The translations under genes and the position numbers were made by a program. DNA of 64,000 bases, taken from positions 128,001-192,000 of the forward strand of contig JBMORA010000063.1 of NCBI GenBank assembly GCA_049320885.1. Direction: 5' to 3'. Below are positions 1 through 64,000 of the stretch, piece by piece. Position 1 is the first letter of the stretch. The number at the start of each line of letters is the position of its first letter. The notes under the pieces are model-generated. The model worked only from the letters and a program-made list of their open reading frames with translations. It was not told where the DNA came from and ran no database searches. This DNA comes from Thermodesulfobacteriota bacterium (GTDB lineage Bacteria > Desulfobacterota > Desulfobacteria > Desulfobacterales > SURF-7).

Positions 1-1279
1 CGGTTTCAAACAGACAGAGACCATGCGACAAGACCGCATCCAGAACCGCTTCATCGTGCGGTTCTCCGCTGTAGGTATGAAACAGCATCACCGCTTGTCC
101 GGAGCTGGCCTCACTGAGGGTGAGAAATGTTTCAAAATCCGAGAGCCCCTTTTGCCTGGCGATTTCCGGCAGCCGGTGGCCGTTCAATTCTTTCCAGCCG
201 CTCGGACCGGCGTCCATGAGCTGGAAATCCTTGTAGGAAAATCCCAATAGCGCGAAACCGGCCGAGAGTTCCAGACGCAGCAACGCCCGCAACCACGGGT
301 TGCGGTACGCTTCCGGAAGCTTTTTCAGATACCAGTACGGCAGCACCACATTGACGGTGGTGTTGCCGCAGGTGTAGGGGAAGGCGTCAAACAGGATGTC
401 CACGCCGCTGCCGCGGGCGTCTTCGATCATCCTCAGGCATTTTTCCGCGGTGCTCCAGCTCCGCCGGCCCACAAACACGAGATGGGAAATCTGCACGGCC
501 GCGCCGGTCTTCCGGGCGACCCGGATCATCTCCTCCAGGGCTCTGATGTTATGGGCTTTGACATAGGTCGGCGGATACGTGGGGGAAATCCGGCTGAGGG
601 CTTTTATGTGCACCGTCACCGGCTTGCGGGCCGCTGCCGCGACGCTGCAGAACTCCTCAATTTCCTCCATGGGGGAGTACATCCCCGGGTCGTAGCCCAG
701 CCCGAAACTCAGGCCGCAGGCACCATCGTCAAGGCTGGCGCGCAGGGCTGTCAGACATCCATCCAGTTCATCCCGGGTCATCCCGCCCCTGCGGGTATCG
801 GCCCGGGCCAGTCGGATCGTACCGTGTCCCACCAGGTTGGCCATATTGACAATGGGGCGGCTCCGCTCCACCCGGTCAAAAAAGTCGGCCATGCTGTTCC
901 AGGTGTAATCCGGCGGCTTGTCGATCATGAGGTTGAAATGTTCCAGGGAAAGCTGGCGCCGGGTTCGATCCGTGATCGGAGCAGGGGAAAAGCCGCAGTT
1001 CCCGCCCACGATGGTCGTAATCCCCTGCTCCGGAAGGCACTGGAGCGGAACATGGTGGTCGGGAAGCGGCAGGGTCCAATCCGAGTGGGAATGCATGTCG
1101 ATGAAGCCGGGGGCGACGATCCGGCCGGATGCGTCGATCACCGCGCCCGTCCGGGGCAGGCTTTCGCCCCTTTTAAAGACCTCGCGGATCCGGTCTCCTT
1201 CCAGAAGCACATGCCCCTTGAATCCCGGCTTGCCGGTGCCGTCGATGATCGTGCCGTTTTGGATCAGTACGGTTTCCAT
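1..1279 (-). CDS. D-aminoacylase / N-acyl-D-amino-acid deacylase family amidohydrolase (runs off the left edge; absent from the ORF track)
   Basis: Manual translation from ATG at 1279: METVLIQNGTIIDGTG...IVAPGFIDMHSHSD...GITTIVGGNCGFS...VQISHL...DAFPYTCGNTT; no stop seen in the stretches read, including the end at position 1. Confidence 0.85.
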   Translation of the reverse strand, partial: METVLIQNGTIIDGTGKPGFKGHVLLEGDRIREVFKRGESLPRTGAVIDASGRIVAPGFIDMHSHSDWTLPLPDHHVPLQCLPEQGITTIVGGNCGFSPAPITDRTRRQLSLEHFNLMIDKPPDYTWNSMADFFDRVERSRPIVNMANLVGHGTIRLARADTRRGGMTRDELDGCLTALRASLDDGACGLSFGLGYDPGMYSPMEEIEEFCSVAAAARKPVTVHIKALSRISPTYPPTYVKAHNIRALEEMIRVARKTGAAVQISHLVFVGRRSWSTAEKCLRMIEDARGSGVDILFDAFPYTCGNTTVNVVLPYWYLKKLPEAYRNPWLRALLRLELSAGFALLGFSYKDFQLMDAGPSGWKELNGHRLPEIARQKGLSDFETFLTLSEASSGQAVMLFHTYSGEPHDEAVLDAVLSHGLCLFET

Positions 1280-1583
1280 TCAATCGATTTTCCATCATTT
1301 CATGTCACGGCCGCGACCGTCAGCGGCATGACGAAGTCCACCTGTTCAGAAACCTTTTACCGATATTTTCAATTTATCATAAACCATGAATCTCGATAAC
1401 ATCAATAGAAGAATGAACATTCGGGATCACCGGGATGCCGCTGTTTCCTTCCCTCCCCGGGGAATGCTGGCGCACGCTACCGAAAACACAATCACCATCT
1501 AAATTGAACTTGATCTTCTTGTATGAAAAAATGTATTTTCAGACACTATTCAGCGAACCGATCGTTGAGGCGAGGAACTCATC

Positions 1584-3041
1584 ATGAAATGGGATTTTCC
1601 TTTTCCGTTGAACATCCGGCAGAAAATCATTCTGGGATTGGTCCTGCTTTCCATCGTCATGCTGATCATCGCCGGGATTTCCTTCAATTCGCTCCTGAGG
1701 ATCGAAAGCAAGCAGCACTTCGTGGTCATCGCCGACGACCTGAGCAACATGATCCTGGAAATCCGGCGCTATGAAAAAAACTACCTTCTATATAACTCCA
1801 CCGTCGATTTGAAGGAAAACCGAAAATATATCCGGATGAGCATTCATGTTCTCGCCAGGATTTATCCGGACATAAAGGATTTCAATGTAAAGCCGCTGCT
1901 GGAGCTTCTGGAAACCAACCTGCTCGAATACGGCGGCCTCATGGAAATGATCGCCAAACAGTACAAGGAAGGGAAAAAAGCCGAAACCGTAAAATTCGAG
2001 GAAGAGTTGCGGGAACGCGGGAAAAACCTGCTGGCGCTTTCGGACGAACTGGTCTCCTTTGAAAGACGACAAATCCTCCTGATCATCAAGAACCTCAAAA
2101 CCCAGTTGCTTTCCGCCCTGGGAGTCTACATCGCCTTGAACATTTTCCTAGTCGCCGTGGTTCCCGTAAAAATCTTCAGACCCCTGCGGATCATCGAGAA
2201 AACCACCCTGCGTATCGCCCAGGGTGATTTCACGCCCATTCCGGTATCCGACAACCGCGATGAAACCCAGCGGGTGGTCCAGGCTTTCAATCGGATGGTG
2301 TCGGAACTCGAGAAACGCCAGGATCAGCTGGTGCAGGCGAAAAAGCTGTCCTCCCTGGGAACCCTGACGTCCGGGATCGCCCATCAGTTGAACAACCCGC
2401 TGAACAATATTTCGACCTCCTGTCAGATCATGATGGAGGATCTGGGGTCTCTGCTGAAGGAGCTGCCGCCATCCGATCAAGACTTTGTAAGAAAAATGCT
2501 CGGCAACATCGAACAGGAGGTTCACCGGGCCAAGGATATCGTCAAGGGGTTGCTGGAGTTTTCAAGGGAAAGAGAGTTCTGCCTGACCCCCACCCAGCTT
2601 TCCCAGGTGGTGGAACGTTCCGCCAAACTCATCTCCAGCCAAATCCCCCCCGGTATTCAGATTATCCGAAGCATCCCCGAGGATCTGCTGCTGAAAATGG
2701 ACTCCCAGCGGATGCAGCAGGTGTTTCTGAACCTCATTGAAAATGCTGTCCACGCCATGCGGGAATCTTCAGGTGAAATCCGGATAACGGCCCAGGCTTC
2801 CCCCGACAAGGAGCAGGTGGTGATATCGGTGGAGGACACGGGCAAAGGAATCCCCGCAGGAGAAATACCTCACGTTTTCGATCCATTCTATACCACCAAG
2901 GAAGTCGGCGCCGGAACGGGACTTGGGCTTTCCATCGTATACGGCATCATCCAGAAGCATTTCGGTTCGATCACCGTTGAAAGCAAGGAAGGCGAAGGAA
3001 CCCGATTTACCATCCGCCTGCCTCTTGAAACCGGTTGTTAG
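1584..3041 (+). CDS. Membrane sensor histidine kinase (2 TM, HAMP, HisKA, HATPase; NtrB-like)
   Basis: H-box GIAHQLNNPL, N-box QVFLNLIENA, G1 DTGKGI, F/G2 FDPFYTTK..GTGLGL. Confidence 0.95.
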   Translation: MKWDFPFPLNIRQKIILGLVLLSIVMLIIAGISFNSLLRIESKQHFVVIADDLSNMILEIRRYEKNYLLYNSTVDLKENRKYIRMSIHVLARIYPDIKDFNVKPLLELLETNLLEYGGLMEMIAKQYKEGKKAETVKFEEELRERGKNLLALSDELVSFERRQILLIIKNLKTQLLSALGVYIALNIFLVAVVPVKIFRPLRIIEKTTLRIAQGDFTPIPVSDNRDETQRVVQAFNRMVSELEKRQDQLVQAKKLSSLGTLTSGIAHQLNNPLNNISTSCQIMMEDLGSLLKELPPSDQDFVRKMLGNIEQEVHRAKDIVKGLLEFSREREFCLTPTQLSQVVERSAKLISSQIPPGIQIIRSIPEDLLLKMDSQRMQQVFLNLIENAVHAMRESSGEIRITAQASPDKEQVVISVEDTGKGIPAGEIPHVFDPFYTTKEVGAGTGLGLSIVYGIIQKHFGSITVESKEGEGTRFTIRLPLETGC

Positions 3042-3056
3042 GGGAGAAGTCGGCGC

Positions 3057-4400
3057 ATGGCCATGATATTGATCGCTGAGGATGAACGCATCGCCCGGGA
3101 TAACCTGGAACACGTGCTGCGCAAGGAAGGCCATACCGTCGTGCCGGTGGAGAACGGCAAAGAGGCGATTCGCGAGCTGGAAAAACAGGAATTCGATCTG
3201 GTGATGACCGACCTGCGCATGCAGCCCGTGGACGGCATGGAAGTGCTGCGGCGGTCCAAGGAGTTATTTCCGGATACGGAAGTGATCGTCGTCACCGGCT
3301 ACGCCACCGTTACCACCGCCGTGGAGGCCATGCGCAAGGGCGCGTACTACTATGTTTCCAAGCCTTATCAAATCGAGGATGTCCGGTTCCTGGTCCGCCA
3401 GGCCGTCGAAAAAAAACAGTTGCGACGGGAAGTAGCCGATTTGAAACAAAAAGTAGATATCGCCAACACCGACACCCATCTTCTGATCGGCAACAGTCCT
3501 GCCATGCAGAATCTGAAAAACGTCATTCTCCAGGTGGCCCCCACGGATTGCAATATCCTGATCCTGGGAGAAACCGGCACCGGAAAGGAACTTGTGGCCC
3601 GGACCATTCACCATCTGAGCCCCCGGTCCGGAAGACGCTTTCTGGCCATCAACTGCGGCGCTTTCAACGAAGAATTGCTGGCCCATGAACTCTTCGGGCA
3701 TGAACGGGAGGCGTTCACCGGAGCCCGCGGGATCAAGAAAGGCCTGCTGGAATCCGTCCAGGGCGGCACGATTCTGCTGGATGAGATCGGTGACATGCCC
3801 CTGGCCATGCAGGTGAAGCTGCTGCGCGTCCTGCAGGAAAGGACCCTGTTACGCATCGGCGGCACCCAGGAAATACCCGTCGACATCCGGGTCTTGGCCG
3901 CCACCAATAAGGATTTGAAGGAAGAAGTCGAAAACGGTCATTTCCGGCAGGATTTGTACTACCGCCTCAACGTGATCACCCTGCCGGTCCCTCGCCTGGC
4001 GGACCGCCGGGACGATATTCTCATGTTGAGCCTGCATTTTTTGAAAAAAATCTCCGAAGCCCAGGGGAAACGGCTGGAATCGATTTCGGAAGCGGTGCTG
4101 GACATTCTGTTTTCCTATGAATTTCCTGGAAATGTCCGGGAACTTGAAAACATCATGGAGCGGGCCGTGACCCTCGCCGGGGGAGCATCCATCGAAATCC
4201 AACATCTGCCCTTCGATCTGCAGGAATTTGCCGGCCGGGTCAAGCGCCGCTCCCAGGAATTCCTGACCCTGGAAGAGAACGAAAAGGAATATATCGAATG
4301 GGTGCTGCACCAGGTGAACGACAACAAAACCAAGGCCGCCGAGATTCTGGGAATCGATCGGGTGTCCCTCTGGCGCAAATTGAAGCGCTACCAGCTGTGA
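3057..4400 (+). CDS. Sigma54-dependent response regulator (REC-AAA+-HTH, NtrC family)
   Basis: REC (TDLRM, SKP), Walker A GETGTGKE, EAFTGA loop, Walker B LLDEI, FPGNVREL, C-terminal HTH AAEILGIDRVSLWRKL. Confidence 0.95.
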   Translation: MAMILIAEDERIARDNLEHVLRKEGHTVVPVENGKEAIRELEKQEFDLVMTDLRMQPVDGMEVLRRSKELFPDTEVIVVTGYATVTTAVEAMRKGAYYYVSKPYQIEDVRFLVRQAVEKKQLRREVADLKQKVDIANTDTHLLIGNSPAMQNLKNVILQVAPTDCNILILGETGTGKELVARTIHHLSPRSGRRFLAINCGAFNEELLAHELFGHEREAFTGARGIKKGLLESVQGGTILLDEIGDMPLAMQVKLLRVLQERTLLRIGGTQEIPVDIRVLAATNKDLKEEVENGHFRQDLYYRLNVITLPVPRLADRRDDILMLSLHFLKKISEAQGKRLESISEAVLDILFSYEFPGNVRELENIMERAVTLAGGASIEIQHLPFDLQEFAGRVKRRSQEFLTLEENEKEYIEWVLHQVNDNKTKAAEILGIDRVSLWRKLKRYQL

Positions 4401-5253
4401 ATTCCTGATGTGGCGGATTTCGGCTATGCGCTCCGGGGGAAACGGCTTGGGATGTCGCCTTCGCGGCCTCGTATGCCTCCTTGAGAACCAATACCGGAAG
4501 CCCCTGATCCACGATCTTTTCCATCAGACCGGTGCGAAACGGCCACCTTCCCCTGCAACCATCCCGGCCGAGGAGAATCATGTCGAATTTCCCCCGACGG
4601 ATGCGCTGCATAATTTCGGCCGCATTTCCGGCCATCGTTTCCGGCAGGCCCCCGGACAACATTCCTCCGGCGCCGGCCTTCCTTTTGGTTGCGGCGACGA
4701 GCCGATGAACTTCCAATGAGCCGCCGTAACTCCTGGCAAGTTCAGTCGCGCGGGAGAATATCCCCGGTCCCGCCTCCGGTCCACTGGCCACCAAAAGGAC
4801 TTTTTCCCAGCCGACGACCGCCTGTTCGGGAATGACCAGCACCTCCACCTCATCCAGCCTGCGGATAATTCCGGAACGCGGGTTTCCCCTCAGCCATCTG
4901 GCTATCGGCGATTTTCGGCCGGCGCCCAGCACCACCAGGTCGAACCGGCCGCCGGCGGCGAACCCGGCGATTTCCTCGGCGGGTTCACCCGCCTCGCACC
5001 GGACACCGATGCGCATGCCTTGGGATTCCCCGGTCTCGAAAGCCTTTCCGAGAATCTCACCGGCGCGGCCCACCAGGAGCCCGTCGATGCTCCGGACGCC
5101 AACGAGACTCAGATCGCCTTGATACGAAGGGGTCACGGTGATCACCGTAACCCCTCCCTTGCCCCATTGCGCCAGGCGGATCGATTCGGCCAGGGCGTGA
5201 TAACCCGCGGCCGAACCGTTTATCGCCACCAGGATTTGATTAAGCCTCTGCAT
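4240..5253 (-). CDS. Universal stress protein (tandem USP domains)
   Basis: ILVAINGS..., GEPAEEI...FDLVVLGA, plus a degenerate second USP domain; start MQRLNQ at 5253 overlaps the TauE stop; the C-terminal tail overlaps the convergent regulator. Confidence 0.8.
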   Translation of the reverse strand: MQRLNQILVAINGSAAGYHALAESIRLAQWGKGGVTVITVTPSYQGDLSLVGVRSIDGLLVGRAGEILGKAFETGESQGMRIGVRCEAGEPAEEIAGFAAGGRFDLVVLGAGRKSPIARWLRGNPRSGIIRRLDEVEVLVIPEQAVVGWEKVLLVASGPEAGPGIFSRATELARSYGGSLEVHRLVAATKRKAGAGGMLSGGLPETMAGNAAEIMQRIRRGKFDMILLGRDGCRGRWPFRTGLMEKIVDQGLPVLVLKEAYEAAKATSQAVSPGAHSRNPPHQEFTAGSASICARGTPDRFPESRRPWFCCRSPGAAPIRYIPFRSLPGSGIPGSGA

Positions 5254-6304
5254 ACACTTCTTTTTCAGGCGCCGCCAACCGACGGCCTTTCCACATGCTG
5301 CCGAGAATGATAACCGCCCCGACGCTGAGGGCGACACACATGAACACGAAACTGACCTTGTCCAGAACCACGGTGGTCTCCTTGCTGATGGCCAGAAGTC
5401 CCAGCTCGCGGAGATATTCCGGAATGGCCAATCCCCGGCTGACCGCCACGATCAGCATGATGGTCCCCATGACGATCTTGATCATATACTCCTTGACATA
5501 GGTGGTTCCGATGGCCCCCAGCTGAACGCCGAGCAGAGACCCGGCCAGGATGATCAGGGTCAGACGGATGTCCACCATGCCGTGGATAGCCCAATTGATG
5601 GTGCCGCCAAAGCCCATGACAAAGGCGATGACCAGTTCGGTGGCCGAAGCGATCAGGCTGGAAACCCCCATGACATAGATCATGCCGGGCACGCCCACAA
5701 ACCCGCCCACGGCAATGGTGGCGGCCAGCATTCCGGTGGCAAAGCCCACCGGAACCGTAAACCAGATGGATATTCTGATATTGGCGGTCTTGAAATAAAT
5801 CATCGGCGGCAGATGGACGGCCTGAAGCTTACGGGCCAGGGCCGATATTTTCTCCACCGCCCCGGAACGCATGGAACCAACCGCGTCCTTGAATACATAA
5901 CCGCCCACCGTCACCAGGATCACCACAAAAGACAGGCTCACATACAGGTTGGAACCCGCCTGGCCCCAGGCGTCCAGGATCCACTGCTGGATTTTAATCC
6001 CCACCTGCACGCCCACCCCGGCCGAGGCGGCCATCACCAGACCCAGTTTAATATCCACCTGGCCGTATTTAAAGCGTTTATAGGCCCCCACCAACGCCTT
6101 GGGAAACTTATGGCACATATTGCTCGCCACCGCAACCGTTCCGGGAACCCCCAGGCTCATCATTCCCGGTGTCAGGACAAAGGCGCCGCCGGAACCGATA
6201 AATCCGCTTACCAGCCCGCCGATGAATCCCACCAGGAACAGAAAAAACACGGAAGCGGCGCTCAGATCGATGAATTGCAGTGTTTGTTGGGCAAGGTCAT
6301 GCAT
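5240..6304 (-). CDS. Sulfite exporter TauE/SafE (TSUP) family membrane protein
   Basis: GFIGGLVSGFIGSGGAFVLTP and IAVGGFVGVP repeats, multiple TM segments; AAGGAG RBS before ATG 6304 (ORF track start 6334). Confidence 0.9.
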   Translation of the reverse strand: MHDLAQQTLQFIDLSAASVFFLFLVGFIGGLVSGFIGSGGAFVLTPGMMSLGVPGTVAVASNMCHKFPKALVGAYKRFKYGQVDIKLGLVMAASAGVGVQVGIKIQQWILDAWGQAGSNLYVSLSFVVILVTVGGYVFKDAVGSMRSGAVEKISALARKLQAVHLPPMIYFKTANIRISIWFTVPVGFATGMLAATIAVGGFVGVPGMIYVMGVSSLIASATELVIAFVMGFGGTINWAIHGMVDIRLTLIILAGSLLGVQLGAIGTTYVKEYMIKIVMGTIMLIVAVSRGLAIPEYLRELGLLAISKETTVVLDKVSFVFMCVALSVGAVIILGSMWKGRRLAAPEKEVYAEA

Positions 6305-6373
6305 TGGCTGTTGCTCCTTTTTTTGATGGTCCATTCAAACGATTGGGTTGTATTGTCCATTCATCTTCAACAT

Positions 6374-7144
6374 CTACAAGCGGTGAAACGGATTGACATA
6401 GGCATATGTCCGCGGTTTTTTGGCGACCTTTTGTTTTTTCTGGACCGCCTTCCGCTCCACTTCCCGCAGGGCGTCTTTTTGTACGGCTTCAATGCCCAGC
6501 AGGGACCACAGGTTGCCGGCGAAGGTGCCGTGGGCAAAAGAAAACGCAAATACCGTGACCACCGGCATAGCGGCATACCAGCCACCCCGGGTAAAGAATT
6601 TCATCACCACGTCCGCATTGATGAATACCGCGGCATAGAGCAGCGCGGTCACGACACCGAATCCCGCGGTTTTGATCGCCAATTGCCTTTTCCGTTTTGT
6701 CGTTTTGTCCGCCATGAGATTTCCCCCCTTGTGTTTTTTCTTGGATAAAATGCTGAAAATCGGAAGGGGCAGGTATTCGGCGATTTTCCGGCGGTCCATA
6801 TCCGCGCTTGCCAACACAAACCCAATCCGTTTTTCCGTCACCTTGATGTCCGCCATGATCCACCCGAGATCACCTCTCTTAATCATCGACTCGCAACCGA
6901 TTCCATTGGTTTCCGCTTTGGTTCTCAATGTCTTGACCGTTTCTTCCGCCCGTTTTCTGAACCCTTCCCCCTCCCAGGCCGTATCGGCGCTCAGCACCAG
7001 CAGGTCGTGATTCAGCCGGGCCGCCAGATGAACCGCGTATTCCATGAAATCTTCCGGGAAGTTCCCTTTGTCGTCCAAAATGAGGATCTTTCTTCTTCCG
7101 CGGCTTTCCTGGTTCGAACCGATTCCCATGCCGTCCCCTGCCAT
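6374..7144 (-). CDS. USP-like domain fused to a small 2-TM membrane protein (possible internal start at 6715)
   Basis: N-terminal KILIL..FMEYAVHLAARL..LLVL USP-like pattern; C-terminal LLYAAVF..FTRGGWYAAMPV..FSFAHG..LWSLLGIE; GGAGG before ATG 7144. Confidence 0.6.
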   Translation of the reverse strand: MAGDGMGIGSNQESRGRRKILILDDKGNFPEDFMEYAVHLAARLNHDLLVLSADTAWEGEGFRKRAEETVKTLRTKAETNGIGCESMIKRGDLGWIMADIKVTEKRIGFVLASADMDRRKIAEYLPLPIFSILSKKKHKGGNLMADKTTKRKRQLAIKTAGFGVVTALLYAAVFINADVVMKFFTRGGWYAAMPVVTVFAFSFAHGTFAGNLWSLLGIEAVQKDALREVERKAVQKKQKVAKKPRTYAYVNPFHRL

Positions 7145-7242
7145 GATTACCCCACCCTCCTCTGCCGGTTTCCCGATATTTTCTTTATCTAATCGATTAT
7201 AAACGATTTTCAATCCCAATCGTTCTTTTCAAACAATACTGT

Positions 7243-7258
7243 TTCAATGATCGTGCCA
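7243..7258 (-). promoter_or_regulatory. Sigma54 (-24/-12) promoter for the USP/TauE operon
   Basis: Minus strand TGGCACGATCATTGAA versus consensus TGGCACGnnnnTTGCW. Confidence 0.7.
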
Positions 7259-7334
7259 ATCATTCACCTGTCCCGGCCCGGCCCGCGAATCCAGGGATCC
7301 GCACATGGCGTGAAGTTCCCTGACCTCCATTTGC

Positions 7335-7351
7335 TATTGCATATTGCAATA
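7335..7351. promoter_or_regulatory. 17-bp palindrome, candidate enhancer (UAS) 1
   Basis: TATTGCA-TAT-TGCAATA perfect 7-3-7 inverted repeat about 80 bp upstream of the sigma54 promoter. Confidence 0.55.
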
Positions 7352-7424
7352 TGGTCCTTTTTATGATTGTGTTATCTGACTAATATTAATGAATATCATA
7401 CCTGTTGTAACAGTCGGGACCGGC

Positions 7425-7441
7425 TGTTGCGATTTGTAACA
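7425..7441. promoter_or_regulatory. 17-bp palindrome, candidate enhancer (UAS) 2
   Basis: TGTTGCGATTTGTAACA, same length and pattern (TRTTGC-N5-GYAAYA) as 7335-7351. Confidence 0.5.
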
Positions 7442-7459
7442 TCCAGGAAGGATCGAACC

Positions 7460-9496
7460 ATGTCGCTGTTTAAAAAGCCATCAAAAACAGGCGAGACGGC
7501 GCAGCAGGGCGCCGGGGATTTATTGGAGCTGCGCACCCGGGCCAAAAAAGCCGAACTGCCGGAACCGGTATCCACCGTGGTGGGGGCCCAGCTGGATCGC
7601 CTGGAAAGCATGGACAGCTCCAGTCCGGAGTACGGCATCGGCATGGATTATGTCGCTTTTGTGCTGGCCCTGCCCTGGAACCATTTCACCGAGGACAATC
7701 TGGATCTGAAACGAGCGGAAACCATACTGGAAAAGCAGCACTTCGGGTTGCGGCACGTGAAGGAACGGATTCTGGATTTTCTGGCGGTGCGGGCCCTGTC
7801 TTCTCTTCAGGCGTTTCGAATTCTGGTGGTGGATGACGAGCCCATCGCCCGCGCCAACCTGGAGCATATTCTGCTGAAGGAGGGATACCTCGTATCCACC
7901 GCCTCCAACGGCCTGGAAGCACTGGGTCTCATGGAGCGACAGGAATTCGAGCTGGTTCTCACGGATCTGAAAATGGAAAAAATGGACGGCCTCCAGCTGC
8001 TGGCAGCCGCACGGAAAACCGCGCCGCATACCGAATTCATCATGATCACGGGGTATGCCACGGTCAACAGCGCCGTGGACGCTCTCCGGAAAGGGGCCAG
8101 TAACTATCTGGCCAAACCCGTGGATCTGAACGAATTGCGCGCCATGGTCCGCCAACTGCACAACCGAAAAAAGCATCTGCGTCTGACGCGCAGCCCCATC
8201 CTGCTGTTTTCAGGTCCTCCGGGAACCGGCAAGACCTCCCTGGGACGGGCCATCGCCGAGGCCCTGCAGCGGAAATTCGTGTGCATTTCCCTGGCCGGAC
8301 TCCGGGACGAGGCGGAACTGCACGGCCACCGCCGCACCTATGTCGGCGCCATGCCCGGCAGGCTGATCAACGAGATCAAACGTCTGGGGGTTAAGAATCC
8401 GGTTTTCATGCTGGACGAGATCGATAAGATCGGCCAGGATTTTCGCGGCGATCCGGCGGCGGTGCTGCTGGAAATCCTGGATCCGGAACAGAACAGCCGC
8501 TTCACCGACCATTATGTGGATTTGCCCTTTGACTTGTCCGGGGTCATGTTCATCGCCACCGCCAACATGGTGGACAAGCTGCCCGGCCCCCTGCGGGACC
8601 GCATGGAGAATATCCCCTTTTCCGGGTATACGGAAAAAGAAAAACAGGAAATCGCCGCGCATTATCTCATTCCGCGCCAGTTACGGGAACACTCCCTGAT
8701 ATCCCGCAACGTGGGGTTCAGTCCGGAATCGATTCTGCGGGTGATTCGCAATTATACCCTCGAGGCCGGCCTGAGAAACCTGGAACGGGAAATCGCCGCC
8801 ATCTGCCGGAAGCTCGCCCGCCTCTGCCTGCAGAATCAGGATGAAACCTCCAGCAAACCGCTGCTGGTCGATGAAAGCCTGACGGAACAACTCCTGGGGC
8901 CCCCCAAATACACCCACCAGGCAGCCGCCGCCGGACACCGGATCGGTGTGGCCACCGGACTGGTCTGGACCGAATTCGGCGGGGAAATCATCTTCGTGGA
9001 AGCGGCTTGCATGCGCGGCAGCAAGCAATTGATCCTCACCGGCTCTCTAGGCGATGTCCTGCGCGAATCCGCCCAGACCGCCATGAGCTATATCCGCAGC
9101 AACGCCCCGGGTCTGGGGATTGACCCGGATTTTTTCGACAACAGCGATATCCACATCCACATTCCCGCGGGTGCGGTATCCAAGGACGGTCCGTCCGCGG
9201 GAGTCACCATCCTGGTGGCGTTGATTTCCCTGATCACCCGGAAACCCGCCCGCCGGGACGTGGCCCTCACCGGCGAAATCACCCTCAGCGGCCGAATCCT
9301 TTCGGTCAGCGGTATCCGGGAAAAACTGCTGGCGGCCCAGCGGGCCGGAATCCGGACCGTTATCCTGCCCAAAGGGAATGAACTGGACATCGGCAACCTG
9401 GACCCCGACCTGATCAGCGGAATGAAAATCATTACGGCTGGAGAAGTCAATTCCCTGCCGGAACTTGTGCTGCTGGATACCGAAACCGCCGACTGA
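7460..9496 (+). CDS. lon: Lon (endopeptidase La) family protease lacking the N-terminal domain, with an inserted receiver (REC) domain
   Basis: HFGLRHVKERILDFLAV, then REC (ILVVDDEP..TDLKM..AKP), Walker A GPPGTGKT, GHRRTYVGAMPG, Walker B LDEIDK, catalytic Ser DGPSAG and Lys GIREK; start MSLFKK at 7460. Confidence 0.92.
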   Translation: MSLFKKPSKTGETAQQGAGDLLELRTRAKKAELPEPVSTVVGAQLDRLESMDSSSPEYGIGMDYVAFVLALPWNHFTEDNLDLKRAETILEKQHFGLRHVKERILDFLAVRALSSLQAFRILVVDDEPIARANLEHILLKEGYLVSTASNGLEALGLMERQEFELVLTDLKMEKMDGLQLLAAARKTAPHTEFIMITGYATVNSAVDALRKGASNYLAKPVDLNELRAMVRQLHNRKKHLRLTRSPILLFSGPPGTGKTSLGRAIAEALQRKFVCISLAGLRDEAELHGHRRTYVGAMPGRLINEIKRLGVKNPVFMLDEIDKIGQDFRGDPAAVLLEILDPEQNSRFTDHYVDLPFDLSGVMFIATANMVDKLPGPLRDRMENIPFSGYTEKEKQEIAAHYLIPRQLREHSLISRNVGFSPESILRVIRNYTLEAGLRNLEREIAAICRKLARLCLQNQDETSSKPLLVDESLTEQLLGPPKYTHQAAAAGHRIGVATGLVWTEFGGEIIFVEAACMRGSKQLILTGSLGDVLRESAQTAMSYIRSNAPGLGIDPDFFDNSDIHIHIPAGAVSKDGPSAGVTILVALISLITRKPARRDVALTGEITLSGRILSVSGIREKLLAAQRAGIRTVILPKGNELDIGNLDPDLISGMKIITAGEVNSLPELVLLDTETAD

Positions 9497-9513
9497 CAAG
9501 GACCCGAAGGTCT

Positions 9514-10317
9514 TTAGTCGGACCAATCCACCTTGCGGACGAACTGGATCTCCACCGCCTGGACCCCCGGAACCCGGCGGGCGATTTCCTCCATTTCCGC
9601 AAACATCTCCGGATGGTCGGAACTTTTGGTCGCGATGCGCACCTTCCCGCCTTCGGCGGTGACCCGGATACCCGGATTCAGGTCGATGAGCGCCGCCTTG
9701 ACTTCCGCGGCCATGGCCAGGCTCTCCAAGGCCTTCTGGGATTCATAGGTGGTCTTGAAAAGGTCCATGCCGGCGGCATGACAGATCACTTCCGCAGCTT
9801 CAGCGACCTTGATCTTGCGGATATGAATCACGAGGTCGTAGAGACTCGAATCCCAGGTATCGATGCCGTAAAGGGTTCTGCTCCACTGCTGCCTTTCCAG
9901 GTCGTCTTTTTTCAGCATTTTGATGGCCGTTTCCACGGGTATGCCGTCCCGCTCCGCCTCCAGCCTGGCGCGCTCATTGATCTCCGCGATGATCCGGACT
10001 TTCAGGGCATGGGCAACTCCCTGCAGGAAGAAATGCCCCGCCAGACCGTGATACACCACGTTGTCGCGCTTGAGGTATTTCAGGAACGCGGCTTCAAAAT
10101 AGGCGATATACCGCTCCCGGCCGTAGGTGAAGCGGTCCAGTATGGAAGGGGCGTCATGAATCGCCCGCTCCATCCGGATCTCCGGGATGTTGAATTCCCG
10201 GGAGGCCTCCAGCAGCATTTCCCGGCCGACGCATTGGAAACCCAGTTTTTTCGCCACCAGCTCCGCCACGTCTCGGCCATGACTGAAAGAACCTCTCGAA
10301 ATCGTTATAATGGCCAT
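9514..10317 (-). CDS. Cytidylate kinase-like family protein with C-terminal BON-like domain
   Basis: MAIITISRGSFSHG P-loop-like start, ALKVRIIA, YDLVIH; C-terminal VTAEGGKV..VPGVQAV; AGGAGGAG RBS. Confidence 0.75.
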   Translation of the reverse strand: MAIITISRGSFSHGRDVAELVAKKLGFQCVGREMLLEASREFNIPEIRMERAIHDAPSILDRFTYGRERYIAYFEAAFLKYLKRDNVVYHGLAGHFFLQGVAHALKVRIIAEINERARLEAERDGIPVETAIKMLKKDDLERQQWSRTLYGIDTWDSSLYDLVIHIRKIKVAEAAEVICHAAGMDLFKTTYESQKALESLAMAAEVKAALIDLNPGIRVTAEGGKVRIATKSSDHPEMFAEMEEIARRVPGVQAVEIQFVRKVDWSD

Positions 10318-10610
10318 AGGCTCCTCCTTTTTCTTGAACGAACCTTTTTATCATATTCCTCTGCCGGTGCATTGAAAAGGAAAAATATCAATCCATTTTT
10401 TTCGCTGTCGATATCACACCCGCGGAATACCGATTTCAACCCGCACACGGTCGACCATGGCATTCTTTCCGGCCCCGCCTGAAAAATGGGTAACGTTTTC
10501 CTTTCCGGGATCGCATGATTTTCGTGCTGGCGGAACTGAACAGGATGACTTATAAAGAGTTTAGCATGTATAATCGTACCTCTTTTGACGTCATGAAAGG
10601 AATGGTCGCC

Positions 10611-11534
10611 ATGGATTCTTCACCCGGCCGTGACGGAGGGAAACCGCGAATCCCTGTTTTGGCTGTTTTGTTGTCCCTGGGCGCCACCGGTCTGGGGCAG
10701 ATCTACTGCGGAAAACTGACCAAAGGTCTGGTTCTCTTCTTTCTCAGTTTTGCCTTTGCCCCCATTATTGTCAATACGGCCGCGGCTAGTTCCTCCGAAT
10801 GGGCTCCGGTGGCGGTTATTCTTTCCCTGGCACTACTGTTTTCGGTCTTTTTGTATGCCATGGCGGACGCCTACCTGCTTGCGAAACGGGAACGCCGGGG
10901 CTACCAGCTGAAAGAATACAATCGCTGGTACCTCTATCTCCTGTTCGTCCTGGTTTCCACCACCTATCCGGCCAACCTGGCCCATACCATCCGGGAGCAA
11001 ATCCTCCAGGCCTATAAAATCCCTTCCGCCAGCATGGTTCCCAATATTCTGCCCGGCGACTATGTTCTGTTGAACAAAACGGTTTATCGGAAACGGTCGC
11101 CGCAAATCGGCGAAATCGTCGTTTTCATCCCCCCCAGCCAACGGCATTCGCGCCATATCAAACGCATCGCGGCCTTGCCCGGGGACACGGTGGAGATCAA
11201 GGAAAACAAGCTCCGGGTCAATGACCGTCCCGTGATTTTCCAACCCGCCGGGGGTATCGAGGGCCTGGATATCCGGAATACTTTTCCCGGCAAATTCATC
11301 GGGGAGGTGAACGGTGAGGCCAGCTATTCCATCCGGCTCGCCAAGGAACCGCTGGCGGATTTTCCCAAAACCACCGTCCCCGACGGTCATTGCTTTCTTC
11401 TGGGCGACAACCGCCCGGACAGCCGGGACAGCCGCCATTTCGGTCCGGTGCCGCTGGCGGATGTCAAAGGACGGGTGGACTTTATTTATTATCCGGCTGT
11501 CTCCTGGAAACGCTTCGGGTGGTATCGGGATTAA
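10611..11534 (+). CDS. lepB: Signal peptidase I with extra N-terminal TM region
   Basis: Catalytic Ser IPSASMVP, Lys HIKRI, C-terminal GDNRPDSRDSRHFG. Confidence 0.9.
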   Translation: MDSSPGRDGGKPRIPVLAVLLSLGATGLGQIYCGKLTKGLVLFFLSFAFAPIIVNTAAASSSEWAPVAVILSLALLFSVFLYAMADAYLLAKRERRGYQLKEYNRWYLYLLFVLVSTTYPANLAHTIREQILQAYKIPSASMVPNILPGDYVLLNKTVYRKRSPQIGEIVVFIPPSQRHSRHIKRIAALPGDTVEIKENKLRVNDRPVIFQPAGGIEGLDIRNTFPGKFIGEVNGEASYSIRLAKEPLADFPKTTVPDGHCFLLGDNRPDSRDSRHFGPVPLADVKGRVDFIYYPAVSWKRFGWYRD

Positions 11535-11545
11535 TGCGGATGAAA

Positions 11546-12454
11546 TCACTTATCCTGGGCGTCCATGGTTAACCGGTTGCGGCCGCCTTTTTTGCTCTGG
11601 TAGAGCAACGTATCCGCGCGTTTCAGGAGGGCAAGGGGATCGTCCGGCGATCCGGCCAGGGTGGCGCCCAGGGAAACCGTCACATGCAGCAGCTTCCCGT
11701 CGACTTTGATGCGTGTCTTTTCAACAAGCGCCCGGGTGCGCTCGCCGATATGCCGCAAAGCCGGCGCATCCACATTGCGGAAAACACCGATAAACTCTTC
11801 TCCGCCCCATCTGCCGAACAGGTCGAAGGGCCTGGTATTGACCGCCAGGGTTTTGGACACGGTTTTCAACACCAGATCACCCGCATCATGACCATGGGTA
11901 TCGTTGACCTGCTTGAAATGATCGATATCCAGCAGAATGACGCCGAAAGCCAGGCCATCCCGTTCCTTTTCGGCGAACCGGCGTTGCAATTCCAGTTCGG
12001 CATAACGCCTGTTGGCCAGCTGGGTGAGGGTGTCCAGAAACGCCAGCCGTTCCAACTCCTCGATTTTCGACCGCATGACATCCTGGGGACTGGTGTCGCT
12101 GAAAAATTCCGCGCTGCCGATGATGTCGCCCTGCCGGTTCCGCAGGGGTGTCACCCGAACCCAGACCGGCACCCGGTGTCCGTCCTTGTGATGCAGGAAC
12201 AGCTCAGCGGCCCGGTTCGCGCCGTCTTCGATGGTCCTGGCCAGCGGGCAATTCCCCAGGCACAGGGTCTCTCCCTGATCGTTCACATGCATCAGGATAT
12301 CATCCCAGCAATGCATGCCGAGCACTTCCCGGGAGGCAAATCCGGTGATCCGCTCCGCCGCCTTGTTCCAGTAAATGATCCTGCGGTCGGGATCCACGAA
12401 ATACAACCCGTCCTGAATATTCTCCATCAGATTGTTGAAATCGAAATCCATCAT
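11546..12454 (-). CDS. PAS-domain diguanylate cyclase
   Basis: PAS (WNKAAERITG), DTLTQLANRR, DIDHFKQVND, RPFD I-site with GGEEF. Confidence 0.92.
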   Translation of the reverse strand: MMDFDFNNLMENIQDGLYFVDPDRRIIYWNKAAERITGFASREVLGMHCWDDILMHVNDQGETLCLGNCPLARTIEDGANRAAELFLHHKDGHRVPVWVRVTPLRNRQGDIIGSAEFFSDTSPQDVMRSKIEELERLAFLDTLTQLANRRYAELELQRRFAEKERDGLAFGVILLDIDHFKQVNDTHGHDAGDLVLKTVSKTLAVNTRPFDLFGRWGGEEFIGVFRNVDAPALRHIGERTRALVEKTRIKVDGKLLHVTVSLGATLAGSPDDPLALLKRADTLLYQSKKGGRNRLTMDAQDK

Positions 12455-12481
12455 GCCGGCCGCCTGCTCATTTCATGGTAG

Positions 12482-12505
12482 AGGGACGGCCGGACGGCCG
12501 TCCCT
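12482..12505. terminator. GC-rich hairpin downstream of nrfA (terminator or stabiliser)
   Basis: AGGGACGGCC-GGAC-GGCCGTCCCT perfect 10-bp stem; weak U-tail on the minus strand. Confidence 0.4.
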
Positions 12506-12536
12506 TTGCTGCGAACAGTGGGAATCACCTCCCGGA

Positions 12537-14087
12537 TCAATTCGCCAATCGTTTGTTGCCTTCCCACATTTTCGCCGTCTTGGGAGACAGCGTCAGATAT
12601 TGGAACCATGGATGACTCTTCAAATGTTCCGGATCCATTTGCAGTTCCCGGCTGTGGCGCAGAATGGGGGCCACGATTTTGCGGATATCGCCGTCCAGGT
12701 CCTTGGCGATGGTGAAGGCAGCGGCCCGGACAGCCGCATCCACCGCTTTTTGACTGAACTGCTGGGATTGGGCCAATGTATGCATGGCCTTGGTCGGGTT
12801 GTGGAAACCCACGCTGTTTTCCGCGGATACATAATCCCAGAAAAATTGTCCTTTGCGGCACCACTGCCGGGCCTCAATCAGCTTCTCCTCGTAATCGGCC
12901 GGTTTTTCCCCCTGGTATTCCGACGCCAGCCGGATGGCCTCATGGGCCTTGACGGAGATGTCCTGGGCCGTCATCAGCTGTTCCCAGACCTTATGCTGGG
13001 TAAACAGCACCCGTTCCCGCAGGAAAGCGGGGGTTTTATCCGTATGGCACTGGCGGCAGGCCTTGAGATCCGGATCCTTGAGCGGCGAAGTCCAGTGATG
13101 GGAGGAGATTTTTTTCTTTCCATCCAGGCGGACATAACTCATGTGGCAATCGGCGCAGACGACTCCGGCGGCCCCGTGGACCCCGTTGGACCACATTTCG
13201 TATTCCGGGTGCTGGGCCTTGAGCATGGGCGTCTTGGAAACCGGATGGGTCCAATCCACGAAATTGCCTTCAAAACCCTTGAGGGCGCATTCGCCGTGCG
13301 TTTTGTAATACGTATAGATTTGTTCCGGGTCGAACCCTTCGGTCCAGGGGAAAACCGGTTTTTTGGCCGGACCGAAACTCTTGTCCTGAAAATAATATTC
13401 CACATGGCACTGCCCGCAGACCAATGCGCGCTGTTCGTTGCGCGGCAGGCTCTTGAACTCCTTGCCCTGGCCAGCCAGATAGTCCTTCAACGGAACGCTG
13501 TACAGCCGCAGTTCCATATTCCGGGGATCATGGCAGTTGGCGCAGCCGATGGTGTCCTCCTCCAGGTCGACTTTTTCCCGGAATTCGTTGAAATCCTTTG
13601 CCCAGTAATCGTCCCCGTTCTCCTTGAGAAAAGTGTTCATCTTGGCGGTTTTGCAGTTCATGCAGGTGGCGGGAAGCCCGGCCTTCACGTCATAGCGGTT
13701 CAGGCGGTCGATGTTCAGGATATCCTTCATGGCGTAGGTATGGCCCCGGGCGGCCCGGTATTCGTAGCTGAAGGGGTAGCCCAGCCAGAGATTTTTCAAA
13801 TAGGGCTGGGCGTGTTTATACCCCTCGGGCAGGGGATTGACATTGTCATGTTTGTTATAGGCCACGGAGCCGCCGTACTCGGTCATGATCTCCGATTCAT
13901 TGTTCCGGAGGTAGGTTTCATAGTGCAGGGGGAATTCCGGTTTGAAGGCGGAGTTGCGGATTTCCTCCTCGGACAGCTCGGTCTGATATACGGGCGTCGC
14001 CGGTTCCTGGACATCCGCGCATCCGTTGACGAAAGGCAAAGCGGTAAGGATCAGAACGAGAATCATGGGGATAGCGGTGTTACGCAT
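12537..14087 (-). CDS. nrfA: Ammonia-forming cytochrome c nitrite reductase, catalytic subunit
   Basis: CMNCK (Lys-ligated heme) plus CANCH, CGQCHVEYYF, CADCHM, CRQCH; KAQHPEYE; lipoprotein-like signal. Confidence 0.96.
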   Translation of the reverse strand: MRNTAIPMILVLILTALPFVNGCADVQEPATPVYQTELSEEEIRNSAFKPEFPLHYETYLRNNESEIMTEYGGSVAYNKHDNVNPLPEGYKHAQPYLKNLWLGYPFSYEYRAARGHTYAMKDILNIDRLNRYDVKAGLPATCMNCKTAKMNTFLKENGDDYWAKDFNEFREKVDLEEDTIGCANCHDPRNMELRLYSVPLKDYLAGQGKEFKSLPRNEQRALVCGQCHVEYYFQDKSFGPAKKPVFPWTEGFDPEQIYTYYKTHGECALKGFEGNFVDWTHPVSKTPMLKAQHPEYEMWSNGVHGAAGVVCADCHMSYVRLDGKKKISSHHWTSPLKDPDLKACRQCHTDKTPAFLRERVLFTQHKVWEQLMTAQDISVKAHEAIRLASEYQGEKPADYEEKLIEARQWCRKGQFFWDYVSAENSVGFHNPTKAMHTLAQSQQFSQKAVDAAVRAAAFTIAKDLDGDIRKIVAPILRHSRELQMDPEHLKSHPWFQYLTLSPKTAKMWEGNKRLAN

Positions 14088-14553
14088 CGGCGGCGCTCCT
14101 TTTGGCTACGGGGATTCTGAGGGTATGGGGTACATGGCGGTGACAATCCGTGCAATAAGGCTTGGCGGTCATGTTCACCCCTTCAAAAACGGCTCCGTGA
14201 CATCGCCGGCAGTTTTCCCGGACAACCGCTCGGGTCTCAACGCCGGCATGAATCAGATCGGGAATGCTGCTGGTCGCCGTCGCTGCGATATCACGCAGGC
14301 CTTCCTTGGTCTTGAAGGGAATCTTGGCGGCCAGGTTATGGGGCGCATGACATTCGTTGCAGGACAACTTGGCATGCAATGACTTGGAGTGGGTCAGCAT
14401 TGCTTCGGACATGGAATGGCAGCCACCGCAGAAACCGGGCTGATCCGTGGTCGTCATCGCCAGGGAGGAACCGATGGTGATTCCGGCGCCGGCAATCAAC
14501 GCCAGGAAGATGACGCCCCATATTGCGGCGCCTCCTGTTGGTTTCAAGCTCAT
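14080..14553 (-). CDS. nrfH: NapC/NirT family tetraheme quinol dehydrogenase
   Basis: N-terminal TM, CGGCHSM, CNECH, CRRCH, CTDCH; overlaps the nrfA start; GGAGG RBS. Confidence 0.93.
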   Translation of the reverse strand: MSLKPTGGAAIWGVIFLALIAGAGITIGSSLAMTTTDQPGFCGGCHSMSEAMLTHSKSLHAKLSCNECHAPHNLAAKIPFKTKEGLRDIAATATSSIPDLIHAGVETRAVVRENCRRCHGAVFEGVNMTAKPYCTDCHRHVPHTLRIPVAKRSAADA

Positions 14554-14747
14554 ATTCCCTCCATGCATGGATGTAACGCCGGTCTTCCGGCAGTTAGGGC
14601 ACTCCCGTCATCAGGATAAACACGGATTTCCGCCGATCGGACTCCGCCCGATGGTCGCTGCGCAATTTGGTTTCGGGATGGAAAAGACGGTGGCTCTTCC
14701 GTACGCCGCCACTGCGGGAGAAGCAGAAAAGCCCGGCTTGAAATGGT

Positions 14748-14776
14748 TTTTTAACAGGTTGAAAATCTAGTGTCAA
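14748..14776 (-). promoter_or_regulatory. Candidate sigma70 promoter for nrfHA
   Basis: TTGACA-17 bp-TAAAAA with extended TG. Confidence 0.45.
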
Positions 14777-14812
14777 TTCAAAAAATGCAGGCACCTGCCC
14801 CACTCCGGCCCG

Positions 14813-16240
14813 TCACCCGGCCGGCGAAAGGGACTTGACGATGTCACCGAGAAGGCGGATGCCGTTTTCCATTTCCGCGGTAAAGGGATGACCGCAGCTG
14901 ATACGGAGGCAGTTCCGGTATTTCCCGGTTCCGGAACAGATCAGGCCCGGGGCGACGAAAATCCGGTTTTCCTTGGCCAGTTCGAACACCTGCATTCCGT
15001 CAACGCCCGGCTCCATTTCCACCCACAGCACAAATCCGCCCCTGGGAGCGGTCAGCCGGGTTTGGGCGGGAAAATACCGGGCCACCGCCTGGGCCGTGTT
15101 GGCCATCTGGTGCTTCACGTTTTTTCGCAACTTGCGCAGATGCCGATCATAGGCGCCTTCCTTCAGAAAAGCGGCGATGATCAATTGGTTCAATTTGGAA
15201 GTGGTCATGGAGGAATTGATTTTCAGCCGTTTGACCTGGGGCATGAAGCGTCCCGGCAGGGTCCAGCCGATGCGCAGATCCGGGGCCAAAGTTTTGGAAA
15301 AGGAGGAGCAATGCAGCACCATGCCTTTCCGGTCGTGACTTTTCAAGGTCGCGGGCCGGGAATCGCCGAAATACAGATCGCCGTATATGTCGTCTTCGAT
15401 GATGGGGATGTTCCGGCGAGCCATCATGGCCACCAGTTCCTGCTTGGCCGCGTCGGGCATTTCAAAACCCAGCGGATTCTGAAAATTGGGATTGAGAATG
15501 CAGGCACTGACCCGGTTTTTCTTGATGGCCTGTCCCACGGAAGCCAAATCGATTCCGGTTTCCGGATCGGTGGGCGTCTCCAGGGCATACATATTCAGGT
15601 CCTCGATGAGTTGCAGGTAGCAGACAAACGTCGGCGACTCCACCAGGACCGTGTCTCCGGTTCTGGCAACGGCCCGCAGGCAAAGCTGGACCGCCTCCAT
15701 GCAGCCGCTGGTGATCAGGATGTCGTCCTCATGGGTTTCGGGATGGAATCCGACGGATCTTCTGCTGATCTGCCGCCGGAGCAGAGGACTGCCGGTGGGC
15801 GGGCCGTAACCGATGTCCGCATTTCGAATGTAGCGGCCGCAGACGGAACGTATGGTTTTGGCCAGGGCCTTGACGGGCATCAATTCCGCCGCCGCCACGG
15901 CGGTTCCCAGCGGCAGCAGGCCCGGGTCGGCGGCGGACTCCAGGATAAACTCCACCAGCGCGTTGACCGACACCTTCCTGGGACCTGCAGATGGTCTTTT
16001 CATCGTCGGCCGGGGCAGGATCGCGTCCATGCGGGGCCGGACATAAAAACCGGATTTATGGCGCGCCTCCACCATGCCGCGCTTTTCCAGCTCGATATAG
16101 GCGTGATAGACCGTGGAAAGACTCAGGCCCGTGTTGGCGTGCAAATCCCGGAGGGAAGGCAGTTTTTCCCCGGCCCGGAAGCCGCCGTTTTCGATTTTTC
16201 CCCCGATTTCATCCGCGAGACCGATGTACCGGAACGACAT
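14813..16240 (-). CDS. MocR/GabR family PLP-dependent transcriptional regulator
   Basis: GntR wHTH (GEKLPSLRDL..STVYHAY..LEKRG) fused to class I aminotransferase domain (IIEDDIY, SFSKT). Confidence 0.93.
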   Translation of the reverse strand: MSFRYIGLADEIGGKIENGGFRAGEKLPSLRDLHANTGLSLSTVYHAYIELEKRGMVEARHKSGFYVRPRMDAILPRPTMKRPSAGPRKVSVNALVEFILESAADPGLLPLGTAVAAAELMPVKALAKTIRSVCGRYIRNADIGYGPPTGSPLLRRQISRRSVGFHPETHEDDILITSGCMEAVQLCLRAVARTGDTVLVESPTFVCYLQLIEDLNMYALETPTDPETGIDLASVGQAIKKNRVSACILNPNFQNPLGFEMPDAAKQELVAMMARRNIPIIEDDIYGDLYFGDSRPATLKSHDRKGMVLHCSSFSKTLAPDLRIGWTLPGRFMPQVKRLKINSSMTTSKLNQLIIAAFLKEGAYDRHLRKLRKNVKHQMANTAQAVARYFPAQTRLTAPRGGFVLWVEMEPGVDGMQVFELAKENRIFVAPGLICSGTGKYRNCLRISCGHPFTAEMENGIRLLGDIVKSLSPAG

Positions 16241-16252
16241 CTTGCCCCATCA

Positions 16253-16291
16253 TCTGTTATGATATTTTATGTCATTTTCTGTGTCTGTTAT
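16253..16291. promoter_or_regulatory. TCTGTTAT direct repeats, candidate MocR operator
   Basis: TCTGTTAT at 16253-16260 and 16284-16291 (31-bp period) in the divergent intergenic region. Confidence 0.5.
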
Positions 16292-16392
16292 TATTTATGC
16301 CGGCGGATACCATATTTCAACAATAAAATATCATTGACAGCGAAATGGATTTTGAGCGCATACCCATCCACAACCAGAGAGACGTAAGAACC

Positions 16393-17571
16393 ATGCGAAC
16401 CGAACAACTCCTTGCCCGTCGAACCCGGAACATGAATGTCAATTTCCTGCGGGAAATTCTGAAAACCGCCTCCCAACCCGGCATGATGTCCCTTGCCGGC
16501 GGAGTGCCGGCACCGGAAAGTTTTCCCCTGGAAATGATCATCGAGCTGTCCGCTTCCGTCCTGCGTAAATACGGGGCCGGCGCCTTGCAATACGGCCCTT
16601 CCGAAGGTTTTGGTCCGCTGCGGGAAGCCTTGTCCCGCCATCTGGAGCAAAACAGCATCCCCGCCGCACCGGACGACATCTTGATTTCCAGCGGTTCCCA
16701 GGGCGCCCTGGACGCGGTGGCCAAAATTCTGGTTTCCAGGGGGGACAGGGTGGCGATCGAATCCCCCACCTATCTGGGGGCATTGCATGCCTTCAATCCC
16801 TACGAACCGGAATATGTGCGGCTGGAAGCCGACGAGCACGGGCCGACACCGGAAGGCCTGCGGCGGATTCTAAAACAGGGGAAGATAAAATTTATCTACC
16901 TGGTTCCCACCTTCCAGAACCCCACGGGCAAGACCATCCCGCTTCACCGGCGACAGGAGATCGCCGAGGTGATCAAGACCGGCAACGCTCTGTTGATCGA
17001 GGACGATCCCTACAGCGCCCTGCGATACGAGGGTGATCCCATCCCGGCCATCCGGACCATGGCACCGGATCAAGTCATTTATCTGGGAACCCTCTCCAAA
17101 GTCCTGGCGCCCGGACTCCGGGTGGGATTCTGCCTGGCTCCGAACTGGGTGAAACGCTGGCTGGTGATCGCCAAACAGGGCATCGATCTGCACACCGGCT
17201 CATTGAGCCAGGCTCTGGCGGCGGAGTATCTTTCCGGAGGACATCTGGAGCGGCACCTGCCGAAAATCATCGCCCTTTACGCCCCGCGGCGGCAAGCCAT
17301 GCTGGAATCGCTGGAAGCCTGTTTCCCGAAAAACTATTCCTGGTCACGGCCCGATGGAGGGATGTTTGTGTGGGTCATGGGACCGAAAGAAATGGATATG
17401 GAACCGGTTTACGCGGAGGCATTGAAACGCGGGGTCGCCTTTGTTCCGGGACGATTTTTCCATATCGACGGAGGCGAGGGCCGGGAAACCATGCGGTTGA
17501 ACTTCACCATGTTCGGCGAACGGGAGATCCGCCGGGCGGTGAAAACCATCGCGGATATCCTGGCCGGATGA
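16393..17571 (+). CDS. PLP-dependent class I/II aminotransferase (2-aminoadipate transaminase-like)
   Basis: SLAGGVP, ALQYG, PTFQNPTG, LIEDDPY, GTLSKVLAPGLRVG. Confidence 0.9.
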   Translation: MRTEQLLARRTRNMNVNFLREILKTASQPGMMSLAGGVPAPESFPLEMIIELSASVLRKYGAGALQYGPSEGFGPLREALSRHLEQNSIPAAPDDILISSGSQGALDAVAKILVSRGDRVAIESPTYLGALHAFNPYEPEYVRLEADEHGPTPEGLRRILKQGKIKFIYLVPTFQNPTGKTIPLHRRQEIAEVIKTGNALLIEDDPYSALRYEGDPIPAIRTMAPDQVIYLGTLSKVLAPGLRVGFCLAPNWVKRWLVIAKQGIDLHTGSLSQALAAEYLSGGHLERHLPKIIALYAPRRQAMLESLEACFPKNYSWSRPDGGMFVWVMGPKEMDMEPVYAEALKRGVAFVPGRFFHIDGGEGRETMRLNFTMFGEREIRRAVKTIADILAG

Positions 17572-17574
17572 TCG

Positions 17575-19668
17575 TCAGATGCCTTCTTCCGGATCGGCGA
17601 CCACTTCCCAGGCATTCGGCGGATGCGGGAGAGCGGCCCGTTCCGCTGCGCGCGGAAGTTCGGCGGAGGAACTCGTTTCCTGCCGCCGCAGGGTGAAATG
17701 ACGCAGCAAAGCCTTGACCTGGGCGGCCTGGGAAGCCAGCTCCTCGGCGGCTGACGAGGTTTCCTCCGCATGGGCCGTGTTCTGCTGGGTCACGCCGTCG
17801 ATCTGGGACAGCCCCTGGTTGATCTGGGAAATCCCCTGGGCCTGCTCGTTGCTGGCGGAGGCGATTTCGCCCACCAGTTGGGCCACCCGGGAGACATCGG
17901 CATGGATCTGGGACAAGGTCTGGGATGTGGTGGCGACAACGGCATCCCCGTCGGCGATGCGCTTCACGGTTTTCTCGATGAGTTGGGAAGTCTCTTCCGC
18001 CGCCTTGGCGCTTCGGCCTGCCAGGCTGCGGACCTCCTGGGCGACGACGGCAAATCCCTTGCCGTGTTTTCCGGCCCGGGCCGCCTCCACCGCCGCATTG
18101 AGAGCCAGCAGGTTGGTCTGAAACGCAATTCCTTCAATGGCGCCGATGATCTTGCGGATCTCCTTGCTGGATTCGGTAATGGCGGTCATGGCCTCCGTGA
18201 CGGATTGCATCTGCCGGACTCCTTCCTGGGCCGCCTGACTCGCCTTGACGGTCAAGGTCTCCGCCTGGCCGGCGCTGGCGGCGTTAACCGTTGTCTGGGA
18301 GCCGATCTCCGACATGGAGCTGGTGATCTCCTCCAGGGAAGAAGCCTGCTCGGTGGCGCCCTGGGAAAGGGACTGGCTGGAATCCGACACCTGGGCGGAA
18401 CCCGCGGTCACCTGATTCACGGCGCCGGCGATCCGGGACAACACCCGGTTCAGGTTGTTGTTCATGGCCTGCAAGGATTTACCTAGACTGTCCTCTTCCG
18501 AACTGAGTTGGATCTCGTGGGTCAAATCGCCGTTGGCGATGTTTTCGGCCAGCCGTCCCTTGGCCTCCAGGCTGTCGGCCATGGCATCCAGCATGTCGGA
18601 GAGACGCCCGATCTCGTCGCTGCGGCCCAGTTTCAACCGCCGGGACAGATCTCCCCGGCGGATGGCCTCGGCCAGTTCGATGGTGCGGGCAATCGGTCCG
18701 GCCAGCGAATGATAGATCAGGAAACCGATGCCTCCCAGCAGTGCAACCACCAGCGCCACGGAAACGATAATGATCAACTTGCTGATCCGTGCCGCTTTCC
18801 TGCCTTCGGTCTTTCCCAGTTCGACGATCTGATTGGCGACGGTTTTGGCTTTCTCCCCCGAGTCAACAATGCGGGCTATGGCCGCCTGGTTTTTCTGCCA
18901 TAACCCGGTAATCGTTTGCTCAACGGCTTCGATCTCCTTCATATGATCGGCCGCTTTCCTCCAGTTGTCGCTGAAGGCTTCGACCTTGACGGCTTGAATG
19001 ACAATCTCCGCGTTTTTGATTTCCACGTCGATTTTTTTCTTCAGGTCTTCCCGCACGGACTGATAGCGGCCCAGGTCGCCCGCCAGAAAAAGGTTTTCGG
19101 TAAGGTTGAGCATGACCTCGTTGCGGATGCCTAACAACTGCCTGGCCTGCTTGCGGACGGCATCCTTCTCCGGCGGAATGACATCGCCGTTCAGGGAAAG
19201 TTCCGCCTCCTCGTCTTCTATCTTCTTGATCGTATCCTTCAAACGGGCGTCGAATTGCTGCAAGATGGCGCCAATTCTTTCCCGGGCCGCATTCATGTCC
19301 GTTGTGTCGGTGACGATGGCGTCGAAGAGCGGCGCGCTGTCCGATTCCGTCTGTTTCATCGCTTCGCACAACTCCCGTACCTTGGCATCTTCCGTAACCG
19401 CGACGGTTCTGTCGATGATGTCCCGGAAACGTTTTCGTTGCAGCCTGGATTCCTCGATCCGTTTGGTCTCCGGGGAGCGGATATAGCGTTCCTCGGTTCG
19501 GATGATGTCGGCGATCACGCCGGCCGCTTCGAGGCTGAGCAGGCCGATTTCATTGACCCGCTGGATGAAGCCTTGCGCATACTGCCCGATGCCGCCGATG
19601 ACCAGCATGCCGAAAATCCCGATGACGGAAAGAAAGACGATTTTCGCTTTGACGGAATGAAGGTTCAT
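17575..19668 (-). CDS. Methyl-accepting chemotaxis protein
   Basis: 2 TM, long helical periplasmic domain, [24 protein letters not shown] signalling hairpin. Confidence 0.95.
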
Positions 19669-19705
19669 GTTACCGATTCCATTTTCATGTAGATGGGGAG
19701 AGCGA

Positions 19706-19746
19706 CCGTCAACTGATCGGCGTAAAACGCCGGCATCAGTTGACGG
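19706..19746. other. Long intergenic hairpin between the Cache gene and the MCP gene
   Basis: CCGTCAACTGAT-CGGCG-TAAAA-CGCCG-GC-ATCAGTTGACGG. Confidence 0.55.
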
Positions 19747-19810
19747 CGGTGATGGGGATTATTAACCGCCACCTGTCTGGTGGTGGCTCCAATGCGGGTC
19801 CGACCGGTGG

Positions 19811-20272
19811 TTATAGATAAACACCCGCCGCCATCAGCACGTTGGTGCCGGGGACCCGGTAGATATACGTGGATTTGGGCACCGGTTCATTGGAGCCGGG
19901 TTTGGGCCACAGATAATCCACCCAGCCCTCGCCTTTATCCCTGGCCGTATTGATGAAATCCGCGAAAAAAAGCTTGCCGTTCTTGTCCTTGATGTTGAAA
20001 AGATTCTTGCCGATAAGCTGGGGCCTTTCCGGATGGGCGATATTGGCCTGTTTGTCCATATCGATGCAGAAGACATAACTGTCCTTCCAGACGAACGGCC
20101 CCTTCATGTCGTTGATCACTTTCAGGGTTTCCTCCAGACCTTTTTCCTGGGCCATTTTGGCTGCCTCCTTGCATTTGGCCACCGCCTCTTCCTTTGTGGC
20201 CGAATCCTGGGCGAAAGCAAGGGCCGTGACACACATCAGCATGGTTGCCATCAACACTACCATCTTTTTCAT
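19811..20272 (-). CDS. Secreted stand-alone single Cache domain protein
   Basis: Signal peptide (ALAFA/QD), SYVFC..AHP...DKNGK..GEGWVDYLWPKP; AGGAGG RBS before ATG 20272. Confidence 0.85.
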   Translation of the reverse strand: MKKMVVLMATMLMCVTALAFAQDSATKEEAVAKCKEAAKMAQEKGLEETLKVINDMKGPFVWKDSYVFCIDMDKQANIAHPERPQLIGKNLFNIKDKNGKLFFADFINTARDKGEGWVDYLWPKPGSNEPVPKSTYIYRVPGTNVLMAAGVYL

Positions 20273-20683
20273 GAAAAACCTCCTTGAAATGTTGCTTCGG
20301 GTTACGGGAATTGCGGCGGTCATCCGCCGAACCGTTTTCATCACTCATTCCGCCCGCGGCCGCCCATCCCGGGGCGCCGGTGTCGGAAATCATGGGCTGT
20401 TCCATACGAAGTTTCCATCTTCATTGTTACATGCTGATTTTTCAGAAAAACAGAGAGTATAAACGGGACAAGGTTGCATTCAGAAAGTTTTGAATTTATA
20501 GTATAAATAAATGTTTTTCACCTTTCTGTCAACTTATAATTGATGGAATCGTAACAAGCCCCTGCTCCGTTGCTCCCGTGAAAGCGGAAGCCCATACTTG
20601 ACATATCGGCTGCTGCTTACTAATTACGTAAACAGGATTGTACCCCATAGACCGGAACAGCTTAACAAAGGAAACACCAGAAA

Positions 20684-21388
20684 ATGGAAACACCCATCGA
20701 CCCCGCAACCCTTTCCCCCACTGCCGTCATCGACAGCGATAACGAAACCATCATCGCCTTTGCCGCCGAAACCATCCGCAATCCGGGGGCGGACGACATC
20801 GAAAAAGCCGTGGCTCTGTTTTATGCGGTGCGGGACGGGATTTACTATGACCCGTATTATCCGTTTTACCTTCCCGAACATTACCGGGCCAGCAACGTGC
20901 TGAAAAGCGGCAAAGGCTACTGCGTCAGCAAGGCGGTGCTGCTGTGCGCCCTCGGACGGGCCGCCGGCATCCCGTCCAGGCTCGGGTTCGCCACCGTCAC
21001 CAACCATCTCGCCACCAAACAGCTTGTGGAAACCCTGGGGTCGAATATTTTCGTCTACCACGGGTTCACCGAATTGCATCTGGACGGCAAATGGGTCAAG
21101 GCCACGCCGACCTTCAACATCGAACTCTGCCATCGTCACAACGTGGCGCCCCTGGATTTCAACGGCCGGGAGGATTCCATTTTTCATGCCTATGACCGCA
21201 GCCACAAACGCTTCATGGAATATCTGGAATTTCACGGTTCCTATGCGGATCTGCCCCTGGAGCAGATTCTATCCGCCTGGAAAAAGGTGTACGGCGAAGA
21301 CCGCGTCAACCTGTGGATTCAGATGTTTGAAAATGCCAAACCGGGCACTGAGCGCAATTTCATGGAAGAAGATGTCCACCAATCGTAA
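20684..21388 (+). CDS. Transglutaminase-like superfamily protein
   Basis: GYCVSKAVLLCALGRAAGIPSR (catalytic Cys), YHGFTE, GKWV. Confidence 0.85.
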   Translation: METPIDPATLSPTAVIDSDNETIIAFAAETIRNPGADDIEKAVALFYAVRDGIYYDPYYPFYLPEHYRASNVLKSGKGYCVSKAVLLCALGRAAGIPSRLGFATVTNHLATKQLVETLGSNIFVYHGFTELHLDGKWVKATPTFNIELCHRHNVAPLDFNGREDSIFHAYDRSHKRFMEYLEFHGSYADLPLEQILSAWKKVYGEDRVNLWIQMFENAKPGTERNFMEEDVHQS

Positions 21389-21405
21389 CAGCCGCCGCGG
21401 AACCT

Positions 21406-24400
21406 TCACGTTGATTTGTCGAGCACGCTTCGAACCACATGCGCCATCGTCTGTTGCCGGACAGGTTTCATGATCATTGCGGCAGCTCCGGCTTTCAGGG
21501 GTTTTTCCGGTGCAATCCGTTCACTGAACCCGGTACATAATATCACCGGCAGTCCGGGCCGGATTCTCCGGATCTGTTCCGCCAGTTCATCACCGGTCAT
21601 GTACGGCATGGTGACATCGGAAATCACCAGATCGAATTGCCCGGCCCTGGCGCGGATCGCTTCCAGGGCCTCGGCGCTGCCGTTGCAGGAAGACACCTGA
21701 TATCCCAGATCCTCCAGCATTTCCCGCAACATTTCGACGATCATGGGCTCGTCGTCCACGATCAGGACATGCTCCGTCCCGGTGGGCAGCGGAAGGACCG
21801 CGCCCTCGGTTTCAAGACCTTTTTCCTTGCCGAACACGGGAAAATAAATCGTGAAAACCGTCCCCTTTCCGGGTTCGCTTTCCACGAGAAGACTGCCGCC
21901 GTGTTCCTTGACGATCCCGTGAACCAGGGACAATCCCAGCCCTGTGCCCTTGCCTTCCGGTTTGGTGGTGAAAAACGGATCGAAAATTTTGCCGATAATG
22001 TCGGCTGAAATGCCGCATCCCGAGTCCTGCACCGTCAGCCGGGCGTAACGACCGGGCGCCGTATCGATCAGTTCCCGGGCGACCTCGGGGCCGAGTTCCA
22101 CTTCCTTCAGGGACACCTCCAGCCGTCCGCCGGCTTCCTCCATGGCATGATAGGCGTTGGTGCACAGATTCATGATAATCTGATGAATCTGGGTCGGATT
22201 CCCCAACACGGGCCTGCAATCGGTATCGATGTCCTGGACGATCTCGATGGTCGTTGGTATCGATGCCCGTAGCAATTTCATGCCCTCCTTGATAACCGGA
22301 TGCAGGAGCATGGGTTTCATTTCATGCTCGCTCCGGCGACTGAAGGTCAGAATCTGTTGAACCAGTTCCCCCGCTCTCCCGGCGGCGGCCAGCACCCGCT
22401 CCAGATAATTCCGCGGCCGGCTGTCCCCTTCCGGCAAGTGCCGCATGGCCACTTCGGTATACCCGATGATGGGATACAAGATATTGTTGAAATCATGGGC
22501 GATGCCGCCCGCCAGGGTGCCGATGGATTCCATCCGCTGGGCTTGCAGGAGCTGTTTCTCCATCCTTTTGCTTTCAGTGACATCCCGCGCGAAACAGAGA
22601 ACCGCCTTGTATTCCTCCCAGGAGATGAGGACGGCGTTCATCTGCACCCAGATGACGTCCTTGCTCGGATTGACGATGCGAAATGTCCATGGGCTGGCAA
22701 TCCCTTCCCCCCGGGAGCATTTTGCCAGATGTTCCAAGACCGCCGGTGCATCGTCGGGATGGAGGAGTTCGAGCAAGGAAGTCCGCGACAACGCTTCGGC
22801 GGTGAATCCCAGTAGTTCGAGGGTTCTGGGGTTGCCGAACAGAAAGTGACCGTTCTGCAAAAGGAAGATGGCGTCCTGGGCGTTTTCCACCAGCAGACGA
22901 TATTTTTCTTCGGAACGTTTCAGGGTTTCCATGGCCCGTTTCCGATCGGTGATATCAGGAAAAACCACCACGCCGGCGGCGATTCCCCCGCTCTCATCCC
23001 TCACCGGCGCTGCATTCCCCAGCACCCACCGTTCCTCCCCATCCCTGCGCTTGATGACGATTTCCGCATTTTGAATGATCTTGCCTTCCTTGACGGCCTG
23101 AAGCAGCGGCAGTTCGTCATGGGTCATCAGACGCCCATCGGGATGAAACCCTTCCCATTGATCCGGATGCAGATCACCCAGGATCTCAACCGCCGCCTTG
23201 TTGGCAATACGCAGTTTCAAATTCGGTGCATCCACGATGATAATACCGGCGGGTGTTTGCTCCACGGCGGCTGTCAACAGGGCCTGGGCCCTTCCCAACT
23301 CCTCCTCGGCTTGCCTTCTTTTGGCGACATCCTCTACCAGATCCTGGTTCACCTTTTCCAGTTCCATGGTTTTCGTCTGCAGTTTCGCCAGCATCTGGTT
23401 GAACGTATCCGCCAGGATGCCGATCTCATCCATCCGTCGCAGGTTCAACCGGGCGGAAAGATCGCCGCTGGTTCCGATCGCCTGGACGTGCTGAATGAGT
23501 TTCATGATGGGATCGAGCAGAATCCGCCGGGTCAGGAACAGGACGATCATCAGCATGAAAAAAGCGGCCGCTGCGATGGAGGATACGGCGTATCGGACGG
23601 TGATGTCCCCCTGTCTTGATATTTTCCTCGGGATGGTGGCCTGCAACAACAGGGCTGTTTTTTGATCTATGTCCGGAAACGTGCCATAAATATTCAAGTG
23701 ATCCTTATCCGCATTCCGGATGATATGCCGGCTGCCGGACTCCATCAGCTGGAGGACCTCGCGCTTCTCGCCCGTAAATTCCTCCAGTCCAATGGGGAAG
23801 ATGTCAAAGTCAACCTGGGCCTGCGCCATCAGGGCTGAAACCAGCTCACGGCCCAGGAACCGGCACATGATGACGGCCCCCCGGACAGGGCCTTCATTTT
23901 TACTGGTGATAATCGGCCGGGAAGCCACCAATAACGGCCCCCGTTGCGTCATCATCACGCCGATCACCGATTTTTCCGTCAGCGGTTTCCGTATCGATTC
24001 CCAGGCGACCAGCGGATGATCCGGGGGTAACTGATCCGGCAGGATATCCTGCCGCGTTATCTGTTCCCCGGTATCCGGATGAACCATATTCCCCCAAACC
24101 AGGGCGCCACCTTCGTTGTAAAAACAGATGAGGTTCAGCTTGTTGGTAACGAAGGTTTCAACGGGCAGGTTGGTTTCAATATACGCAGGCGTCATGGATC
24201 GAACGAATTCGATGGTGTCGTCCCAGGCGGACCAGTCATGACACAAGGAGTCCAGGTGGTAGACCTCCCGCCTCAGGGATTGAAGACAGCGGTTGAGATC
24301 CCGCACCGCCTCCTGGTGTTCCAGCGCCAGGAAACTGGGATAGACAATGAAGCGTTGGACAGCGTAATCCGCCGTTCCATAGAGGATGAACAACCCCAGG

Positions 24401-24441
24401 AATATGGCCGGGAGCTTGGTTTTTATGGAGTTCAAGTTCAC
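21406..24441 (-). CDS. Hybrid sensor histidine kinase (CHASE4-HAMP-PAS-PAS-HK-REC)
   Basis: DWSAWDDT CHASE4 motif, GGIAHDFNN, GTGLGL, C-terminal REC; GTG start at 24441 overlaps the glgP stop (GTGA). Confidence 0.92.
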   Translation of the reverse strand: MNLNSIKTKLPAIFLGLFILYGTADYAVQRFIVYPSFLALEHQEAVRDLNRCLQSLRREVYHLDSLCHDWSAWDDTIEFVRSMTPAYIETNLPVETFVTNKLNLICFYNEGGALVWGNMVHPDTGEQITRQDILPDQLPPDHPLVAWESIRKPLTEKSVIGVMMTQRGPLLVASRPIITSKNEGPVRGAVIMCRFLGRELVSALMAQAQVDFDIFPIGLEEFTGEKREVLQLMESGSRHIIRNADKDHLNIYGTFPDIDQKTALLLQATIPRKISRQGDITVRYAVSSIAAAAFFMLMIVLFLTRRILLDPIMKLIQHVQAIGTSGDLSARLNLRRMDEIGILADTFNQMLAKLQTKTMELEKVNQDLVEDVAKRRQAEEELGRAQALLTAAVEQTPAGIIIVDAPNLKLRIANKAAVEILGDLHPDQWEGFHPDGRLMTHDELPLLQAVKEGKIIQNAEIVIKRRDGEERWVLGNAAPVRDESGGIAAGVVVFPDITDRKRAMETLKRSEEKYRLLVENAQDAIFLLQNGHFLFGNPRTLELLGFTAEALSRTSLLELLHPDDAPAVLEHLAKCSRGEGIASPWTFRIVNPSKDVIWVQMNAVLISWEEYKAVLCFARDVTESKRMEKQLLQAQRMESIGTLAGGIAHDFNNILYPIIGYTEVAMRHLPEGDSRPRNYLERVLAAAGRAGELVQQILTFSRRSEHEMKPMLLHPVIKEGMKLLRASIPTTIEIVQDIDTDCRPVLGNPTQIHQIIMNLCTNAYHAMEEAGGRLEVSLKEVELGPEVARELIDTAPGRYARLTVQDSGCGISADIIGKIFDPFFTTKPEGKGTGLGLSLVHGIVKEHGGSLLVESEPGKGTVFTIYFPVFGKEKGLETEGAVLPLPTGTEHVLIVDDEPMIVEMLREMLEDLGYQVSSCNGSAEALEAIRARAGQFDLVISDVTMPYMTGDELAEQIRRIRPGLPVILCTGFSERIAPEKPLKAGAAAMIMKPVRQQTMAHVVRSVLDKST

Positions 24442-26945
24442 CTGCTTTTTTTGGATTTCAAATGGATGGGAACTTTTTCGATCCTCCAGATTCCATCGCA
24501 GTATTCCCGGATGGCCCGATCCGACGAGAACTGCCCCATGCGGGCGACATTCGCCATGGACATGCGCGTCCACAGTTCCGGGTCCAGGTATGTCCGGTTG
24601 ACCCTGTCCTGGGCCTCGATGTACGCCTGATAATCCGCCAGAAGACAATAGGAATCATGATTCAGGAGGGATTCAACCAGGTTCCTGAACAGATCCCGGT
24701 CTCCGCCGGCCAGGGCTCCCGAAGCGATCAAATCCAGAACCTCGCGCAGCTGAGCGTTGTGCTCATAATACTCCCGCGGCCGGTAGCCCCGCGCGTGGAG
24801 ATCCTGAATCTCATCGGCCGTGAGACCGAACAGGAAAAAATTGTCGGGCCCGACCTCCCGGCGAATCTCGACATTGGCTCCGTCCAGGGTGCCGATGGTC
24901 AGGGCGCCGTTCATGGAAAACTTCATGTTGCCGGTGCCGGAGGCTTCCTTTCCGGCCGTGGAAATCTGTTCGGAAAGATCCGCGGCCGGATAGATGGCGT
25001 GGCTGTTTTTGACATTGAAATCCGGAAAGAAGACGACTTTCAAGCGTCCCCGGATATCCGGATCGTTGTTCACCAGCTCGGCGGTGGAGTTGATCAGCTT
25101 GATCATGAGTTTGGCCGTGACATAGCCCGGCGCCGCTTTCCCCCCGAAGATACATGTCCGGGGAGGCGCCTCCAGCCGGGGATCCCGCTTGAGTCTCAGG
25201 TACAGCGTCAGGATATGCAGCACATTCAAATGCTGGCGCTTGTATTCATGGATCCGTTTGACGTGGATATCGAAGAGGGAATGCGGGTCGACCGGGATAC
25301 CGGTCCTTTTATGGATCAGGGCGGCCAGGGATTGCTTGTTGGTCAATTTGGCATTGCGCCATTCCGCGCGGAAATCGGGATCGTCCATGAATTCCTCGAT
25401 GGCGTTGATCCGGCTGAGATCGCTGATCCATCCCCGGCCGATCCGGGAGGAAATCAGCTCGGTCAGGCAAGGATTCGCCAGGACCATGAACCGGCGCTGG
25501 GTAACGCCGTTGGTAACATTGGTGAACTTCTCCGGCCAGAGCCTGAAAAAATCCCGTAAAACATCCCGCTTCAGCAATTCGCTGTGAAGCCCGGCCACGC
25601 CGTTGATGGTATGGCTGCCGACGCAGGCAAGGTTGGCCATGCGCACATAGCGTTCTCCGGCTTCATCGATCAGGGACAGTCTTTCCGCGAGTCCGGAATC
25701 TTCCGGATATCGCTCCCGGACATCGGCCAGGAAACGGGCGTTGATCTCATGGATGATCTCAAGATGACGCGGCAACAGGCGCTGAAAGAGCGGAAGCGGC
25801 CATTTTTCCAAGGCTTCCGGAAGCAGGGTATGGTTGGTGTAGGAGAACGTGCCCTGCACGATCTCCCAGGCCGGCTCCCATTTCATACCGCGTTCATCGA
25901 TGAAAATCCTCATCAGTTCGGCAACGGCGACGGCGGGATGGGTGTCGTTCAATTGCACGGCGTACTTGACGTGAAAGCTGGAGAGATCGGCTTTTTTCTG
26001 CTCATAAATCCGCAGCATGTCCTGCAGGGAGCAGGAAACGAAAAAATACTGCTGCAACAACCGAAGTTCCTTGCCCGCGGCCGGCTCATCGTTGGGATAG
26101 AGGACTTTGGTGATATTTTCCGACACCATCTTGTCTTCCACCGAACCGTAATAATCCCCCACGTTGAAGGCCTGAAGATCGAAGGATTCGCAAGCTTCGG
26201 CCTTCCACAGCCGCAACAGGTTGGCCGTATTGACGGCATACCCTAAAATGGGGGTGTCATAGGGGATGCCCCGGATAACCCGGTCCGGAATCCAGCGGAC
26301 TTTATAGCGTCCATTCTCGTCATGATACGCCTCGGTTCGTCCCCCGGCCTTTACTTCCAGGGCCAGCTCCGGATGGGCGATCTCCCATGGATTTCCCAGG
26401 CGCAGCCATTTATCCGTGACCTCGACCTGCCAGCCGTCCTTGATTTCCTGATCAAATATACCGAATTCATAGCGGATGCCGTAACCGATGGCGGGGATGC
26501 TCAGGGTGGCGAGGGAATCCATGTAGCATGCGGCGAGGCGTCCCAAACCGCCGTTTCCCAGCCCGGGCTCCTCCTCTTGCTCGATCAGGCGGTCCAGATG
26601 GAGGCCCAGCTCCTTCAGGGCCCGGCGGGTTTGATGGTCGATACCGAGGTTGATCAAATTGTTGGCCAGATGAGGCCCCAGCAGGAATTCGGCGGAAAGG
26701 TAACACACGGTCCGGCTGGCCTTTTCGCGGTAGGTCTCGGCGGTGTTGATCCAGCGGTACAGCAACCTGTCACGCACGGTATAGGCCAGGGCGAGATAAT
26801 AATCGTTGGGCGTGGCCACCGCCGGAAACCTGGCCTGATGATAAAACAGATTATCGATGAAATCCTGTTTGATGGCCTTTACGCTGCAGCCGGTGCGCGC
26901 GTTCTCCGGTTCCCGGTAAGCAGGTTTGACGGGTTTTACGGTCAT
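24438..26945 (-). CDS. glgP: Glycogen/starch/alpha-glucan phosphorylase
   Basis: GLGNGGLGRLAAC, QLNDTHP, KRIHEYKRQ, EASGTGNMK (PLP Lys). Confidence 0.97.
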   Translation of the reverse strand: MTVKPVKPAYREPENARTGCSVKAIKQDFIDNLFYHQARFPAVATPNDYYLALAYTVRDRLLYRWINTAETYREKASRTVCYLSAEFLLGPHLANNLINLGIDHQTRRALKELGLHLDRLIEQEEEPGLGNGGLGRLAACYMDSLATLSIPAIGYGIRYEFGIFDQEIKDGWQVEVTDKWLRLGNPWEIAHPELALEVKAGGRTEAYHDENGRYKVRWIPDRVIRGIPYDTPILGYAVNTANLLRLWKAEACESFDLQAFNVGDYYGSVEDKMVSENITKVLYPNDEPAAGKELRLLQQYFFVSCSLQDMLRIYEQKKADLSSFHVKYAVQLNDTHPAVAVAELMRIFIDERGMKWEPAWEIVQGTFSYTNHTLLPEALEKWPLPLFQRLLPRHLEIIHEINARFLADVRERYPEDSGLAERLSLIDEAGERYVRMANLACVGSHTINGVAGLHSELLKRDVLRDFFRLWPEKFTNVTNGVTQRRFMVLANPCLTELISSRIGRGWISDLSRINAIEEFMDDPDFRAEWRNAKLTNKQSLAALIHKRTGIPVDPHSLFDIHVKRIHEYKRQHLNVLHILTLYLRLKRDPRLEAPPRTCIFGGKAAPGYVTAKLMIKLINSTAELVNNDPDIRGRLKVVFFPDFNVKNSHAIYPAADLSEQISTAGKEASGTGNMKFSMNGALTIGTLDGANVEIRREVGPDNFFLFGLTADEIQDLHARGYRPREYYEHNAQLREVLDLIASGALAGGDRDLFRNLVESLLNHDSYCLLADYQAYIEAQDRVNRTYLDPELWTRMSMANVARMGQFSSDRAIREYCDGIWRIEKVPIHLKSKKSR

Positions 26946-26967
26946 AAGCGGATATCCTTGCAGGTAA

Positions 26968-26988
26968 GCCGCCCGTTATGCGGGCGGC
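26968..26988. terminator. Hairpin immediately after the lipoprotein stop
   Basis: GCCGCCCG-TTATG-CGGGCGGC 8-bp stem. Confidence 0.4.
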
Positions 26989-26991
26989 GGT

Positions 26992-29670
26992 TCACTCCAC
27001 CGGACGGCCTTCGGAATAGGAAACCGTCTCGACTACCGGCATGTCACCCATGCCGTGCTCCGTATAGATCGGGATATCCGTCAGGCTGATCGCCCAGGAC
27101 TCGTCCATCTCCAGCCCGCCGGGATCGTCGACCGAAAGCAGGAACAGACTTCTCTCCAGGGGTTTGACGACGTAGACCGCGCCGGTGGTTGTTTCCGTCA
27201 GCAGGGTGCCGGCCGGCAGGTTGATGATCTTATCCCGGATGGCCCGGGTCACGACCCACCCGGACTTTTCCAGTTCTTCATACAAATCCGGCAGCCCCAT
27301 CATCCAGCCGTCATACCCCAGGGACAAAGTCCGGGCCTGTCCGGCGCCGTTTGTTAAGGCGATGTCATCGAACCTCAGGGGGTCGTCCAGCAGTTTGTAA
27401 TCGTTCCCCTCCATCAGATAGGTCACCCCGCCCGCTCCCGAAGCGTCATATTCCCAGTTGAAGGACACGCTCTCGCCGCCGATGACCGCCTCAATCCCCC
27501 ACAGCGCGGGCGCGATATCCCCCTTGGCGGCCAAGGGGACGCCGTTGGCATCGATATCGTTGTCGCCGATGCGGTCGTATACCAGCATCATATAATCCGG
27601 ATGAGTCGGATCGGTGACGAACCGGTAGGTCGAATTGGCGTCCGGATTCCACTGGTCATAAAAAACCGTCGTGTTTCCTTCCGGTAACACGGACGCGAGG
27701 TTCACCGGATTGCAGGCCGTCTGGATTTCGTTTTTGACGGTGATAACGCCGGCGCTTTTCCGGACCACATAGGCCGTTCCCTGCATGTCCATATACACTT
27801 CCAGTCCCTCCGGGAACAGGAACGCCCGGTCCGCGCCTTCCACGAATTTGGGCGTCCACGTGAATTCGTCGAAATAATCCAGCTGTTTTTCCACCCAGCC
27901 GACGGCGGCGCCTTTGTATTCAATGAAAATTCGGCCCCAGATATCGACCCAGAGCCGATCGACGCTGTCGGTATCGATGGGCACCCTGGGGAAGAACGGC
28001 TGTGCGATGATTCCCGAATCGCCCTGGATTTCTTCCGCCTCGTAAAAGCCGGCTTTGCCGCCATTCACCGCGGCGGCTTCCTCGTAAACGTAGATTTTTT
28101 CCTCCATGGTCTGCCAGTCCCAGCCCCGGATGGAGACGGCTTTACCGGAACCGGTTGCACCGCCCACCAGGGTATTCAGCCCCACAGTCGCGTCGAAGTC
28201 TTCGAATTTTCCGGATGCGCAGACCGGAGGATCGGCGGCCCAGTCCATCCGGGAGCAATATTCCCAGGCGCCGTCGTTATAGAACAGGTTGTAGTTCTGA
28301 TTGATCATGACCTCTGCGGGAATATTCTGGATATCGATGAGATCGGCTTCCTGATAAGTCCTTTTCACCAGAACCCCGCCGAATGACCTTCCCACCGTAT
28401 ATTCCTCCGCCGGCCGGTTCGGCGGAAGATCTTCGCGGGAAACCACGATTCCCATGGAGACAGGGCTCCCGTCATGGGTCCAGATCTCGTGACGTCCCCG
28501 CCAGACGCCGTAATAGGCGTGCTTTTCGACGCCTTCTTCCGTGTAGCGGATGGGGAAACCGAAGGATTTGGTCTTCAGGACATCGTCGCCGCTTTCGGCC
28601 TGATACACGCCGTAGCGGTGGGTCATCATGACCATGTGATTTCTGTCCCGGTACTCCACCTCTCCGTCCTGGCCCTCCTGGACGGCCAGATAGCCGTCGT
28701 TGTAGGCATAAACGGCCGTGCGGTGGGGCACGCCCCCTGATTGATCGCAATCCGGACAGAAATAGGCGTCATAATCCGGATAGTAAATCTTCCCGTATCC
28801 GCGGGAGGCCGACCGGTACATCACGGCCTTGGTTTTGACATCCAGTCCCTCTTCCCCGATCTGTCCCATGCCCGACAATTTCTGATACAATCGGATTTTG
28901 GCGAATCCGTTTTGCGCCGGCCGGCAATCGGCCACGAAATAGTCTTCGTCGCCGATTTCATCCAGTTTGACGTTCATGTCCCATACACCGTAATCCTGAT
29001 AGGTGCCGTCGGTGTTCAGCACCGGAGGAGAGTAAATTCTGAATTCCGCCTTGATGACCGGCGTGGCGGATTCAGAGATTTTTTCAATCCAGGCCTGCAC
29101 CAGCAGGTATGGTTGCTCACCGTCCGTCACCGCTTCGGATTGGACCAGCCAGTTCTCCAGTTTCTTCTGAGTGCGGCCCTCGTTTTTCTCCTCGACCGCC
29201 ACCATGGCTCTGTAGGGTCCGTTGCCGATCTCCTTTTCGTATTCCGTCTGGTCGATGGCCCTCAGGATCTCCTCCAGCATGGCGAACTGTTCCAAGGTGT
29301 TTTCCTCGACATAGGTCCGGGTGACGGCGGTGGCGTAATCCGTTCCGGGATCAGCGGCGTCATGCGGAATCCCGTCCGCGGCTTCCATTCCGGAAGGAGA
29401 TTCCGCCCCGCTCGATACCGGAACCGCCGACAGTTCGCTCGGCATGGTATACCGCGCCAGCTGGCTCCGGACCTCATCGGGATTGACGGGAACCGTGCCG
29501 CTGTCGCTCAATACATTGGCGCCGTGGTCGACGCTGCAGGCGTTCAAGGCCGCGACCGTCAGCAGCAGCAATCCAAGACGGACAGCCCGTCCGGCAAGGC
29601 GCAACAGCCCACCGGATTCGTCATTCCCAAATGAATCATTGCCCGCCGGTTTCCATCCTTGTAACATCAT
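26992..29670 (-). CDS. Large acidic putative lipoprotein of unknown function (~890 aa)
   Basis: GAGGGAGG RBS before ATG 29670; hydrophobic stretch LGLLLLTVAALNA-C (lipobox-like); D/E/G/Y/W-rich; no domain recognised. Confidence 0.7.
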   Translation of the reverse strand: MMLQGWKPAGNDSFGNDESGGLLRLAGRAVRLGLLLLTVAALNACSVDHGANVLSDSGTVPVNPDEVRSQLARYTMPSELSAVPVSSGAESPSGMEAADGIPHDAADPGTDYATAVTRTYVEENTLEQFAMLEEILRAIDQTEYEKEIGNGPYRAMVAVEEKNEGRTQKKLENWLVQSEAVTDGEQPYLLVQAWIEKISESATPVIKAEFRIYSPPVLNTDGTYQDYGVWDMNVKLDEIGDEDYFVADCRPAQNGFAKIRLYQKLSGMGQIGEEGLDVKTKAVMYRSASRGYGKIYYPDYDAYFCPDCDQSGGVPHRTAVYAYNDGYLAVQEGQDGEVEYRDRNHMVMMTHRYGVYQAESGDDVLKTKSFGFPIRYTEEGVEKHAYYGVWRGRHEIWTHDGSPVSMGIVVSREDLPPNRPAEEYTVGRSFGGVLVKRTYQEADLIDIQNIPAEVMINQNYNLFYNDGAWEYCSRMDWAADPPVCASGKFEDFDATVGLNTLVGGATGSGKAVSIRGWDWQTMEEKIYVYEEAAAVNGGKAGFYEAEEIQGDSGIIAQPFFPRVPIDTDSVDRLWVDIWGRIFIEYKGAAVGWVEKQLDYFDEFTWTPKFVEGADRAFLFPEGLEVYMDMQGTAYVVRKSAGVITVKNEIQTACNPVNLASVLPEGNTTVFYDQWNPDANSTYRFVTDPTHPDYMMLVYDRIGDNDIDANGVPLAAKGDIAPALWGIEAVIGGESVSFNWEYDASGAGGVTYLMEGNDYKLLDDPLRFDDIALTNGAGQARTLSLGYDGWMMGLPDLYEELEKSGWVVTRAIRDKIINLPAGTLLTETTTGAVYVVKPLERSLFLLSVDDPGGLEMDESWAISLTDIPIYTEHGMGDMPVVETVSYSEGRPVE

Positions 29671-29686
29671 GGTGCGCCTCCCTCTT

Positions 29687-30979
29687 TCAATTGCTGTAGG
29701 ATGCGGAAATATAGACCCGGAGGTTCTGGATATCCGCATCCTGTATCACCGGGGTACTACTGATGGCCTGGGCCTCGCCCGCGCCGAATGCGTAAGAGAC
29801 CCCCAGGGTAACGCTCGTCAGCCGGTGGAACAGGGTGTAGCTCAGACTCAGTCCGTAAATGTCGATATGCTCTTCCTGGTTGACTTTCCCGGACTCCAGA
29901 TCCGGCGTGTTGGCGAAATCCGTGTAGAATCCCGCCCGGACGGCCATGTCGTCCCGGAAATAATATTCAGTGCCCAGAAAGACGTTGCACACGGACTCCT
30001 TTTCATCCGCCGAGCTGTGCCAGCCCACATCGCCCGAGAACAACAGGCTGGGGGAAACGAAATAGGCGGCGCCGAATGTCAGGCTCACGGGCAGGGTCGG
30101 TTTGTCGCTGGTATTTTCGCTCTTGAAATAGATCGTGTCCGGATCGCTGAAATCATAGCTCAGCCCGTCGATATTGACCGGCTGCGCCGCCGCCGTGTTC
30201 CGGTAGATGTCATGCCGGGTGGTCTCGTTGTTGAGCACAACCACCTGGGACATGGAAAGCCCCAGGGCCAGTTTTTCCATGGGTTCCCAGATGGCGCCCA
30301 GGGAAGGTCTGATACCCCAGTCGTTGCGGGTTTCATAATAATTGATCAGAATATGCTGCCCCTGGTTGAACTGGATCAACTGGTTGCGGATGATTTCCCG
30401 ATCCCTGAAATAGGCGTATACCGTCGCCCCCATGGCCAGGGAATCGGAAAAGCGGTAGGCGTAGGAGGGTCCGAACAGATAGGTCCGGTCACTGTCGTTG
30501 ATGTTGATCATGACGGTATCCGCCGGGTTGTCGGCGAATTCCGTGCGGATATCCTGGAAATACTGTTTCTGGCGGCGCTGGATGGAATCCGTCACCGCAT
30601 AGGACATACCGAGCATGCCGTTGCCCCCGAACTGCCGCACCAGACCGAAAAAATTCGGCAGCAGGCTGGAAGACACCTGCTCCCAGTCCTGGGTCCCGCC
30701 GTCGGTTCCGGTCAGCACGTCCCGATAGGTCTTGACCTCCGAATTATAGGCGTTCACACTGGCGGAAAGGCTGAGATTCGGCGCAAAGGCAATGCCCGCG
30801 GGATTGTAAAAGCAACCCGCGGGATCATCCGCCAGCGCCGTGTAGGCCCCTCCCATTCCAGCAGCCCGGTCGCCGATGATCATGTTGACGTAATGCTGCT
30901 CGTCCGCGACCGAAACGCTTGACGCCAGGAGCCACAGCAAGCCGGACACCATCCATTTTCTAGTGGATAACATTTTCAT
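29687..30979 (-). CDS. Outer membrane beta-barrel, FadL/OmpP1-like
   Basis: Signal peptide, GDRAAGMGGAYTA..D..FYNPAG hatch motif, alternating beta strands, aromatic near the C-terminus (SYSN). Confidence 0.8.
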   Translation of the reverse strand: MKMLSTRKWMVSGLLWLLASSVSVADEQHYVNMIIGDRAAGMGGAYTALADDPAGCFYNPAGIAFAPNLSLSASVNAYNSEVKTYRDVLTGTDGGTQDWEQVSSSLLPNFFGLVRQFGGNGMLGMSYAVTDSIQRRQKQYFQDIRTEFADNPADTVMININDSDRTYLFGPSYAYRFSDSLAMGATVYAYFRDREIIRNQLIQFNQGQHILINYYETRNDWGIRPSLGAIWEPMEKLALGLSMSQVVVLNNETTRHDIYRNTAAAQPVNIDGLSYDFSDPDTIYFKSENTSDKPTLPVSLTFGAAYFVSPSLLFSGDVGWHSSADEKESVCNVFLGTEYYFRDDMAVRAGFYTDFANTPDLESGKVNQEEHIDIYGLSLSYTLFHRLTSVTLGVSYAFGAGEAQAISSTPVIQDADIQNLRVYISASYSN

Positions 30980-31790
30980 GGAACCTCTCCGCAACCGTTG
31001 CGTTTTTCATCTGCGCCAGGCCGCCCGCTGTCAGCACCGCATCCATTGCCGCGAATCTGACCCGATGAAGCGGGTAATCTCCCTGGTAGTTCCGATCCTC
31101 GACCTCAAACCGCCCGGCCTCCGTCAGGAATTGCTTGAGGGCGGCGGGATCGTATCCAGCCGAGGCCGCCATGAGCATGCCGATACGATCGGCCTCGATT
31201 TCATCCGTCACCTTATACCCTTCCCGGAACAGAATGTCGGCGGCCCGGTCCATGGCCTGCTCCAGGGACTTCACGGCGCCGCCGGTGGCGCCGCCGATCA
31301 GGCCGGCAATACCGGCCACGGCCGAACGGTCTTCTCCTTTGATATTCAACTCCCGAATGACGTGCCGCTCCGTAATATGGGCGATTTCATGCCCCAGCAC
31401 ACCGGCCAGCTGGGCTTCGTTGGCCATTTTCAGCAACGCTCCCCGGGTGATGAACACATACCCGCCCGGAGCCGCATAGGCATTGATATCATCGGAAGCA
31501 AGCACCCCGAAATAATAGATCAGTTCCGGCCGTCCGGAATGCAGGGCCGTGGCCCGGCCCACCAGGTTGACATAGCGGTTCAGTTCCGTATCCTCATCCA
31601 GGCCGTAGGCGCCGAGGATCCTGGCCGCCAGTTCCCGTCCGAAGAGGATCTCCGCCTCGATGGCTTCCGCCTCCCCGGAACTTTGGGCCATGCTCGAAAT
31701 CCGTTTCCGCCCGTCACCGGCAACGGCGGGGATGGTCGGAAGCCAGACGATCAGCAGTAAAATCGACATCCAGTTACCGGTGCGTTTCAT
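30960..31790 (-). CDS. M48 family zinc metallopeptidase, secreted
   Basis: Signal peptide, INAYAAPGGYVFITRG, EAQLAGVLGHEIAH (HExxH), EIEAD, AGYDP. Confidence 0.9.
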   Translation of the reverse strand: MKRTGNWMSILLLIVWLPTIPAVAGDGRKRISSMAQSSGEAEAIEAEILFGRELAARILGAYGLDEDTELNRYVNLVGRATALHSGRPELIYYFGVLASDDINAYAAPGGYVFITRGALLKMANEAQLAGVLGHEIAHITERHVIRELNIKGEDRSAVAGIAGLIGGATGGAVKSLEQAMDRAADILFREGYKVTDEIEADRIGMLMAASAGYDPAALKQFLTEAGRFEVEDRNYQGDYPLHRVRFAAMDAVLTAGGLAQMKNATVAERFHENVIH

Positions 31791-32364
31791 GGGCCGTCCC
31801 TTCCTGTAAAAACATCAGCGCCTGGCTTTCGGTGATGTCCACCGATTCCATTTTTTCCAGGGCCTCATAATCCAGCCGGTGCCCGGAGTGAATCCGCAGG
31901 CGGTTTTCCCTCAACCCCCTGGCCGCCGCCACGGAGGAATAGGCCGAGGATCTTCGCCGGGATCGGTCGGAAAACAATTTATATTTATTCAGCAGGGACG
32001 TGAAGGCGCCGTATATATCCCGCTTTTTCACCGGCGGCTTGACCGCCACCTGGAAGGAATAGATCCATCCGGACCGGCCTTGATGGGACACCTGATGCCA
32101 GTATTCCGCTTTTTTGAGGCCGGAGATCCGGGTACCCTGTTTCAGTTCAAACAGCTTTTCGGAACCGGTATCCGGCATCAGGTAGACCTGGGCCTTGACG
32201 CTGGCGACATACAGATCGTAAGCATTACACCGGGGCGGCGGCAACGCCGTCATGGCAGCCACGACCGCAGCCATGAGGATCAATTGGGGATATGCCGCCC
32301 CCCCCTTGCGGATTGGCCGGTCATTTTGCCGGTCATTTTGCCATTCATTTTGATTGATGCGCAT
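31774..32364 (-). CDS. Secreted SH3-like domain protein with C-terminal AAARGL helical segment (start uncertain)
   Basis: Hydrophobic leader, then YV.SVKAQVY..P...LKQG....WHQV..QGRSGWI (bacterial SH3 pattern); overlaps both neighbours. Confidence 0.7.
   Translation of the reverse strand: MRINQNEWQNDRQNDRPIRKGGAAYPQLILMAAVVAAMTALPPPRCNAYDLYVASVKAQVYLMPDTGSEKLFELKQGTRISGLKKAEYWHQVSHQGRSGWIYSFQVAVKPPVKKRDIYGAFTSLLNKYKLFSDRSRRRSSAYSSVAAARGLRENRLRIHSGHRLDYEALEKMESVDITESQALMFLQEGTAHETHR
32316..32352. repeat. 12-bp tandem repeat, about 3 copies (GCCGGTCATTTT)
   Basis: gccggtcatttt gccggtcatttt gccattcatttt spanning the cyclase stop codon. Confidence 0.7.
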
Positions 32365-34525
32365 AGAACCCGTCCCAATCCTCCGGCGGAGGATTTTCCA
32401 GATAGTGTCGACACCGCGCAATAAAAAGTTCCGCCGGGACATCCCGGGGACGGAGGGCCCGAATCCGCTCATACGTCGCAATCGCTTCCGGAAACCGACG
32501 TTCGCGGTACTGCGAGAACGCCTGCTCGGAAAGCGCGACCACCGTCCGGAGCTCCGGGTCCACGGAGCCGGTTTCATCCAGAACTTCAAAAATGGCGATG
32601 GGTTTTCGCTTGCCCTTGACTTTGACGTAATCCGCCAGCCGGCAGACGATGCGATCCTTGATCCGGTCATGGGTGTCCTGGCTGACCAGGATGGTGCAGC
32701 CGTAGGTCTTGGTAAGGCCTTCCAGCCGCGAGGTCAGATTGACGCTGTCGCCGATCACCGTATAGTCCAGCTTTTTTTCCGAGCCGATGTTCCCCAGGAT
32801 CACTTCCCCCGTATGGATCCCGATGCCGATCTTCAGGGGCGGCATTCCTTCGGCCTCGTTTTCCCGGTTCAGTTCCTCCAGGGCCCGGCGCATCTGCAAT
32901 GCCGATAGGACCGCCCTGTGAGCGTGATCTTCGATTTTCACCGGCGCCCCCCAGAAGGCCACAATGGCGTCGCCGATGAATTTATCCAGGGTTCCCTGGT
33001 GCTCGAAAATGATGGCCACCATTTTGGACAGGTAACGGTTCAGCAGGGCCACCACCATTTCCACCTGGTGGGTTTCGGAAATCGAAGTGAAACCCCGGAT
33101 ATCGGAAAAAAAGACCGTCAGTACTTCCTTGGAGCCCACCTCGGCCCGGAAATAGTCTTCCTTGTAGTGTTCCAGCACATCCCGGAGCATGGCGGGCGAA
33201 ACATACTGACCCAGAATATTGCGGATCCGCCTTCTTTCCCGGCCCTCGGTGGCCATGGTAAAGACAAATCCGGAGATATAAGCCGACAGAAAGGCGACGG
33301 ATGGCGCCGTTACGTTCATTACCCAGTTCCTTCGGAACAGGTACAGACACACCCCGTAAAACAAGGCCATCACCAGAACCGGAACCACCGCCCGCAGGGT
33401 AACATTGCGGAAGAACAACACTGCCCACAGCGTCAACGCCGCCGCCAACAATACCGTCGGCGCGGTGATGGGAAAAGCGGCAAACCGCAGGAAATCTCCG
33501 GTCATGATATTTGCGTAAACCGATGCTTGCAGCATTACGCCCGGCAATATCGACCCCAGGGAGGTCATTTTCAGATCCTGGGCGCCCGCGGCGCTGGCAC
33601 CCACGAAAACGGTTTTGCCCTTGAATTCCTCCGGCCGGAACGGCAGGTCGGTATGGTTTCCCTGATCCAGTTCCCATTTGGTTTTCAGGACCCCGCTGAT
33701 GGAAAAGGCCGGGTACCGTCCATATAGATGAAGATAATATTCGCCGTCTTTCGTCAGGGGAATGCGAATATCCCCCTCCGCTTTCCGGAGAAACAGATCG
33801 CCTTCCCGAAAAAAGGCGCTGCGGCTGCCGGTGTTGATCAGAGCGGCTGCCAGTCCCAATGAAGGCAAGCGGTTGCCCCGGTAATCGAACACCAGGGCCT
33901 CGCTGCGGAAAACCCCGTCCCGATCCGGCACGAAGGTGACCACGCCAACACCGGCGGCGTGGGGATACAATTCTTCAAAGGGCAGATAATACTGGTTGAA
34001 AGGGATCAGCTCGGCGGCTCCCTCCATGGAAAGGGAAAAACGTTCGGTGAAATCCCGGGGCAGCGGCTCATTTTGGGTGGAATCCGGGTCATCCATCACC
34101 AGCTGGGCCGCATGGAAAACCATGGCCGCTTCCCGGGTCGACTCCGCCAGACGGCGGTCCGGTTCGCTCAAGCCGTCCGCCGCATCGAGGCCGACCTTCT
34201 GGTGCTGGGTGAACAGAATATCCATCACCACGGCCCGGGCCCCGCAATCCCTCAGGAAATCGATGAGTTCCGCATGGACATCCCGGGGCCACGGCCAGCG
34301 GCCCACCAGCGGATCCAGGGCATGCAGGGAGGCGTCGTCGATCAGGACGATGGCGATATCATCCGGCAGGGGGGTTTCCGACCTTGTCAGCTGCATGCGG
34401 AGGTCGATGCTCTTCCGTTCGAGGATATCCAGGAATCCCGAACCATCGCCGACCATGGCGAGCAGACTGATCAGCAGGATGATCCAGACGCTTTTCGACA
34501 ATTTCTGTTGCTGGGGCAACGGCAT
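32345..34525 (-). CDS. CHASE2-domain class III adenylate cyclase with C-terminal TPR-like tail
   Basis: CHASE2 (IDDASL..GRWPWPR, DILF, DRDGVFR), 3 TM, FSDIRGFT, DKFIGDA (ATP-specifying Lys), YTVIGDSVNLTSRLE. Confidence 0.93.
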   Translation of the reverse strand: MPLPQQQKLSKSVWIILLISLLAMVGDGSGFLDILERKSIDLRMQLTRSETPLPDDIAIVLIDDASLHALDPLVGRWPWPRDVHAELIDFLRDCGARAVVMDILFTQHQKVGLDAADGLSEPDRRLAESTREAAMVFHAAQLVMDDPDSTQNEPLPRDFTERFSLSMEGAAELIPFNQYYLPFEELYPHAAGVGVVTFVPDRDGVFRSEALVFDYRGNRLPSLGLAAALINTGSRSAFFREGDLFLRKAEGDIRIPLTKDGEYYLHLYGRYPAFSISGVLKTKWELDQGNHTDLPFRPEEFKGKTVFVGASAAGAQDLKMTSLGSILPGVMLQASVYANIMTGDFLRFAAFPITAPTVLLAAALTLWAVLFFRNVTLRAVVPVLVMALFYGVCLYLFRRNWVMNVTAPSVAFLSAYISGFVFTMATEGRERRRIRNILGQYVSPAMLRDVLEHYKEDYFRAEVGSKEVLTVFFSDIRGFTSISETHQVEMVVALLNRYLSKMVAIIFEHQGTLDKFIGDAIVAFWGAPVKIEDHAHRAVLSALQMRRALEELNRENEAEGMPPLKIGIGIHTGEVILGNIGSEKKLDYTVIGDSVNLTSRLEGLTKTYGCTILVSQDTHDRIKDRIVCRLADYVKVKGKRKPIAIFEVLDETGSVDPELRTVVALSEQAFSQYRERRFPEAIATYERIRALRPRDVPAELFIARCRHYLENPPPEDWDGFYAHQSK

Positions 34526-34597
34526 GGCATCGATGAGTTGGGATCAATTGGGTTGTCAATTGCGGCAAAGGGCCTGAAACGGCCGATCATCGCCGGA

Positions 34598-34622
34598 CTG
34601 GCTTCTGGCTTCTGACTCCTGA
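34598..34622. repeat. Short degenerate heptamer tandem repeat
   Basis: CTGGCTT CTGGCTT CTGACTC CTGA in the intergenic region. Confidence 0.45.
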
Positions 34623-34664
34623 GTAGTTATCAAGCTTCAAAGGAAGATATCGTTTCGATAGCCC

Positions 34665-35429
34665 CTAACACATGGTCAAACCGCCACTGACGCTGATCAC
34701 CTGGCCGGTGATGTACCCCGCCTCGTCGGAAGCCAGGAAGACGATGGAATGCCCGATATCCTCGGGTCGGCCCATTCGTTTCAAGGGAATGATCCGGTCC
34801 ATGTCCGCCAGGATCCGGCCGGCAAATTCATCGGCGGATCTCATCTCGGCGAACAGGGGCGTCGAGGTGGGCCCCGGGCAAATCACATTGACGGTGATCC
34901 CGTTGCGCGCCAGTTCCCGGGCCATGGTTTTGCTGAATGATATCACCGCCCCCTTGGCGCCGGCATAGACCGCCTCGCCCAGGCTGCCCACCCTGGCGGC
35001 GTCAGAGGCGATATTGATGATCCGGCCCCTGTTCCGCGCCATCATCTCCGGGGCGATGGCATACACCGTATTCAACACCCCCTTGAAATTGATGTCGATC
35101 ACCTTGGCCCAAAACTCCGGCGTGGTTTTCACAAAAGGAACAACCCGGTCCCAGCCGGCGTTGTTCACGAGGATATCAATGGGCCCCAGCTCCCGGTTGA
35201 TCCGCTTCACCATCTCGCGGACGGATTCGAGTTCCGTGATATCGGTTTCGACAGCCAGGGCTGTTCCCCCGGCCTTGACGATTCCGGCGGCCGTTTCCCG
35301 GGCTTCCTCCGCCGACAGGTCGGCGATGGCCACCCCGGCGTTTCGCCCGGCGAGGAGCGTGGCGATTCCCCTGCCGATCCCCCTCGCCCCGCCGGTGACG
35401 ACGGCGATTTTATTCGACAGATCAAACAA
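34665..35429 (-). CDS. SDR oxidoreductase, 2-hydroxycyclohexanecarboxyl-CoA dehydrogenase (BadH)-like
   Basis: TGGARGIG, NNAGWD..PF, SDAARVGS.GEAVYAGAKG (YxxxK), ISVSGGLTM; TTG start. Confidence 0.75.
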   Translation of the reverse strand: MFDLSNKIAVVTGGARGIGRGIATLLAGRNAGVAIADLSAEEARETAAGIVKAGGTALAVETDITELESVREMVKRINRELGPIDILVNNAGWDRVVPFVKTTPEFWAKVIDINFKGVLNTVYAIAPEMMARNRGRIINIASDAARVGSLGEAVYAGAKGAVISFSKTMARELARNGITVNVICPGPTSTPLFAEMRSADEFAGRILADMDRIIPLKRMGRPEDIGHSIVFLASDEAGYITGQVISVSGGLTMC

Positions 35430-35464
35430 ATTCCAATTCCCGTGATGTTTCGATCAGACGGCCG

Positions 35465-36205
35465 TCAGGCGTTGTCGCTGCCGTAGTCCTTCAAGATCCG
35501 GGCAACATAGTTCCGCGTCTCTTTGGGCAGGCCGCCCTCGCTGTTTTCCAGATTGCCCATGCCCCAGTTATAGGCGGCCAGGGCCATTTTCACATCTCCG
35601 CCGTAACGGTCCAGAAGACCCTTGAGGTAGCGGGTGCCGGCCATGACGTTCTGCTCCGGATCATAGGCATTGGTCACCCCCAGTTCCCGGGCCGTTTCGG
35701 GCATGAGTTGCATGAGCCCCATGGCCTTTTTGGGCGAGGTGGCCTCGGTGTCAAAACCGCTCTCGGCCCGGATGACCGCGACAATGAGATCCCGGTCGAC
35801 ACCGTAGGTCGCGGAGGCCTTGTCGATGACCGCGTCCAGGGATTCGTTCTTCACGGGGCTCCTGCAGGTCGCCGGGTGGTATCCGTTACCGGTTTCCACG
35901 GCCGGGCGTCTGCCGACATCGGCCATGGGAATCGCGAAAGCCGGCTCCGCCGTCGAAAGGTCACCCTCTTCCTCCGCGAAGGCCTGGAGGATCGCTTCAT
36001 TCATTTGGGAGCGGATCACCTCCAGCCGGGCGGCAAGCCATTTGGCGTCCGTGGGCGCTTCCCCGCCGGCGCTTTCCAGGGCAGCATTTTTCAGCAGGGT
36101 CGCGAATTCAACCGCCCCCGGAAGGGTGTTCCGGGCTCCCGGGCGGTTCCCCGGCAATAGATTCCGGATACCGCGACCCTGGATTTCCGGTGACGATACT
36201 TTCAT
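35465..36205 (-). CDS. Lytic transglycosylase (SLT domain)
   Basis: AVIRAESGF (catalytic Glu), AMGLMQLMP, ALAAYNWG; AGGAGG RBS. Confidence 0.9.
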   Translation of the reverse strand: MKVSSPEIQGRGIRNLLPGNRPGARNTLPGAVEFATLLKNAALESAGGEAPTDAKWLAARLEVIRSQMNEAILQAFAEEEGDLSTAEPAFAIPMADVGRRPAVETGNGYHPATCRSPVKNESLDAVIDKASATYGVDRDLIVAVIRAESGFDTEATSPKKAMGLMQLMPETARELGVTNAYDPEQNVMAGTRYLKGLLDRYGGDVKMALAAYNWGMGNLENSEGGLPKETRNYVARILKDYGSDNA

Positions 36206-36349
36206 TGGGGCCTCCTGACGGCAGGCTTGACGGGTGAAAAGCGGATAGCAGATGCCCGTAATATACGTCACAATCCGCTTTCATGTCAAGAAATACATGA
36301 ATTCAGGATGTTGATGAGCGCGAGAGAAAACCGGAACCGGGGAAACGCC

Positions 36350-37273
36350 CTATTGCCCCAGCCAGGCCTCCTTCAGCGCGCCTCTCTCACGCAAGAGGAG
36401 TTCGAGATAAACGCATTCCAGAATCACCATTTCCTCGTCCCCGGCGCGCAGCCACTCCGACAGCCAGGCAAATCGAATGGCCATGACAAGACCGATCAGG
36501 TGCCGCATGCCGATCTCCGAGCAGCAGGGAGTGAATTCCGCCAGCAGGCTGAGTGTCAGCGGCCCCACCAAGGCGTCGGGAATTTCCATGCCGAGACATC
36601 CGATGAGGAGGGCAAGATCATAGAGCTCCGGTTTATACCCGCAGAATTCCCAATCGATGACCGAGACGATCGCTTTTTCCGACCAGATGACATTCAATGG
36701 ATGATAATCCCCGTGACAAAACACCGTCGGTAGAAGATCATGGGCGGCCATGAAAGCCTCCTCGAGATGACAGAGAACCGGATGGAGCCGGGTCTGGAGA
36801 TCGGGGCGGTGGTCCGCCAGCCGCTGCATGAGGCTGTAAATAAAGTCCTTGATGGAAAAAGGCGCCCCCTGACTGGAATGGGGAATGCTTCGCCCTCTGG
36901 TATGAAAATCTTTTAAAAACCCCGCCAGGGCGACTCCCCGCCAAGCCTCGAAAGCATAATCCGGCCGTTTCAGGGCCCCGCCTTCGATATACGGCCGGGC
37001 CAGCCAGAACCGGCCGGCGGTTTCATGGACAAATCCTCCCTCCCGGGACCGGCGATACGGATGAATCCTCCCGAGTCCGGCACCGGAAAGATGCGCCAGC
37101 ACCCCTGCCATCTCCCGTTTCCGCATGAGGCAGTCCCCCGCGATCTCCTCCAACACCAGCCGTTCTCCTGCCTGGGTTTCCACCACGGAACGCCACAGGC
37201 AGCGCTCGGGACTGCCCGCCAAGTCCAGATCATGCCGCACTTTCTTCAGCGCGGCCCCCCAGCCGCCCGTCAT
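36350..37273 (-). CDS. APH / homoserine kinase type II family phosphotransferase
   Basis: CHGDYHPLNV, VIDWEF, YDLA. Confidence 0.8.
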   Translation of the reverse strand: MTGGWGAALKKVRHDLDLAGSPERCLWRSVVETQAGERLVLEEIAGDCLMRKREMAGVLAHLSGAGLGRIHPYRRSREGGFVHETAGRFWLARPYIEGGALKRPDYAFEAWRGVALAGFLKDFHTRGRSIPHSSQGAPFSIKDFIYSLMQRLADHRPDLQTRLHPVLCHLEEAFMAAHDLLPTVFCHGDYHPLNVIWSEKAIVSVIDWEFCGYKPELYDLALLIGCLGMEIPDALVGPLTLSLLAEFTPCCSEIGMRHLIGLVMAIRFAWLSEWLRAGDEEMVILECVYLELLLRERGALKEAWLGQ

Positions 37274-37326
37274 AATCCCCTCCAACAGACGCTCCCGGCA
37301 GTCCGATGTCACCCCTTCACTTCTTC

Positions 37327-37529
37327 CCACTCTCTTTCAATCCAAGGACATGATTCCAGTCGACAGTGAAAAAACCTATCCATATCAGTTTGTTGACGTA
37401 TTTTATTTCTTGACATGCCCGGTTGGCTCGCCTAAGCTCACTCTGGGACCCAAAGGGCCACCACGAAGAATTTGAAATCCAGGATACCGGAAACGGAAGC
37501 CGGAAGCAATTCCAAATTCCAGCTTCGGA
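37327..37529 (+). repeat. ~200-bp direct repeat, copy 1 (contains a sigma70 promoter)
   Basis: Near-identical to 40455-40657 (offset 3128); TTGACA 37410-37415, 17 bp, TAAGCT 37433-37438. Confidence 0.9.
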
Positions 37530-37540
37530 GCCACTTCAAC

Positions 37541-37651
37541 AATCTTATTCCGCCATAAGGCCGATGTAAACATCCGGGCCCTCCGGGGAAAAACCGCGCT
37601 CACCAGGTCCCCGGGCATCGGGGCCCTGGGGCTGGCCCAATGGCAGATAGA
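37541..37651 (+). pseudogene. Remnant of the ankyrin-repeat gene
   Basis: Gapless match to 41979-42089 (about 91/111 nt by hand count); ILFRHKADVNIRALRGKTAL versus ILFRHKADLNIRDPRGKTAL. Confidence 0.85.
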
Positions 37652-37700
37652 GGAAAACCATTTGGAAAAACAATTCGGAACCGGCCAGCAGAAGGATGGT

Positions 37701-40406
37701 ATGAACTGGCATTTAATGGAAACCGCCGCCGCATTGGCTGAACTTCAGTCCAGTGACCAAAACGGCTTGGACGCAACGGAAGCCCGGGACCGGCAAGGCC
37801 GATCCGGTTATAATGAGCTGATCGAAAAAGGCGCCCGTTCGCCGTGGCGCATTTTCTGGGAACAGATCACCGCCACCATGGTCCTGATCCTGCTGGCCGC
37901 AGCCGTTGCCGCAGGCTTCCTGGGAGACACCAAAAACGCCGTGGCCATCACCGCCATTGTCGTCCTCTTCACCATTCTGGGTTTTTTTCAGGAATACCGC
38001 GCCGAGAAAGCCATCGCTTCCCTCAAGCGCATGTCCACACCGAATGTGCGGGTCATCCGGGACGGCATCCTCATGGAAATTCCCGCAAGAGAGCTTGTGC
38101 CGGGCGACATCATCGCCCTGGAAGCCGGCAACGTGGTTCCAGCGGATGTCCGCTTGACCGAAGCGGTGAACCTGCGCATCCAGGAAGCGGCGCTGACGGG
38201 CGAATCCGAACCCATTGAGAAGCAGACCGCAGCCCTTGCCGGCGATGATCTGCCGTTGGGGGATCGCCGCAACATGGCCTACATGGGAACGATTGTCACC
38301 CAAGGCCGCGGACGTGCGCTGGTGGTGGCCACGGGCATGCAGACGGAACTCGGGAAAATCGCCAACCTGATTCAGCGCTCCGCCACCGAGCAGACGCCGC
38401 TGCAGCGCCGCCTCGATCAATTGGGAAACCAGCTGGCCGTCATCGGCGGCGTCATCGCCCTGCTCATTTTTGGGCTAGGGATTTGGCGCGGCGACGACGT
38501 CCGTCACATGCTGCTGACGGCCATTTCGGTGGCGGTCGCCATCATTCCGGAAGGCCTGCCGGCCGTCGTCACCATCACCCTGGCCCTCGGCGCTCAGCGC
38601 ATGTTGCGCCACCATGCCTTGATTCGCAAGCTGCCGGCCGTGGAAACCCTCGGTTCGGTTACCGTCATCTGTTCCGACAAAACCGGCACGCTGACGGAGA
38701 ACAGAATGACCGTCGTGGTGCTGGATGTCGCCGGGCACGAGATCGATTTGACCGAGGACATGAAAAAAGACTCGGTTCGGCTCATGCAGAACACCGGGAT
38801 TCCTTCGCCATCGCCGCTTTCCCTGCTGGCCGTCGGCGGCGTGCTGTGCAACGACGCCCGGCTGGTGATGGACGGGGACGACAAATATCACACCATCGGC
38901 GATCCCACGGAAGGCGCCCTGATCGCTGCGGCCGCCCGGCTGGGATACTGGAAATCCTCCCTGGATGCCGATTTTCCCCGCGTGGCGGAATTGCCCTTCG
39001 ACTCGGATCGCAAACGCATGACCACGGTTCATCGTCTGCAGGCCGAACGTCTTCACGCCCTCACCGGCTGGAATCCGGATCATGGGGAAGGCATCGCCTT
39101 CGTCAAGGGCAGCGTGGACGGCCTGCTGGGAATTTCCAGCCGCATCGAGGCGCAGGGTACGCCGCAGCCCATGGACGATGGCTGGCGGACGCACATTCAA
39201 ACCGCCAACGAGCGTCTCGCCCGCAAAGGCATGCGGGTTCTCGGCCTTGCCTATCGCCTGGTGGATCCCGTCGCGGATGTCCGGCAGGACGACCTGGAGC
39301 GCGATCTCGTTTTCGTGGGCCTCTTCGGCATGATCGATCCGCCGCGGCCGGAAGTGCGCGAAGCCGTGCGCGTCACCCGGACAGCCGGGATCCGGACGGT
39401 CATGATCACCGGCGACCACCCGCTGACCGCCCTGGAGATCGCCCGGCAACTGGGGATTTCCGAAAACGGCCGCGCACTGACGGGCAAGGACATCGACAGT
39501 CTACCGTTTGACAACCTGAAAAGCGTGCTGGAGGATGTCTGCGTCTTCGCGCGTGTCTCGCCGGAGCATAAACTGACGATTGTCCAGGCGCTGCAGGAAA
39601 AAGGTCACATCGTATCCATGACCGGTGACGGCGTCAACGACGCACCGGCCCTGCGGAAAGCCGACATCGGGGTGGCCATGGGGATAACCGGCACGGATGT
39701 GTCCAAGGAAGCCGCCGACATGGTCCTCATGGACGACAATTTCGCGACCATCGTCGCCGCCGTGAAGGAGGGACGCACCATTTATGACAATATCCGCAAG
39801 TTCGTCCGCTTTTCAGTGGCCGGAAACATCGGCAAGGTGTTGGTCATGCTGCTGGCGCCGTTTCTAGGCAAGCCCGTTCCGCTGCTTCCGCTGCAGCTCT
39901 TATGGCTGAACCTTATGACCGACGGACTGCTGGGTCTGGGTCTGGGGGTGGAGCCGGCGGAAAAAGACACCATGAACAGACCGCCGTACTCGCCGCAGGA
40001 GGGGGTTTTCAATCGCGGCGCCGGCATGCAGACTGCACTGAACGGCCTGATGATCGGCGGCATGGCGCTGGCGGTGGGCGCCTGGTATTATTTCCGCGGA
40101 CACGCCAATTGGCAGACCATGGTTTTCACCTCGCTGACGTTTGTCCAGATCGCGCAGGCCCTCGCTTCCCGTTCCAGCGGTGAGTCCCTGTTCCGGATCG
40201 GTATCCGCTCCAATCCATTGATGCTGGGGATGATCCTGGCCGTGGTCGTCCTGCAGCTGCTGGTGATCTATGTGCCGCCGTTGCAGACGATTTTCAACAC
40301 CGTGCCCCTGGCCCCCATGGATCTGGGAATCACCGCGGGCATCGGCGTGCTATTTCTGGTCATGACCGAGGTCCAGAAGGTCCGCCGCAAATCGTCGAAG
40401 CCGTGA
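37701..40406 (+). CDS. Cation-translocating P-type ATPase (type IIA, Ca2+-ATPase-like)
   Basis: TGES, IPEGL, DKTGT, KGS, TGD, GDGVND, QLLWLNLMTDG. Confidence 0.95.
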   Translation: MNWHLMETAAALAELQSSDQNGLDATEARDRQGRSGYNELIEKGARSPWRIFWEQITATMVLILLAAAVAAGFLGDTKNAVAITAIVVLFTILGFFQEYRAEKAIASLKRMSTPNVRVIRDGILMEIPARELVPGDIIALEAGNVVPADVRLTEAVNLRIQEAALTGESEPIEKQTAALAGDDLPLGDRRNMAYMGTIVTQGRGRALVVATGMQTELGKIANLIQRSATEQTPLQRRLDQLGNQLAVIGGVIALLIFGLGIWRGDDVRHMLLTAISVAVAIIPEGLPAVVTITLALGAQRMLRHHALIRKLPAVETLGSVTVICSDKTGTLTENRMTVVVLDVAGHEIDLTEDMKKDSVRLMQNTGIPSPSPLSLLAVGGVLCNDARLVMDGDDKYHTIGDPTEGALIAAAARLGYWKSSLDADFPRVAELPFDSDRKRMTTVHRLQAERLHALTGWNPDHGEGIAFVKGSVDGLLGISSRIEAQGTPQPMDDGWRTHIQTANERLARKGMRVLGLAYRLVDPVADVRQDDLERDLVFVGLFGMIDPPRPEVREAVRVTRTAGIRTVMITGDHPLTALEIARQLGISENGRALTGKDIDSLPFDNLKSVLEDVCVFARVSPEHKLTIVQALQEKGHIVSMTGDGVNDAPALRKADIGVAMGITGTDVSKEAADMVLMDDNFATIVAAVKEGRTIYDNIRKFVRFSVAGNIGKVLVMLLAPFLGKPVPLLPLQLLWLNLMTDGLLGLGLGVEPAEKDTMNRPPYSPQEGVFNRGAGMQTALNGLMIGGMALAVGAWYYFRGHANWQTMVFTSLTFVQIAQALASRSSGESLFRIGIRSNPLMLGMILAVVVLQLLVIYVPPLQTIFNTVPLAPMDLGITAGIGVLFLVMTEVQKVRRKSSKP

Positions 40407-40454
40407 TAAATCCGGCTTGAGAATACAATATTGGGCCAATAGGTGGTTATCATT

Positions 40455-40657
40455 CCACTCTCTTTCAAGCACGGATAGCATCCCGGCCGACAGTAAAAAA
40501 AACCTATCCATATCAGTTTGTTGACGTATTTTATTTCTTGACATGCCCGGTTGGTTCGCCTAAGCTCGCTCCGTAACCCAAAGGGCCACCACGAAGAATT
40601 TGAAATCCAGGATACCGGAAACGGAAGCCGGAAGGCATTCCGAATTCCGGCTTCGGA
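40455..40657 (+). repeat. ~200-bp direct repeat, copy 2 (contains a sigma70 promoter)
   Basis: Near-identical to 37327-37529; TTGACA 40538-40543, TAAGCT 40561-40566. Confidence 0.9.
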
Positions 40658-40704
40658 ATGCCTTCCACTGGAAGCAGTGACCCAAAAACCCAAGGTATCG
40701 CCGT

Positions 40705-42318
40705 TTGACTCCGGAAAGCGCCAAAGAAAAAACCTACACCCGCCAAGCCGCAGTGCTCACCCTCACGTCCATGGCCTCCACCGGCATCCTTCTGCTGTTT
40801 TACGCCGTAGGCCCCCAATCCGGCATGGAAGCGCTTGTGCTGATCGTCCCTTGGTTCCTATCCCTGATCGTTCATCTGGTGCTGACGGTACCGGCCCTGA
40901 TCTTCGCCTGGAAAAGCCGGGCACACCTGAGACTATCCTGGATCTATACCTATTTCCTCCTTTTCTGGGGTCTGACAGGCTGGTATCTTGTGCTTGCGAA
41001 CAACATCGACATCCTCATCGCCAGGCAGTTCGATACCTGGCAGCATCCCGGGGAAGCGGATTTGTTCAACGACCTGGAACAGCTGCGAATGGCGGCGCTC
41101 CAGCGGCATCCCCTGGATCCGGCCGTGCTGGACCGGACAAAAAAACTTATCCGGAACGGGGCCGATGTCAACCACCGGCAGCCGGGCAGCCGTCGCTCCC
41201 TGCTGGCGGAGGCAGCGGCCATCGGTGATTCGGACCTGGTGGCGGCAATGATTGCCGCGGGAGCCGAAATCCAGGGGAATGAAGCCGAGGGGGCTGACCC
41301 GCTCATGGAGGCGGTTCGTAATCGGCATGCAACGGTAACCCGGATGTTGCTAAAATACGGTGCAAACCCCGAACATGCCCGTTATGCCGCGGAAACGCCC
41401 CTGATAACCGCCGTCCGGAATCAAGACCCGGAAACCGTTGGCTACCTCCTGGAAGGCGGCGCCCTGCCGGACCACCACCCGGAGAGCGGTCTTCCGGCCT
41501 TGCAGATCGCGGCCGTCAACGGGGATGCCGTCACCGTCCGCTTGCTGGTGGATGCCGGCGCCGACCCGCACCGGAGCCTTTTCGGGAGTTCCACGGCCAT
41601 GATCCGGGCCGTGGAAGCGGACTGCAGCGCCTGTGTCCGCATCCTTCTGGATGCCGGGGCCGGATTCTCGGGTAAAACCGGTGACGGCGACGGCCCCCTG
41701 GCCCTGGCTTTCAAACGCCACCGGCCGGATATGACAGCGGTCATTCTGAATGCCGGGCAGGACCGGCTTCATGCCCCGACCCGCTTCGGAACCGATGCGT
41801 ACAACGACATGTTCGCCGCCATCCGCAAGACGGACCGGGAGGCCCTGGAATTCTATCTGCAGGCCGGAGTTCCCCCGGATCTCCTGGATGCCAACCGCCA
41901 GACACTGCTCCTGGATCTGGCCGGACGACAATACCAGCGGCCGGAGATATCCCCGGAATCGGAGGTGGCGGCCGCGGAAATCCTGTTCCGCCATAAGGCC
42001 GACCTGAACATCCGGGACCCCCGGGGAAAAACCGCGCTCATCAAGTCCCTGGAATCCGGCGCCCTGGAACTGGCCCGATGGCTGATTGAAAACGGCGCGG
42101 ATGTGAATGCAGCCGCGGAGGAAGGGGTGACGGCCCTGCATACGGCTGTCTGGCACGGACATGAGCGCCTGGCTCTGACGCTCATGGACGCCGGTGCGGA
42201 TGTCAATGCCCGGACCCGCATGGGGATGAACAGCGAAACGCCGCTGGAAGCCGCCATGAAAAAAGGAACCCCCGGTCTGGTCGCCCGTATGCGCAAAGTC
42301 GGGTCTGCTGGCATTTAA
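40705..42318 (+). CDS. Membrane-anchored ankyrin repeat protein
   Basis: About 3 N-terminal TM segments, repeated TPL..A / LL..GADVN motifs; TTG start uncertain. Confidence 0.85.
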   Translation: MTPESAKEKTYTRQAAVLTLTSMASTGILLLFYAVGPQSGMEALVLIVPWFLSLIVHLVLTVPALIFAWKSRAHLRLSWIYTYFLLFWGLTGWYLVLANNIDILIARQFDTWQHPGEADLFNDLEQLRMAALQRHPLDPAVLDRTKKLIRNGADVNHRQPGSRRSLLAEAAAIGDSDLVAAMIAAGAEIQGNEAEGADPLMEAVRNRHATVTRMLLKYGANPEHARYAAETPLITAVRNQDPETVGYLLEGGALPDHHPESGLPALQIAAVNGDAVTVRLLVDAGADPHRSLFGSSTAMIRAVEADCSACVRILLDAGAGFSGKTGDGDGPLALAFKRHRPDMTAVILNAGQDRLHAPTRFGTDAYNDMFAAIRKTDREALEFYLQAGVPPDLLDANRQTLLLDLAGRQYQRPEISPESEVAAAEILFRHKADLNIRDPRGKTALIKSLESGALELARWLIENGADVNAAAEEGVTALHTAVWHGHERLALTLMDAGADVNARTRMGMNSETPLEAAMKKGTPGLVARMRKVGSAGI

Positions 42319-42400
42319 AAAGGAAGCAGTTGTGAGGATCAAGAAACCATTGAGATCCGCGAATCCCGGAAATGATCTTTTCAGAGCAGCCGAAAGATAT

Positions 42401-43813
42401 ATGCGGCATCCTCAACATGCAACCACGGGCCCGTCATCAGCAGGCAGTTGGCTGCAGCATCTTCGGAAAAATCCGACCCGCTTGCTCGTAGGCTGTTTTG
42501 CCGCGGCCATTCTGGCGGGCGGAGTACTACTCAGCCTGCCTTGTTCAGCGTCCGGAAAACGAATCAGCTTACTGGACGCGGTCTTCACGGCCACAAGCGC
42601 AGTATGCGTAACCGGCCTCACGGTTTGCGATACAGGGAAAGAGTATTCGACCTTCGGACATGCCGTGATCTTGCTGCTGATCCAGTTGGGCGGGTTGGGG
42701 ATCACCACGCTGTCGACAGCCCTGTTCATGCTCTTCGGCCAGCAGGCCTCCCTGTCTACGAACGATGCCGTGGAGGGCAGCTTTCTCGCGCGTCCCAAGG
42801 GCAGACTGAAACCCTTGTTGATCCAGGTATTCCTTTGGACCATCACAATCGAGACCATCGGCGCGGCGGCGCTGCTGCCGGCGGAACTCGGCCGCCTGCC
42901 GGTGTTGCAGGCCGTCTGGAACGCGATGTTTCATGCCGTAAGCGCCTTCTGCAACGCCGGTTTCTCGCTCCGGTCTGACAATCTGATGAGCGCGCGTTCC
43001 AGTGCCGCCACTATCCTACCCATCGCCGGTTTGATCATCCTCGGGGGATTGGGATTCGGCGTATTGACGGAGATAACCGGAAATCTTTGGAACCGGGTCC
43101 GCGGACGGCAAGCGATACGGCTCTCCCTGCAAGCCAAAACAGTCCTGACGACCACCGGTCTTCTGTTGCTGGCCGGAACCCTCGGTTTCTGGATTCTGGA
43201 AAATGGCAATCTGCTTCACGGCAACAATCTGTCGAGTCGGTTTCTGACCAGTTTTTTTGCTTCGGTCACACCGCGAACCGCGGGCTTCAACTCCATCGAT
43301 TACGGTCAAGCCACAACCGCCACAATTTTCTTTACCATGCTGCTGATGGCCATTGGTGGCGCTCCGGGGTCAACGGCCGGAGGAATCAAGGTCACCACCC
43401 TGGCCGTGCTGTTCGCTTTAGCCCGCGGGCGGTTGCACGGCAGGCGCTTTGTGAATCTTTTCGGCCGCGGCATTCCTGAAATGGCTGTGGACAAAGCGTT
43501 TGCCGTCGTCGCCTTGTTGACAATCCTGGTGGCCGGAGGGACGCTGCTGTTAGCCGCCGTCGGATTCAGCCATATGCCCCACGTCCAGACACCTGGACAA
43601 CCGGTGGGTCTGCTGTTTGAAGTGATCTCGGCCCTATGCACCGTGGGTCTGAGTACGGGGATCACGCCGACCCTGGCGGCAGGGGGTAAAATCATCGTCA
43701 TTCTGCTGATGTTTGTCGGGCGCCTCGGACCGCTGACCATCGCGGTGGCCATCGCCAGACAGTCGCCGGCAGCCAGTGTGCGTTTGGCCGAGGAGCCGAT
43801 CATGATCGGTTGA
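42401..43813 (+). CDS. ktrB: Ktr/Trk potassium uptake membrane subunit
   Basis: SAVCVTGL, SAFCNAGF, PRTAGF, STAGGIK, TVGLS, GRLGPL pore-loop motifs. Confidence 0.9.
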   Translation: MRHPQHATTGPSSAGSWLQHLRKNPTRLLVGCFAAAILAGGVLLSLPCSASGKRISLLDAVFTATSAVCVTGLTVCDTGKEYSTFGHAVILLLIQLGGLGITTLSTALFMLFGQQASLSTNDAVEGSFLARPKGRLKPLLIQVFLWTITIETIGAAALLPAELGRLPVLQAVWNAMFHAVSAFCNAGFSLRSDNLMSARSSAATILPIAGLIILGGLGFGVLTEITGNLWNRVRGRQAIRLSLQAKTVLTTTGLLLLAGTLGFWILENGNLLHGNNLSSRFLTSFFASVTPRTAGFNSIDYGQATTATIFFTMLLMAIGGAPGSTAGGIKVTTLAVLFALARGRLHGRRFVNLFGRGIPEMAVDKAFAVVALLTILVAGGTLLLAAVGFSHMPHVQTPGQPVGLLFEVISALCTVGLSTGITPTLAAGGKIIVILLMFVGRLGPLTIAVAIARQSPAASVRLAEEPIMIG

Positions 43814-43857
43814 TGAATTCCGGCAACCCGATTTTCATAACATGGAGGAAAACTCGA

Positions 43858-44526
43858 ATGAAAGGAAAAACCCGTGTCGCCGTGCTTGGCCTGGGAGATT
43901 TCGGCTATCACTTCGCCTGCGAACTCTACAAGTTAGGCCACGAAGTGCTGGCCGTGGACAGCAATGAGGACAAGGTGCAGCAAATTCTGGTCAACGCCAC
44001 CAAAGCGGCTGTGGCCGACGTCGGTGACCGCTCGGCGCTGGAAGAGCTGGGCATCGCCGGCTTCGATATCGTGGCCGTTTGCCTCCCCGAGAAGCTGGAA
44101 ACAACCGTGTTGTTGGTGCATTACCTCCACCAAGTGTATAACGCGCCCCAGATTCTGGTCAAGGTGGCCAACCAGGAACAGGCCGCGATTGTCAAACTGG
44201 TGGGAGCCGACGAGGTCATTCTGCCGGATCAGAGCGCGGCCCGGAAAGCAGCCATGATGATTCATCATCCCCGGGCCGTGGACTATCTGGAACTGGGCGG
44301 GGGGTACATGGTCGTCGCCGGCCACCCCCCTTCCAGCGCAATCGGGAAGGCGGCAAAAACCTGGTCCTCGCTGGAACACCTCGGCGTCAGCCTGCTGGGG
44401 GTTTGGCAATCCAACCCAGATGGCCCACCCCGGCCGCCGGCGCCCGACCAAGTCATCGCCGAAACCGATATTCTGCTCATAGCCGGGCATCTCGACCGCC
44501 TTCGCGAACTGAGGAGGTTGAAATAA
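43858..44526 (+). CDS. ktrA: Ktr/Trk potassium uptake RCK regulatory subunit
   Basis: VLGLGDFG Rossmann motif, VLAVD, GADEVILP; GGAGG RBS. Confidence 0.85.
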   Translation: MKGKTRVAVLGLGDFGYHFACELYKLGHEVLAVDSNEDKVQQILVNATKAAVADVGDRSALEELGIAGFDIVAVCLPEKLETTVLLVHYLHQVYNAPQILVKVANQEQAAIVKLVGADEVILPDQSAARKAAMMIHHPRAVDYLELGGGYMVVAGHPPSSAIGKAAKTWSSLEHLGVSLLGVWQSNPDGPPRPPAPDQVIAETDILLIAGHLDRLRELRRLK

Positions 44527-44572
44527 GAGTTCCCGCAACATAGTACTTGCTTCAACGAGCGATTGCGGGAAA

Positions 44573-45364
44573 TCATCGGAACTTTGAAAAATCCGGCCTG
44601 CGCTTCTCCATGAAGGCGTTTCTGCCTTCCAAAGATTCTTCCGTATTGTAAAACATGCTCAGTCCACCGACGCCAAGATTGGTAATACCCACCACTCCGT
44701 CAGTTTCGGCATGAAAGGCATATTTCAACATCTTCAGGGCCGTGGGGCTCTTTTCCAGAAGCTCGGCGCACCACCTGCCCACTTCCTCGTCCAGCTTTTC
44801 ATGGGGCACCACCGCGTTCACCAGCCCCATGGCAAGGGCCTCGGCCGCCGTATAACGCCGGCATAGAAACCAGATCTCCTTGGCCTTTTTCAGGCCCACG
44901 GCCCGCACCAGGTCACCGGTGCCGAACCCCGGATCAAAACTGCCCACTCTTGGTCCGGCCTGGCCGAACTGGGCCTTTTCCGAAGCGATGGAAAAATCGC
45001 AGACCACATGGAACACATGCCCGCCGCCGATGGCGAACCCGTTCACCCGGGCGATGACCGGCTTGGGAATGGAGCGGATCAAGCCGGTTACCTGCTGCCA
45101 GCCGACTTCCAGCGGCAGGGAAGCCACCGTGCCGGAATACCCGCCGGCCTCCCGGATGGACTGATCCCCGCCCGTGCAGAACGCCTTGTCACCGGCGCCG
45201 GTGAGCACCACCACTCCCACGGCCTTGTCCACCCAGGCATCCGTAAAGGCCCGGTTGAGTTCGTAGATGGTGGTCGTGGTGCAGGCGTTGTACTTCTCCG
45301 GCCGGTTGATGGTGATCCGGGCCACGCCTTCTTTTTTCTCAAACAGGATTTCCCTATAGTCCAT
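44573..45364 (-). CDS. Crotonase family MenB/BadI-like enzyme (DHNA-CoA synthase or 2-ketocyclohexanecarboxyl-CoA hydrolase)
   Basis: FCTGGDQ, AIGGGHV, GSFDPGFG, FYNTEE..EGRNAF.EKR.PDF. Confidence 0.8.
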   Translation of the reverse strand: MDYREILFEKKEGVARITINRPEKYNACTTTTIYELNRAFTDAWVDKAVGVVVLTGAGDKAFCTGGDQSIREAGGYSGTVASLPLEVGWQQVTGLIRSIPKPVIARVNGFAIGGGHVFHVVCDFSIASEKAQFGQAGPRVGSFDPGFGTGDLVRAVGLKKAKEIWFLCRRYTAAEALAMGLVNAVVPHEKLDEEVGRWCAELLEKSPTALKMLKYAFHAETDGVVGITNLGVGGLSMFYNTEESLEGRNAFMEKRRPDFSKFR

Positions 45365-45394
45365 TATAACTCCCTCCGCTTCCATCAAAACCCA

Positions 45395-46417
45395 TCAGCC
45401 GTTTTTCGAACGATAACCCGTTCTCTTTTCGTACTTGATGAGTTCCTTGAGATAGGCCCGGCGGGTGTCCGGGTCCGCGCCGGAAAGCTCCAGGCCGGTG
45501 GGGATGCTCTTTTTGCGGCCGGAACGGTCGTAATTCAGAACCGTAAAAAGGCCCTTGTTGGTCATATGGGATTTTCCCGCATCGAAGAAGTCCTCACCCT
45601 TGACGGTGATTTCCACCACCAGGGTGGTGTTGGCCACGAAAATAACCCGGGCGCGCATCTCCACGATATCATCCAGCAGCAGGGGCTTCAGGAACAGCAC
45701 GTCCTCCATGGCGATGGTGACCATGCGGAAATTTCCCGTGAACTGCCGGGCCGCCGCCAGAGCCAGCTCCTCCATCATTTCCACCGTGTCGCCGCCGAAA
45801 ACATTGCCCAGGGCGTTGGCGTTCCGCGGCAGGAATTTCTTGCGGATGACCAGTTCCGTTTCTAGCGGCGAAACCCGGGTGTTTCTCTCAAAGACATCCG
45901 CCGGCCGTTCCAGTGCCTGGGTATCCATGCCGTCGACGGCGGCGATCATCCTGCGACGATTCTCCAGCAGTCGCTGCCGGGATTCGGCCAGGGCCTTGCG
46001 CTCGAGATCCGCGGGGGTGACGTATTCCAGGCCAGGGATATTCCGGTTGGGCCGGCGTTGCTGATCCACAGCCACCATGGTGATCACGCCGCCGTGACCG
46101 GACCGGCCGTTCATTTCATCCGGCGCCTTGGAATAACCGTCCACCTTGACCACCATGGACGATCTGCCCACCTGGATGACATAGGCGTCATAGCGCACAT
46201 AATCCATGTGATAAATGAAATCCAGCAGCTCGATGCGGTCGAAGGCCAGGGTCACGATGGTGCTTTCCGCATGCCTGGCCGCGGCGCTGGCGGCCGCCAT
46301 GTCCATCATGTGCAGCAGTCTGCCGGCCGACATACGCTGGCCCATCAGGCTTTCCTCGCCGACGATCTCGGCGATGAAGCATTCCGACTCCGCCGGTGTC
46401 TTGATTCTTCTTTCCAT
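45395..46417 (-). CDS. Acyl-CoA thioesterase (double hotdog fold)
   Basis: AGRLLHMMD..A, GRSSM, NALGNVFGG. Confidence 0.8.
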   Translation of the reverse strand: MERRIKTPAESECFIAEIVGEESLMGQRMSAGRLLHMMDMAAASAAARHAESTIVTLAFDRIELLDFIYHMDYVRYDAYVIQVGRSSMVVKVDGYSKAPDEMNGRSGHGGVITMVAVDQQRRPNRNIPGLEYVTPADLERKALAESRQRLLENRRRMIAAVDGMDTQALERPADVFERNTRVSPLETELVIRKKFLPRNANALGNVFGGDTVEMMEELALAAARQFTGNFRMVTIAMEDVLFLKPLLLDDIVEMRARVIFVANTTLVVEITVKGEDFFDAGKSHMTNKGLFTVLNYDRSGRKKSIPTGLELSGADPDTRRAYLKELIKYEKRTGYRSKNG

Positions 46418-46480
46418 ACACAGCACTCATTTCCGTTTGCCGGTCAGCCTGTTGATCCGATATAATGATCCCCATCCACC

Positions 46481-46508
46481 ATTCGTAATTCGTAATTCGT
46501 AATTCCTA
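46481..46508. repeat. Heptamer tandem repeat (ATTCGTA) x4
   Basis: attcgta attcgta attcgta attccta. Confidence 0.8.
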
Positions 46509-46514
46509 ATTGTT

Positions 46515-47063
46515 TTATCTCTGGTACAGCCCCACCAGCTCGGCTTCGGCCAGGATATGGCCCTCCATGGCTTTTTCCAGCACCGCCTTGGTGGGACGCT
46601 TCAGGTCCGGCAGAACCGTATCCAGGGCATACAGCTTGTGAAAATACCGGTGTTTGCCGATGGGCGGACACGGCCCGCCGTATCCGGTCCGTTTCCAATC
46701 GTTGAGGCCCTCCAGCGTGCCCCGGGGCAGCGCCGCCGGACGGACGGCCTCCGGCAGCATCCGGGTATCCGCAGGTATATTGTAGAGGACCCAATGCACC
46801 CAGGTCATGCGCGGATGCGCCGGATCCGGTGCATCCGGATCATCCACGATCAGGACAAAACTCCTGACGCCGGCAGGCTCCTCCGACCAGGCCAACGCCG
46901 GAGAAATGTCCTTGCCGTCACAAGTGAATTGCCCGGGAATGTCGCCCTGGTGCCGGAAATTCGTCGATGTCAGTTTCATGGCCGGGATTCCCTCCTTTCC
47001 GTCGAGTGGTATGGCCAACAAAATCAACAGACCGGAAAATATAACCTTCCACCTTGGTTCCAT
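46515..47063 (-). CDS. YbhB/YbcL (PEBP / Raf kinase inhibitor-like) protein
   Basis: DDPDAP, WVHWVLYNIP, YGGPCPP..HRY; alternative start at 46979. Confidence 0.9.
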   Translation of the reverse strand: MEPRWKVIFSGLLILLAIPLDGKEGIPAMKLTSTNFRHQGDIPGQFTCDGKDISPALAWSEEPAGVRSFVLIVDDPDAPDPAHPRMTWVHWVLYNIPADTRMLPEAVRPAALPRGTLEGLNDWKRTGYGGPCPPIGKHRYFHKLYALDTVLPDLKRPTKAVLEKAMEGHILAEAELVGLYQR

Positions 47064-47076
47064 CCCTTCCTCCCCG

Positions 47077-47430
47077 CTATTCGGTTCCTTCGCGGTCCAT
47101 CCGGTTCCCGATCACGTAGGCGTCCACGGTTCCCGCCAGCCAGCAGACCATGAGCAGAACCAGGCAGGCGCTCACGATCAGGTTGTCCGAACCGGTGGAC
47201 GCATTGGCGGCCGCGCTTGAGATGGCCTGCAGATCGATGGCGCCTCCGGTTGATTCCAACTGGTTCAGAATGCCGAGGGCCTGCTGGACAACCTGCCGGA
47301 TCATCACGCTCAAACAAAACAGAACAACCGTCATCCAGGCAAATCCCCGAAGATACCGTTTCAACATCAATTGCCCCAGACCCGGAAAAATCAACCCGGA
47401 AAAAAGGGCACCCTTGATAGCCTTTTTCAT
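47077..47430 (-). CDS. Small membrane protein of unknown function
   Basis: LFSGLIFPGLGQ motif and hydrophobic segments, VDAY near the C-terminus. Confidence 0.65.
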   Translation of the reverse strand: MKKAIKGALFSGLIFPGLGQLMLKRYLRGFAWMTVVLFCLSVMIRQVVQQALGILNQLESTGGAIDLQAISSAAANASTGSDNLIVSACLVLLMVCWLAGTVDAYVIGNRMDREGTE

Positions 47431-47708
47431 GACCCTGTTTCCTCGTATATTATGGAACCGTCTTGTCTTCGATTGCCATCAGTGGAGATGAGCTCCATTA
47501 GTATGGCATTTCCCCATTCTTTTCAATGAAATTTGAAAAAAGTTCTTGAAATCATCCGTCAAAATTCAGTAAAATAGCACTGATTTTCAAAAGGGAACTC
47601 AAACAAGCGGCTTCCATCACACCCCGGCCCCTTTCCGGCGGGACGATCTAACCCCAGATTCGTTACATCCGAATTTCCACGCAAAACCCATGGTCACAGG
47701 AGCGCGGG

Positions 47709-48572
47709 ATGAGCGACAAGGCTCACAGCTTTCTTAAGAAATTTAATAATCTGAAGACCTTGCCGCATGTCGCCATCCGTCTGACACAACTCATCGCCGA
47801 TGAAAGGACAACCGTTCGCGAACTGGAAGAAATCATTCGCCTCGACCCCACCCTCGTTCTGCGCCTGCTGCGGATGGTGAACAGCCCGTATTACGGTCTT
47901 CGCCAAAAAGTCGGCAGCATTGCCGAAGCCGTCACGTTTCTGGGCATCGACAATCTGAGGAATATTGTCGTGGTGGAAGCCATGAAGGATATTTTCAAGT
48001 CCGGCCGGCAAGATCACCGCTTTTCCTTCAGCAAGCTGTGGCTGCACAGCGCCGTTGTCGCCATCTGCTGCCAGATGGTGGCGGAACGCGTTTTCCGGCA
48101 GAAGGGTGAAAATGCCTTTCTCTGTGGAATATTGCATGATATCGGTTTGATCGCCGCGGCCCAGGTGGAACCGGACCTTTTTTTCCAAATCTGGGAGCAT
48201 GATATACCGGATTCAGGAACCATGATCGCGCGGGAAAGGGAAACCCTGGGCACGGACCACTGCGACCTGGGCTACCATTTGACCGGAGAATGGAAAATTG
48301 CGGCGCCGGTACGCGAGGGAATCCGTCAACATCATAATTCCGAGCGGAAGCTCTCGGCTTCGGACATCGGCGGTATCCTGCAGATCTCCGAATACCTCTC
48401 CTCCCGGCTGGAGTACACCATGATTCCCGGCCTGCGGCCGGGCCTCCCCCAAATCCTGCTTCAGCATTTGCGGGAGAACATCATGGAATACCGGGTTATT
48501 ACGGGAGATCTGCCTGAGGAAATCGCCAAGGCCAGGGAAATGTATCAATCGCCGGAGGAACCGCAGCCATGA
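47709..48572 (+). CDS. HDOD domain signalling protein
   Basis: [35 protein letters not shown]...W. Confidence 0.9.
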
Positions 48573-50806
48573 TGCCAGCGAATGATATTCTCAGCGAGCT
48601 CGAAGATCGGGACGACTTCCCCAGGCGCTTCCTCCATTATATGGAAACCCGAATGCCCGATACTTGTTTTTTCATCGAAACCGCCGACGGCGGTTCTTTC
48701 GCTTCCCCGAACGCCCCGCCGGACATGGCAGCCCGGTGGGAGAAAATGCGAAGGAATGTCATCCTTCCAAAAAATCCGGCAACAATCCCGGGACCCGGTG
48801 ATTCATTCATCGGCGTAATACCGGTTGACGCATTCAATGGCTTTCTGTTTTTTTCCTGCTCGGGCGACTCGCCCATTGCCAGGAGCCTGGAAAACCGGTT
48901 GGTTGAATTGTATTTGGAGCATTTTTTTACCCGAAAGGAACTCGGCGACGAAAAAGAACGGTTGCAGTATGCCAAGAAACAGTATGAACGCCAGCATGAG
49001 GTCATGCAGTCCAAATACCGCGATCTCCTGGAAGAAAATCAAAACAACTTCAACATGATACAGGAGAAAGAACGGAATTACGCCCAGAAGCTGAAACTGG
49101 AAATCGACCACCAGACCGCCGAACTCCGCCGGGCCAACAAGCAACTGGAAGAGGCCATCGCCCATGCCAATTTGATGACGGAAAAGGCGGAATCCGCCAG
49201 CAGAAGTAAAAGCGATTTTCTGGCCAACATGAGCCATGAGATCCGGACGCCCATGAACGGCGTCATCGGCCTGACCTCCCTCCTCCTGGAGACGGTTCTT
49301 GATGAAAAGCAACGTCTCTACGCCTCCCGCATCTTGGGCAGCGCCGAAGCCCTGCTGGCCATTATCAACGACATTCTCGACATTTCCAAAATCGAGGCCG
49401 GAAAACTTGTCCTGGAAAAAACCGACTTCAATCTAAGTCTGGTTTTGAAAGATCTGAATGAACTATTTGCCATGAGCGCCAAAGCTAAGGGACTGCAATA
49501 CAGTTGTTATTTGCATCCGCACGTCCCTGTGAATCTGATGGGAGATCCTGTCAGACTGCGCCAGATATTGACCAATCTGGTGGGCAATGCCGTCAAGTTC
49601 ACCACGGAAGGAAGTGTTTCCGTTCAGGTCGTTTTGGAAAGTGAAGACGATCGCCAGGCCCTGCTTCGATTCTCTGTGGCTGATACGGGAATCGGCATTC
49701 CCAAGGATAAGCAAGAAATCATTTTCCGGAAATTCACCCAGGTGGATACTTCCATCACCAGAAAATTTGGTGGTACGGGGCTGGGTCTTTCCATCGTCAA
49801 ACAGCTTTGTGAAATGATGTCCGGCAATGTCTGGATCGAGCCGGAAAAGACAACGGGGGCGACCTTCCGCTTTACGGCGTTGTTTGAAAAACAGTCTGCA
49901 GATAAATTCCTTCAAAGCAAGGGGATCGACGGAACGTGGTCCCCGCCCATTCAGGAGCGACAAAAGCGCGCCGTCCGGATCCTGCTGGCGGAAGACGATG
50001 AAACCAACCGGATTGTGGCGCTTGAATTACTCAAGGCGGCGGGCTATGCGGCGGATGTGGCGGAAAACGGCAGGGAGGCATTGGAAGCACTTGCAAATAG
50101 AGACTATGACCTTGTATTAATGGATATCCAGATGCCGGAGATGGATGGGATCACGGCGACCAGGCAGATCCGTGAGTGGGAAGAGTTGCGGATGAAGCAG
50201 GAGGAATCAGACCCGAATCATTCGACCCGGGATGAAAAAAACCGGCATCACCATCGACCCGCCAGGATTCCCATCATCGCCATGACGGCCCAGGCCATGA
50301 AAGAAGACCGGAAGCGCTGCCTCGAATCCGGGATGGACGATTATATCACCAAACCCATCCATCGCAGCGAATTGGAGGCGGCCATCAAGCGCCGACTCTT
50401 TGATGAAACATCCGTTCGGCAGGCGCTGCCCCTTGAAACGGGATTATCCGAATCCACCAATTGCCGCACCGGTTTCGACTATCACGAAATGTCGACGCGG
50501 CTGCAGATCAACCAAGGCACGGCCAAAAAATTACTGGGAACGTACATTACCGTAATTCCAAAATATTTCGACCAATTAACCAATTCATTGGCCACAGGGG
50601 ATCGCGAAACCTTCACGCGCATCTCCCATTCCATCAAAGGGGCGTCCGCGAACTACGGCATCTCCGGCATGCAAAAAATCGCACAGGAAATGGAGTCCGC
50701 CGGGAGAGCAGAAAACATGGAAAAAGCGGCCGCCATGCTCCCCGTGCTTACGAAAGAATTCGAAACCGTGAAAACAGTTCTTGAAAATTTTATTCAAAGC
50801 CCCTGA
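48569..50806 (+). CDS. Cytoplasmic hybrid histidine kinase (HK-REC-HPt)
   Basis: [35 protein letters not shown] (MDIQMP), HPt SHSIKGAS. Confidence 0.93.
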
Positions 50807-50858
50807 CAGGTTCATGGGGGAAGATCGGGAAACTTAATGTCCGGAGAGGAGAATCGCC

Positions 50859-51551
50859 ATGCAACAACTGCAATCCATGAAAATCACGATCATCGACGAT
50901 GACCTGATGAGCATCGAGTTGATGAGATCGATATTGGAAGAAAACGGATTCACCGATATCCGGGCCTTCTCCTCCGCGCCGGAAGCACTTGAAGCCATCC
51001 AGGCCCATCGGCCCGATCTGGTGCTGCTGGATATCGTCATGCCTGAAATGGACGGATTCACCTTTTGCAAATGCCTGCGGGAAAAAGAACCCATGCGCCA
51101 CCTTCCGGTCATCATGATTTCCGGGGCAGGCCTGGAAGCGGATGAGACCATCCGCAAAACCTTTGAAGTCGGCTCGACGGATTTCATCTTCAAACCCATC
51201 CGCGCCGTGGATTTTCTGGCCCGCGTGCGCTCGGCCCTGACCCTCAAGCAAGCCTATGACGGCATGGAGGCGGAACTCGTCAAACGCCGGGAGGCTGAAA
51301 AAGAACAGCAGCGGCTCATCGAGGAATTGCGGGCCGCGCTGGCAAAAGTGAAAACCCTCAGCGGTTTTCTGCCCATCTGTTCGGCCTGCAAAAAAATCCG
51401 GGACGACAAGGGGTACTGGAAACAGATCGAAAATTACATCTGCGAGCATTCGGAGGCCGAATTCAGCCACAGCATCTGCCCGGAATGCGCCCGCAAGCGC
51501 TATCCGGAATTCAACCTGTACGGCGAAACCGCTAAGCCGGCAGGCGGATAA
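50859..51551 (+). CDS. Response regulator with coiled coil and C-terminal Cys-rich (putative Zn) domain
   Basis: REC (LDIVMP), LPICSACKKIRDDKGYW...FSHSICPEC. Confidence 0.88.
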   Translation: MQQLQSMKITIIDDDLMSIELMRSILEENGFTDIRAFSSAPEALEAIQAHRPDLVLLDIVMPEMDGFTFCKCLREKEPMRHLPVIMISGAGLEADETIRKTFEVGSTDFIFKPIRAVDFLARVRSALTLKQAYDGMEAELVKRREAEKEQQRLIEELRAALAKVKTLSGFLPICSACKKIRDDKGYWKQIENYICEHSEAEFSHSICPECARKRYPEFNLYGETAKPAGG

Positions 51552-51593
51552 TACTCCGCCAGCTTCAGGGAAAAATTGAAATAGTAAGGGTTC

Positions 51594-51664
51594 TCCATAT
51601 TAGCCCCGATTTCACCCTGGTTCAACAGGTTGTATTCACAACATCATTGACACACAATCGCCTT
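51594..51664 (+). repeat. 71-bp direct repeat, copy 1
   Basis: 68/71 identical to 54777-54847. Confidence 0.9.
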
Positions 51665-51689
51665 GAAAGAAACCCGTAGCGGGTGCTCC

Positions 51690-52931
51690 CTACGCCTTTT
51701 TTTTCTTTTTCTTCCGTTTGTTCTTCTCCCACTCCTCCTGCGCCCGGATGAGATCTTCCAGGTTTGCTTCTTCGGGAGGACGATCAATGGTTCGGGAGTA
51801 ATCCTTTTTGCTGATCCTGATCTCTTCGATCTGCTTATTCAGCAGACCCTGAATGGTGTCAAGCTTCTCCTTCTCCTCGCTGCTGCAAAAGGAGATGGCC
51901 ACGCCTTTGTTGAACCCCCGTCCTGTTCTTCCGATCCGGTGAACATAGTTTTCAGGTTCATCCGGCATATCATAGTTGATCACATAATGAACATCCGGGA
52001 TATCAATTCCTCTTGCGCTCACATCTGTGGCGATCAGGATTTGACTCTCTCCTTTTTTAAATCCTTCCATCACCTGGGTTCGAAGGGTCTGATCCTTTTC
52101 TCCATGGATGGAAAAAACAGGTATTCCCACCCGCTCCATGGCCTTGGCTACTCTTTCCGCCCGGACACGGGTCCGGACAAATACAATTATTCTGCTGTCC
52201 GGGTGTTCCTGGATAAACCGTTCCAGGAAAAACCGTTTGTCATCCATCTCCACATACATCACAAAGTGGGTGACATTTTTGGAAACCGGATCTTCCGGAG
52301 AGATCTGGATACGAATCGCCGTGCTTTTCACTTGGGAATAAGCCAGTTTTTTGATCTCTTTGTTGATGGTGGCTGAGAAAAAAAGAGTCTGGTGTTTTTC
52401 CGGAAGCATTTTTTTGACAGACTGGATATCCTTGATAAATCCCTTATCCAGCATCCGGTCAGCCTCATCCAGCACAAGGGTGTGTATGCCTTTGATATTG
52501 ATATATCCCTGGTGGATCAGGTCAAACATCCGCCCCGGGGTAGTGATCAGGATATCAATGCCATCCTGCAATTTTTTGATCTGGGCATCCTGCTCAACCC
52601 CGCCGTAGACCACAAAAGTCTTTACCCTGGTATGCCGGGACAACCGGTTGAAAACATCATGGATCTGTATAGCCAGCTCTCTTGTGGGAACCATCACAAG
52701 GCATTTAATACCCATCGTGCGGTTGCTGGTTTTGAAACTGTGGATCCTGTCGATCACCGGAATGGCAAACGCAAGGGTTTTCCCTGTACCGGTCTGGGCA
52801 ATGGCAAGCACATCCTCACCTTTGAGTATGGACGGGATGGATTTAAACTGAATATCCGTGGGCTTTTTAAACCCCAGTCCGGCAAGATTACTCTTAATAT
52901 CTTCTGAAATATAATACTGATCAAATTTCAT
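51690..52931 (-). CDS. DEAD-box RNA helicase (RhlE-like)
   Basis: Q motif PTDIQ, AQTGTGKT, PTRELA, TPGR, DEAD, SAT, ARGID, HRIGRTGR. Confidence 0.95.
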   Translation of the reverse strand: MKFDQYYISEDIKSNLAGLGFKKPTDIQFKSIPSILKGEDVLAIAQTGTGKTLAFAIPVIDRIHSFKTSNRTMGIKCLVMVPTRELAIQIHDVFNRLSRHTRVKTFVVYGGVEQDAQIKKLQDGIDILITTPGRMFDLIHQGYINIKGIHTLVLDEADRMLDKGFIKDIQSVKKMLPEKHQTLFFSATINKEIKKLAYSQVKSTAIRIQISPEDPVSKNVTHFVMYVEMDDKRFFLERFIQEHPDSRIIVFVRTRVRAERVAKAMERVGIPVFSIHGEKDQTLRTQVMEGFKKGESQILIATDVSARGIDIPDVHYVINYDMPDEPENYVHRIGRTGRGFNKGVAISFCSSEEKEKLDTIQGLLNKQIEEIRISKKDYSRTIDRPPEEANLEDLIRAQEEWEKNKRKKKKKKA

Positions 52932-52935
52932 GGAA

Positions 52936-53040
52936 CAGACCTTCGACGATTTTCAGAACTTCAACCCACATCTGCATATCATTGCAACCGACGGCTGCTT
53001 TTCCGACGATGGAACATTTCAGGTGGTCTTTAAACCGATT
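52936..53040 (+). pseudogene. IS91-family (Y2/HUH) transposase fragment
   Basis: QTFDDFQNFNPHLHIIATDGCF resembles the IS91-family pattern (H/Q)TFG..L.(F/W).PH.H....DG. Confidence 0.7.
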
Positions 53041-53042
53041 GC

Positions 53043-54668
53043 TCAGGCGGCATTCGGGATCATGGTATCTCGTCTGTCCGCCACTTTTGTACTTTCAATA
53101 TACTCCTCGAAAGTCATGAGCCGATCGATAACACCGCCAGGGATGATCTCGATAATCCGGTTCACTATGGTATTCAAGAACTCGTGGTCATGAGAGGTGA
53201 AAAGAATCACCTCCTGGAAATTGATCAGGCTGTTGTTTAAGGACGTGATGGATTCCAGGTCAAGATGGTTGGTCGGCTCATCCAATATCAGGACATTGGA
53301 TTCGGAAAGCATCATCCGTGAGAGCATGCAGCGAACTTTTTCCCCACCGGAAAGCACACTGACTTTTTTAACAGACTCTTCTCCGGAAAAGAGCATGCGC
53401 CCCAGGAAGGCCCGGGCAAAGCTCTCGCCCTCCGTGGGAGGAGAGAACTGCAGGAGCCACTCGATAAGGTTCCTGTCGCCGTTGAAATAGGCGCTGTGTT
53501 CCTTGGGAAAATACGAGTGGGTAATGGTAAGCCCCCAATTGAAAGTACCGCTGTCCGGTTTCATTTCCCCGGCCAGAATTTGAAAAAGGGTTGTCTTGGC
53601 CACGCTGTTTTTGCCCATAAAGGCGATCTTATCTCCTCCGTTTACAGTAAAACTCACGTTGTCCAGTACTTTTTCACCATCAATGGACTTGGTGAGTCCT
53701 TCCACTCGTAAAATCACGTTGCCACAGGGTCGTTCCGGCTTGAAGCAGATAAACGGGTATTTTCTTGATGATACCGGCATGTCATCGACGGTGAGTTTCT
53801 CCAAGAGTTTCTTTCGGGAAGTGGCTTGCTTGGATTTGGAGGCGTTGGCACTGAACCGCTGGATAAAGGCCTTCAGTTCATCGGCCCTGTCGGCGCTCTT
53901 TTTATTCTCCGCCTGTTTTTGATTCAGGTTCAGCTGGCTGGCCTGATACCAGAAATCATAGTTCCCCTGGTAGACCGAGATTTTACCAAAATCGATATCC
54001 GCAATATGGGTGCATACCTGGTTCATGAAATGACGGTCATGTGATACGACGATTACCGTATTTTGGAATCTGTAAAGAAATTCCTCAAGCCAGGCAATGG
54101 ATTTGATGTCCAAATTGTTGGTGGGCTCGTCCATGAGCAAAACATCCGGATTTCCGAAAAGGGCCTGGGCAAGGAGCACGCGCACCTTTTCGCCACCTTC
54201 GAGTTCCTTCATCCTTCTCAGATGCATTTCTTCGGGAATCCCTAGATTTTTTAAAAGAACCGCTGCTTCAGAATCAGCTTCATAGCCGTTCAATTCCTCG
54301 AATTCAACCTCAAGCTCGCTTGACCTGATTCCGTCCTCTTCGGAGAAATCGGGTTTTGCATACAGAGAATCCCTTTCCGTCATAATTCCGTGCAGTCTTT
54401 CATGCCCCATTATGACGGTGTTTAAGACCGTCTCCTCGTCAAAGGCAAAGTGGTCTTGTCGTAAAACCGCGACCCTCTCCCTGGGTCCCACGGAGACGGT
54501 CCCTGAGTCCGATTCGATTTCTCCGGCAAGAATTTTCAGGAACGTGGATTTCCCTGAACCATTGGCGCCGATTAGTCCGTAACAGTTGCCTGGCGTAAAT
54601 TTTATCGTAACATCTTTGAACAGAATCCTCTTGCCGTAGGCGAGAGCGACGTTGGTTGCGCAAATCAT
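53043..54668 (-). CDS. ABC-F family ATPase (YbiT-like, ribosome-associated)
   Basis: Two ABC cassettes, no TM: GANGSGKS, DEPTNNLD, VSHDR, LSGGEK, DEPTNHLD; start MICATN at 54668. Confidence 0.92.
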   Translation of the reverse strand: MICATNVALAYGKRILFKDVTIKFTPGNCYGLIGANGSGKSTFLKILAGEIESDSGTVSVGPRERVAVLRQDHFAFDEETVLNTVIMGHERLHGIMTERDSLYAKPDFSEEDGIRSSELEVEFEELNGYEADSEAAVLLKNLGIPEEMHLRRMKELEGGEKVRVLLAQALFGNPDVLLMDEPTNNLDIKSIAWLEEFLYRFQNTVIVVSHDRHFMNQVCTHIADIDFGKISVYQGNYDFWYQASQLNLNQKQAENKKSADRADELKAFIQRFSANASKSKQATSRKKLLEKLTVDDMPVSSRKYPFICFKPERPCGNVILRVEGLTKSIDGEKVLDNVSFTVNGGDKIAFMGKNSVAKTTLFQILAGEMKPDSGTFNWGLTITHSYFPKEHSAYFNGDRNLIEWLLQFSPPTEGESFARAFLGRMLFSGEESVKKVSVLSGGEKVRCMLSRMMLSESNVLILDEPTNHLDLESITSLNNSLINFQEVILFTSHDHEFLNTIVNRIIEIIPGGVIDRLMTFEEYIESTKVADRRDTMIPNAA

Positions 54669-54691
54669 TGCCGATTCCTTTTCATGAAAAT

Positions 54692-54723
54692 AAAAAAAAC
54701 CACAGGAACTTCGATCCCGTGGC
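54692..54723 (-). terminator. Intrinsic terminator-like hairpin in the ABC-F leader
   Basis: Minus strand GCCACGGGA-TCGAAGT-TCCTGTGG followed by T8, ending 23 nt before the ATG. Confidence 0.55.
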
Positions 54724-54776
54724 TCAAAAGAGGAGAGTCGTATAGCATTTAACAAAGTGAAAGGGAATCTTTTTTT

Positions 54777-54847
54777 TCCATATTAGCCCCAAATTCACCC
54801 TGGTTCAACAGGTTGTATTCACAACATCATTGACACACAATCACCTT
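54777..54847 (+). repeat. 71-bp direct repeat, copy 2
   Basis: 68/71 identical to 51594-51664. Confidence 0.9.
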
Positions 54848-54858
54848 TCGAATATAGT
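54830..54858 (+). promoter_or_regulatory. Sigma70 promoter pointing out of the insert towards the glycosyltransferases
   Basis: TTGACA-17 bp-TATAGT. Confidence 0.55.
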
Positions 54859-55024
54859 CCGATACGAAAAAAGCAAGGTCTTATCCCTTTTATCCCCATC
54901 CCTTAAAAATAGTAAGGGTTCTCCATAGCCTTGCAAAGTTGGATGGAGATGGATTGAAATCCGAAACGGGCTTACCTTCAGCGAACGAAAAACAGAACAT
55001 TACGGAAAAAAATAGATCGTCCGA

Positions 55025-56161
55025 ATGGAAATCTGCTTTTACGCACCTCTCAAACCCCTCGGACACGCGAATCCGTCCGGGGACCTGGTGACGGCCGGGG
55101 GGATCGTCGATTTTCTGTCCCGGCGGAATCATTCCGTCATCACGGCCAGCCGGTTGCGCTGCCGCTGGATATACTGGCAGCCCTGGCAATGGCCCTTGAT
55201 CCTGCGGGATATCCGGCGCTGCATCAGGCGCCTTCCGGCCTTGCGGCCGGAGTTGTGGTTGACCTATCATACGTATCACAAGGCCCCGGATCTGATCGGC
55301 CCATCGGTCTCGAAACGCCTGGGCATTCCCTATGTCCTCTTTCAGGGGATCTACGCGACCAAACGGAAAAAACAAATCCGCACCGCCCCCGGCTTCTACC
55401 TGAACCGCCGGGCTCTCCTGTCCGCCGCGCATGTGTTCACCAACAAACGGGTGGATTTCGCCAACCTGAAACGTCTCCTGCCGGAAAACCGCATCACCTA
55501 TGTGGCCCCCGGCATCCGGCCCGCGGAGTTCCGCTTCGACGAGGCTGCCCGCGAGCGCCTGCGGCGGGAGTGGGGCTGCGCCGACGCGCCGGTGGTGCTT
55601 GCCGCAGCCATGTTCCGGCCGGGGGTCAAGACCCGGGGACTGGAATGGGTGATCCGTTCCTGCGGACGTCTTTCCAGAAACGGCCAGCGCTTTACACTCG
55701 TGGTTGTCGGTGACGGCAAAAAAAGAAGCTATCTGGAACAACTGGCCCATGACCACCTGCCCCGTCAGACAGTGTTCACCGGAAAGATCAGCCGGGAGGA
55801 ACTCCATGCGTTTTACAGCGCCGCCGACCTGTTCGCCTTTCCCGGCATGGAGGAATCCCTGGGTCTGGTGTACCTGGAAGCCCAGGCCTGCGGCCTGCCG
55901 GTGGTGGCGTTTAAAACCGCCGGCGTTCCTGAAGCGGTGATCAACGGAGAAACAGGCTTGCTGACGACTCCCTTTGCAGCGGATGAATTCGATGACGCCC
56001 TGGCGACCCTGCTGAACAACCCCGCAATTCGACGGGAAATGGGCGAGACGGCCATGCGCCGCATCATCCGGGAGCACGATCTGGAAACCAACTATCGCGT
56101 CATGGAAGAGACGCTACAGGAAATCGTGAGGGCATGGAAACACCCCGACTGGACCTGCTGA
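55025..56161 (+). CDS. Glycosyltransferase family 4
   Basis: GT-B motif ESLGLVYLEAQACGLPVV, ADLFAFP, ETGLL. Confidence 0.88.
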   Translation: MEICFYAPLKPLGHANPSGDLVTAGGIVDFLSRRNHSVITASRLRCRWIYWQPWQWPLILRDIRRCIRRLPALRPELWLTYHTYHKAPDLIGPSVSKRLGIPYVLFQGIYATKRKKQIRTAPGFYLNRRALLSAAHVFTNKRVDFANLKRLLPENRITYVAPGIRPAEFRFDEAARERLRREWGCADAPVVLAAAMFRPGVKTRGLEWVIRSCGRLSRNGQRFTLVVVGDGKKRSYLEQLAHDHLPRQTVFTGKISREELHAFYSAADLFAFPGMEESLGLVYLEAQACGLPVVAFKTAGVPEAVINGETGLLTTPFAADEFDDALATLLNNPAIRREMGETAMRRIIREHDLETNYRVMEETLQEIVRAWKHPDWTC

Positions 56162-57306
56162 TTTACGCCCACGACGGCCGGGGCCTCGGCCATGTCAGCC
56201 GCAGCGCGGCCATCGGCATGGCCTGCCGGCGGCTGTTTCCGGGCCTGAAGGTGCTGCTGGTCTCCGGTTCGAGAATGACGGGCGACCTGATCGGGCCGGC
56301 CCCCCTGGACTGGGTGAAGCTGCCGGCCTATCAGACCACAGTCGTTAAAGGCCTCTCCCACGGCCGTACGAGTCCGGCCAATTTTTCAGACGCGGAACTC
56401 GGCTGCCTGCGGACCGGCTTGCTCGCCGATCTCATGAACCGTTGCCGCCCCCGCTGTGTCCTCAGCGACCACCTGCCCCAGGGAAAACACCGGGAACTGC
56501 AGGGCGCCCTGGACGTAACAGCCGGTTTGGACACCCGATGGATTCTGGGAGTACGCGGAATCGTGGGACAGGTCCCCGGATTCTGGTCGGAGTTGTCGAT
56601 TTCGGTTTTCCAGTCCCGCTATCAGGGCATATTCTGGTATGGCGACGAAGGGGTGCTGGGAAGCGAGCCCCGGAAAACCCTCGGCGACACTTTCGGCGTG
56701 CCGCCCGTGGAAACCGGCTACGTTTCCCGGCCCGCCGAGCTGAGCCATTGGCAACCCGGAAAAGCCCCAAAAACTCCCGGCCCGGCGGTCACGGTTTCCG
56801 TGCCGTGGATCGGCGAGAATACCCTGCCGATGCTCCAGCGCCTTTCCGGGGCCATCAGCGGCATCGGCCCTCATTTCGGTGAGTTTCATATCTATATCGG
56901 CTTTGGCGAGCATCTGGAAGCCTTCCGGATCGTTCATGAACTGTTTGATCCCCTGCCCTTCTGCCAGGTATCTCCCATGGGCGAGGCCTATTTCCCCTCC
57001 CTGCTCCGATCCAGGGCCGCGCTGATATATGGCGGATATAACAGTCTGACCGATGTGATGTTCGCCGGCATTCCGGCGCTTGTCATCCTGCGGGGCATGC
57101 AGGACCGGGAACAGGAGAGCCATGTCCGGCTGCTGAACCGCCATGGCCTGGATTTTTCCGTTCTGCCCGAAGGGGATGCCGACGAACGGTCCCTCCGGGA
57201 TTCGCTGGGGAATCTGTTGACGAAAACATCCTCCCCCAGAACACGCATCCGGCTCCAGGGGGCTGAAAACAGCGCCCGGGAACTGGCCCGGATACTCTCC
57301 ACTTGA
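56134..57306 (+). CDS. Predicted GT-B glycosyltransferase (GT28 C-terminal-like)
   Basis: YAHDGRGLGHVSR, GGYNSL, R...DREQ. Confidence 0.75.
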   Translation: METPRLDLLIYAHDGRGLGHVSRSAAIGMACRRLFPGLKVLLVSGSRMTGDLIGPAPLDWVKLPAYQTTVVKGLSHGRTSPANFSDAELGCLRTGLLADLMNRCRPRCVLSDHLPQGKHRELQGALDVTAGLDTRWILGVRGIVGQVPGFWSELSISVFQSRYQGIFWYGDEGVLGSEPRKTLGDTFGVPPVETGYVSRPAELSHWQPGKAPKTPGPAVTVSVPWIGENTLPMLQRLSGAISGIGPHFGEFHIYIGFGEHLEAFRIVHELFDPLPFCQVSPMGEAYFPSLLRSRAALIYGGYNSLTDVMFAGIPALVILRGMQDREQESHVRLLNRHGLDFSVLPEGDADERSLRDSLGNLLTKTSSPRTRIRLQGAENSARELARILST

Positions 57307-57416
57307 AAAAACGGATCAATTTCTATAAAGAGCAATAGCGTCCGACAGTTCGGCGGCCGGAGAAGGTTCTTCCGCCAACCGGCCGGAACCACAAATCCGA
57401 CAATGCAAAGGCAACC

Positions 57417-59141
57417 ATGACAACACAAACGCCAGCCATCCAGGGAACGGACTTTGTCCGCACCATCATCCGTGAGGATCTGCAGCAGAATAAAAACAAC
57501 GGCCGCGTGGCCACCCGGTTTCCTCCGGAACCCAACGGGTATCTGCATATCGGGCACGCCAAATCGATCTGCCTGAACTTCGGCGTCGCCGCGGAATTCA
57601 ACGGCACCTGCAATTTGCGTTTCGACGACACCAATCCGAGCAAGGAAGAGGTGGAATATGTCGAGTCCATCCAGGAAGATGTCCACTGGCTTGGGTTCGA
57701 TTGGGGAGATCGTCTCTATTATGCCTCCGATTATTTCGAGCGGTTGTACGGATACGCCGTCCAGCTGATCCAAAAAGGCAAGGCCTATGTCTGCAGCCTG
57801 AGTCCGGAGGAAATCCGGGAATATCGCGGCACCCTGACCCGGCCCGGCAAGGACAGTCCCTTCCGGGAACGCGGCATCGAGGAGAATCTCGATCTGTTCC
57901 GGCGCATGCGGGCAGGCGAGTTTGCCGAAGGAACCCATGTGCTGAGGGCGAAAATCGACATGGCGTCTCCCAACCTGACCTTGCGCGACCCGGCCCTGTA
58001 TCGCATCAAGCATGTACATCATCATCGCACCGGGGACGCCTGGTGCATCTATCCCATGTATGATTTCGCCCACTGTCTCTCGGACAGCATCGAAGGGGTG
58101 ACGCATTCCATCTGCACCCTGGAGTTCGAGAACAACCGCCCTCTATACCATTGGATTCTCGATCAACTGGATGTTTCCTGCCACCCGCAGCAGATCGAGT
58201 TCGCACGGCTGAATCTCACCCACACCGTGCTGAGCAAGCGGAAACTGATTCAGCTGGTGGAAGAAGGAAGGGTATCGGGCTGGTCCGACCCGCGGATGCC
58301 GACCTTGTCCGGACTTCGCAGGCGCGGTTATCCGCCCCGGGCCATCCGAAATTTCTGTGAACGCATCGGCGTCGCCAAACGGGACAGCGTCGTGGACATG
58401 GGACTTCTGGAACACTGCGTCCGGGAGGACCTGAACCGCAGCGCCCCGCGGGTCATGGCGGTCCTGAAACCAGTGAAGGTCATCATCGAAAACTACCCCC
58501 AAGACCAGGTGGAATGGTTCGAATTTCCGAATCATCCGGAGGACCCCTCCCTGGGAACCCGATCCGTGCCTTTCAGCCGGGAGCTCTACATCGAGCAGGA
58601 AGATTTCATGGAAAATCCTCCCAAAAAGTTTTTCCGGCTGAGTCCCGGCCGGGAAGTACGGCTGCGGTACGCTTATTTCATCACCTGCCGGGAGGTGATC
58701 AAGGACGAGGCCGCCGGCGACATCATGGAGCTGCGCTGCACCTATGACCCCGACACCAAAGGCGGAGACCCTCCGGACGGCCGCAAGGTCAAGGCCACGC
58801 TCCACTGGGTATCGGCCGCCCACGCCGTGGAAGCCGAGGTCCGGCTCTATGAGCATCTGTTGAAAGCCGATGAAGCCGCGGAAGACGACGCGGCGGACGA
58901 TTCAACGGAGGAAAACGGCAGCCCGGATTTTCTGACGCGGCTTAATCCGAATTCCCTGGAAGTTCTGACCGGCTGCCGCGTGGAGCCCTTTCTCGCCGAT
59001 TCCAAGCCCGGAAGCCGCTTTCAGTTCGAGCGCCTGGGGTATTTCTGCGCCGATACGACGGATTTCTCCCCGGCGAAACCGGTATTCAACCGGACCGTCA
59101 CCCTGCGGGATGCCTGGGCCAAAATCCAGAAGAATGCATGA
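57417..59141 (+). CDS. glnS: Glutamine--tRNA ligase
   Basis: [34 protein letters not shown]. Confidence 0.97.
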
Positions 59142-59165
59142 TTCAAGGCCAGTAAAGGAGACAGG

Positions 59166-59576
59166 ATGTTCTTATCCCAGGATCGGCGACTCAACATCGG
59201 TTTGCTCTGCATGCGAATCGGGCCCGCTGCGGGCCTGCTCTATCATGCCGGCCCGCGGCTGCTTTCCGGGGCAATTTCCTGGGAACAGACGGGAAAAAGC
59301 CTGTATTTCCTCAAAACGGGATTGCCCCTGAAATGGATCGGCCTCGCCGTTTTGTTGATCGAGGCCGCAGGCGCGTTGAGCCTGATCAGCGGGTACGTAA
59401 TCCGCGTCCTGTGTTTCCTGCTGGCCGGGCTGTTCGCCCTCCACTGCTACACCTACTTCCTTGCCGGCAACAAAGCCCTTTTGCTCTATGCCCTGGGACT
59501 TTTTTCCGTTTTCCTCGGTTTGGTTTTCACCGGCCCCGGCGGCTATGCGCTGACGGTGAAATTGAAAAACTCATAA
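59166..59576 (+). CDS. DoxX-like membrane protein
   Basis: About 4 TM, R..., E..G, C-terminal GPGGYAL. Confidence 0.7.
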   Translation: MFLSQDRRLNIGLLCMRIGPAAGLLYHAGPRLLSGAISWEQTGKSLYFLKTGLPLKWIGLAVLLIEAAGALSLISGYVIRVLCFLLAGLFALHCYTYFLAGNKALLLYALGLFSVFLGLVFTGPGGYALTVKLKNS

Positions 59577-59586
59577 GGGGGATTCC

Positions 59587-60285
59587 ATGCGGATCCAACA
59601 ATTCCGTTACAGCACGGACAATTTCAGTTATCTGTTGCACGGCCGGAAATCGGCACTGGCCGTGGATCCGGGAGCGGTGGACGATATTCTGGCCTATCTG
59701 GACGGCAAGGATCTTACCCTCGAACACGTCGTCAATACCCACCTGCATCCCGATCATACCATCGGCAATCATGAAATCCTTCAGCGGACAAAGGCCCGGT
59801 TTATCGAAAACCGGGACCTTCATGGCATGGAAAGTATGGCGGTGGACGATGAACCCGTGCGGATATTCCATACCCCCGGTCATACGGAAGATTCCTTCAC
59901 CTTCCACAGTGGAACGACCCTGATCACCGGCGATACGCTGTTTAACGGCACGGTGGGCAACTGCTTCTCCGGCGACCTGGAATCCTTTTACCGCTCCATC
60001 AAAATCCTGACCGGCTTCGGCGGCGGGACGACGATATACGCCGGCCACGATTATGTCGAATACAGCATGGCTTTTGCGCGCAGCCTCGAGCCGGACAACC
60101 GGGACATCGATGAGTTCCTGAAACGGTATGATCCGCGCCATGTGCGCTCCACGTTGGCGGATGAGCTGAAGATCAATCCCTACCTGCGATTCAATGATCC
60201 GACGATGATCGCCCTGCTGGAAAACAAGGGGCTGCCCGTGGAAACCGAACTCAAGCGGTGGAAATCCCTGATGGAATGTTATTGA
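59587..60285 (+). CDS. gloB: Hydroxyacylglutathione hydrolase-like MBL-fold protein
   Basis: DNFSYL, THLHPDH, TPGHT, TGDTLF, GHDY, STLADE..INPYLR. Confidence 0.8.
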   Translation: MRIQQFRYSTDNFSYLLHGRKSALAVDPGAVDDILAYLDGKDLTLEHVVNTHLHPDHTIGNHEILQRTKARFIENRDLHGMESMAVDDEPVRIFHTPGHTEDSFTFHSGTTLITGDTLFNGTVGNCFSGDLESFYRSIKILTGFGGGTTIYAGHDYVEYSMAFARSLEPDNRDIDEFLKRYDPRHVRSTLADELKINPYLRFNDPTMIALLENKGLPVETELKRWKSLMECY

Positions 60286-60300
60286 ACGACTATCGGAGCA

Positions 60301-60747
60301 TTACAGGGTCACCCGGCAGCTGGTGCCGCAGTTCGGGCATTCTATCACCACCGGTCGTTCGTTCGAGAGGACTTCGATTGGATTCTTGCAGTGCGAGCAT
60401 TTGATGACGGTCCTGGCGCCTTCCGTCCTGGCCGCGGCCGCCGGTGCCATGGAGCCCCCCGTCTTTCCGATATATTCCATGACGGCCTGCCGCAGACACT
60501 CCCTTTCTTCATTACCCCCGCCCTTCTGGATCAGCCTGGCGTAATCGTCCGCGGGGATGACCAGGTTCACTTCCAGAATATGGGTATTTTCCAGAGCGCG
60601 GTTGAGCGTCTCCAAGGCCACTGCCAGATCGGCGATCTTCATGTCGCCGGCGGCCATCCGGTCCTGAATGATTTTCGACAGGGCCCCGGAAGTATACCAC
60701 TGCCCGTTGTACTCGATCGTACCATCATCCAGACGAATCTTGCTCAC
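60301..60747 (-). CDS. Hypothetical protein with C-terminal zinc ribbon
   Basis: CSHC...CPNC at the C-terminus; GTG start with AAGGGGG RBS. Confidence 0.65.
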   Translation of the reverse strand: MSKIRLDDGTIEYNGQWYTSGALSKIIQDRMAAGDMKIADLAVALETLNRALENTHILEVNLVIPADDYARLIQKGGGNEERECLRQAVMEYIGKTGGSMAPAAAARTEGARTVIKCSHCKNPIEVLSNERPVVIECPNCGTSCRVTL

Positions 60748-60801
60748 GCTGCCCCCTTGGTTTGTTGCCCGAAACAGGCGGTCGGTTTTGGTTGCGGTTG
60801 A

Positions 60802-61149
60802 TCATTCGGTCGTCAGCTCACTGACGTTTTGCATCAATGTTTTTATGGGAAAAGGTTTGGGAAGGATTTTGTTGAAATTATTGTCCTTGAAAAGCCAGGG
60901 AGTGCCGGACATGCCGATGATGGGCGTGGCCCCCCTTGCCGAACCCCGGATGTGGCTGGCAATCCGGTTGCCGTCGATTCCCGGCATGAGAATATCCGTT
61001 ATGACGAGGTCATAGGAATCGTTGTCGAATTTATGGAGCCCTTCGCTTCCGGTGTGCGCCACGTCCACTGTAAAACCAAACCGGGTCAGCACTTCCTTGA
61101 TCATCCTCAGCACCATGGCTTCGTCTTCGATAACCAGGATCTTTCCCAT
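60802..61149 (-). CDS. Single-domain response regulator
   Basis: ILVIEDE, ITDILMP, LPKPF. Confidence 0.88.
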   Translation of the reverse strand: MGKILVIEDEAMVLRMIKEVLTRFGFTVDVAHTGSEGLHKFDNDSYDLVITDILMPGIDGNRIASHIRGSARGATPIIGMSGTPWLFKDNNFNKILPKPFPIKTLMQNVSELTTE

Positions 61150-61268
61150 TTGCTTACCATTTCCTTACAACCGCTGCTGATGATTCCCGCTTTGTAACGC
61201 CGCAACTATCGCACACCGCCAAATCAGTGTCAACAACATATTGTGTATGGAAATAAAGCAATATACAA

Positions 61269-61910
61269 TTACCGTTGCAACAGCCGGGCTGCCTGTCGCT
61301 GCATGTTCTCAAACGCCGCTTCCGGCAATCCGGCCCCACGGACCACCCGCCTGGCCTGCTCGTCATCCACCAGATCGCCGGGGGAATGGGTATCCGTATT
61401 GATCACCATCCTGGCTCCGATTCTCTCCGCCAGACGCGCCACATGCCCGTTGGTCAACGAGTGGCCCTTCCTGGCGGTTATTTCCAGACAAATGCCCCTG
61501 TCCCTTGCCAGGGCGACCTCTTCCGGAGTGATCAGTCCGGGATGGGCGAGGATGTCGATATCCGCTTCCAGGGCCGCGCGGTTCGTTCCCGGCGCCACCG
61601 GCTCCACGATGGTCTCACCGTGCACGACAACCAGTTTGGCCCCGAGAGCGCGGGCCTGCCTGGCCACATCTCCAATCAGGGCCGGGGGTACATGGGTGAT
61701 TTCAATGCCGGGCACGATCCGGATCCCGAGGATCGGATTCAGTTCCTCCGCCACCGCAACAATCCGGGGAATGATGAAAGCGATGTTCGATGTATCACCG
61801 TGGTCCGTCAAACCGATCCCGGTTATTCCTTTGCTCTCCGCCCGCCGGATCAGCTCCGACGGAATCAGTTCCCCGTCGCTGAACAGGGTGTGCGTATGCA
61901 GATCGATCAT
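61269..61910 (-). CDS. PHP domain protein (histidinol phosphate phosphatase-like)
   Basis: DLHTHTLFSDG, TDH, LAHP, NTDTH. Confidence 0.85.
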   Translation of the reverse strand: MIDLHTHTLFSDGELIPSELIRRAESKGITGIGLTDHGDTSNIAFIIPRIVAVAEELNPILGIRIVPGIEITHVPPALIGDVARQARALGAKLVVVHGETIVEPVAPGTNRAALEADIDILAHPGLITPEEVALARDRGICLEITARKGHSLTNGHVARLAERIGARMVINTDTHSPGDLVDDEQARRVVRGAGLPEAAFENMQRQAARLLQR

Positions 61911-61913
61911 GGA

Positions 61914-62411
61914 TTACACCTTGTATTTTCCGAAATCGTCCGGATTCAGTTTCTCGAGATATTCGGCCCATTTCTTTCCCTCATCGGTATTGTCGAGGAC
62001 TTCGCCGGTCACATCGCCTGACTTGAATTTCTGCAACACCTTGTCATCCACGAAAATCGGCGCTTTAAACCGCAGGGCCATGGCGATGGCGTCGCTCGGC
62101 CGGGCATCCATGCAGAAATCCCTCTCCTGGGCCTTGAAATAAATTTTGGCGAAAAACGTGTTGTCGCGCAGATCGCAGACAGCGACTTTTTCCACGGCCA
62201 CCGCCATTTCCACGATGAAGTTCTTGAAAAGATCGTGGCTCATGGGACGGTCGAAATGAATCTCCTGCAGCACCGAGGCGATGGAAGTTGCTTCCAGAAG
62301 CCCGATCCAGATCGGGATGGAATCCTCCATATCAATGGTCTTGAGGATGATAATGGGTGTATTGGAAGCCTGATCCAGGGTCAGTCCGGCAATATTCACC
62401 TCATGCAGCAT
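61914..62411 (-). CDS. Bifunctional nuclease (DUF151) family protein
   Basis: IPIWIG..EA, RPMSHDL, DARPSDAIA.A. Confidence 0.88.
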   Translation of the reverse strand: MLHEVNIAGLTLDQASNTPIIILKTIDMEDSIPIWIGLLEATSIASVLQEIHFDRPMSHDLFKNFIVEMAVAVEKVAVCDLRDNTFFAKIYFKAQERDFCMDARPSDAIAMALRFKAPIFVDDKVLQKFKSGDVTGEVLDNTDEGKKWAEYLEKLNPDDFGKYKV

Positions 62412-63819
62412 GGGTCTTTTCTCCTTCTTTACGGGAATTCGAAGAGATAACCTTCACTGGTTTCCCCAGCAGCGAATGAGAATGCGCCTTTTCAATCCGT
62501 ACATCCACCATCGCGCCGATCAAATTCCCTGCACAGGACGATTCTTCCGCATAGAAATGCACGATTTTATTGGCAGAAGTCCTCCCGGTCCACTGGGTTC
62601 CCGGGACCGCCTCCGGCTTGACGGCGTTTGGCTCCTGCTGTTTACCGAATCCTTCAACGAGCACTGAAACCGTTTTGCCGATCAAGGCCTGGTTTTTCTT
62701 ACTCGTATAGGTTTCCTGGAGGTCCAGAAGCTCCAACAGTCTTTCGTGGCGTTCGCCTTCGGAAACCTTGTCGGGCAGATCGGCCGCCGGTGCATTCGGT
62801 CGATCCGAATAGGCGAAAGCGAAGAGGCCGTCGAATTCGATTTCCCGGACAAGATCCAGCGTGGCTTCAAAATCGGTTCTGGTCTCACCGGGGAAACCGA
62901 CGATCATATCGGCGGTAATGGCTATATCCGGGCATTTCCTGCGCAGTTTTTCCACTTTTTCGCAATAGCCTTCCCTGGTATAATGCCGGTTCATTCTGGC
63001 CAGAATCCGGTTGGATCCGGACTGAACCGGAAGATGCATATGGTGGCAGAGTTTGGATAAAGCGCCAAACGCTTCCACCAACCCATCCGACAGGTCCTTG
63101 GGGTGGGATGTCGTAAAGCGCAGGCGCCACAGGCCCTCCATGTCGTTGACCCGGGCCAGCAACTCCGGGAAAGAGCAAAGCCCTTGCTTTTTCCCATAGC
63201 TGTTGACATTCTGCCCCAACAACGTCACCTCCCGCATACCGGCGGCCACCCGGGACCGAATCTCGGCCACGATCTCTTCGGGCGGCCGGCTGATTTCCCT
63301 CCCCCGGACATACGGCACCACACAGTAGGTACAGAAATTATCGCATCCCCGCATGATGGTGACAAAGCCGGATACCGTTTCCCGGTCACTGCTCCTGCGG
63401 TCGTGGGAAACCGGCTGCCCATCCCCGGTCATGTCCAGATCCGCCAGTCGATTTCCAGTCCGCTCGATTTTCTGAATCAAATCCGGCAACCGTCCGATGG
63501 CGCGGGTCCCCAGGACAAAATCAACCACCGGGACCCGGCTGAAAATTCGCTTGCCTTCCTGTTGGGCGACGCATCCGGCCACCCCGATGATCAACTGCGG
63601 ATTTTTCCGTTTCATCCCCGCCAGTCGCCCCAGAAAACTGAACACTTTCTGTTCCGCCTTTTCCCGCACCGAACAGGTATTGACGAGAATGAGATCCGCC
63701 TGTTTGATATCGTCGGTTCTGTGGTAGCCGCATTTCCACAGCTCCTCCGCCATCAGATCGGAATCATAGACATTCATCTGGCATCCGATGGTCAATAGAT
63801 ACACGTATTTCCGCTGCAT
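62401..63819 (-). CDS. miaB: tRNA-2-methylthio-N6-dimethylallyladenosine synthase
   Basis: GCQMNVYDS, NTCSVREKAE, radical SAM CDNFCTYC, TSHP, C-terminal TRAM. Confidence 0.95.
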   Translation of the reverse strand: MQRKYVYLLTIGCQMNVYDSDLMAEELWKCGYHRTDDIKQADLILVNTCSVREKAEQKVFSFLGRLAGMKRKNPQLIIGVAGCVAQQEGKRIFSRVPVVDFVLGTRAIGRLPDLIQKIERTGNRLADLDMTGDGQPVSHDRRSSDRETVSGFVTIMRGCDNFCTYCVVPYVRGREISRPPEEIVAEIRSRVAAGMREVTLLGQNVNSYGKKQGLCSFPELLARVNDMEGLWRLRFTTSHPKDLSDGLVEAFGALSKLCHHMHLPVQSGSNRILARMNRHYTREGYCEKVEKLRRKCPDIAITADMIVGFPGETRTDFEATLDLVREIEFDGLFAFAYSDRPNAPAADLPDKVSEGERHERLLELLDLQETYTSKKNQALIGKTVSVLVEGFGKQQEPNAVKPEAVPGTQWTGRTSANKIVHFYAEESSCAGNLIGAMVDVRIEKAHSHSLLGKPVKVISSNSRKEGEKTHAA

Positions 63820-63916
63820 CAACCCGTTTTTCTTCCTTTATAAATCATGGCTGATCATCCGCCGCCTTTGAGGACGGTACCCCTTCCATTACCCATATCG
63901 GTCAGCATCAAATAAA

Positions 63917-64000
63917 TCAAGCCCCCCATATGGATTCTTTTTCCCCCGGGTCGGGTATTTCCTCCAGCAGGATTTGCCGCGCCATCTCGCTGACGATCTC
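63917..64000 (-). CDS. 3' end of an unidentified gene (partial)
   Basis: Open frame EIVSEMARQILLEEIPDPGEKESIWGA* from the window edge. Confidence 0.35.
   Translation of the reverse strand, partial: EIVSEMARQILLEEIPDPGEKESIWGA

Follow-up and report, generated by a model that had tools for sequence, protein, structure and literature searches.

The 64,000-nucleotide stretch of Thermodesulfobacteriota DNA analysed here (the window) carries a four-gene cassette encoding a predicted CHASE2-type class III adenylate cyclase, an SH3b protein ending in a conserved tail, an M48 zinc protease and a FadL-like outer-membrane barrel, and this combination is a conserved, co-localised unit present in many lineages. 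The cassette is real and uncharacterised: a literature search of titles and the opening parts of abstracts, with most of the subscription literature outside its reach, returned no description of a CHASE2 cyclase-SH3-M48-barrel cassette, which agrees with the statement in the original prediction that no functional description of the five-part module was known. A fifth gene, encoding a large lipoprotein, follows the barrel in the window. On the basis of locus, genome and linkage counts, it is the four genes that are conserved together, whereas the lipoprotein is associated with them loosely though repeatedly, and the five-gene form is a lineage variant rather than a fixed system.

The five co-directional genes, the motifs and the tight junctions listed in the original prediction were all present in the sequence according to open reading frame calls and searches of Pfam and NCBIfam (Table 1). 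From the cyclase through the SH3 protein and the protease to the barrel, consecutive genes overlap by 20, 17 and 20 nt, respectively, and the barrel and lipoprotein genes are separated by a gap of 16 nt that contains a purine-rich ribosome-binding site. The GC content of the region is similar to that of the remainder of the window. Promoter and terminator scans of the window gave no signal above shuffle level, and an Rfam scan of the window produced no match. The co-directional run extends past the GC-rich hairpin to a glycogen phosphorylase gene 46 nt downstream of the lipoprotein gene, a continuation that the original prediction had not listed.

Table 1. Coordinates of the cassette genes, the adjoining lipoprotein gene and the hairpin at its stop codon, numbered from the first letter of the window.
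Feature	Position	Strand	Basis
Predicted CHASE2 class III adenylate cyclase, inner-membrane, 726 aa	32345..34525	-	Pfam and residues
SH3b protein, exported, conserved C-terminal tail, 196 aa	31774..32364	-	Profile and homologues
M48 zinc protease, exported, TPR-less, 276 aa	30960..31790	-	Pfam and zinc-site residues
FadL/OMPP1-family outer-membrane beta-barrel, 430 aa	29687..30979	-	Pfam and NPA
Beta-rich lipoprotein, unnamed family, 892 aa, lipobox Cys46	26992..29670	-	Model and lipobox
GC-rich hairpin at lipoprotein stop, no U-run	26963..26995	-	Not called by terminator scan

Judged by its domains and residues, the product of the first gene is both a class III adenylate cyclase and a CHASE2 receptor, and is predicted to make cAMP. 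It matched CHASE2 (PF05226, E 6e-51, 173.9 bits) over residues 19–369 and Guanylate_cyc (PF00211, E 1.3e-27, 97.1 bits), with the catalytic domain at residues 465–642, and its hydrophobic segments at residues 9–27, 346–364 and 368–386 fit an extracytoplasmic CHASE2 domain held between membrane helices. In class III cyclases two Asp residues serve the metal, Asn and Arg the transition state, and Lys together with Thr or Asp specifies adenine. The corresponding residues D475, K515, D519, T589, N596 and R600 are all present and are invariant in 45/45 aligned cassette cyclases, K515 and T589 being the ATP-specifying Lys/Thr pair that had been predicted. The host genome contains 8 CHASE2 matches and three strong Crp-type HTH matches, as well as, on C38, another set of SH3, M48 and CHASE2 cyclase genes that has neither a barrel nor a lipoprotein with it.

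The SH3 protein fell slightly short of the SH3_3 cut-off (E 2.3e-5, 24.9 bits against 27), the SH3-tail profile matched SH3b structures at E 3e-12, and the Atlas comparison gave 0.97 to SH3_3 clusters; the start position of the window protein agrees with those of its two closest homologues. Neighbourhoods were anchored on near-full-length SH3-tail matches, 33 of which came out of 61 relatives and a further 51 out of 301 genomes sampled across the phylum. An M48 gene adjoins the SH3-tail gene in 31 of the 33 loci from relatives and in all 51 from the phylum sample, so that the co-localisation of SH3 and M48 homologues, which the original prediction had proposed as a check, turned out to be that of a near-obligate pair (82/84 loci). 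Two weak SH3 matches lacking M48 (L146 and L147) were removed before partners were counted, hence the 31 loci from relatives in what follows, and the partner counts cover near-full-length SH3-tail loci, SH3-only matches being outside the fetched set. A CHASE2 protein or cyclase accompanies the pair in 17/31 loci from relatives and 37/51 loci from the phylum sample, and a TPR-CHAT protein, of approximately 2,600 aa where complete, in 10/31 and 3/51; the two kinds of partner never occur together in one locus. Some loci (4/31 and 11/51) have neither cyclase nor CHAT inside the fetched stretch, some contigs being short, and the pair is therefore not dedicated to the cyclase. The barrel was found in 7/31 and 9/51 loci, every one of which has a cyclase, and a lipoprotein of the 892-aa type in 2/31 and 0/51.

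By eye, the tail motif varies with the partner, reading ARRR..AAARGL in barrel loci, E(L/V)ALAGKGF where there is a cyclase only and SRSIRGL beside CHAT, around a core of small-small-[RK]-G-[LF] common to all classes. The window protein has the barrel-type motif RRRSS-x4-AAARGL. These class-specific motifs may, however, follow ancestry instead of partner. A comparison of the SH3-tail profile with proteins of 299–2000 aa, which is a weak test, found no fusion to M48 or CHASE2 and yielded 5 multi-SH3 or cell-wall proteins.

The secreted HExxH peptidase of the original prediction was recovered as a match to Peptidase_M48 (PF01435, E 2.9e-24, 86.4 bits against a cut-off of 20.3), with a zinc site composed of HEIAH at residues 134–138 (H134, E135 and H138) and the ligand E197. 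The zinc ligands and catalytic Glu are invariant in 77/77 cassette-family M48 proteins; alignments A5 and A6 exclude 7 broken or truncated loci. This invariance counts against a reading in which the M48 protein would serve as a scaffold or chaperone without cutting, while the SH3 protein, as an adaptor bound to peptidoglycan, would present CHASE2 with a cue from the cell wall. That reading could draw on the matches of the SH3 profile to SH3b domains of cell-wall enzymes and on the chaperone-like activity that BepA has alongside proteolysis (10.1101/2020.07.07.192476), and we consider it very unlikely.

The protease resembles E. coli BepA (PDB 6SAR, 6AIT) in its HExxH plus Glu site and in retaining D201 and R245, family residues aligning with Asp205, Arg252 and His246 of BepA. 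It differs from BepA in length (276 versus 487 aa), in having no TPR domain, in its score against NF052400 (106.7 versus 570 bits) and in having a fixed SH3-tail partner. In BepA, His246 maintains latency and the H246A variant is hyperactive (Daimon et al., 10.1101/2020.07.07.192476, which also gives PDB 3C37 as a G. sulfurreducens BepA homologue), and R252 and D205 hold the plug (Voedts et al., 2026 preprint, 10.64898/2026.07.01.735768). The equivalent of this 'HP' histidine is present in 80 of 84 aligned M48 rows; three of the others are truncated or frameshifted and the fourth is the window copy, which has Tyr239 and stands alone in this among 81 complete rows, both congeners keeping His. 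The Tyr239 codon is the same in the single spanning contig, which may itself be the source of the window DNA. As the switch His is absent from the window protease, gating in this strain may be altered or lost, and the copy may represent a deregulated allele, a decaying allele or an assembly variant.

An outer-membrane barrel with an NPA hatch motif had also been proposed, and both parts held: the protein scored above the cut-off of PF03349 (Toluene_X/FadL, E 1.1e-9, 37.7 bits against 29.7), and its NPA motif at residues 59–61 is invariant in 16/16 barrels. It is like the FadL/TodX channels in these two features and in a weak match to 3DWO, a P. aeruginosa FadL homologue, and unlike the PorV and BamG barrels, whose models it matched far below their cut-offs (41.6 bits against 90 and 32.7 bits against 250, respectively). 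No TonB-receptor family in Pfam or NCBIfam matched at E 0.1, and no fatty-acid or aromatic catabolic genes were among the recurrent neighbours scanned. The barrel is accompanied by the cyclase in 16/16 genome loci. For metagenomes we analysed the best 80 of 226 confirmed barrel loci, among which M48 occurs in 65, the SH3-tail protein in 56 and a cyclase domain in 48, the cyclase being present in 28 of the 33 that have 4 kb or more of upstream sequence. The first four genes very probably belong to one functional unit, a conclusion far firmer than any single step of the mechanism proposed below.

Searches of Pfam and NCBIfam with the lipoprotein, which had been predicted at about 890 aa and whose length and lipobox agree with this, gave nothing significant. 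Its whole-chain model is beta-rich (pLDDT 84.3, pTM 0.78) and found no credible match in the PDB with Foldseek (best TM 0.11); Atlas matches were all below 0.9. The best VIA-align result, to maltoporin (Z 8.5; 196 residues at rmsd 4.9), was tied among many porins and was taken to reflect a generic curved sheet; individual domains may still have a known fold. The family is well conserved, with 161 matches, of which the 120 listed share 38–71% identity. A scan across genomes gave 138 confirmed matches and 71 loci, at two of which, both from congeners, the cassette adjoins the lipoprotein gene; the neighbourhoods of the remaining loci are variable. Of 50 lipoprotein genomes searched whole, all drafts, 6 have a barrel (4 strongly) and 44 have none. 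In a phylum sample of 300 genomes the barrel was found in 11, the lipoprotein in 4 and both in 2, which places the lipoprotein in 2/11 barrel genomes versus 2/289 others, kin in this comparison not being independent; it went undetected in 9 of the 11 barrel-cassette genomes even with a broadened profile. Of the 18 genomes in the window's family, one set of 8 has the full barrel as well as a lipoprotein homologue, a count that pools two subfamilies approximately 22–28% identical; in a ninth genome, 85% complete, the lipoprotein is partial and the barrel is missing. The two genes are linked only in the window's genus, and a tight coupling of 16–31 nt is seen only in the three genomes of that genus; in two sister genera the lipoprotein gene sits on a different contig, usually within one or two genes of one recurring glycosyltransferase-like gene.

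Linkage was also seen from the side of the barrel, as a lipoprotein homologue adjoins it in 4 of the 49 metagenome loci that have 1 kb or more of downstream sequence (among the best 80 of 226). Two of the four are in tandem with the barrel (L205 and L208), one is convergent (L202) and one is divergent and very distant (L236). With 2/71 lipoprotein loci, 0/51 phylum SH3 loci and 4/49 barrel loci showing the association, the conserved five-gene module of the original prediction was not upheld. The 'linked' state nevertheless changes five times on the lipoprotein tree and five times on the barrel tree (FastTree and quick IQ-TREE), although 6 of 7 linked barrels sit within one 22-row clade. These data bear on the simplest account of the fifth gene, namely that it is a functionally unrelated passenger moved beside the cassette in one genus. 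The restriction of the close coupling to three genomes and the separate location of the gene in the sister genera are what this account would lead one to expect, but adjacency at 4/49 barrel loci is far above chance for a gene found in 4/300 genomes, and together with the repeated linkage changes and the barrel-flanking lipoproteins described below it weakens a pure genus-level passenger reading, which we regard as improbable.

Lipoproteins with a Gly/Ser tether make up 10 of the 99 genes flanking barrel cassettes in the metagenome loci, compared with 1/27 at barrel genome loci, 0/118 at barrel-less SH3-M48 loci and 4/229 distal genes, the barrel-less control set coming from different taxa than the metagenome set. 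The ten belong to 7 unrelated families, are spread over 9 of the 58 clusters into which the barrels fall at 70% identity and, where scanned, had no Pfam match; no such lipoprotein is adjacent in 53/63 barrel loci. The window lipoprotein's own tether is too divergent for the Gly/Ser filter. A 1605-aa barrel-adjacent lipoprotein was rejected as a member of the 892-aa family, its homology being confined to the signal peptide. Part of the partnership between barrel and lipoprotein put forward in the original prediction thus survives as architecture, in that unrelated lipoproteins recur by the barrel above controls, whereas the 892-aa protein as a fixed sensor partner does not.

The Gly/Ser lipoproteins next to the barrel could be outputs under shared regulation or clients of the barrel, and an export or a receptor role would explain them just as well. 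If they are clients, the barrel, SH3 and M48 proteins would work together to export, anchor or quality-control large surface lipoproteins with a Gly/Ser tether; the cyclase would report the load on this unit, and the 892-aa protein would be one of several interchangeable clients. The enrichment across seven families, the likeness of the M48 protein to BepA and the weak scores of the barrel against the PorV and BamG models point this way, as does the lipobox, which by regular expression and by eye is mostly absent from barrel-class M48s and present in many barrel-less ones. We nevertheless judge such a unit unlikely, given the absence of the barrel from 44/50 lipoprotein genomes, the 53/63 barrel loci with no adjacent lipoprotein of this kind, the different taxa of the control set and the lack of the BepA TPR domain in the protease.

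Regulatory elements upstream of the lipoprotein genes differ by phylum. A c-di-GMP-I class riboswitch lies directly upstream in 15 of the 18 Nitrospirota loci tested (18 of 30), and neither this riboswitch nor any other Rfam match was found in 12 loci outside Nitrospirota. Using the CRP consensus TGTGA-N6-TCACA, we found 12 of 69 lipoprotein upstream regions with at most one mismatch versus 0.9 expected. Such boxes precede 9/19 gammaproteobacterial lipoprotein genes versus 5/107 neighbouring promoter regions, the loci being spread across about five sequence clusters, and occur in just 1/14 loci outside Gammaproteobacteria and Nitrospirota. FNR boxes exceeded shuffles by little (4 versus 0.7 when one mismatch was allowed). 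The lipoprotein gene thus stands downstream of a different cyclic-nucleotide element in each of two phyla, as would suit an output gene, and on these motif matches the lipoprotein is likely an output of cyclic-nucleotide signals. Upstream of the window operon there is no riboswitch and no CRP box (best 3 mismatches), and the window lipoprotein, having neither element, appears to have been drawn into the cyclase operon instead. Given this and the 1/14 count, cAMP control of the lipoprotein in the window's lineage is an extrapolation from other phyla.

The original prediction had the lipoprotein and barrel jointly sensing an outside signal and relaying it to the cyclase, an arrangement that would be NsrA-like or SusCD-like. 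Some of the distribution is compatible with a joint sensor: the tandem gene order recurs in L205 and L208, the same eight genomes of the window's family have both proteins, and the lipoprotein is proportionally more frequent in barrel genomes of the phylum sample, related genomes included. The cassette is, however, missing at 69/71 lipoprotein loci and the lipoprotein from 9/11 barrel-cassette genomes, the upstream elements are of the output-gene type, and the family count mixes the two divergent subfamilies and is followed by the ninth genome with its partial lipoprotein and no barrel. The proposed sensor role of the lipoprotein is not borne out by these observations, and a joint sensor is in our view improbable. 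Nor does SusCD offer a close parallel, as the barrel belongs to no TonB-dependent family and the linkage with the lipoprotein (4/49, among the best 80 of 226) is not obligate.

We tentatively favour, at somewhat less than even odds, a reading in which the four genes encode a protease-gated envelope cAMP sensor and the lipoprotein is a captured, cyclic-nucleotide-controlled surface protein. The conserved small-small-[RK]-G-[LF] tail of the SH3 protein would be the part that binds the M48 protease and, while intact, would lock the CHASE2 domain in the periplasm into a single state. A cue arriving at the FadL-like barrel, or coming through it, would free the latent protease, and the tail would then be cut, or held, switching cAMP synthesis. 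Acting via a Crp-type regulator, cAMP would control surface lipoprotein genes, the window lipoprotein now being presumably co-transcribed with the cassette in its genus. A comparable logic is proposed for the ExoR-ExoS/JspA system of S. meliloti, in which removal of a periplasmic regulator by a zinc protease would switch a membrane sensor; that system uses a histidine kinase as sensor and a regulator unlike SH3 proteins, and the likeness is one of analogy only.

A more elaborate version, which is speculative and which we think unlikely as a whole, would join this sensor to the flanking lipoproteins in one trans-envelope circuit. In it the barrel, the latent M48 protease and the SH3 'bait' would monitor or deliver large Gly/Ser lipoproteins and report to the CHASE2 cyclase, and the resulting cAMP would in turn drive those lipoproteins. 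The SH3 and M48 proteins would together make up a plug-in switch acting by proteolysis, its tail motif adapted in some loci to a cyclase and in others to a giant caspase-like protease, and these CHASE2 domains would have the SH3 tail itself as their protein ligand.

In S. meliloti a CHASE2 cyclase is known to depend on a barrel in the outer membrane, the worked-out case needing a protein signal and the barrel NsrA (PMC7529298, PMC13001267). The cassette is like NsrA with CyaK, CyaD1 and CyaD2 in combining an inner-membrane CHASE2 cyclase with an outer-membrane beta-barrel (PMC7529298, PMC13001267), and the S. meliloti output runs through the Crp-type Clr to genes for hypothetical, partly secreted proteins (PMC7529298, PMC13001267, PMC10127613). 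The likeness is one of architecture; the cassette barrel is a 430-aa member of the FadL family, and the cassette adds the SH3-tail and M48 proteins, which are unmentioned for NsrA in the accessible parts of these reports (PMC7529298, PMC13001267, PMC10127613).

By pointing to three concrete partner candidates and a single short motif that can be mutated, the cassette makes the question of what CHASE2 domains detect testable in E. coli. A way in is likewise offered for the first time to a widespread, unnamed family of 800–900 aa lipoproteins, whose position behind a CRP box, a c-di-GMP-I riboswitch or at the end of a cyclase operon, depending on phylum, points to a surface-lifestyle output. In the genome scan, the closest named relatives were Desulfobacterales MAGs.

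The M48 protease of the window is unique among the complete homologues aligned in carrying Tyr at codon 239 (31074-31076), where the family has the conserved switch His (the counterpart of BepA His246); a further His, common to close relatives, lies two residues past it. A paralogous triad elsewhere in the genome has an intact THP motif and the LAGKGF tail motif, its gene arrangement differs from that in the window, and its M48 protease is a lipoprotein. Outside the window's genus, none of the three genes flanking the cassette was found to recur beside it.

Features located in the window (plain coordinates), in its genome (G000) and at fetched homologous loci (L numbers)
Feature	Position	Remark
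Glycogen phosphorylase	24438-26945	Co-directional, downstream of cassette
Short-chain dehydrogenase	34665-35429	Co-directional, upstream of cassette
Lytic transglycosylase	35465-36271	Co-directional, upstream of cassette
Paralogous SH3-M48-CHASE2 cyclase triad	L080:7332-11041 (G000:C38)	
Crp-type regulator near another CHASE2 cyclase	G000:C13:111953-116609	~2.3 kb apart
Nitrospirota riboswitches, examples	L015:9692-9790; L049:4012-4108; L019:1033-1400	
1,600-aa lipoprotein family	L224:9208-14025; L242:2105-6940; L227	

The Crp-type regulator is a candidate cAMP receptor, and an MscS channel with a cNMP-binding domain, which repeatedly adjoins barrel-less cassettes (L157, L158, L184, L196), is a candidate direct effector of cAMP. 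At other loci (L131, L133-L140, L143, L181, L186, L189) a TPR-CHAT caspase-like protein of ~2,600 aa is directly followed by the SH3-M48 pair, with an SRSIRGL or SAIRGL tail whose Arg-Gly site could, speculatively, double as a CHAT cut site.

In the 892-aa lipoprotein, a Cys pair (invariant in 73/73 close homologues) and a DxDxDG-like acidic loop, at residues 472-484 and 703-713, possibly represent a disulfide and a calcium site. A lipoprotein gene lies between two barrel copies at L206, L207 and L220, and at three loci the gene directly downstream of the barrel encodes an unnamed 1,600-aa lipoprotein family for which a search found no Pfam match. In sister genera, two distant lipoprotein subfamilies have nearby genes in common (L279-L281, L283, L032), judged by eye to be glycosyltransferase-like and methyltransferase-like; this sharing suggests replacement in place.

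Upstream of lipoprotein relatives, the Nitrospirota c-di-GMP-I riboswitches, a tandem aptamer pair at L019, carry A, G or C at the base directly 5′ of the GGCAAAC motif, a position that decides between c-di-GMP and 3′,3′-cGAMP binding. Perfect TGT-N10-ACA palindromes, possibly sites for other Crp-family regulators, precede lipoprotein genes at L205 (TGTTA-N6-TAACA, gap before 5440) and L286 (TGTCA-N6-TGACA, upstream of 7175); palindromes of this kind were present in 8 of 69 upstream regions against 0.46 expected.
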